In this document: positions 1-29,094 of the stretch, in pieces | Numbering within the stretch: the stretch's first letter is position 1 | Layout of the letters: each line of letters starts with the position of its first letter | Source of the DNA: a virus | Taxonomy: Duplodnaviria; Heunggongvirae; Uroviricota; Caudoviricetes | DNA length: 29,094 nucleotides | Strand: one strand, 5' to 3' | Virus record (IMG/VR): IMGVR_UViG_2778261543_000004 | Span: 1-29,094 of that record | Position numbers and translations under genes: made by a program | Notes under the pieces: generated by a model | Seen by the model: the letters and a program-made list of their open reading frames with translations, nothing else | What the model was told of the DNA's origin: nothing | Database searches by the model: none

Positions 1-447
1 TCGGTGGCGGCGGCACAGTTGGTGTGGCGGCCTCAGTCCGGAACAATTTGAAAACCAGAACCTCGCTTAGGCCTGTGTCCATATTACGTGGGTAGGATCA
101 ATCCACACTCTCCGTCGAATCACCGGTACAACGTTAGCGGTTACCTTCTCCACTTTCACAGAACCTAACGGCACTTCGCTGTCGGATGCTTTTGCTCTTT
201 GGAATTATCAAAGCGGCAGATATTCTTTCATCTTAAATTTTACGTCTTTGTCCTGACTGATGTTTATCCTGTTTGGCTGCGAAATAAATATAAAATTAAT
301 ATATATATTGTAATGATATATTTTTATAAATTATTCCCTGCGTGAATTTTAATAAATTTAATCTATCCCTTTATACGCAATACATTTACTTTCCTCTTTT
401 GATGATCTTAAATGTCTTATTTTTCGTAATGTGTATAACAAGGAATA

Positions 448-966
448 GTGATGAAATTTAAAAAATGTCTTCTGCCTGTGGCAATGTTAGCGTCATTCAC
501 TCTGGCAGGATGCCAGTCAAATGCTGACGATCATGCCGCCGATGTTTATCAAACCGATCAACTGAATACCAAACAAGAAACTAAAACCGTTAATATTATT
601 TCCATTCTTCCCGCAAAAGTTGCCGTAGACAACTCCCAAAATAAACGGAACGCACAAGCCTTCGGCGCGCTTATTGGCGCAGTCGCTGGCGGTGTTATCG
701 GCCACAACGTCGGTTCTGGCAGCAATTCCGGAACGACGGCAGGGGCAGTTGGCGGCGGAGCTGTAGGCGCGGCAGTGGGTTCTATGGTGAATGATAAAAC
801 CTTAGTGGAAGGTGTTTCTTTAACATATAAGGAAGGCACCAAAGTGTATACCTCTACCCAGGTGGGTAAAGAGTGCCAGTTTACGACAGGTTTAGCCGTT
901 GTTATTACCACAACGTATAACGAAACGCGTATTCAGCCAAATACTAAATGTCCTGAAAAGAGCTAA
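448..966 (+). CDS. yfgH: Outer-membrane lipoprotein with glycine-zipper segment (YfgH-like)
   Basis: Signal peptide plus lipobox LAGC|Q at the N-terminus; Gly/Ala-rich glycine-zipper stretch (GALIGAVAGGVIGHNVG...GAVGGGAVGAAVG); AAGGA RBS upstream. Symbol assigned from recalled size (172 aa), architecture and the adjacent 179-aa gene, not from an alignment. Confidence 0.75.
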   Translation: MMKFKKCLLPVAMLASFTLAGCQSNADDHAADVYQTDQLNTKQETKTVNIISILPAKVAVDNSQNKRNAQAFGALIGAVAGGVIGHNVGSGSNSGTTAGAVGGGAVGAAVGSMVNDKTLVEGVSLTYKEGTKVYTSTQVGKECQFTTGLAVVITTTYNETRIQPNTKCPEKS

Positions 967-981
967 TAATCAGGAGGAGTC

Positions 982-1521
982 ATGAAGAAAGTTTTTCTTT
1001 GCGCCATCTTGGCCTCCTTAAGCTATCCGGCTATCGCCTCATCATTGCAGGATCAACTCTCTGCTGTAGCAGAAGCTGAACAGCAAGGTAAAAATGAAGA
1101 GCAAAGGCAGCATGACGAATGGGTCGCGGAGCGCAACAGGGAAATCCAGCAAGAGAAGCAACGTCGCGCAAATGCCCAGGCCGCCGCTAACAAAAGAGCG
1201 GCAACGGCAGCGGCAAATAAGAAAGCTCGTCAGGATAAACTGGACGCCGAAGCCTCTGCGGACAAAAAACGCGATCAAAGTTATGAAGATGAGCTACGCA
1301 GCTTAGAGATTCAGAAACAAAAACTGGCGCTGGCAAAAGAAGAAGCCCGCGTTAAGCGAGAAAACGAATTTATCGATCAGGAACTGAAGCACAAAGCTGC
1401 GCAAACCGATGTGGTGCAATCTGAAGCTGACGCCAACAGAAATATGACTGAAGGCGGTCGCGATCTGATGAAAAGCGTGGGCAAAGCAGAAGAGAACAAA
1501 TCGGACAGCTGGTTTAATTAA
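982..1521 (+). CDS. yfgI: Secreted highly charged coiled-coil protein (YfgI-like)
   Basis: Strong RBS AGGAGG 6 nt before the ATG; cleavable signal peptide (MKKVFLCAILASLSYPAIA|SS); K/E/Q/A-rich mature region; followed by an intrinsic terminator. Symbol tentative, based on size (179 aa) and pairing with the upstream lipoprotein. Confidence 0.7.
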   Translation: MKKVFLCAILASLSYPAIASSLQDQLSAVAEAEQQGKNEEQRQHDEWVAERNREIQQEKQRRANAQAAANKRAATAAANKKARQDKLDAEASADKKRDQSYEDELRSLEIQKQKLALAKEEARVKRENEFIDQELKHKAAQTDVVQSEADANRNMTEGGRDLMKSVGKAEENKSDSWFN

Positions 1522-1565
1522 TCGATGTTAGTAACTTCAAGCCTATGATTCTTGAAGATAAAAAA

Positions 1566-1590
1566 CCCTCTGTAGTAACAGAGGGTTTTG
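1566..1590. terminator. Bidirectional rho-independent terminator between host genes and prophage lysis cassette
   Basis: Hairpin CCCTCTG-tagtaa-CAGAGGG flanked by an A-run 5' and a T-run 3', so each strand sees stem plus U-tail. Confidence 0.8.
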
Positions 1591-1740
1591 TTCATTCATA
1601 GTGCAGGGATTAAAATCATTCCCACTCAATTATTTACGGCATATATAACCAATTGACTGGTAACAAATTTATAAGTCAAATTTTTCACCGTACCGTTTTA
1701 TATACCGTCACCGGAAATCAGTACCATGGAAAATGCCATG

Positions 1741-2223
1741 TCACCGGGTCAGTGAATCGTACTGCTTTTCACAGACTCGTCCGGCTTCGGCGGCCCGGTC
1801 AGCGTACTCTGCCAGTTGTCGGTTTCGCTCGAGAGATTTGCTGAGCACGTCGGCAAGCAAAACTCCGGTGTCTGCGGCTGACGTCCCAGCGCCGACAGTG
1901 GCGTTATACTGCCTGAGCTGCTCACGGATGGCAACGAGCTGTTGCTGCAACCTGCCAGCACGAGCGGCAGCATCAAGAGCATCATTACGCGCCTGGTCGA
2001 TCCTCTGCTGCGCTTCACGTTCATTGGTCGCTTTCTCCTGTTCGTCATGCTGACGAGCTTTCTCATCTTCGGCTTTGCGGTCTGCCTTTGCCTGCGCATA
2101 CCCGGCGTCGTACTGTCGATCGCCGTGAGCATTCCAGGCAATCCTGCAGCCGATCACCAGAGCAGCAAGCATCATCACGATAAACAACTGTTTCCAGTAC
2201 GCTTTAACGAATGCCCGGATCAT
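1741..2223 (-). CDS. Phage i-spanin (Rz-like lysis protein)
   Basis: N-terminal transmembrane helix then long Q/R/A/E-rich coiled coil; start overlaps the endolysin stop (ATGA); last gene of the lysis cassette. Confidence 0.75.
   Translation of the reverse strand: MIRAFVKAYWKQLFIVMMLAALVIGCRIAWNAHGDRQYDAGYAQAKADRKAEDEKARQHDEQEKATNEREAQQRIDQARNDALDAAARAGRLQQQLVAIREQLRQYNATVGAGTSAADTGVLLADVLSKSLERNRQLAEYADRAAEAGRVCEKQYDSLTR
1749..1985 (-). CDS. Putative o-spanin (Rz1-like lipoprotein) embedded in the Rz frame
   Basis: Alternative frame inside Rz beginning MMLLMLPLVLAGC (lipobox LAGC), with a Pro/Ser-rich mature part; embedded layout as in lambda Rz/Rz1. Confidence 0.45.
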   Translation of the reverse strand: MMLLMLPLVLAGCSNSSLPSVSSSGSITPLSALGRQPQTPEFCLPTCSANLSSETDNWQSTLTGPPKPDESVKSSTIH

Positions 2224-2849
2224 ACCGCCAGCACCTTACTGGCAGTGATGTACCGCGCGCACCGGTCGTCGATGCCGTTCTGCCCACCATTGATGATCTG
2301 CGTGACGCGCACCAGGTCGCCGGTGTATTTCATGCAGCCTTTTGTTGCGAAGAACCACGCCGCGCTGCGGGCCGCGTATTCGTCCTGCGCCAGCAGCTCC
2401 GGCTGGCTAACCAGCTCAATTTTGAGCCCGTTGCCGCAGTCCCGGTAGTTGTTCAGGCCGGTGATCTGGATAAGTCCGCGCCCGCGGTAGAACCAGCCGT
2501 CGGTCGGCCCGTTGTTCCCCATGCGCTTGCCGTACACCAGATTGGCGATCGCACGCTGGCGCTCCAGCGGTAACGATGGCTCACCAGCACGGCGGCCCAG
2601 CTCGTTGGCCTGACCCTGAGTGAGACGCCCGGCGCGGACGAATCCTACCAGCCCGTTCACGCTGTAGTTGAAGTTCTCCTGCAGCCGTGTGAATCCGCCT
2701 GACTCATGCCCCACCTGCGCGATAAACATCGCCTGATGCAGAGGATTCTCGATGCCAAACTCTTTCATGGCTGCGGTGATATGCAGATACCAGCGCGTGG
2801 CCAGTACCTCACTGATACCAGCTGCACGCTGGAATTGTTTAATGTCCAT
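2220..2849 (-). CDS. Endolysin, glycoside hydrolase family 19 (chitinase-like lysozyme)
   Basis: GH19-type motifs (FIAQVGHESGGF, GRGLIQITG, NYRDCG); lies between holin and spanin; overlaps the holin 3' end. Confidence 0.85.
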   Translation of the reverse strand: MDIKQFQRAAGISEVLATRWYLHITAAMKEFGIENPLHQAMFIAQVGHESGGFTRLQENFNYSVNGLVGFVRAGRLTQGQANELGRRAGEPSLPLERQRAIANLVYGKRMGNNGPTDGWFYRGRGLIQITGLNNYRDCGNGLKIELVSQPELLAQDEYAARSAAWFFATKGCMKYTGDLVRVTQIINGGQNGIDDRCARYITASKVLAV

Positions 2850-3132
2850 GCTGGGACCTCGTTATCTTGAAGATTTGAACCACGTTCCCTTTTGTCTTGA
2901 TGAGAGCAGCCAGGAACACAGCTTTGATGATGACTTCTGACCAGTCGGCGCTGACGTAGTACCCGTAGAACGTTCGGATAGGTACGCTGGCAGCCACGAC
3001 GATCAGCAGGTAGGCGAGCCATCCACCCCACCAGCGATGGCGTGACCCGTCACGGCGGAATAGCAGGACTCGGATTGCAATGCCGCCGCAGATAGCGGCG
3101 TTCAGGATGAGAAGCAGTTCAGGACTGGTCAT
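2839..3132 (-). CDS. Holin
   Basis: 97-aa protein with hydrophobic helices and a charged C-terminus, immediately upstream of and overlapping the endolysin. Confidence 0.7.
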   Translation of the reverse strand: MTSPELLLILNAAICGGIAIRVLLFRRDGSRHRWWGGWLAYLLIVVAASVPIRTFYGYYVSADWSEVIIKAVFLAALIKTKGNVVQIFKITRSQHGH

Positions 3133-3523
3133 CGTCTTTTCTCCCCGGGATCAGGTCGCGCGGATTTTCAGAACGGTGATACAGCCAGATGCCAATGCGG
3201 ACAGCGACGATAGACGATACGAATGCCCCGGCAGAAAACACAATGCCCTTCTCGAAAGAGTCAGGTGTGATTTTCGGGATCCAGCTCGCTATTCCGATAA
3301 GCAATGTCGCTGTGGCTTTATAGAAGAGAACTCCGCATAGGTAGCTGAGGAACGCCAGCAGTAACCGACGCTTAATCGGATACTCTACTGCCGAGGTAAC
3401 AAAAATTACCGCACCAGCAAGCGAACCTAACGCTACCTCGGGAGGGACACCGACGACAACTGAAGCCAGCGCACCCAGGCTAAGCCCCTGATTCAGCGAT
3501 TCCGTGGTTAACGTGTGCGACAT
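3119..3523 (-). CDS. Phage membrane protein, putative second holin or antiholin
   Basis: About 134 aa from the ATG at 3523 (MSHTLTTES...), 3-4 predicted transmembrane helices; first gene of the lysis operon, overlapping the holin start. Confidence 0.6.
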   Translation of the reverse strand: MSHTLTTESLNQGLSLGALASVVVGVPPEVALGSLAGAVIFVTSAVEYPIKRRLLLAFLSYLCGVLFYKATATLLIGIASWIPKITPDSFEKGIVFSAGAFVSSIVAVRIGIWLYHRSENPRDLIPGRKDDDQS

Positions 3524-3585
3524 AGTGACCACCGTTTAATGTGCATAAAGAACCCCCTTAGTTGGTGAGTTCATCATACACAATA

Positions 3586-3641
3586 AACCATATGTGGTTT
3601 AATTATGATCGGAATGCTCTTAACGAAATTACCTTACGGGT
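3586..3641 (-). promoter_or_regulatory. Late-operon upstream element, copy C (ATTACCTTACGGGT plus AACCATATGTGGTT)
   Basis: Third copy of the bipartite motif also found upstream of the tailspike and portal operons; lies between the acetyltransferase terminator and the lysis operon start. Confidence 0.45.
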
Positions 3642-3666
3642 ATTAAAAAGCCCACCTGAGTGGGCT
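3641..3666 (-). terminator. Rho-independent terminator after the acetyltransferase moron
   Basis: Hairpin AGCCCAC-ctga-GTGGGCT followed on the - strand by TTTTTAATA. Confidence 0.7.
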
Positions 3667-3670
3667 TCTA

Positions 3671-4659
3671 TTACTTGGTTAAGCTTGCTGGCAGGTGGCT
3701 TTTAATTATGTTTTTACCGATGAACACTGACCCTTCATCAGTAGGGTGACCGTAATCCATGGACATAAGCGTAAAGCCACTATCTACCCTTGACCTACAC
3801 TTCAGTTCTGTACCTTCACGTGCACACAAGCCATCAAGTATGTCGACAAAATCATATCCTTCATTGTCTTTTGATATCGTCTTCATTTTGTTATTTGTCG
3901 CGACAATCTGTTTATCCAAAAATCTGTTATCAATGTAAATATCATTGGGATTATAGTTTTTCGCAACAATAAGCGGCAGGCTCCCTTTCCACTGAGGAAC
4001 AGGACCAAGGACTATAACTTTTTTAACACCCAGTGCGTGTATTTTTTCAGCAATATCTTGCCAGTCTGTTTCTTCATGCTGGAATCTCTGAGCTAATACC
4101 ACAACATCAGGTTTAACAATATTTATATCTTCAATGGCTTTTTCATTGGATAGATTACATCCAATTGTGGCACTTATAACTCCAGGGAATTTATGGAGAC
4201 TCGGTTTACAACTTGAAGCAGCAAGTTGATAGAATGGAACGCCATCTTTTAGAAGTGATCTTATCCCTAAAGAAAGTGCTCCCGCGTGAGAGTCTCCCCA
4301 TAAGAAGACACCTCCCCTTTTATCAGTATCGACACATGATTTATCGATATGATCCAGTTTTTCACTGCTGTTACATTTATCCCACATCCCATTATTATCA
4401 AACCGATATCCATCGTAATGCACCACAGTTTCATTACCGGTAGTTTTTGTGATACTTCGCATATCAGTGTTAGCGCCATTAGAAATATATATACCAACAG
4501 CTAAAGCTAATGATGCAAAGTACAGAAACTCCTTTTTAACGCCGCCTCTACTTTTGAAAACACTTTCTATATATTTAAATGACAACATACCCATCGCCAC
4601 TGACGCAACAATTCCAATGAGCGTTGTTAATATAGAAACACCACCATATGTATTATATA
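3671..4659 (-). CDS. O-antigen acetyltransferase, C-terminal SGNH-hydrolase fragment (frameshifted)
   Basis: Last AT3 helix (GGVSILTTLIGIVASVAMGMLSF) followed by an SGNH/GDSL-like domain (GVFLWGDSHAGALS...); upstream of ~4660 this frame is not meaningful, so it is the downstream half of a split gene. Confidence 0.7.
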
Positions 4660-5528
4660 TATAGATAGATCGGCCAGTGCCACAAATAAATTGAATATGA
4701 ATACAACCCAATCTTTTGCGCAAAAGATGAATCTAAGATAATGTTATCAGAACACGACCACAATATGATCATCGTGCCGATGATAGGCAGCAGCGCATTG
4801 TAGCTAGGCCAGTACGATTCCTCGCTAAAAATAAAGCAGGATACTAATATGGTAGCAATCCCGATATATGGGAAAGGTTTTCGTTTAAATATTGATGTCG
4901 GGAAAAGATAAACCACGCCGCCAGCAATCATCTCCCATGCCCTTGTTGGAAGCAAGAAATATGATGAGCTAACTAAAATCCTAGATGCATAAATGCTAAG
5001 TGCTAAACTTAATAGGCCTGCAATCAGAATTAATATCCTAGATACCTTTAAACTGAAAGCCTTTCTGATAATATAAATGGCTAAAGGATATATAATATAG
5101 AATTGCCATTCTACAGATAGAGACCAAGTATGAAGTAACCACTTCTCTTCTGCACCAGGAGCAAAGTAGCTTGACTCCTTCCAATAGACGATATTTGAAA
5201 CAAATAGAAGGCTTGACGCAGCGTGCTTCGCCAATGTCTTAAATTCAGGAGTGTACATGTTGTACCATCCGTATACCATTACGCAAATTAGCATAACGGC
5301 AAGCGCAGGCACTATCCTTCTGGCTCGTGCTTTATAAAAGCCCCACAGAGAAAATTTATTTCCTTCTAATCCGCCAAATATTATTGACGTCATCAAAAAA
5401 CCAGAAATTACAAAGAATACATCTACGCCAACAAATCCACTCGGGACCCATCCTCTGTTGAAGTGGAACAGGACTACAGCAAGAACTGCTATAGCCCTGA
5501 CTCCATTGATATCCTTCCTGAAGTCCAT
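4653..5528 (-). CDS. O-antigen acetyltransferase, N-terminal acyltransferase-3 membrane fragment (frameshifted)
   Basis: Typical AT3 N-terminus (RAIAVLAVVLFHF...GFVGVDVFFVISGFLMT) and multiple transmembrane helices, ending ...YLWHWPIYLYI at a stop inside a (TA)5 tract. Confidence 0.75.
   Translation of the reverse strand: MDFRKDINGVRAIAVLAVVLFHFNRGWVPSGFVGVDVFFVISGFLMTSIIFGGLEGNKFSLWGFYKARARRIVPALAVMLICVMVYGWYNMYTPEFKTLAKHAASSLLFVSNIVYWKESSYFAPGAEEKWLLHTWSLSVEWQFYIIYPLAIYIIRKAFSLKVSRILILIAGLLSLALSIYASRILVSSSYFLLPTRAWEMIAGGVVYLFPTSIFKRKPFPYIGIATILVSCFIFSEESYWPSYNALLPIIGTMIILWSCSDNIILDSSFAQKIGLYSYSIYLWHWPIYLYI
4655..4663. repeat. (TA)n dinucleotide tract at the acetyltransferase frameshift
   Basis: ATATATATA at the junction of the two acetyltransferase reading frames; adding one TA unit fuses them into a single ~619-aa ORF. 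Confidence 0.8.
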
Positions 5529-5625
5529 GCCTCAATGCCTCACACAGTTACGATACGAGGCATGTTATACATTTAGACTGTGGATTTCATCATTTAAGCA
5601 AAAGTTAGTTTGAATCGTTCAAGTA

Positions 5626-7920
5626 TTACGCTATCACTTTAAGTGTGAGTTTGTACATCAGGCTTACACCGGTTGCTGATATCGGCGTCTGCAGTACCAC
5701 CGCTGTGTTGCTTGCTGATACCACTGCTAATGGAGCGCTTGATCCAGCTGAAGATTGCGAGCTTGCCACGACATGCGCAGTGTAGTCATCGATTCTAAAT
5801 CCTGTTGGGGCGTCGAGTTGCACCCTGCCATCGCCAGCATTGATAACTTTTGTTTGCCATGCGTTATGCCTGCTATATCCGTTGCGTATGTAGTCGTACG
5901 TCTCATTGGCCTTCATGTATCTTTCCATATACATGCAACCAATAGATTCAATGCACTGATAGTTTGCTGGAGCCAGCTTAAGGTTGGTTGATGCTCCGCC
6001 AAGTCTTGAAGCACCCCCAAGATGCATTCCGCATTGCTCGAACGTGATCTTCGAGGATGGGTCTACAGTAACTACGTATGGTGCAAAGGTGCTATCTGTA
6101 TACTTTGAAAGAACAGGCGCATAGTGTTTTACCGATATGTTACTAAACTGACCGACGTATATTAAGCTTCGATTTGAAGATGCAATAGCTGTCTCATCGG
6201 CAGCACCCATAAGAGTTCTCATCACCTTAGCAACGCCTTGAGTTCCAAGCCCCTTGATTAATACACCATCAGTGGAGTCTTGGAGATAATGAAGCTTAAA
6301 TTCTGCTTCAACGCTACCGATGCAATTAATATGGGCACCTTCCCACGCTTCTATCCCCATATCAAATGTTACGTTACTGCACGTATCAAGCGTAATGCCC
6401 ATTGCTGTTTCATTTACACTGTCGTAGTTGCCGTACTGCGCAAGCGCTCCTTCAAACCAACCGTGGAATTTTGCATAATTACAGTTCTTCAGATAGATGG
6501 GGAATGGGGTATGATCCGCCTGAAGTTCAATATGATGTGATGTAGTTGAGCCTCCAACCGTGTCCTTTTCCGGTGATAAGCTTACGGCGTCAAAGTAAAC
6601 GCCCTTGTGGCAAGAATCAAATCTAATAATCCCTTGCGTTCCCCACGCGCTGTATCCAAAACATGCATATTCAGCACCAAACATGCTCACATCCAAATTT
6701 GCTTTTATAGCCATATTTAGGTGTAAAGCAATGGTGCCAAGTCCTTTACTTGCAACATGCCTTGCGGTGTCCCACTTAAAGGTTAATCCCTTAATGGTCA
6801 AATCCCTAAATGCAGAGTCAGAGCTACCAGCTTCATCAGAATCCATAACTCTGCCAATGCATAGCTGCCCGAATTGATAGCTCGAAGAATTGCTAGGGAC
6901 AGATCTAATAAACCCAGTGGTAAAGTCAAAACCTCCTAGAGGCGGTGCGATCCAGGCTGATTTTTGTCCGAATTCTAAATAATCAGTACTCCCAAAGTGA
7001 TACATCTTATTTTTTTTAACATTGATTTGGCACTTCCCTCTGGCATAGTTCTCAGCCGCCTGGCAAGCTGCCCAATCGATGGTCTGAGTTAATGATGTTA
7101 CGAACGGGTATACGGCCTGGGCAGCGGACAGTGTAAGGTATCGCTCAGATAAAGGATGGGCGGTACCGTCCCCGATCGCCCCAAACTGCTCGGGAGTAAC
7201 GTAGATCAACAGTTGAGAAAGGTTTCCCTGAGGCTGCACACCAATAAGCGTCGGCCCGGTTGGCTTTGCCAGTTCAACAAAAACATCTGTTGCCGATCCA
7301 GATGGTGGCATCGTTACATATGGATTGCCTGCGCTGTCGAACGCAATAATTTTGTTCGCCCTGGTCGCAGCATTCGGTAACGAAGGAATTGGTTCTGGAG
7401 TTCTGAGAGTGCGGCTAAGGTTAGAGCTGGCAACGCCATCAACATAATTTTTGGTCGCCGCGTCCTGAGGGTCCCGAGGGTCGCGCACATTCCTGATGTA
7501 GTTGTTTAGGGCATCGTACCAGTTGGCGATACTCGACGGCTTACGCAGCGCCAGGCGGAACATGCTGCCAACCTGCTGTATCAGCATCGTCAGTTTATCG
7601 AATGCGTCTTCATGCACCTCAGCGAAGAACTTACCCTGGTTGCGCAGATCGGTATCCTGCGTAACCGGTAGCTCTCTTGATATAGAGATCTGATAACCGT
7701 TGGCCAATGCCTTCGACAGTATTATATTACCGCCGCTATAGCCTCCCGCACCAGTGACTATGTAATCAGTATCAAGAATCAGCTCTGTGATGTTCTCGTT
7801 CAGGTCAACAACCTGCACTACTAAATCAGATTTCTGGAAAATCCTGAAGGTATAAGGGAATGTCGTTGTAACACCGTTACCGGTGTATTCGTTGTGGTCA
7901 ACTTCGGTTGAGACCGTCAT
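5626..7920 (-). CDS. Tailspike / receptor-binding protein with beta-helix depolymerase-like domain
   Basis: 764 aa; conserved podovirus tail-fibre N-terminal anchor (MTVSTEVDHNEYTGNGVTTTFPYTF...); central pectate-lyase-like motif (FGAIGDGTAHPLS...); position after the internal virion proteins as T7 gp17 / epsilon15 tailspike. Confidence 0.8.
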   Translation of the reverse strand: MTVSTEVDHNEYTGNGVTTTFPYTFRIFQKSDLVVQVVDLNENITELILDTDYIVTGAGGYSGGNIILSKALANGYQISISRELPVTQDTDLRNQGKFFAEVHEDAFDKLTMLIQQVGSMFRLALRKPSSIANWYDALNNYIRNVRDPRDPQDAATKNYVDGVASSNLSRTLRTPEPIPSLPNAATRANKIIAFDSAGNPYVTMPPSGSATDVFVELAKPTGPTLIGVQPQGNLSQLLIYVTPEQFGAIGDGTAHPLSERYLTLSAAQAVYPFVTSLTQTIDWAACQAAENYARGKCQINVKKNKMYHFGSTDYLEFGQKSAWIAPPLGGFDFTTGFIRSVPSNSSSYQFGQLCIGRVMDSDEAGSSDSAFRDLTIKGLTFKWDTARHVASKGLGTIALHLNMAIKANLDVSMFGAEYACFGYSAWGTQGIIRFDSCHKGVYFDAVSLSPEKDTVGGSTTSHHIELQADHTPFPIYLKNCNYAKFHGWFEGALAQYGNYDSVNETAMGITLDTCSNVTFDMGIEAWEGAHINCIGSVEAEFKLHYLQDSTDGVLIKGLGTQGVAKVMRTLMGAADETAIASSNRSLIYVGQFSNISVKHYAPVLSKYTDSTFAPYVVTVDPSSKITFEQCGMHLGGASRLGGASTNLKLAPANYQCIESIGCMYMERYMKANETYDYIRNGYSRHNAWQTKVINAGDGRVQLDAPTGFRIDDYTAHVVASSQSSAGSSAPLAVVSASNTAVVLQTPISATGVSLMYKLTLKVIA

Positions 7921-7972
7921 GTTAAATCTCCAGATAGTCGCAGCACCCGTTGCGCCGCATATCCGGTTATTC

Positions 7973-8037
7973 TATTACCTGAAAAACCATATATGGATAG
8001 ACAACCCATAAATACGAACAGATATTACCTTTCAGGT
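7973..8037 (-). promoter_or_regulatory. Late-operon upstream element, copy A (TATTACCT, CCATATATGG, TATTACCTTTCAGGT)
   Basis: 15-bp exact repeat TATTACCTTTCAGGT (8023-8037) shared with 24633-24647, plus perfect palindrome CCATATATGG (7987-7996); upstream of the tailspike start. Confidence 0.5.
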
Positions 8038-8076
8038 GATTCGCAAAACGTGCTGGATAGCAAATAAATTATTTGA

Positions 8077-8096
8077 TACTGTATATTTATACAGTT
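8077..8096 (+). promoter_or_regulatory. LexA operator (SOS box)
   Basis: TACTGTATATTTATACAGTT matches the LexA consensus TACTGTATATATATACAGTA (CTGT-N8-ACAG core); TTGATA -35-like hexamer overlaps its 5' edge; 20 bp upstream of the 8116 ATG. Confidence 0.8.
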
Positions 8097-8115
8097 ATTG
8101 CATGGAGAAGATAAG

Positions 8116-8373
8116 ATGCAGCAGTATCACTATCCACTGGAAGACGGATTTACCGAAAGGATTCACACGCCGGGAGGCGTCAGATCACTGGTGGAGGGAT
8201 CGCACTTGATGAAATTACTCCGGGAGCTCGATAAGGATGGATTTAATGTCGATGGCCCACTTGCCGAACTGACTGCACTGATTAACTACGTCACCAGCTC
8301 ACAGATGTCTATGCGGGATCTGCAAACACATCTCGACTATTGTGCCGAACAATTACGAAAACAAACCACATAA
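8116..8373 (+). CDS. SOS-regulated small hypothetical protein (moron in late region)
   Basis: 85-aa ORF from ATG 8116 with GGAG RBS 8 nt upstream, directly behind the LexA box; opposite strand to the flanking structural genes. No recognisable family; not DinI-like by eye. Confidence 0.65.
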   Translation: MQQYHYPLEDGFTERIHTPGGVRSLVEGSHLMKLLRELDKDGFNVDGPLAELTALINYVTSSQMSMRDLQTHLDYCAEQLRKQTT

Positions 8374-8379
8374 AGAAAA

Positions 8380-8408
8380 GGCCGCTAGAGCGGCCTGTGA
8401 CATGTCAC
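8380..8408. terminator. Hairpin plus GTGACATGTCAC palindrome between convergent genes
   Basis: GGCCGC-taga-GCGGCC hairpin (8380-8395) adjacent to GTGACATGTCAC (8397-8408); T-tract lies on the - strand (TTTTCTTTAT), so it best terminates the - strand small ORF. Confidence 0.65.
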
Positions 8409-8415
8409 GCTCACG

Positions 8416-8556
8416 TTATGACAAGCCTATGTACCCTGCTACACCAGATAATATCAAAATAACTGCAACAGCAAATTCACCATCACCAATGATACATTTA
8501 CGGTTCATAACGCCAAGTGCAATAAGCGCAAACACAACAAGAATAAAAGCAATCAT
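8416..8556 (-). CDS. Small two-helix membrane peptide (46 aa)
   Basis: ATG at 8556 with AAGGA RBS; translation MIAFILVVFALIALGVMNRKCIIGDGEFAVAVILILSGVAGYIGLS verified by hand; followed by palindrome and terminator. Below the 60-aa ORF-track cutoff. Confidence 0.45.
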   Translation of the reverse strand: MIAFILVVFALIALGVMNRKCIIGDGEFAVAVILILSGVAGYIGLS

Positions 8557-8628
8557 TTCTCATCCTTATTGCGGAGTGACATCCTGCGGTCGCCACCAGT
8601 ATGTCTGGTTAAACTCTTTCTTCGAACG

Positions 8629-11040
8629 TTACTCCATTTTACGCAAATAACCTGGTGAAAAATACTCCTGCATCTGGTTAAATATCATATGATCGAGAGC
8701 CGCCTTCAAGTACCAGAGATTCGCACCTGGCATCAGCCCCTTCCCCAGCTTAACCATATCACCACCAGTCTGCTCATTCTTCCCTTCCACAGCATTTAAC
8801 GGTATGCCCTGAGCTATCTTAACGATATCATCAACAAGGCCTGCCACCGGACCAAGCATCGACGCCAGCGCGCCGCTTCCGTACCTAGTGTGATCTGACA
8901 ATAAAAAGTCACCGTAAAGGCCAAGACCACCACCTTTCAGTAGAGCACCAAGCCAAAATTTAGCAGCATCTTCTCCTGTCATCTCGCGAGGATTACGACC
9001 AGACGCAAGGTCGTTAAGTTGCTGCGACAAAGCGCCAAGAATGGTCGTACTGGCAATAAACGTCGCAATATATGCCGCACGCCCACCAGCAGACGGCATA
9101 CCCATAGCGCGTGACCAGTGACGCATAACCACCGAGATAGGGAACGATTTAAACAGGAAAACACTTCTCGTTAATTCACCCTTCCATGTTCCACGCTGAA
9201 TACCAGAACCGGTTATCAATTGCTCACGCGCGCCAGGTGTAATAACAGCCATATCAACTTCTTCAGTTACGGCACCGAGCAGTTTACGCATTGCCTCAAA
9301 TTTCACACGTTCAGGCTCACCAAGATGTTTAACTGCTGAATCAGGGATACGCATAATGCTTTCCGGTGTCAGCATCGTATTATTGCCGTTCCCCCAGTCC
9401 TCCTGTTGTGCCAGCTTCCATACGCTCCAGTCTGTTTCAGTAATCCCTTTGCTTTTCAGGATACGAAAATCAGAGTCATCGAGGCTACGAAGGTCTGGTG
9501 TCCGTGACACTACTTCTCCCAGGCTTCCCATCATTGTTACGCCATAGGCGCGCTTGTGCGCATCTGACCATGCTGTAAGTCCACTGGCACGCATTACCGC
9601 CGTTGCCGCCCAACGAGACACAGACGGCCCCATATTATCCATCGCCCAGCGGTTAACGCTGCCAAGTAGAGATTCCATCGCCAGACCAGCGCGGCGCGCC
9701 CGCGCAAGCTCAGTACGATTCGTTGGGTCCATAGCTTCAAGCTGGTTGCGAAATAACTGGTTCATTGGAAGGTTGGTAACCTTCGCAGACAGATACATGG
9801 TTCCAAGATCAGAGAACGATGACAGCAACGCGGATCCGAGTCTGCTGGCAACCAGCCAGTTGCGGATATTGTCAGACCATCGCGCGATGTGCGGATTCGC
9901 TACAGGCTGTGTCTTTCCGGAAATAAAGTTGTACAGATTCTCTGTGTTGTTCGCCAGCCGCTCGACTTTACCGGTTTTACTCGGGTTAGCTGTTGCCGTT
10001 TCTGCCTTAACCTGATCAAGAAGGGAGCGGAAAACATGATCGGGGTTTGGACCATATGTTTCCACCAGAGCAATATCTTTACTGATACCTTCCAGGTGAC
10101 CGACCATGATTTCCCATAGAGAGCGATCGCCATAAAGTTGTTGATATTGGAGATAGGAATCTGCATCTTTGAAATGTATCTGTCGTGATGCATTACCACG
10201 GTTAGCACGTGCGCCGGAAATTCGCATTCCTGTATCAGTAAGCTTATTCAGCCCACCAGTAGCGATCGTGTTATAAGCCTCTCCAAGAAATGCAGACAAC
10301 TCGGCATCGTTCATCAGTTGTCCATCGGCTCGGGTATAATATTTGCGATCCAGCTTACCTATAACATCGCTAACCCACTTATCCTTTGATACCGCCCCAA
10401 CCTTTTCCATAGAATGATGTTGAGGGATCCCCCAGTTTTCGAGATAGCCAATGTCCCCACCAGCATCATTAAACCGGCGGCGCAGCAGCTCTGTAACTTC
10501 TCTCCACGCCTTAGCACCTTTTCTTGCTTTAGCATTGCCAGTATTTTGCCCCCGCATTTCATATACCAGGTCACGTACGCCCGCTTCATCTTCAAACAGA
10601 CCAAAAAAGCGAGGATCAACTGCTTCGAATGCCTCCTGCAATTGACTCAATGCATAATCACGGGTAGCTTTTGTTCTGGATTCAACAGAGAGGAAATTAG
10701 ATTTACCGTCTGCATTAAAAGCTATAGTACGGTTAAGAGCGCCAAGTTTCCCATCAGCCCCTTGATAGCTATTGATAAATTTATCCAATCTCTGACGCGC
10801 GGCTATAGTGAGAGCCACACGACGTTTCTTTAATGTCGCTTCTCGCTGTAATTCTTCAGATGCCAATTGTGCTGCTCGATATAGCCGCTCTGATTCGGAA
10901 AGTTGTCGCCACGACATCGGGTCATCACGAGCAATGGAGCGCATATTTCGATAAATGCGGTCTTCAATGTTCTGTATTTCTCGCGCCGTTAACGTGCGCT
11001 GCGCCGCCTGCTGGACCGCTTGTATACATTCCTGTCTCAT
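8629..11040 (-). CDS. Internal virion / ejection protein (T7 gp16-like position)
   Basis: 803 aa; GAGAGG RBS; last large gene of the internal-protein block before the tailspike. Confidence 0.6.
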   Translation of the reverse strand: MRQECIQAVQQAAQRTLTAREIQNIEDRIYRNMRSIARDDPMSWRQLSESERLYRAAQLASEELQREATLKKRRVALTIAARQRLDKFINSYQGADGKLGALNRTIAFNADGKSNFLSVESRTKATRDYALSQLQEAFEAVDPRFFGLFEDEAGVRDLVYEMRGQNTGNAKARKGAKAWREVTELLRRRFNDAGGDIGYLENWGIPQHHSMEKVGAVSKDKWVSDVIGKLDRKYYTRADGQLMNDAELSAFLGEAYNTIATGGLNKLTDTGMRISGARANRGNASRQIHFKDADSYLQYQQLYGDRSLWEIMVGHLEGISKDIALVETYGPNPDHVFRSLLDQVKAETATANPSKTGKVERLANNTENLYNFISGKTQPVANPHIARWSDNIRNWLVASRLGSALLSSFSDLGTMYLSAKVTNLPMNQLFRNQLEAMDPTNRTELARARRAGLAMESLLGSVNRWAMDNMGPSVSRWAATAVMRASGLTAWSDAHKRAYGVTMMGSLGEVVSRTPDLRSLDDSDFRILKSKGITETDWSVWKLAQQEDWGNGNNTMLTPESIMRIPDSAVKHLGEPERVKFEAMRKLLGAVTEEVDMAVITPGAREQLITGSGIQRGTWKGELTRSVFLFKSFPISVVMRHWSRAMGMPSAGGRAAYIATFIASTTILGALSQQLNDLASGRNPREMTGEDAAKFWLGALLKGGGLGLYGDFLLSDHTRYGSGALASMLGPVAGLVDDIVKIAQGIPLNAVEGKNEQTGGDMVKLGKGLMPGANLWYLKAALDHMIFNQMQEYFSPGYLRKME

Positions 11041-11045
11041 TTAAT

Positions 11046-12848
11046 TTAACCTCTCAAGAAACACGCCACAGCGACATCAAACAGGCTGGAATCCTGTATT
11101 GCCTGCTCACTTTCCCTGTTCGCTTCGTCCAGTACTTCACGCGCACTGCGCGATTGTGGATTACCATCATCATCCAGCACGGTGATTATCATGTCAGGTG
11201 ATTCAAGCAGCGAGTCTTCAGCTATGCGCAGATCAATATCTCCTGCCTGATCTGACATCATTTTTTGTTCTGCCTGTTGCAATATTTTATCAGGCTCAAA
11301 AGGAGCTACTTCGTCTGGCGTCCTGACCTCTGCTGTTTTATAGAATGAAACAGCCTGAGCATTAAGTTCACTTTCTGCCTGCTGTCTCCGAGCCAGTTCT
11401 GCTCGAGCTTCAAAAAACTGACCGCCAGGCTCGTGCGGTGCCAACGCGTTACGGGAAAATTCCAGGCGTTCTTGTGCCTGCCGGATTCGTTGATCAATAT
11501 CGCGAAGTCTGGCCTGTTTATCTGATCGAGCACGAGACAAAGCTTTACCGCTACCGGTTGGCTCTTCTGCAAGAATTTGTGCGCGCTGTTCAGTGAGATT
11601 TTCAATAATTCGTTGGCTATTAGCGATTTCAGACTGGTAAACCTGTCTATCGCCACGCGACAAAAGCTGCGCGGCCTGTTCTTCAAGCAACCGATTTTCT
11701 ATAGCGCGCGCCGTTACTCCATTATCTACAGATGACAGAGCCTCATTAACTGCCTGAGACAGCAGACTCTTGCGCCCAGGAATTTCACTGAAAGATGCAG
11801 ACTCAACAATGCTGGCAACGTCTACAGGTCTCCCCTGGCTAACATCAGACATGGCTTTTCGCAGAGCCTGAATGTGCGAATTACGCGAAAGCACGTTGAT
11901 CGGAACGCCGGGAGCAATATCAATTTCAGCATGATGAGCGGCATTCGCCGCCAGTGCAGCATCAATATCAACTGGTGAAAAATTTGGTGCGCTTGTAGAC
12001 TCGCCGCGAGAGTTAATAAATCTGCCGACACCACCAAACGCCACCCCAAGAACAGCATCAATAGCAATTGCCTGTCGATCCAACACATCATACTGGTTAG
12101 CCATTTCGCTATAGCCACCATCACGAAGTGTTTTTGCAGTAAGCCCACGCTGTGCCATACCGAACGCAATATTTGTACCTGCGGCATAGGCAATATCTGG
12201 CGTTGCACGTACTGCTGTTGCTGCGGCGCGTCGCACTGAACTCTCACCCGTCCGCGCAAGCTGAGCCGCCACACCTTCCGCCAGCGCACCACCAGCACGT
12301 AACCCGAGGCTCATAGGGATCAGCGTTCCGGCACCAGCAGTAATGCCCTGCACTAATCCCGCTTCCTGCGCCGTCCTGAAATCAACACCCTGTGCTGTCA
12401 GCCGTTCAAACTCAGAAAAACCCTGTAGCGAAGTTACCGCCGCTGCACCTCCGACAGGACCACCGAGCGTTGTACCGACAACAGCCTGCCCGCCCATATC
12501 GAACAACCCATAAAGAACCTGCCCAGCGGTTCCAGTTGTCGCGGCATCAGGCGTCAGCCGCTTAACCTGCTGCTCTGCTAGTTTTCTCTGCTCGGCAATG
12601 TATGAAACTGAAGTATCATTGAGCGAGGTGTTTTCGTTAACAAACTGAGCAATCGGGGATACGATTTTATCCATCCCTGCCCATAGCAACTGATCTGGCT
12701 TTGCCACCAGCCCGGAGTACAAACCAGACAATGCCGCTCCTACAGCATTGTCGAAAAAACCAACATCGCTGTTAAAGCCCGCTGGATTTGATGCTGCTTC
12801 GTCAAGTTGCTGATTCTGGTTTACTGGATTAAGGCCGAAGTAACTCAT
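11046..12848 (-). CDS. Internal virion protein (Gly/Ala-rich)
   Basis: 600 aa, Gly/Ala-rich N-terminal half and coiled-coil C-terminal half; start overlaps the upstream stop (ATGA). Confidence 0.6.
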   Translation of the reverse strand: MSYFGLNPVNQNQQLDEAASNPAGFNSDVGFFDNAVGAALSGLYSGLVAKPDQLLWAGMDKIVSPIAQFVNENTSLNDTSVSYIAEQRKLAEQQVKRLTPDAATTGTAGQVLYGLFDMGGQAVVGTTLGGPVGGAAAVTSLQGFSEFERLTAQGVDFRTAQEAGLVQGITAGAGTLIPMSLGLRAGGALAEGVAAQLARTGESSVRRAAATAVRATPDIAYAAGTNIAFGMAQRGLTAKTLRDGGYSEMANQYDVLDRQAIAIDAVLGVAFGGVGRFINSRGESTSAPNFSPVDIDAALAANAAHHAEIDIAPGVPINVLSRNSHIQALRKAMSDVSQGRPVDVASIVESASFSEIPGRKSLLSQAVNEALSSVDNGVTARAIENRLLEEQAAQLLSRGDRQVYQSEIANSQRIIENLTEQRAQILAEEPTGSGKALSRARSDKQARLRDIDQRIRQAQERLEFSRNALAPHEPGGQFFEARAELARRQQAESELNAQAVSFYKTAEVRTPDEVAPFEPDKILQQAEQKMMSDQAGDIDLRIAEDSLLESPDMIITVLDDDGNPQSRSAREVLDEANRESEQAIQDSSLFDVAVACFLRG

Positions 12849-15358
12849 TGCGGAATATCTCCGGAGAATCTCTGACGCTTCTGTGTCAGATCAAGAACAA
12901 CAGGAGAACCATCATCTTTCAGCAGATAACCAGTACCAAGTTTCACCAGGTACTGACTATCGCCGTAACTTTGCAAACCATACTGACCAGGCGGTGTTTT
13001 TATCCCGGTGCCGACAACTTGTTCATTCCAAGCCTGATTAACCTGCTTATCGAATTGCTCTGCAGACATTCCCCACGGCAAAAGGACATTCCCCATTCCG
13101 TTATAGTCATGCACGCCACCTGTAGCTACGTTAACAGCCTGTTTCCAGATATCAGTGTCAATTTCGCCTGATATCACGCCTTTTTTCGCCATCACACCAG
13201 CGTAATAGTCCTTTGCGATCTCGTATGCCATTGATGCCCCCTGAGCATCACCAGCAAATGCATCCTTCACCATGTCAGAAAACTCAAGGCGAAGATCAGC
13301 ATCTTTAGGCATCGGAATACCTTTCGCATCATCAGTACCTTTACGAGCCGCCGCGCCAGCAAGAATTGTCTGCGCAGCGGTTTCAGGAGACACGGAAACA
13401 TCAGGATTAAACCAGTTTTTTTCTGCCAAAATACCACCAGGCTTGTCCATCAGTATCCCGGCAATGGCAGCAGATGGAGCGTTGGCACTGATCTGCTGTA
13501 GTGCTGACATATACACCTGCCCACCACCAGTGCTCTGCCTGATGGTATCGAGATATGCTGCCTGTTGGGAAACTGGAGCATCACGAAAGAAAACACCGAT
13601 CTGATTGGCCTCGTCTTTGGAAAAGAACGTCAGTGGAGTGCCATATGACTTAGCAAGGTCACTTACCTGAGCGGCACGCAAGGCAACGCTCTGTCCAAAG
13701 TTATCCTTATTGCTCATGTCGATAGGCTTTGTCTGTCCGGAGGCAAGAGAGAACTGCACAGGATCCGACTGCCGCTGCTTTATCACCTGATTTGCAGCCG
13801 AAACAACGTTGTCATAAAGAGCTGCGCGTGCCGCATACCCCTCCCCTGTTTCACCAGTATCCGGGCGTAATTGCTCAACATATGCTGTAATGCTGCTTGT
13901 CGGCATGTTGCGGAAAGAGCCTATATACTGTCCGGCGATTTGCGTATTTCTGAACTCGGTATATCGCAGGTTTCCTTCTCTTACTCCATAAGCTGCAATA
14001 AAATCAGCCTCACCAGGTGGGTTAGGAAATTCAACGCCACGCATATACGCAGCTGTCGCATCGCGAACCTGGCTGTCAATCATCGTTTTATATTCAGCCT
14101 GCTGCTGCCGACGCAGTTGATCCGCCTGTCGCATAAAACTTGCCTGCGCCTCAGGAGATGCCGCATCGAATGCTGCATTACCGGTATAGCGTTTGGTGTT
14201 GGTTGGAATTGTTGATAAACCAAGTGCTGCACTGACACCAGCAGTTAACTGCTGATCACTGTATGGCTGGCTACCGTTCTCATGATGGATAATGGCTGCA
14301 CAAAGCGCCTTCAGGGTATCAGGATTAGATGCATCGAGAGGCTCATCAGCAGAAACGCCAAGTTGTTCGCACACTGCTTTGATATACGACATAGTGTCAT
14401 TTTTATCAGTAGGCGGTGCCCAGCGATTAATTATCTCGCTGACGGTATCAATACCCTGCCTCTGATACGACATCAGGTTCCGCCCTAATGCACGAATCCC
14501 GTGTTCAGGTGTTTCGAATTTAGCAAATCGACCATCATCACCGGTCTGGCCTACCCACGGATTATTTTTGCTGTATTCGAGATTTCCTGGGTTATTGTTG
14601 CGTATGCCGCGGGCACGCTCGGAAGAGTCACTATCTGCTACAGCACGGCGAGCTCCAGCAGCAGTATCACTTAACTCGCCATTACTTTGGATGAATGCGG
14701 TCGCATTGTTTGCCGACCACTGGGACAATGCAGCATCAGCAACCTTCTCTTTAAACTCGATTTTCTTGGCCTGGATTTGCTCGTTGCTCCAGCCATGTGC
14801 AATGCCGTAATCCTCAATTTGCTGGAAAGTTTGCTTGTTAGCCAATACGTATGCGGCGTTGTCGCCATACAATGCTGCGGCATTTTTACCATTGTTCAGC
14901 AGTGTCGCCTGAAACTGGCCTTCTTCGTAGGCATTAATTTGCCCTATCTCGTGTCGCCCGGCCTGCGTAGTGAACTGAATGCGCTGCTGCTGCGCCTGCC
15001 GCATGAAAGCATTACGAGCCTGTTCATCCGGCAGCGACATAGCCAGTTGTTCGACCTGAGCATCAAACTGCTGCGTATACTCCTGACCTTTTCCAATAGC
15101 ATTTTTCCCTTTCAGGTTAAGCAAACCTGTTTCAGGGTTATTCAGCAGATCGCTGCTTATCTGACTGAGGTTAAGAGATGCCTCCTGAGCCAGAGCGATA
15201 TTGGCACGCTGTTTTGCCTGACCAAAAACATCAATTGCTTCTGTCCCTGCCCGAACAAAAGCATCACCAATACCTGGCTGAGAAAACGTCTGCAAGCCTG
15301 CTGACTGAACTCCACGGCTCTCAACCTGACGTCCGGATACTGTTGGTACGACTGGCAT
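12845..15358 (-). CDS. Internal virion protein with putative peptidoglycan-hydrolase-like domain
   Basis: Likely start at ATG 15358 (MPVVPTV...) with GGAGGA RBS and TAATG overlap with the upstream gene; internal conserved-looking block RGIRNNNPGNLEYS...FETPEHGIRA; T7 gp15/16-like position. Confidence 0.6.
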   Translation of the reverse strand: MPVVPTVSGRQVESRGVQSAGLQTFSQPGIGDAFVRAGTEAIDVFGQAKQRANIALAQEASLNLSQISSDLLNNPETGLLNLKGKNAIGKGQEYTQQFDAQVEQLAMSLPDEQARNAFMRQAQQQRIQFTTQAGRHEIGQINAYEEGQFQATLLNNGKNAAALYGDNAAYVLANKQTFQQIEDYGIAHGWSNEQIQAKKIEFKEKVADAALSQWSANNATAFIQSNGELSDTAAGARRAVADSDSSERARGIRNNNPGNLEYSKNNPWVGQTGDDGRFAKFETPEHGIRALGRNLMSYQRQGIDTVSEIINRWAPPTDKNDTMSYIKAVCEQLGVSADEPLDASNPDTLKALCAAIIHHENGSQPYSDQQLTAGVSAALGLSTIPTNTKRYTGNAAFDAASPEAQASFMRQADQLRRQQQAEYKTMIDSQVRDATAAYMRGVEFPNPPGEADFIAAYGVREGNLRYTEFRNTQIAGQYIGSFRNMPTSSITAYVEQLRPDTGETGEGYAARAALYDNVVSAANQVIKQRQSDPVQFSLASGQTKPIDMSNKDNFGQSVALRAAQVSDLAKSYGTPLTFFSKDEANQIGVFFRDAPVSQQAAYLDTIRQSTGGGQVYMSALQQISANAPSAAIAGILMDKPGGILAEKNWFNPDVSVSPETAAQTILAGAAARKGTDDAKGIPMPKDADLRLEFSDMVKDAFAGDAQGASMAYEIAKDYYAGVMAKKGVISGEIDTDIWKQAVNVATGGVHDYNGMGNVLLPWGMSAEQFDKQVNQAWNEQVVGTGIKTPPGQYGLQSYGDSQYLVKLGTGYLLKDDGSPVVLDLTQKRQRFSGDIPQ

Positions 15359-15903
15359 TATAATCCTCCGGGTAATCTGGTTCCTGCTGCTGCCCCGATT
15401 GGCGCAGGGGTGCTTTGAGTAAACGGACTCCACGTCCCACCAAACATCTGGTACGCACCGTATGCCTTCAGAGGCGCAGTGAGCAATGTTGTTGCTGCTC
15501 CCACATTCCCCTGTTTACGGGCTGAACTGGCTTCTGCTTTATAGTTGGCAGCCTGAACCTGATAACCGTAAGCCTCGCGTTGCGCGTTATTCACCGTCGT
15601 CAGCGAATCAAGAGCGCCAAACTGGGCAGTGTCGCCAAATATATCCAGCGCGTTACCTGTAGATAAATCAGCGCCGGTAGCCCCCATTGTCGCCGCCTGT
15701 GTACCAAGCCGCTGTCGGGTCTCTCTGCGCCGTTGCTCAGCTTCAGCGTTACCTCTGTTTATTGCATCATTTGCCTGAGCTGTGGCTATATCTGCGTTCG
15801 CTTCTGCAACCTTCGAGGCATACTTTCCCTGTTGGTACTGGGTGTATGCCTGAATGCCACTCATGGCGAGCATTGCGCCACCAGCAATAACCGGATCGCA
15901 CAT
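15358..15903 (-). CDS. Internal virion protein (T7 gp14-like position)
   Basis: 181 aa, Ala/Gln-rich; overlapping start and stop with neighbours. Confidence 0.55.
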   Translation of the reverse strand: MCDPVIAGGAMLAMSGIQAYTQYQQGKYASKVAEANADIATAQANDAINRGNAEAEQRRRETRQRLGTQAATMGATGADLSTGNALDIFGDTAQFGALDSLTTVNNAQREAYGYQVQAANYKAEASSARKQGNVGAATTLLTAPLKAYGAYQMFGGTWSPFTQSTPAPIGAAAGTRLPGGL

Positions 15904-16367
15904 TATTTTCTCTCCATGTGAAATCTGTGGAAATTAAGACCAAGAGCACCATAAGGCGCGGCTTCCTCAAGCCTGAATCCAAGCCAGTGCAGCCATGCTT
16001 TGGCAACATGGTTTCGCTCGTCGACGTAGTTTTCCAGGCGCGGATAAACTGCCAACATCTGCTGCAATACAGGTCGGCAGTGGCGAAGAAATGTCTTCTG
16101 ATATTTTTCAATACGGCTGGTTCCGACCAGCCAGGGCGTACCATTGCCACCGATCATTGACGCCGGAGATACGCCAAACATGGTTACCAGTTCTCCGTTC
16201 GCGAACCCTGACCAGGCCATAGTCGCAGTGCGAAGACCAACACGCAGCGCATCTTCGGTAGTCATCAGCGATACCGCATACAGTTCGTCAATATCAGCCT
16301 GACGAACATCCGGCAAAATCATCTGAAGATGCTCTTCGGTTGCGGGAATAATTCGAACATCGATCAT
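15903..16367 (-). CDS. Internal virion protein (T7 gp13-like position)
   Basis: 154 aa, immediately after the tail tubular B-like gene with overlapping stop/start. Confidence 0.5.
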   Translation of the reverse strand: MIDVRIIPATEEHLQMILPDVRQADIDELYAVSLMTTEDALRVGLRTATMAWSGFANGELVTMFGVSPASMIGGNGTPWLVGTSRIEKYQKTFLRHCRPVLQQMLAVYPRLENYVDERNHVAKAWLHWLGFRLEEAAPYGALGLNFHRFHMERK

Positions 16368-18838
16368 CAGAATCCCCCAACAGTAAGGCGAGGAATAACG
16401 GCAAGAACAGACAGCGGCAACGGGTCAAGCTGACGGATTCTTACACGTCCGTTTTTGCCCCAGTTACTGTCCAGTTTTACTTCTACTTTTCCGGTAGCGT
16501 CATCAACAGGATCATCGTAGAACTCGAATTCACGCTGTGGATATTCGTACCATTTACCGCCGGGCGTAGTCGCCCAGATGCCGCGGCTGGCATTCACAAC
16601 CAGAGTAACGGATGGGATCACCTGTTTTTTGTCCAGCAGCGTTTCCTGTCCGTTAATGTTGATATCCAGTGTTTCGAATTCAGCAGTTATTGGCAGGCCG
16701 ATGTGCACTACAGCCCCCGGAGATTCCAGCGTGACGGCACCTCCGGAAACCACTTTCTGTGGTTCCACGTTCGCATCAGAGAGAATGTTTACGGTCTGGC
16801 CTTCAAGATGAGACAGGCCTCCAAATGTCCGGCGCGCCATCTGCCAGTTCGTGGTGGCCACATTCCTGAGGGATGGCGGGACGTTCCTGTTAGCACGAAC
16901 CACTACAGCGGTATTGCTGGTTACAGAAATAATGTCGCAACGTAATTCTTTTGACACTTCATCGCCAGTATCAGGATCAGTTCCGGTATAAGGGAACTGT
17001 AGTTGAGCACCGACATCACTACTGGTGAAGTACGCACCACCAGAAATACTGATTGTATATTCCGCGCGGTAATCCCATTCGCCAGAACCACCAGTGATGG
17101 TCATCGTTCTGTCAGACGTATTTCTTCCATCATAGCTAAGGCCAGAATCAACAAAGAAAGCATCTTCATCGCTGGTAAATAAACGGCTGGACAGCCGCTC
17201 GATGTATCTCACTGTTTGCCCGTTAACGGTTCGGTTAACGACGAAATACACCGCATCTTCATTGCCTTCGCTGATACTGCATGTGCTTTCATATTTTCCG
17301 GTACTGGATTGTGGTGCCCATGCAAAAACCTGCTGATCACGCAAATAGGTCATCACCAGTAATTTACCGTCATCACGAATGCAGAAGGCACTGGAGTAAG
17401 GGACAATCGAGAAGCACCAGTCAACAATGCTGTGCTTCTGAAAAAGATGATTGGCAAGGATAGTAAGGTCGTTCCCCTGATATCCGTCAACATCGAATGA
17501 GTAGGCCAGATCACGTACAACACTGCCTTTCTCCTGGACGAACAGAGCAATATTCGCCACGGCAATTGGTGGGACATTGCTCGAGCCATTTGATCCCTGA
17601 GAGCTGAATGCAAATGATGATGGGGTTAACACTTTGTTCTGGTCGCCGGTGATGACGTACTCACCTCCGGAAGTCAGTGCCACCAGCGAACCGACATCAA
17701 TCAGGTGGCGGATCTCATTAACCTGACGCCCGGCATAGGTGTAGATAATTCTGTCGTCATCCTGCGTAGGATTGCTTTTGCCAAAATCCTTATAATCCCC
17801 AGTACGGCTGGCCCAGATAGTCTGAGGGAACGCTGTCGATGCGGCGAAGTAAAGACGTTGTTGATAATAAACAACCGTGCCAGGATAACCGTTAACACTG
17901 TTCCAGGCATATTTAGCCCATTTATAGCTGGCATTATCCTCGCCAACGACCTGCGAAGGGATATAGGAAATCACCTCAGCAGTTGCAGTAGTGCCATTTA
18001 CAGCAGTTATACGGGCAATGCCAAAACCACTGTGCAGATACTCCCACTCAATGCCAGTATCATCATCACCGGATCCGCCCCAGCCATCCCATGATGTGCC
18101 TTCTGTATGCGAAGGGCGCAAAGTGCCTGTTTTGCCTGCTGTAACGGCGCGATAGTAGTTACTGTCTGCACGGCGAATATCGCCAATCGACGTACTCTTA
18201 CTGGTTTCCCATACCGGCACAGAATCCACTGCAGGCTGTTCCAGATAGAACAATTTGCCTACCTGCTCCGCGCCAAAAATAGAGGCGCTTGCCGTTAACG
18301 TAATTGTCCCGGTGCTGGCGCTGGCATAAACCGTCACTGACTCATCAATATTGATATCTTCAAATGGCCCGTTCTTCGTTACCACATCAACCAGTTGCCA
18401 GTTGTCATGCGCATAGCGGCGCAGCTCTTTCGGCGGGTATGCCGGGTGAACCAGCGTAAGCACGTCGGCGCTTTGCGTGAATTTAATTCGGAACAGATCG
18501 GCTTCAGTATATGGCGTGGCAATTTCATAAATAACATTGCTGCTGTTCAGCACCAACGCACCATCTTTGATAACGCGCATGTACTGGTGTCCGAACTCCA
18601 GAGCATAGGTCTGAACCGTTGAGAACTGGAACGGGATCAGGCGGCATTTCCGATTTGGGTATTTGGCGGCACCGACAAAACGCGTACCAGGTCGATTCTC
18701 AACGCCGCCATACTGCCGCACGATAAAGTTATCGCACTTGCGCAATGCCACCTGGTACTTCGCCATGTCGATACGACCGTACAACGACGGTCCAATCTCA
18801 CCACCGGCAAAGCTGGGCTGTGTCCAACTGATAGCCAT
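16367..18838 (-). CDS. Tail tubular protein B-like (nozzle)
   Basis: 823 aa; N-terminal pattern (SFAGGEIGPSLYGRID...GVENRPGTRF) resembles T7 gp12-type proteins; follows the tail tubular A-like gene. Confidence 0.65.
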   Translation of the reverse strand: MAISWTQPSFAGGEIGPSLYGRIDMAKYQVALRKCDNFIVRQYGGVENRPGTRFVGAAKYPNRKCRLIPFQFSTVQTYALEFGHQYMRVIKDGALVLNSSNVIYEIATPYTEADLFRIKFTQSADVLTLVHPAYPPKELRRYAHDNWQLVDVVTKNGPFEDINIDESVTVYASASTGTITLTASASIFGAEQVGKLFYLEQPAVDSVPVWETSKSTSIGDIRRADSNYYRAVTAGKTGTLRPSHTEGTSWDGWGGSGDDDTGIEWEYLHSGFGIARITAVNGTTATAEVISYIPSQVVGEDNASYKWAKYAWNSVNGYPGTVVYYQQRLYFAASTAFPQTIWASRTGDYKDFGKSNPTQDDDRIIYTYAGRQVNEIRHLIDVGSLVALTSGGEYVITGDQNKVLTPSSFAFSSQGSNGSSNVPPIAVANIALFVQEKGSVVRDLAYSFDVDGYQGNDLTILANHLFQKHSIVDWCFSIVPYSSAFCIRDDGKLLVMTYLRDQQVFAWAPQSSTGKYESTCSISEGNEDAVYFVVNRTVNGQTVRYIERLSSRLFTSDEDAFFVDSGLSYDGRNTSDRTMTITGGSGEWDYRAEYTISISGGAYFTSSDVGAQLQFPYTGTDPDTGDEVSKELRCDIISVTSNTAVVVRANRNVPPSLRNVATTNWQMARRTFGGLSHLEGQTVNILSDANVEPQKVVSGGAVTLESPGAVVHIGLPITAEFETLDININGQETLLDKKQVIPSVTLVVNASRGIWATTPGGKWYEYPQREFEFYDDPVDDATGKVEVKLDSNWGKNGRVRIRQLDPLPLSVLAVIPRLTVGGF

Positions 18839-19446
18839 CAGGACAACCTCGCAATGGTAAACTCGTCAACCGGTGGCTGTGGTTCCTGTGATTCATTCTG
18901 GCTATGCGAGCCAGCACTAAGAATCACGCGATTGTACATATTGAGGGCAAACGTACCGAGGTCTGCATTCCCAGTCAGCGCCATGTTAATAGCTGCCGCA
19001 AGACGCCAGGCCAACGCCTCCATAAAAATGGCATCAAACATGTTCACATCTGTAACGCGAGAGACATACTTGAGCCATGCCTGCGGCTGGTCTGTGTAGA
19101 TCAACTTTCCTGTTCCGTTGGTGTCTGCACCAACTTCGTACTGAACGCGCATTGCTGCTGTTGGATTGCGTACACCAGGAAGCATAATTTCAGTAATGCG
19201 CAGACAATCGGACGGGTACTGGTACGCATATTCCCAGTCAGGCGGTGGATTGCTCGTATCTGCAAGCGCCACGCGTTTGGTAGCAAAGTTCCAGTCAAAA
19301 TCAGAAAGAACAGCATCACGGCAGGCCTCAAAGTGCAGCGAACATTCCCCCGCTTCCTTGCTGGCTTCCTTCAGGCTGTTAATGCTGCGGCTGTTGCCAA
19401 TATTGGACAGCGCACGATTACAGATCTCTACTACAGAGGCCATCAC
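18838..19446 (-). CDS. Tail tubular protein A-like (adaptor/gatekeeper)
   Basis: 202 aa, size and position equivalent to T7 gp11, immediately upstream of the gp12-like gene. Confidence 0.55.
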   Translation of the reverse strand: MMASVVEICNRALSNIGNSRSINSLKEASKEAGECSLHFEACRDAVLSDFDWNFATKRVALADTSNPPPDWEYAYQYPSDCLRITEIMLPGVRNPTAAMRVQYEVGADTNGTGKLIYTDQPQAWLKYVSRVTDVNMFDAIFMEALAWRLAAAINMALTGNADLGTFALNMYNRVILSAGSHSQNESQEPQPPVDEFTIARLS

Positions 19447-19772
19447 TCACCTCCGTTACCGTACAGAGTTTCAGCCGCTGATTTTTCTACATCCCTGGAA
19501 ACAGGAGCGATCGCCATATCAGTGATCTGCAGATCGGCGCTGCGATTAACACCATCGTCAGTTTCTCTGGCAGACAGGCCTCGAATAACAGCCTTTGCAG
19601 TTATCATCACTTCTGTTCCGACGCCCTGAGGTTGCGCCTTCAGCTTATTCAATGTGTCGTTATTAAGAGTGATGCACAGCCCCCACGGGTATTCATCGCG
19701 AGTTCTGGTTTCTCCGCTCTCATCCTGGTAGCTGTCAGTGCCGGTTTTGAGGTTTACGAGTTCCATATACAC
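19443..19772 (-). CDS. Hypothetical virion protein
   Basis: 109-aa ORF in the structural operon between capsid and tail tubular genes. Confidence 0.5.
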   Translation of the reverse strand: MYMELVNLKTGTDSYQDESGETRTRDEYPWGLCITLNNDTLNKLKAQPQGVGTEVMITAKAVIRGLSARETDDGVNRSADLQITDMAIAPVSRDVEKSAAETLYGNGGE

Positions 19773-19816
19773 TCCTGCAATAAAGGGGCCGAAGCCCCTT
19801 GTCTGATTCGCGAGGC

Positions 19817-20152
19817 TTACACGCCCAGTTCTTTACGCTTATCTGCGATCTTCTCGCGGAGCGTTTCGGCTTTGGCGTTATGGTGTGGCTTCTCGTTAAA
19901 GAGCAATTCGTACTCTTCACGGAGCTTATCCAGTTCACCATCATCTGACACATCGTTGATGATTTTGGTGCTGGTTGCTGCCATAGTCACCTTTCCTGCT
20001 ACCTTTGCTTTTGCCTGTCTGGCTGCATCGTTAACAGGTTCCAGTGCGCTACCAGGCTCACCTTCGTATTCGATTTCTGCCCCCTCCGGCCACAGTGTGT
20101 TATGGATATGAGAGAGGCGCAGAACGCGGTATCTTGGTTTCTCACCTGACAT
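19817..20152 (-). CDS. Hypothetical virion protein
   Basis: Likely start at ATG 20152 (MSGEKPRYRV...) with GGTGA RBS; the upstream codons of the listed ORF begin with GTG. Confidence 0.5.
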   Translation of the reverse strand: MSGEKPRYRVLRLSHIHNTLWPEGAEIEYEGEPGSALEPVNDAARQAKAKVAGKVTMAATSTKIINDVSDDGELDKLREEYELLFNEKPHHNAKAETLREKIADKRKELGV

Positions 20153-20162
20153 CGAAATCACC

Positions 20163-20600
20163 TTAACCAGTTACTTTTGAGCGGATCGGGTACGGTGTAT
20201 TGGCATCAACATCCAGACTAATACCCGCAGTGAATTTGCCGGCCGTTAGTGGGCCAGTTGCGACGGAGTAGTTAACACGCAGATATCGCTGAACACCGGC
20301 AGGCACCTTTGCAGAAACAACTCGTTTACCTGCTGTCAGGGCGGTCTTTGCCAGTGCACCACTATCATAAATAGTGGTCCATGAGCTGTTATTCTCACTC
20401 GTCTGCAACTGGATGTTTACAGTTGCCTCACCACTTGCCGTGGCGGCTTCGTTAACCAGCACCCAAAACTCAAGCGGGTAACCCACGCCGATATCACGAC
20501 GTTTTCCGTCAATTGGACCGAGATCGATTACGTCAGTAGAAGCCGCGGTATTCGTAACCGCCTGAGCTTCGGAGAACATCAACAGTTTGTCGGTGATCAT
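20163..20600 (-). CDS. Putative capsid decoration / minor capsid protein
   Basis: 145 aa, immediately downstream of the major capsid gene; beta-rich composition. Confidence 0.5.
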   Translation of the reverse strand: MITDKLLMFSEAQAVTNTAASTDVIDLGPIDGKRRDIGVGYPLEFWVLVNEAATASGEATVNIQLQTSENNSSWTTIYDSGALAKTALTAGKRVVSAKVPAGVQRYLRVNYSVATGPLTAGKFTAGISLDVDANTPYPIRSKVTG

Positions 20601-20651
20601 CTTCTTTCTCCATTAGTGGGTCTGTTACGACCCACAGGTTAATAACAGGCG

Positions 20652-21638
20652 TTACACCACGCGGGCTTCTGTTTCCAGAAGCGCATCAGTTTCACGGATT
20701 GGTACACCACGGAATGAAGTCCACCACTCGCCTTCAGTCTCTTTTACGCTGATAGCCAGAGATGTTTTCTCCAGAGACTGCAGATCAAGAGCCTGGCCTA
20801 CAGTGCGGTTCATGTAGAACACCGGGCGGCCCATGCCACGGTTTGGAATGCGATGTAGTGCTTTAACCATCAACTTCGCAATATTTGCGGCAGAGGAAGG
20901 TTCTGAAAGATTGCTGACATCGATGTTTGCAATGCGAACAACATAACGCCAGTCACGCAGAGCAAGTCCGTTGTCCCATTTGTAATGGGTGCGATAGCCT
21001 TCGTACTTGCCGCCATTAGCATCTTCCAGTGTCACCTGGCCTTTATCTTCCATCTGGATGCCAGCCTTCTGCCCTTTCGGGAAGATGCCATGCACGGTGT
21101 TTTCGCCCCACACCACTAACCAGATTGAGGTGTTATCTGTACCCGTGCCACCAGCATCAATGATGTTCTGAGCATTACCCGCAGACAGGCTGGAATAGCG
21201 GGAGGACAGTCCCATAAACTGCTGAGGGTTAACGCTGGAATCACCATAAAACAGCGTCTGCGCCATCTGCTGATTCATCGCTTCAATAAATGCGCGGTCT
21301 TCAGACAGGCGGAATTCAGCGGTATTGCCGTTCAGATCAGCCAGTGATTTATCGACTTCAGCATAGGTTTCCAGCATGCCAACGGAATCGGTTACCTGCA
21401 CTGTGGTTGATTTGCTTGGCTGTACGCCATAGTTCAGCAAACGCCAGGTAGCTGAAGGTAAACCAGAACGAATGGTGGTTCGGTGTCCGGTAGGAAGGTT
21501 CCCTTCGACAAAAGGCATATCCTGAAGGATCGGGTTAGTTTGACCGAGAAGCTCGATAATCTTATCGACTTTCCCGTTTGGATCGACGCGCTTACCCCAG
21601 TCAGCCAGCGTTAGCGCAGTTAAGCCTTTAACAGCCAT
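20652..21638 (-). CDS. Major capsid protein
   Basis: About 328 aa from ATG 21638 (GAGG RBS 8 nt upstream; alternative ATG at 21644); downstream of scaffold and portal; size as T7/epsilon15-type major capsid. Confidence 0.75.
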   Translation of the reverse strand: MAVKGLTALTLADWGKRVDPNGKVDKIIELLGQTNPILQDMPFVEGNLPTGHRTTIRSGLPSATWRLLNYGVQPSKSTTVQVTDSVGMLETYAEVDKSLADLNGNTAEFRLSEDRAFIEAMNQQMAQTLFYGDSSVNPQQFMGLSSRYSSLSAGNAQNIIDAGGTGTDNTSIWLVVWGENTVHGIFPKGQKAGIQMEDKGQVTLEDANGGKYEGYRTHYKWDNGLALRDWRYVVRIANIDVSNLSEPSSAANIAKLMVKALHRIPNRGMGRPVFYMNRTVGQALDLQSLEKTSLAISVKETEGEWWTSFRGVPIRETDALLETEARVV

Positions 21639-21652
21639 TGTCATTTCCTCTC

Positions 21653-22354
21653 TTATTTGCCATAGAGCACTTCGGCCGCACTACGCTGGCCTTCATTACC
21701 ACCGGTGACCATGCCATCTTCAGACATCGCCTTTCCGATTTTCACGAACGTTTTGACCAGATCAGGGTGATTACCCAGCCCGGTGGTGTTCAGATATTCT
21801 TTGAGTTCAGGTGTCCCGAACTGGTCAAGCGCACGCTGTGCGGCGCTAAGGTTAGAAATCAACTTGTCGCCACCGATTTCTTTGTCAGCTTTTACATCCG
21901 CAGCCCACTGCTCGGTTGTTTTCTGCCAGGCTTCTGCCTGGCGCTGCTGAACACCTGCCAGAATCTTCGGATAAGCATCAACCAGCTTTTGCGCTTGCTC
22001 GTTGGTCAGGTTAAGTTCTCGCGCCACCGGCTCGAATTCCTTCAACGCTTCTGTATCCAGCTCTACGCCTTCGGCAGCCTGAAACTCGTACTTCTCAGGC
22101 GCACCCTCTGGTTTATCGCCGTCCTTTTTTTCATCCTGCTTATCGTTTTCAGGCTTTTTGTCATCAGCAGGTTTATCGCCATCAGCAACAGGTTGTGGCT
22201 TATCACCTTCCTGTTGTGATGGATCACCAACTGGAGCAGGGTTATCACCTGCAGGCGCTGACGGTTCTGACGCAGCCGGAGCTGCTCCACCATCGACTGG
22301 TTGCTCATTGCAAAGACGGCTATACAGCAAACGCTCAAACAAATTCATGATCAC
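21653..22354 (-). CDS. Scaffolding protein
   Basis: 233 aa, acidic, Pro/Ala/Asp/Lys-rich low-complexity N-terminal half and helical C-terminus; between portal and capsid. Confidence 0.6.
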   Translation of the reverse strand: MIMNLFERLLYSRLCNEQPVDGGAAPAASEPSAPAGDNPAPVGDPSQQEGDKPQPVADGDKPADDKKPENDKQDEKKDGDKPEGAPEKYEFQAAEGVELDTEALKEFEPVARELNLTNEQAQKLVDAYPKILAGVQQRQAEAWQKTTEQWAADVKADKEIGGDKLISNLSAAQRALDQFGTPELKEYLNTTGLGNHPDLVKTFVKIGKAMSEDGMVTGGNEGQRSAAEVLYGK

Positions 22355-22647
22355 TCCTGTTCACTGGCCTCTTTGGCCATCTTCAAATACTGTTCAGGGC
22401 AATGCGCCATAACGCGCTGAAACAGTTCCAGCGCCAGATTGCGTTGCCCCTCATTAAATGCCATTGCCATAGCGTCCATCGGTGAGATAGCGGAAAACAC
22501 ACGGCCTTTCTCCAGCACCGACCAGACAACGCGACGCCCCTGTTCACTGCTCATGACAAAGCGAATGTCATCAATTTCACGCTGTGCCATGTCACGTTGC
22601 TTACGGGCGTTTTCTTCTTTCAGTTGATCGTCTTCGTAATCTGTCAT
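22351..22647 (-). CDS. Hypothetical small protein
   Basis: 98 aa, start overlaps the portal stop and stop overlaps the scaffold start (ATGA at both ends). Confidence 0.55.
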   Translation of the reverse strand: MTDYEDDQLKEENARKQRDMAQREIDDIRFVMSSEQGRRVVWSVLEKGRVFSAISPMDAMAMAFNEGQRNLALELFQRVMAHCPEQYLKMAKEASEQE

Positions 22648-24323
22648 TGTGATTGCCCACCCTGACCACTAACTGCATTCGCCATAGCTGACAAAACACT
22701 CGGATCCGAAGTTTTAGCTTCGCTTAGCGTCTTGGCACCCTGTGCCGCCGCCATCCCCATCGCCATCATTTGTTGCTGCTGTTGCTGCTGTGCCCGTTGC
22801 TGGCGAGCATGCTCAACCTGTTCCTGAGGAACAATGACGGTTGGAGACACTCCGGACATATCAGCGAATGCATCGATCGCCTGATCAACGTTGAGTTTGT
22901 CGAGAGCTTCTGGTTTCGCTTGCGCAAGTTGACCAATGAAGTTAACCGTGGACGCCAGACTGGACAGGCCGATAGACTTCTGCGCCTGAGCCATGACGGA
23001 AATGTATTCGACCTTCAGGGGCATGCCTTCCATCGCGTCAGGCGGTGGCGGCAGCATGTTTTTACGCACCATCATCGAGAAAGCGCGGTCAATGAGAGGA
23101 TTAAGACATTCGTCGTTCAGACGTTCCAGAACCGGCCCCAACATCAGAAGTTTTTCTTCTTTCATTTCGATCACCGCTTCAACAGGCATCGAGCGGGTAT
23201 TGATGTTCTGCAACATCATGAACAGATCGACAAAGTAGGCGCTGTTAATGATTTGACGAGTGTCCTGAATGTCTGCCACCAAATCTGCTGTACTGGGGTT
23301 AACCAGATAAGCAGGCCTGAAACCATCCTGACCAGTAATCTGATCGATATACGTGATGTCGCCAGGAAGAAGGGAGGCACGCTGATTCTTGAGGGAAGTC
23401 GGAGCAACCATCGGCGGATTGGTGGCTTTATCAATCAACTGCGACTTGCGCTTCTGGAGAAGCTGCAATGCCTTAACAGGTCCAAGCGCCAGCATACCCG
23501 GGCATGATGATCCATAAACATCTTCGCCGTTAACTTCCCAGCGCGGAGCCATAATTGGAAACTCATCGAATCCGGACTCACGCAACAACTTGTCGTTATC
23601 GCCACCAACCTCGTAATAAACCGATTTGAATGGCTTGTTCTTGCTATCCAGCTTCGATGTATCGCGGTCAATGTTCGGGTAAACCGAATGCATCACGTCA
23701 ATCCACTTCTCGTAGGTGCCGCTTTCCCACATGCTTTTTACGGATTCGCTGACGTTATTTAGCCCGAACTCCTGAACAAGCTGACGAACAGTCATAGAGA
23801 ACTTGCGAAAACAGGTGTCCACACTGCCACGAGGTGAGTTAGCCAGGTAGTAACTGCCTATCGGGAATGGCATTGTGCGAATGATGTCCTCGTCATCCTC
23901 CAGCACCGCCATTGCACCAGTGCTGTATGTGCCGAGGCTTCCGTATAACTGCGGAAGAGACTGGTAGAGATTCGACTTATTGAACATATCGTTCATGCGG
24001 TTCTGCACCGCCTCGAGCCACAACTTAACAGGACCATAATCCATCATTTCAGGATCTGGCGTAGCCAGGCGAAACCACGGACGCGCAGGGCTTGTGATGC
24101 CTGACATCATGCCGCTGGCGAGAGTGCGCGCCGCCATAGTCCCGGTCGAATCAATAATGCGTGTATTGCGTCGATCGTTACGGTTGACCTCAGAAGTCAG
24201 AAAGCGGGAACCACGCGGGTTGATGTAATCACTCAACTCGCGCCAGTGCGGCTCGAACGACTGACGCTCGCTTTCAAGTTGTGCGAACTGTTTGTTCAAT
24301 CGCTCTTTAGTTGTTTCCGCCAT
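22644..24323 (-). CDS. Portal (head-to-tail connector) protein
   Basis: 559 aa with poly-Gln/Ala-rich C-terminal tail; GGAG RBS; between terminase and scaffold/capsid, as T7 gp8 / epsilon15 portal. Confidence 0.75.
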   Translation of the reverse strand: MAETTKERLNKQFAQLESERQSFEPHWRELSDYINPRGSRFLTSEVNRNDRRNTRIIDSTGTMAARTLASGMMSGITSPARPWFRLATPDPEMMDYGPVKLWLEAVQNRMNDMFNKSNLYQSLPQLYGSLGTYSTGAMAVLEDDEDIIRTMPFPIGSYYLANSPRGSVDTCFRKFSMTVRQLVQEFGLNNVSESVKSMWESGTYEKWIDVMHSVYPNIDRDTSKLDSKNKPFKSVYYEVGGDNDKLLRESGFDEFPIMAPRWEVNGEDVYGSSCPGMLALGPVKALQLLQKRKSQLIDKATNPPMVAPTSLKNQRASLLPGDITYIDQITGQDGFRPAYLVNPSTADLVADIQDTRQIINSAYFVDLFMMLQNINTRSMPVEAVIEMKEEKLLMLGPVLERLNDECLNPLIDRAFSMMVRKNMLPPPPDAMEGMPLKVEYISVMAQAQKSIGLSSLASTVNFIGQLAQAKPEALDKLNVDQAIDAFADMSGVSPTVIVPQEQVEHARQQRAQQQQQQQMMAMGMAAAQGAKTLSEAKTSDPSVLSAMANAVSGQGGQSQ

Positions 24324-24337
24324 TTCAATGACTCCGG

Positions 24338-24544
24338 TTACTGACCAAGCAGCGTTTTACCGCTGGTATTAGCGGTTGATGTGTCGCCCTGAGAACCGGT
24401 AAGCAGCGTAGAACTACGACCAGCAGCAGCGCGACGGCGACGTGTTTCTTCGTCGCGGGCATCAACAACGGCGGCATCCTGCTCCTGTGGTGCTGCCTGA
24501 ACTTCTGGTGTTGCAGGCACTGATGGTGAGCTACCCATGCACAT
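24338..24544 (-). CDS. Small hypothetical protein upstream of portal
   Basis: 68-aa ORF with good RBS (GGAGTcattgatATG), Ala/Gln/Thr-rich; preferred over the overlapping 79-aa frame. Confidence 0.5.
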   Translation of the reverse strand: MCMGSSPSVPATPEVQAAPQEQDAAVVDARDEETRRRRAAAGRSSTLLTGSQGDTSTANTSGKTLLGQ

Positions 24545-24568
24545 ATCAATGACTCCGTACGCAATTAA

Positions 24569-24647
24569 ATTATTACCAATTTAACCACATATGATTTATT
24601 TATCGTAGAAGGTTGACATTTAACGCGTGAATTATTACCTTTCAGGT
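24569..24647 (-). promoter_or_regulatory. Late-operon upstream element, copy B (TTATTACCA, AACCACATATGA, TATTACCTTTCAGGT)
   Basis: Same bipartite arrangement as copy A, including the exact 15-mer at 24633-24647; on the - strand the proximal copy reads GGTAATAAT (-10-like) about 25 bp before the small ORF and portal. Confidence 0.5.
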
Positions 24648-24970
24648 AACTAAAGAGCTCATTCTGGTTACTAACCTGACTGGCTTGTCGTTAAATTAAA
24701 CAGGTGGAGTGAGCTTTTATTTTGAGCAGTACGGCGTATGGCACATGCGCCGATAGCGGTCTGGATACGTTTAAGGGGCACCATCCCTTGCTCGGGCAAA
24801 CGAACCAGGTAGCCGGAATGTGCAAGTCGAGCGGTTTTATTCCGCGCACGGGGATTCACCATCCCGGCGATTCGGTGTGACGCCTCGGAAGAGACGAGGG
24901 TACAACGATGAGAGCATTTATGGAGCCGCGACAAAGTGTGGCGCCTTAACAGGCTAAGTGCTCTCAGCGT

Positions 24971-25047
24971 TGTGGCATTAGCTCAGTCGGACAGAGCAAC
25001 CGCCTTCTAAGCGGTTGGTCGCAGGTTCGAATCCTGCATGCCACGCC
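24971..25047 (+). tRNA. tRNA-Arg (anticodon UCU, reads AGA)
   Basis: Folded by hand into a cloverleaf: acceptor GTGGCAT/ATGCCAC, D-arm GCTC-AGTCGGACA-GAGC, anticodon arm ACCGC-CTTCTAA-GCGGT, T-arm GCAGG-TTCGAAT-CCTGC, discriminator G and encoded CCA. Confidence 0.9.
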
Positions 25048-25091
25048 AGAATCACGCCTAAGGACCGTGATGCCAGAAGTTCCAGGGGCTT

Positions 25092-25133
25092 GGCGGTGAT
25101 GGTTTCCCTTGAAGGACTATCACCGCCCTTTTT
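25092..25133 (+). terminator. Hairpin plus T-run after the tRNA
   Basis: GGCGGTGAT...ATCACCGCC stem followed by CTTTTT. Confidence 0.55.
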
Positions 25134-25211
25134 ACAGCAGGACGCCATTGCGATGACTTCATGCTGTAAACCCGTACAGCCACGGAAGGCATAACTCATT
25201 GCTTCCAGTTC

Positions 25212-25235
25212 GCCCGGTTCGCCGGGCATTTTTTT
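25212..25235 (+). terminator. GC-rich hairpin plus T7 run immediately upstream of the 25247 RBS
   Basis: GCCCGG-ttcg-CCGGGC followed by ATTTTTTT, ending 1 nt before the AAGGTGAG RBS. Confidence 0.55.
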
Positions 25236-25246
25236 AAGGTGAGATT

Positions 25247-25618
25247 ATGAACGACAAGCAAATCGAAAAAGAAATCGTTGAGAAAGGCAAAACGGCACCG
25301 CGCGTTACGCCAGACCATATCGAAGGCATTATTGCTCAGGAGGCATATTTCACAGCAGAAGATGGTGCCTTTGGCAAAGCCATAAAAGCGAAACATACTG
25401 GCGGAGAGGTAAACTACCAGCCGCACGAATCACTTTCTCTGCTGACGTTCTGCGTCCTGGTGCTGCGCAACGGCTTCACCGTCACCGGAGAGAGCGCCTG
25501 TGCAAGCCCGGAAAACTTTGATGCAGAAATTGGTCGGAAGATTGCCCGGCAGAATGCTGTAAACAAAATCTGGATGCTCGAAGGTTACTTGCTGAAGCAG
25601 AAGCTAAGCGAGCAATAA
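25247..25618 (+). CDS. Small phage protein, possibly of the N4 gp49 / Sf6 gp66 family (moron)
   Basis: 123 aa, RBS AAGGTGAG; opposite strand to the packaging operon; stop followed by GTGACATGTCAC and an intrinsic terminator. Family assignment from memory of a motif (TGESACASPENFDAEIGR), unverified. Confidence 0.65.
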   Translation: MNDKQIEKEIVEKGKTAPRVTPDHIEGIIAQEAYFTAEDGAFGKAIKAKHTGGEVNYQPHESLSLLTFCVLVLRNGFTVTGESACASPENFDAEIGRKIARQNAVNKIWMLEGYLLKQKLSEQ

Positions 25619-25638
25619 CACCGTGACATGTCACAAAC

Positions 25639-25665
25639 AGCCAGCCGATGAGCTGGCTTTGTTTT
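25639..25665 (+). terminator. Rho-independent terminator after the 25247 gene
   Basis: AGCCAGC-cgatga-GCTGGCT followed by TTGTTTT; 4 nt downstream of the 12-bp palindrome at 25623-25634. Confidence 0.75.
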
Positions 25666-25708
25666 ATCCTCATCAGAGGATATCAACGACATTATCCCCA
25701 CCAGCGGA

Positions 25709-27184
25709 TTAAGCATAGGGATCGTAATCTGTGATGGCCTTGCCTTGCTGGTTCTGCTGCCCGGGAATTCGCAGACGCTTCGACACAGGGAACGCAAACG
25801 TCAGCAGTAGCGCATCGCCTTTACCAGGCGAACGCCCAAGCCGCTCCTTGATATCTTCCTTCGGTTCGATAACGATTTTACCGTCCACTCGAACTTTGTA
25901 CTCTGCCGCCGACAGATCGTCCGCTGTTTCCTGGTCATCCAGCATCCCGCCCAGCCTCAGCCATGTCTTGCATGAGTTGAACATCTCCCCACGCTTGTTG
26001 AGCATCTGCTGGTCAGTAGACGCGCCACCGAACGGAACAAGTTGCCATGTGCGCCCCCAACCGTCACCGATTGACTTCAGACCGGTACCGTAACCAAAGT
26101 CGATGAACACTGCGTCAGCCTGATACAGGTCTTCAAAGTCAGCGATACGCTTCGCCATAATCAGATCGTCGGTAGTCTTGTTGCCAGTCCACAGCACCTT
26201 ACTGTGTAGCCCCTGCCGCAGGTATATCACCGCGTCATCAACGCCTGAATATGCCGGGTCAACACCGATTATCACCGGAGCATGCGCCACCTGCGCAGCG
26301 GTTACCACCCGTTTCATTGCCTCATCAGTAAGACCGGTAGGGATAAACTGCAATTCAGATGCATCAGGGAATATGCCGCGCACACGGATTTTAACGAAGT
26401 CGCTGTCTTCCCCGTAGTCATCAACCCATTTCTGCAACTGCTGTTTGTTAGTGCCTTCCACCGTCCGGCTGTCAATCTGTGCAGTTTTCCAGCGGTGTTT
26501 ATATTTGCGGAAACATTCGCGGAAACGCCCGGTGTTACGTGTCGGATTTCCGAACGCCACCCAGATAATCTCAGTGTCTTCGTCCGTAAGCGCACCCTCA
26601 GCAACTTCCCACACCAGATCCGCAATGTTCGACGCTTCATCGAATACCACGATGATGCGTTTGCGCTCGTTGTGTAGTCCGGCGAATGCCTCAGTGTTGT
26701 GCTCAGACCAGGGGATTGCGTCAGCTCGCCACCGCTTGTCGTGTCCAGGATCATTGCTGTACATCGCGGTAGCGGTACAGGTAAACCAGTCTTTCGTGAT
26801 AGCAAGGTTCGACCACTTGATAATTTCCGGCCAGGTCTTCGTTCGTAGCTGGTTGTCGGTGTTGGCGGTCACCACGACCTTACAATCCTCGCAAGTGGAC
26901 ATGCCCCAGTTGATCAACATTGAGATGAATGCTGATTTACCAATACCGTGACCAGAAGCGCGTGCCAGCATAAGCGGCTGATAGCGCGTCTCCGGATTCT
27001 GCAGGTGATCACGTATCTCTCGGAACGCATCAGCCTGCCACTGACGTGGGCCGGTGGCATGTGCCAGTTCAGTCCCCTCTTCCCCCCACGGGAACGCATA
27101 GAGGGCATAGCCAAGCGGATCGTGAGTGAACCCTGCAATATCCTCGATCAACTGCTCTTCAGGAGATAACGCTGTATCTGTCAC
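25709..27184 (-). CDS. Terminase large subunit
   Basis: 491 aa with N-terminal ATPase features (Walker A-like SGHGIGKS, Walker B-like IIVVFDEAS) and C-terminal nuclease-like region (IIGVDPAYSG...); start overlaps the terS stop. Confidence 0.85.
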   Translation of the reverse strand: MTDTALSPEEQLIEDIAGFTHDPLGYALYAFPWGEEGTELAHATGPRQWQADAFREIRDHLQNPETRYQPLMLARASGHGIGKSAFISMLINWGMSTCEDCKVVVTANTDNQLRTKTWPEIIKWSNLAITKDWFTCTATAMYSNDPGHDKRWRADAIPWSEHNTEAFAGLHNERKRIIVVFDEASNIADLVWEVAEGALTDEDTEIIWVAFGNPTRNTGRFRECFRKYKHRWKTAQIDSRTVEGTNKQQLQKWVDDYGEDSDFVKIRVRGIFPDASELQFIPTGLTDEAMKRVVTAAQVAHAPVIIGVDPAYSGVDDAVIYLRQGLHSKVLWTGNKTTDDLIMAKRIADFEDLYQADAVFIDFGYGTGLKSIGDGWGRTWQLVPFGGASTDQQMLNKRGEMFNSCKTWLRLGGMLDDQETADDLSAAEYKVRVDGKIVIEPKEDIKERLGRSPGKGDALLLTFAFPVSKRLRIPGQQNQQGKAITDYDPYA

Positions 27185-27777
27185 TGATTACCATCCTGAC
27201 GTTCTTTGAGTCGCTTCCTGGCTGCCGCTATGCGATCAGCAATTGTCACATTCACATTAACATCCAGGCGTTCTTTGAATGCGTTGACGTCGACGTGCTT
27301 ACCAATCAGTTCGAGGTTCTTCACCTTGTCAGGCCATTTAATTTTTTTGAGGATTGTCTCTATCGAATCCTCGTTCATGTTCATGATGGTCGATGACAGA
27401 TCAAAGCCACTAAGCGTAGTGCGCCAGATTTTCGGCCACTCACTGATTGGTTTAAGGCTCCCATCGTCGTTGAGGATATCGATCACGTCCATCTGGTCGA
27501 TCTCCACCAGGCGCATGAGAACGTAATCAGCACTGACGCGCATTCGTTTGTTGCGCTCCTCCATCAACTCGGCAATCCGTTTTTGAATGCGTTCATCGCG
27601 CATCATGACACTGGCTTTAACTGCCGCTGTATTTGGGGAGAATCCTGCGTTAATCGCTGCCTGAGTCTGGTTTTCAGGCGTTTTGATGTATGACTGGCAA
27701 TAAGCCTCCTGCATTGCTGTGAGCGGCTTAAATTGCGTTGATTTGCGTTTATAGGTTTTAGGTTCAGCAGGCATCAT
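27181..27777 (-). CDS. Terminase small subunit
   Basis: About 198 aa from ATG 27777/27774 (GGTGG RBS); the first 26 codons of the listed ORF are probably not translated; directly upstream of and overlapping terL. Confidence 0.65.
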   Translation of the reverse strand: MMPAEPKTYKRKSTQFKPLTAMQEAYCQSYIKTPENQTQAAINAGFSPNTAAVKASVMMRDERIQKRIAELMEERNKRMRVSADYVLMRLVEIDQMDVIDILNDDGSLKPISEWPKIWRTTLSGFDLSSTIMNMNEDSIETILKKIKWPDKVKNLELIGKHVDVNAFKERLDVNVNVTIADRIAAARKRLKERQDGNQ

Positions 27778-27786
27778 AACCACCAT

Positions 27787-27813
27787 GGTAATAGTTACCG
27801 TTGTGGTAATAGT
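27787..27813. repeat. Tandem direct repeats GGTAATAGT (x2) just upstream of terS
   Basis: GGTAATAGTTACC at 27787 and GGTAATAGTACCA at 27805, flanked by CCATGG and CCATGC; lie between the terminator and the terS start. Confidence 0.5.
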
Positions 27814-27820
27814 ACCATGC

Positions 27821-27846
27821 AAAATAAAGCCGCCATAGTTGGCGGC
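27821..27846 (-). terminator. Rho-independent terminator upstream of the packaging operon
   Basis: GCCGCCA-acta-TGGCGGC followed on the - strand by TTTATTTTG; about 45 bp before the terS start. Confidence 0.7.
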
Positions 27847-27887
27847 AGTATTCAAAACCCGTCAAATTCATCATGCATAATCTACTC

Positions 27888-27899
27888 GTGACATGTCAC
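27888..27899. repeat. 12-bp perfect palindrome GTGACATGTCAC (third copy)
   Basis: Identical to copies at 8397-8408 and 25623-25634; overlaps the stop codon of the zinc-ribbon gene and sits ~40 bp before the terminator. Confidence 0.8.
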
Positions 27900-28243
27900 A
27901 CTATTAATTTCGTTTCATGCCAGCCTTTAGTCACCCAGCATTGCGAGTCACCATTACACGGGCATGAATTAACAGGAACTCTCTCGCCGCACTTACCGCA
28001 ACGTTTTCTACTGATCGATTTTATACGCCCGCGCACACGTGCATCATCCTGGCGGATCAGCAGCGCGATGTACTCGGCCATTTCATAGGGATCGCGACCA
28101 GGGCGCCGGGCGGCGCAGTTCCGCGCCAGCATTTCCTGCTCCTGCTTATCCAGCACCAGTTCAATTTTGCGCTCACCGGCGGCGGACTGCCGAGCGCGCT
28201 GCGCGGATTTGCGTTCTGCGGGGGATTTAGCCACGAATCGCAC
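27896..28243 (-). CDS. Cys4 zinc-ribbon small protein (possible regulator)
   Basis: C-terminal CGKCGERVPVNSCPCNGDSQCW motif (C-x2-C-x8-C-x-C); basic N-terminus. Start uncertain: GTG at 28243 (115 aa) or ATG at 28132 with strong AGGAG RBS (78 aa). Confidence 0.55.
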   Translation of the reverse strand: MRFVAKSPAERKSAQRARQSAAGERKIELVLDKQEQEMLARNCAARRPGRDPYEMAEYIALLIRQDDARVRGRIKSISRKRCGKCGERVPVNSCPCNGDSQCWVTKGWHETKLIV

Positions 28244-28349
28244 TCCACGCCAGATTGATTAATGACTCCCAGGCAATATAAACCCGGATACCAGCAGCCA
28301 GGCCGAAACCAATCACCATGGCATAAAGCAGAGCGTTGAGCTTGTTCAT
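28227..28349 (-). CDS. Possible small membrane peptide (40 aa)
   Basis: ATG overlaps the DUF551 gene stop (TAATG); hydrophobic (MNKLNALLYAMVIGFGLAAGIRVYIAW...); overlaps the GTG-start version of the zinc-ribbon ORF, so the two calls partly exclude each other. Confidence 0.3.
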   Translation of the reverse strand: MNKLNALLYAMVIGFGLAAGIRVYIAWESLINLAWSAIRG

Positions 28350-29094
28350 TACTTCACCTCCTGCGGCGGTTCTGGTAGAGGCATCCAGTGAGTTACGTCA
28401 TCCAAGATATTTCCTGATAAATACGTGAAAGCTCTATATTTTTTGTAATCAATTGGATTTACAACCCAGTTCCAATATGCGGCCACGATTTCACCTTGAC
28501 TAAATGCCAGTAACATTTTGGTGTCTTCCGGCATTCGCTCACTACAGCTTATCCAACCATCCGGAGTTACCGGATAGTTGCCAGCCAGTCTACGCAAAAC
28601 AGCCTTAACCGCCTCAATACGGTCATCATCGCAATTTTCCAGCGTATCTATGCGGTCGAGCATGATGATGGCGTTATCAATATCAGGATTGCCGGTCCAC
28701 TCATTACCGCGATTGGATTCGGCAGCCTGGTTGCCGTGTACTGTTTGATTCTCGGCTTTACCCAGTCTGTCATCGCTGCATGAATACCCTTCCAGCCAGG
28801 CCAATGCTTGTCGCATGAAATATGCAATATGTTTGCCGTGGTAATCGTCTTCATCTATGTGAAAAGCGATACTGCGAATGTATTCAATTGCATTTTCAAT
28901 AGCCTCCAACGCTATCGGCGCTGGCGGCGCAGCGAATAGATATCCGCCAAAATCAGGAAGCTCTCCAATGGCCTGTACGAACTTTTGTTTGCCTACGTCA
29001 ATTCCTAATGGGTAGTGAGCTATAATCTTTGCCACTGGCTCTGCTTCCAGCGATGCCAGTGCAATTCGTGCCAGTTCTTCCGCTTCTTCTGCTG
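28349..29094 (-). CDS. Phage protein with C-terminal DUF551-like domain (5' end outside window)
   Basis: C-terminal segment DGWISCSERMPEDTK...THWMPLPEPP matches the DUF551 pattern as I recall it; the frame stays open upstream of the GTG at 29035 to the window edge. Confidence 0.6.
   Translation of the reverse strand, partial: AEEAEELARIALASLEAEPVAKIIAHYPLGIDVGKQKFVQAIGELPDFGGYLFAAPPAPIALEAIENAIEYIRSIAFHIDEDDYHGKHIAYFMRQALAWLEGYSCSDDRLGKAENQTVHGNQAAESNRGNEWTGNPDIDNAIIMLDRIDTLENCDDDRIEAVKAVLRRLAGNYPVTPDGWISCSERMPEDTKMLLAFSQGEIVAAYWNWVVNPIDYKKYRAFTYLSGNILDDVTHWMPLPEPPQEVK

What the first reader, a model, noticed from the sequence alone, without database searches (positions are those of the whole stretch)
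27777..28243. Cys4 zinc-ribbon protein, terminator and tandem GGTAATAGT repeats upstream of the packaging operon
Immediately before terS the - strand carries, in order: a small zinc-ribbon protein, GTGACATGTCAC, a strong intrinsic terminator, and two GGTAATAGT repeats only ~10-40 bp before the terS start. The layout (regulator gene, terminator, late operon) resembles Q/tR'-type antitermination or activator-dependent late-gene control. The repeats have the same core (GGTAATA) as the late-operon motifs but in opposite orientation.
Basis: inference. Interest (0 to 1): 0.55.

Follow-up and report, generated by a model that had tools for sequence, protein, structure and literature searches.

The report
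Repressor operators guarding phage packaging genes
This is the boundary between the early genes and the DNA-packaging genes of an epsilon15/phiV10-like prophage: the "tandem repeats" are two copies of the phage's general repressor operator sitting on the terS start, while the small zinc protein is an uncharacterised DNA-binding protein that more likely goes with the GTGACATGTCAC palindrome.

Summary
The interpretation needs revising.

**The repeats.** The two GGTAATAGT repeats are the left half-sites of two abutting 19-bp inverted-repeat operators, (T/A)ATTACC-N5-GGTAAT. O1 is 27793-27811. O2 is 27775-27793 and covers the terS Shine-Dalgarno and abuts the ATG. The same operator occurs 14-18 times per Uetakevirus genome. 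It sits at the rep/cro switch and at the start of almost every transcription unit. The likely ligand is therefore the SPC32H-type Rep repressor, not the zinc-ribbon protein.

**Dissociation test.** In 40 lambdoid or other loci that carry the zinc-ribbon gene, the operator is absent. One such locus that I examined also encodes a genuine Q antiterminator.

**The zinc-ribbon protein.** It is a 112-aa ribbon-helix-helix-like protein with a Cys zinc knuckle, and has no Pfam family.

**The palindrome.** The most conserved element is GTGAC-AT-GTCAC. It overlaps the gene's stop codon in most related loci examined, recurs at two other operon ends in the window, and usually precedes an intrinsic terminator. 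Its function is unknown, and the zinc protein is its best candidate ligand.

**Verdict.** Ordinary repressor control, plus one genuinely uncharacterised protein/site module.

The parts
27896..28234 (-). Last gene of the early-right (nin-like) operon. It encodes a 112-aa ribbon-helix-helix-like protein with a C-terminal Cys zinc knuckle (epsilon15 gp49 / phiV10 gp55 family, phrog_536).
27888..27899 (.). 12-bp perfect palindrome GTGAC-AT-GTCAC ('M2') overlapping the TGA stop of the regulator gene.
   Evidence: Three exact copies in the window. Present at the gene end in 78 of 80 close IMG/VR relatives whatever follows it. Present in most distant relatives, with centre AT, CA or GC. The last codon is always NNG whatever the amino acid. 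Next to a terminator-like hairpin in 72 of 124 distinct contexts, against 24 of 400 random positions.
27852..27878 (-). 8-codon remnant (ATGCATGATGAATTTGACGGGTTTTGA) of a 70-aa ORF that sits between the palindrome and the terminator in many relatives.
   Evidence: Comparison with L025 and 20 or more other loci, where the full ORF ends ...YDEFDGL* just before the same terminator. The 70-aa protein has no Pfam family.
27820..27846 (-). Intrinsic terminator ending the early-right operon: 7-bp G+C stem, 4-nt loop, TTTATTTTG tail.
   Evidence: Conserved with an A-T to G-T change in SPN1S, Tyrion and group D loci. Replaced by unrelated terminators at the same position in lambdoid relatives. Absent where a umuD-like moron is inserted.
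27793..27811 (.). Operator O1, TATTACC-ACAAC-GGTAACT. This is an immunity-type 19-bp inverted repeat.
   Evidence: 11 of 12 match to ATTACC-N5-GGTAAT. In 114 of 114 related loci an operator scoring at least 11/12 lies within 70 nt upstream of terS, against about 1% of random windows. The spacer takes 8 different sequences among relatives; the half-site constancy in that set was imposed by the search pattern.
27775..27793 (.). Operator O2, TATTACC-ATGGT-GGTTATG. It shares one base with O1, contains the terS Shine-Dalgarno GGTGG and abuts the ATG.
   Evidence: 11 of 12 match. The tandem geometry (18 bp centre to centre) resembles the tandem pair in the rep-cro region (17 bp). An operator over the SD/ATG is also found at the DUF1064 gene start. 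O2 is degenerate in the second terS-leader type, so it is less certain than O1.
27181..27774 (-). terS (Terminase_2 family). The start is the conserved ATG at 27774.
   Evidence: PF03592 E 1e-29. Only this ATG is conserved among relatives. Longer database annotations (phiV10p01, RefSeq) run through the terminator and operators. Window against SPN1S shows 9 amino-acid changes to 1 silent change there, and the frame is closed in group C.
25623..25667 (.). Second copy of the palindrome (25623-25634), followed on the + strand by a hairpin (25639-25658) and TTGTTTTAT. This terminates the convergent + strand Sf6-gp66-like gene, just past the terL stop.
   Evidence: Same arrangement in phiV10, SPN1S and OXA245phi3.2.
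8371..8408 (-). Third copy of the palindrome (8397-8408), followed 1 nt later by a terminator (8380-8395 plus T run) at the end of the virion structural operon.
   Evidence: Same arrangement in phiV10, SPN1S, Tyrion and BUCT711.
24634..24650 (.). Same operator (GTTACC-TGAAA-GGTAAT) upstream of the portal operon. A GGTAATA half-site lies 62 bp downstream at 24571-24577.
8024..8040 (.). Same operator (ATCACC-TGAAA-GGTAAT) upstream of the tailspike gene. A GGTAATA half-site lies 50 bp downstream at 7973-7979.
3628..3644 (.). Same operator (AATACC-CGTAA-GGTAAT) upstream of the lysis cassette.

Best explanation
The segment is the junction between the early-right operon and the packaging operon of a Uetakevirus (epsilon15/phiV10/SPC32H-like) prophage that uses the Rep/Ant lysis-lysogeny switch.

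**Order on the - strand**
1. The last early gene, encoding a ribbon-helix-helix-like protein with a zinc knuckle.
2. A 12-bp palindrome, GTGAC-AT-GTCAC, on its stop codon.
3. A decayed small ORF.
4. An intrinsic terminator that ends the early operon.
5. Two abutting 19-bp operators, O1 and O2, of the phage's general operator type (T/A)ATTACC-N5-GGTAAT. O2 lies over the terS ribosome-binding site.

**Inferred mechanism**
- In the lysogen a Rep tetramer occupies O1/O2. Rep is reported to bind palindromic sites as a tetramer, and I assume one palindrome per pair of DNA-binding domains. This blocks any transcription entering terS-terL, in the manner of a stoperator-like roadblock or occlusion of a very weak promoter.
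- After LexA-controlled Ant removes Rep, terS-terL is expressed. Expression comes from read-through of the terminator out of the upstream operon, or from a weak -10-only promoter overlapping the operators.
- The zinc-ribbon protein does not act through these repeats. Its most likely target is the palindrome, a module that usually sits just upstream of intrinsic terminators and probably modulates termination or insulation at operon ends.

**Shown**: the anatomy, conservation, genome-wide distribution and co-occurrence patterns.

**Inferred**: which protein binds which site, and the direction of the effect.
For: **Operator identity and distribution**
- There are 14-18 sites scoring at least 10/12 per Uetakevirus genome, against 1-2 in shuffles.
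- They lie at the rep-cro intergenic region, downstream of rep (pairs 62 bp apart), after cro, before the nin-like genes, before int, and before terS, portal, tailspike and lysis.
- The same distribution is seen in an E. coli chromosome whose junction is 100% identical to the window.

**Link to terS**
- All 114 loci of this terS family have an operator of at least 11/12 within 70 nt upstream of terS.
- The O1 spacer takes 8 different sequences across relatives, as expected of an operator spacer.

**Rep/Ant system present**
- The window ORF 8101-8373(+) matches SPC32H Ant (5D50_E, E 2e-47) and has a LexA box at 8079-8094.
- The repressor of the closest phage matches SPC32H Rep (5D50_A, E 4e-42).
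- Rep binds palindromic sites as a tetramer and has a looping-type tetramerisation domain (PMC9638917, PMC9986798).
- Repressor overexpression abolishes late (holin and endolysin) transcripts in the relative ZX5 (PMC9782041).

**Dissociation from the zinc protein**
- There are 0 operators in 40 loci (about 232 kb) that carry the zinc-ribbon gene in another backbone, yet 28 palindromes there.

**No promoter**
- No promoter-like site lies between the terminator and terS.
Against: - Binding of Rep to this operator is not shown here. I could not read the SPC32H papers that may define the operators. A Cro-like or other protein could share or own these sites.
- The window itself does not contain rep.
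- All genomes examined have the same half-sites, so no heteroimmune covariation test was possible.
- O2 is degenerate in one terS-leader type.
- How terS is turned on is unresolved. A terminator with no visible promoter after it implies read-through or antitermination.
- A few loci keep an unchanged regulator but lack the palindrome at the gene end.
Confidence: 0.62

Rival explanations
1. The zinc-ribbon protein is a Q-like antiterminator or late activator that recognises the GGTAATA repeats here and at the late operons, and switches on terS, portal and tailspike.
For: - Gene position at the end of the early operon, directly before a terminator and the packaging genes.
- Shared GGTAATA core at three late units.
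- The portal, tailspike and lysis promoters lack a -35 and so probably need some activator.
Against: - The motif is the general operator. It is also found at rep/cro, int and early units.
- It never accompanies the gene outside Uetakeviruses.
- The gene coexists with a true Q in the lambdoid relative I examined.
- There is no similarity to any Q, Ogr or late-activator family.
Confidence: 0.08
2. The zinc-ribbon/RHH protein binds the GTGACATGTCAC palindromes and changes what RNA polymerase does at the adjacent terminators. It either loads on the polymerase to give read-through into terS-terL (a DNA-site-dependent antiterminator unrelated to Q), or acts as a roadblock that reinforces termination and insulates convergent units.
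For: - The palindrome is co-inherited with the gene in two phage backbones.
- Selection acts on the DNA rather than the last codon.
- Enrichment next to terminators is about tenfold, and the palindrome is upstream of the hairpin in the terminated direction at all three window sites and in the relatives' sites inspected.
- The RHH-like fold has MatP-matS as its top structural hit, and matS has the same GTGAC half-sites.
- There is a marginal match of residues 49-110 to the RNAP-binding TraR/YbiI zinc finger, E about 0.04.
Against: - At the terL site the module terminates a leftward moron, not a late operon. This speaks against a purely late-gene antitermination role.
- Some loci lack the site although the protein is unchanged.
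Confidence: 0.3
3. The repeats are a pac-type recognition site for the small terminase, like SPP1 pacL, which lies just upstream of a Terminase_2-family terS.
For: - TerS is Terminase_2.
- The repeats always accompany this terS family.
- Several phage records are linearised near here.
Against: - The same 19-bp site occurs 14-18 times per genome at promoters and the immunity region. A pac signal should be unique.
- Record starts are conventional (terS first) and differ between records.
Confidence: 0.04
4. The palindrome is not the target of the phage protein. It is either a host-factor site or decoy, or merely a conserved mosaic joint between modules. On the host-factor reading, it is a hybrid of the MatP site GTGAC-RNY-GTCAC and the 12-bp SlmA site GTGAGTACTCAC.
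For: - It shares outer bases with both host sites (PMC3116907; PMC3603311).
- The sequence immediately downstream of it is where relatives diverge completely.
Against: - It is one base shorter than matS, and all four central bases differ from the SlmA consensus.
- True matS is reported absent from 500 prophages.
- Three to four copies at equivalent operon ends in each genome, and the NNG-TGA constraint, argue for a sequence-specific function rather than a passive joint.
Confidence: 0.12

Closest known systems
SPC32H Rep/Ant lytic switch (Kim & Ryu 2013; Kim et al. 2016; PDB 5D4Z, 5D50)
   Same: - The window encodes an Ant homologue with a LexA box.
- Its closest relatives encode a Rep homologue.
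- Palindromic operators occur as tandem pairs or pairs 62 bp apart, which would fit a repressor that binds as a tetramer.
   Different: Whether the published work lists operators at terS and the late operons is unknown to me, because the papers were not readable here. Rep binding to O1/O2 is inferred, not shown.
Mycobacteriophage L5 gp71 'stoperators' (Brown et al. 1997; from my own knowledge)
   Same: Many repressor sites are spread through the genome, including positions with no promoter. There the bound repressor would stop elongating polymerase, so that late genes stay silent in the lysogen.
   Different: L5 stoperators are asymmetric 13-bp sites that act in one orientation. Here the sites are symmetric 19-bp inverted repeats, most overlap promoters, and the roadblock function is untested.
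Lambda Q / pR' / tR' late antitermination
   Same: A regulator gene is last in the early operon, and a terminator lies between it and the late genes.
   Different: - There is no Q-family similarity.
- There is no conserved promoter plus pause element.
- The late region is cut into several operator-bearing units.
- The family coexists with a real Q in the lambdoid relative I examined.
MatP-matS (E. coli Ter macrodomain organiser)
   Same: - The site has the same GTGAC/GTCAC half-sites.
   Different: - The site is 12 bp, not 13.
- The protein lacks the four-helix bundle and coiled coil, and has a zinc knuckle instead.
RinA/ArpU-type late activators encoded just upstream of terS in Gram-positive phages (PMC3152322)
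   Same: A small regulator gene lies immediately upstream of terS.
   Different: No sequence relationship was detected. No activator-type promoter is evident upstream of terS. The repeats belong to the repressor operator set.

Membership tests
Lambda-type Q antitermination module | Protein belongs to a Q family (PF03589, PF06530 or the Q21 type) | tested here: not met
   No Pfam hit for the protein or for 57 family members. A separate PF06530 protein is encoded 1.3 kb downstream in the lambdoid relative L121.
Lambda-type Q antitermination module | Constitutive promoter with a Q-binding element and a promoter-proximal pause between the Q gene and the terminator | tested here: not met
   Only one weak promoter-like match (GTGACA-18-CATGAT) overlaps the palindrome. 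Its -10 is not conserved in relatives, where an ORF, a LexA promoter or 23 nt of other sequence follows.
Lambda-type Q antitermination module | Intrinsic terminator between the regulator gene and the late genes | tested here: met
   Conserved in position in most relatives.
CI/Rep-type repressor operator (SPC32H Rep) | Inverted repeat identical in type to the sites in the repressor-cro intergenic region of the same phage | tested here: met
   O1 and O2 score 11/12 against ATTACC-N5-GGTAAT. The same motif lies at the rep-cro and rep-downstream regions in phiV10, SPN1S, EC.W1-9, Tyrion, BUCT711 and an E. coli prophage with an identical junction.
CI/Rep-type repressor operator (SPC32H Rep) | Cognate repressor encoded by the same element | tested here: inconclusive
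   rep lies outside the window. The Ant partner is inside it, and Rep homologues are present in the closest phage and prophage.
CI/Rep-type repressor operator (SPC32H Rep) | Direct binding of the repressor to the site | not testable with these tools
   Needs EMSA, footprinting or ChIP.
Ribbon-helix-helix (Arc/MetJ/CopG) DNA-binding proteins | N-terminal strand followed by two helices, forming a dimer | tested here: inconclusive
   [not shown]
MatP/matS | MatP domains and the 13-bp site GTGAC-RNY-GTCAC | tested here: not met
   hhalign probability 0.3% and no MatP Pfam hit. The site is 12 bp, and no 13-bp version occurs in 1.1 Mb of related loci.
DksA/TraR C4 zinc finger | CxxC-N17-19-CxxC finger after a long helix; PF01258 | tested here: not met
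   Profile match to TraR/YbiI at only E 0.04-0.05, with the fourth Cys not aligned. No PF01258 hit. Foldseek finds nothing.
pac site of SPP1-type terminases | Unique TerS-binding repeats next to terS | tested here: not met
   The site is multicopy (14-18 per genome) and promoter-associated.

The most novel reading that the evidence does not exclude
The 112-aa protein is a phage 'mini-MatP'. On this reading its ribbon-helix-helix reads the 12-bp GTGAC-AT-GTCAC palindromes, which the phage places just upstream of intrinsic terminators at operon ends. Its zinc domain, faintly TraR-like, would contact RNA polymerase. This would make a DNA-site-dependent termination/antitermination (or insulation) system unrelated to N, Q, put or Psu. 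In Uetakeviruses it would gate read-through from the early operon into terS-terL.
Probability: 0.15. Interest if true: 0.75.

Novelty: new variant of a known kind. Interest (0 to 1): 0.4.

Why it matters
**Control of late genes.** The data suggest that epsilon15/phiV10/SPC32H-like prophages do not use a lambda-style cascade for late genes. This junction is found in about 9% of complete E. coli genomes (502 of 5426). These prophages appear to place the same repressor operator at nearly every transcription unit, including directly on the ribosome-binding site of the packaging genes. That would explain tight silencing of packaging and virion genes in lysogens. It would also allow prompt derepression when the LexA-controlled antirepressor is made.

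**An uncharacterised module.** The work isolates a widespread, uncharacterised protein/site pair: an RHH-zinc protein plus a palindrome resembling the matS and SlmA sites, placed next to terminators. It is found in two phage backbones. Its function in transcription termination or DNA organisation is directly testable.

**Annotation.** Databases label the protein 'transcriptional regulator' without evidence. Several annotated terS starts run through a terminator and operators.

Tried and rejected
**Leads that gave nothing**
- Pfam, NCBIfam and PDB sequence searches with the protein gave nothing.
- Foldseek against PDB gave nothing. The afdb50 library was unavailable.
- The TraR/DksA zinc-finger lead was not confirmed by Pfam scans of 57 members or by fold search.
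- Profile comparison with E. coli MatP was negative.
- The SPC32H papers (J Virol 2013, PNAS 2016) and the epsilon15 genome paper could not be opened by DOI, PMC id or PubMed id.
- Literature searches for GTGACATGTCAC and for the operator half-sites found nothing relevant.
- Rfam finds only the tRNA.

**Ideas considered and rejected**
- A sigma-70 promoter between the terminator and terS. None was found. At best there is a -10-like AATTAT/AACTAT inside O1/O2 with no -35.
- The long terS reading frame starting before the terminator, as annotated for phiV10, SPN1S and RefSeq. Window against SPN1S shows 9 non-synonymous changes to 1 synonymous change there, and an in-frame stop in group C.
- A pac-site reading, because the motif is multicopy.
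- Covariation between palindrome variants and the protein. This is only suggestive: the GC-centred, extended palindrome goes with a divergent N-terminus and strand, but some loci lost the site with an unchanged protein.
- Testing whether the third motif, AACCATATATGGTT, travels with the regulator. This was uninformative.
Full report
**What the window is.** The window is most of an epsilon15/phiV10-like (Uetakevirus) temperate podophage, with the late genes on the - strand.
- The region 27600-28400 is 98% identical to Escherichia phage EC.W1-9. It matches phiV10, TL-2011b, SPN1S, Tyrion and related Klebsiella phages.
- A 151-bp stretch across the finding occurs in 502 of 5426 complete E. coli genomes.
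- In the full genomes of phiV10 and SPN1S, the zinc-ribbon gene is the last gene of the rightward early operon (cro-like gene, replication genes, nin-like genes). terS is the next gene.

**Observation check.**
- The ORF is 27896-28243 (-). Homologues are 112 aa and start at the GTG at 28234.
- GTGACATGTCAC is at 27888-27899, overlapping the TGA stop.
- A 7-bp G+C hairpin with a T run is at 27820-27846.
- GGTAATAGT occurs exactly twice in 29 kb, at 27787-27795 and 27805-27813.
- The conserved terS start is the ATG at 27774. The upstream ATGs are not conserved.
- Between the palindrome and the terminator lies an 8-codon remnant of a 70-aa ORF that is intact in many relatives.

**The repeats are operators.** Read on the coding strand, the leader is GCATGGTAC TATTACC ACAAC GGTAAC TATTACC ATGGT GGTTATG ATG.
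- This is two abutting 19-bp inverted repeats: O1 = TATTACC-N5-GGTAACT and O2 = TATTACC-N5-GGTTATG.
The 'late-operon motif' ACCTGAAAGGTAATA is a complete copy of the same inverted repeat, so the 'opposite orientation' has no meaning.
- A scan for ATTACC-N5-GGTAAT at 10 or more of 12 positions finds 14-18 sites in each of five Uetakevirus genomes, against 1-2 in shuffles.
- The positions are conserved:
  - a tandem pair 17 bp apart, plus more sites, between rep and the cro-like gene;
  - a pair 62 bp apart downstream of rep, flanking a consensus TTGACA-17-(A/G)ATTAT leftward promoter;
  - one site after cro;
  - a pair 62 bp apart before the DUF1064 gene, whose downstream member covers the SD and ATG;
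  - one site before int;
  - sites before terS, the portal operon, the tailspike gene and the lysis cassette.
- An E. coli chromosome whose junction is 100% identical to the window shows the same set in one prophage.

**Association with terS.** In an unbiased test, 114 of 114 loci with this terS family have an operator of 11/12 or better within 70 nt of the start. About 1% of random 70-nt windows do. Among 40 distinct leaders the 5-bp spacer of O1 takes eight sequences.

**Who binds the operator.**
- The window encodes a homologue of the SPC32H antirepressor Ant (8101-8373 +, 5D50_E, E 2e-47), preceded by a perfect LexA box at 8079-8094.
- The repressor of the closest phage is a homologue of SPC32H Rep (5D50_A, E 4e-42).
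- Rep is reported to bind palindromic sites as a tetramer and to have a looping-type tetramerisation domain (PMC9638917, PMC9986798). This fits the tandem pairs and the 62-bp pairs.
- Overexpressed repressor removes holin and endolysin transcripts in the relative ZX5 (PMC9782041).
- That Rep is the ligand is an inference from position. I could not read the primary SPC32H papers.

**The operator does not belong to the zinc-ribbon protein.**
- The gene also occurs in other phage backbones. In 40 such loci (about 232 kb) there is not one operator of 11/12 or better. The 107 Uetakevirus-type loci have 218.
- The example I examined, L121, is lambdoid. There the gene lies in the nin region after a DNA methyltransferase. 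It is followed by the palindrome, a terminator, a LexA-box moron, DUF1367, YbcO and a Q-family antiterminator (PF06530, 35 bits, cut-off 26).
- So the protein is not the Q equivalent in that phage, and the GGTAATA sites do not travel with it.

**What the protein is.**
- It has no Pfam or NCBIfam family. PHROG 536 calls it 'transcriptional regulator' without evidence.
- The family has 150 or more clusters at 50% identity, all about 110-130 aa.
- C79 and C82 are invariant and C99 is nearly so. The other ligand shifts position.
- The AF2 model (pLDDT 92) has a basic helix, an extended segment (KIELVL), two helices, a zinc knuckle and a last helix.
- A profile search of PDB sequences gives TraR and YbiI at E about 0.04 over residues 49-110. 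Neither Pfam scans nor fold search confirm this.
- I regard the protein as RHH-like with a zinc knuckle, of unknown function.

**The palindrome is the most conserved element.**
- GTGACATGTCAC lies at the gene's stop in 78 of 80 close relatives. This holds whatever follows: the terminator, the 70-aa ORF, or a LexA-controlled umuD-like moron.
- It is present in most distant relatives, sometimes with centre CA or GC and sometimes just after a TAG stop.
- The last sense codon is GTG, ATG, TCG, CCG or GCG, always ending in G. Selection is therefore on the DNA, not the amino acid.
- Uetakevirus genomes usually have two to four copies at equivalent places (EC.W1-9 has one): after the regulator, after terL, and after the structural operon. 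A degenerate copy lies after the lysis genes.
- In 72 of 124 distinct contexts a terminator-like hairpin starts within 90 nt, mostly 0-5, about 20 or about 39 nt away. The figure for random positions is 24 of 400.
- At all three window sites the palindrome is upstream of the hairpin in the direction in which the T run follows. At the terL site it terminates the convergent + strand Sf6-gp66-like gene.
- The site shares its GTGAC half-sites with matS (13 bp). It shares its length and outer four bases with the SlmA site GTGAGTACTCAC. No 13-bp version occurs in 1.1 Mb of related loci.
- The zinc-ribbon protein is the best candidate ligand by co-inheritance. The effect on termination, and its direction, is unknown.

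**How terS is expressed.**
- No promoter is recognisable after the terminator.
- The likeliest routes are partial read-through from the early operon, or a very weak -10-only promoter (AATTAT/AACTAT inside O1/O2, like the -10 that overlaps the operator at the leftward early promoter).
- Where the umuD-like moron replaces the terminator, O1 is kept directly before terS. This is consistent with a roadblock function against transcription coming from a LexA-controlled promoter.

**Verdict.** The Q-like or activator reading through the GGTAATA repeats is not supported. The repeats are repressor operators, a known kind of element used in an unusual place. The RHH-zinc protein and its terminator-associated palindrome remain a genuinely uncharacterised module.

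Noticed in passing
window 8079-8373 (+): A homologue of the SPC32H antirepressor Ant (5D50_E, E 2e-47) sits between the structural operon and the tailspike gene, convergent with the late genes. A perfect LexA box, CTGTATAAATATACAG, lies at 8079-8094 in its promoter.
   Followed up: partly
window 24583-24596, 7985-7998, 3586-3599: A third palindrome, AACCATATATGGTT (1-2 mismatches), lies 42-54 nt downstream of the operator at the portal, tailspike and lysis promoters. It sits just upstream of a poor -10, and there is no -35. In relatives it also lies in the spacer of the leftward early promoter, after cro and before the nin-like genes. It may be the site of a second regulator, possibly the real late activator or a Cro-like protein.
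   Followed up: partly
window 24972-25048 (+): A tRNA-Arg (anticodon TCT) gene lies on the opposite strand, in the about 1.4-kb gap between terL and the portal operon. Next to it is a + strand Sf6-gp66/N4-gp49-family gene at 25247-25618.
   Followed up: partly
window 27775-27855 and database records (phiV10p01, SPN1S_0001, RefSeq WP_086722705): Several database annotations start terS 70-110 nt too early, so the annotated 'protein' runs through the terminator and both operators. Window against SPN1S shows 9 amino-acid changes to 1 silent change there, and the frame is closed in the umuD-moron group. The conserved start is the ATG at 27774.
   Followed up: yes
related loci L051, L053, L073, L074, L078, L099-L120, L156 (20344-20740), L121 (3440-3714): LexA-box promoters driving small morons are inserted immediately after the palindrome or its terminator. 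The morons are a 109-aa UmuD-like protein or other short ORFs. This is seen in many Uetakevirus-type relatives and in the lambdoid relative L121. This joint seems to be a preferred landing place for SOS-controlled cargo.
   Followed up: partly
window 1733-1744: A degenerate copy of the palindrome (GTGACATGGCAT on the - strand, 2 mismatches) lies at the stop of the Rz-like gene, at the end of the lysis cassette. SPN1S has a 1-mismatch copy at the same place.
   Followed up: no
window 28227-28349 (-) and 28349-29035 (-): The two genes upstream of the regulator are a 40-aa predicted membrane peptide (phrog_5525) and a DUF551 protein. This segment is mosaic among relatives, with DUF2591/NinX or ASCH-domain genes in its place.
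   Followed up: no
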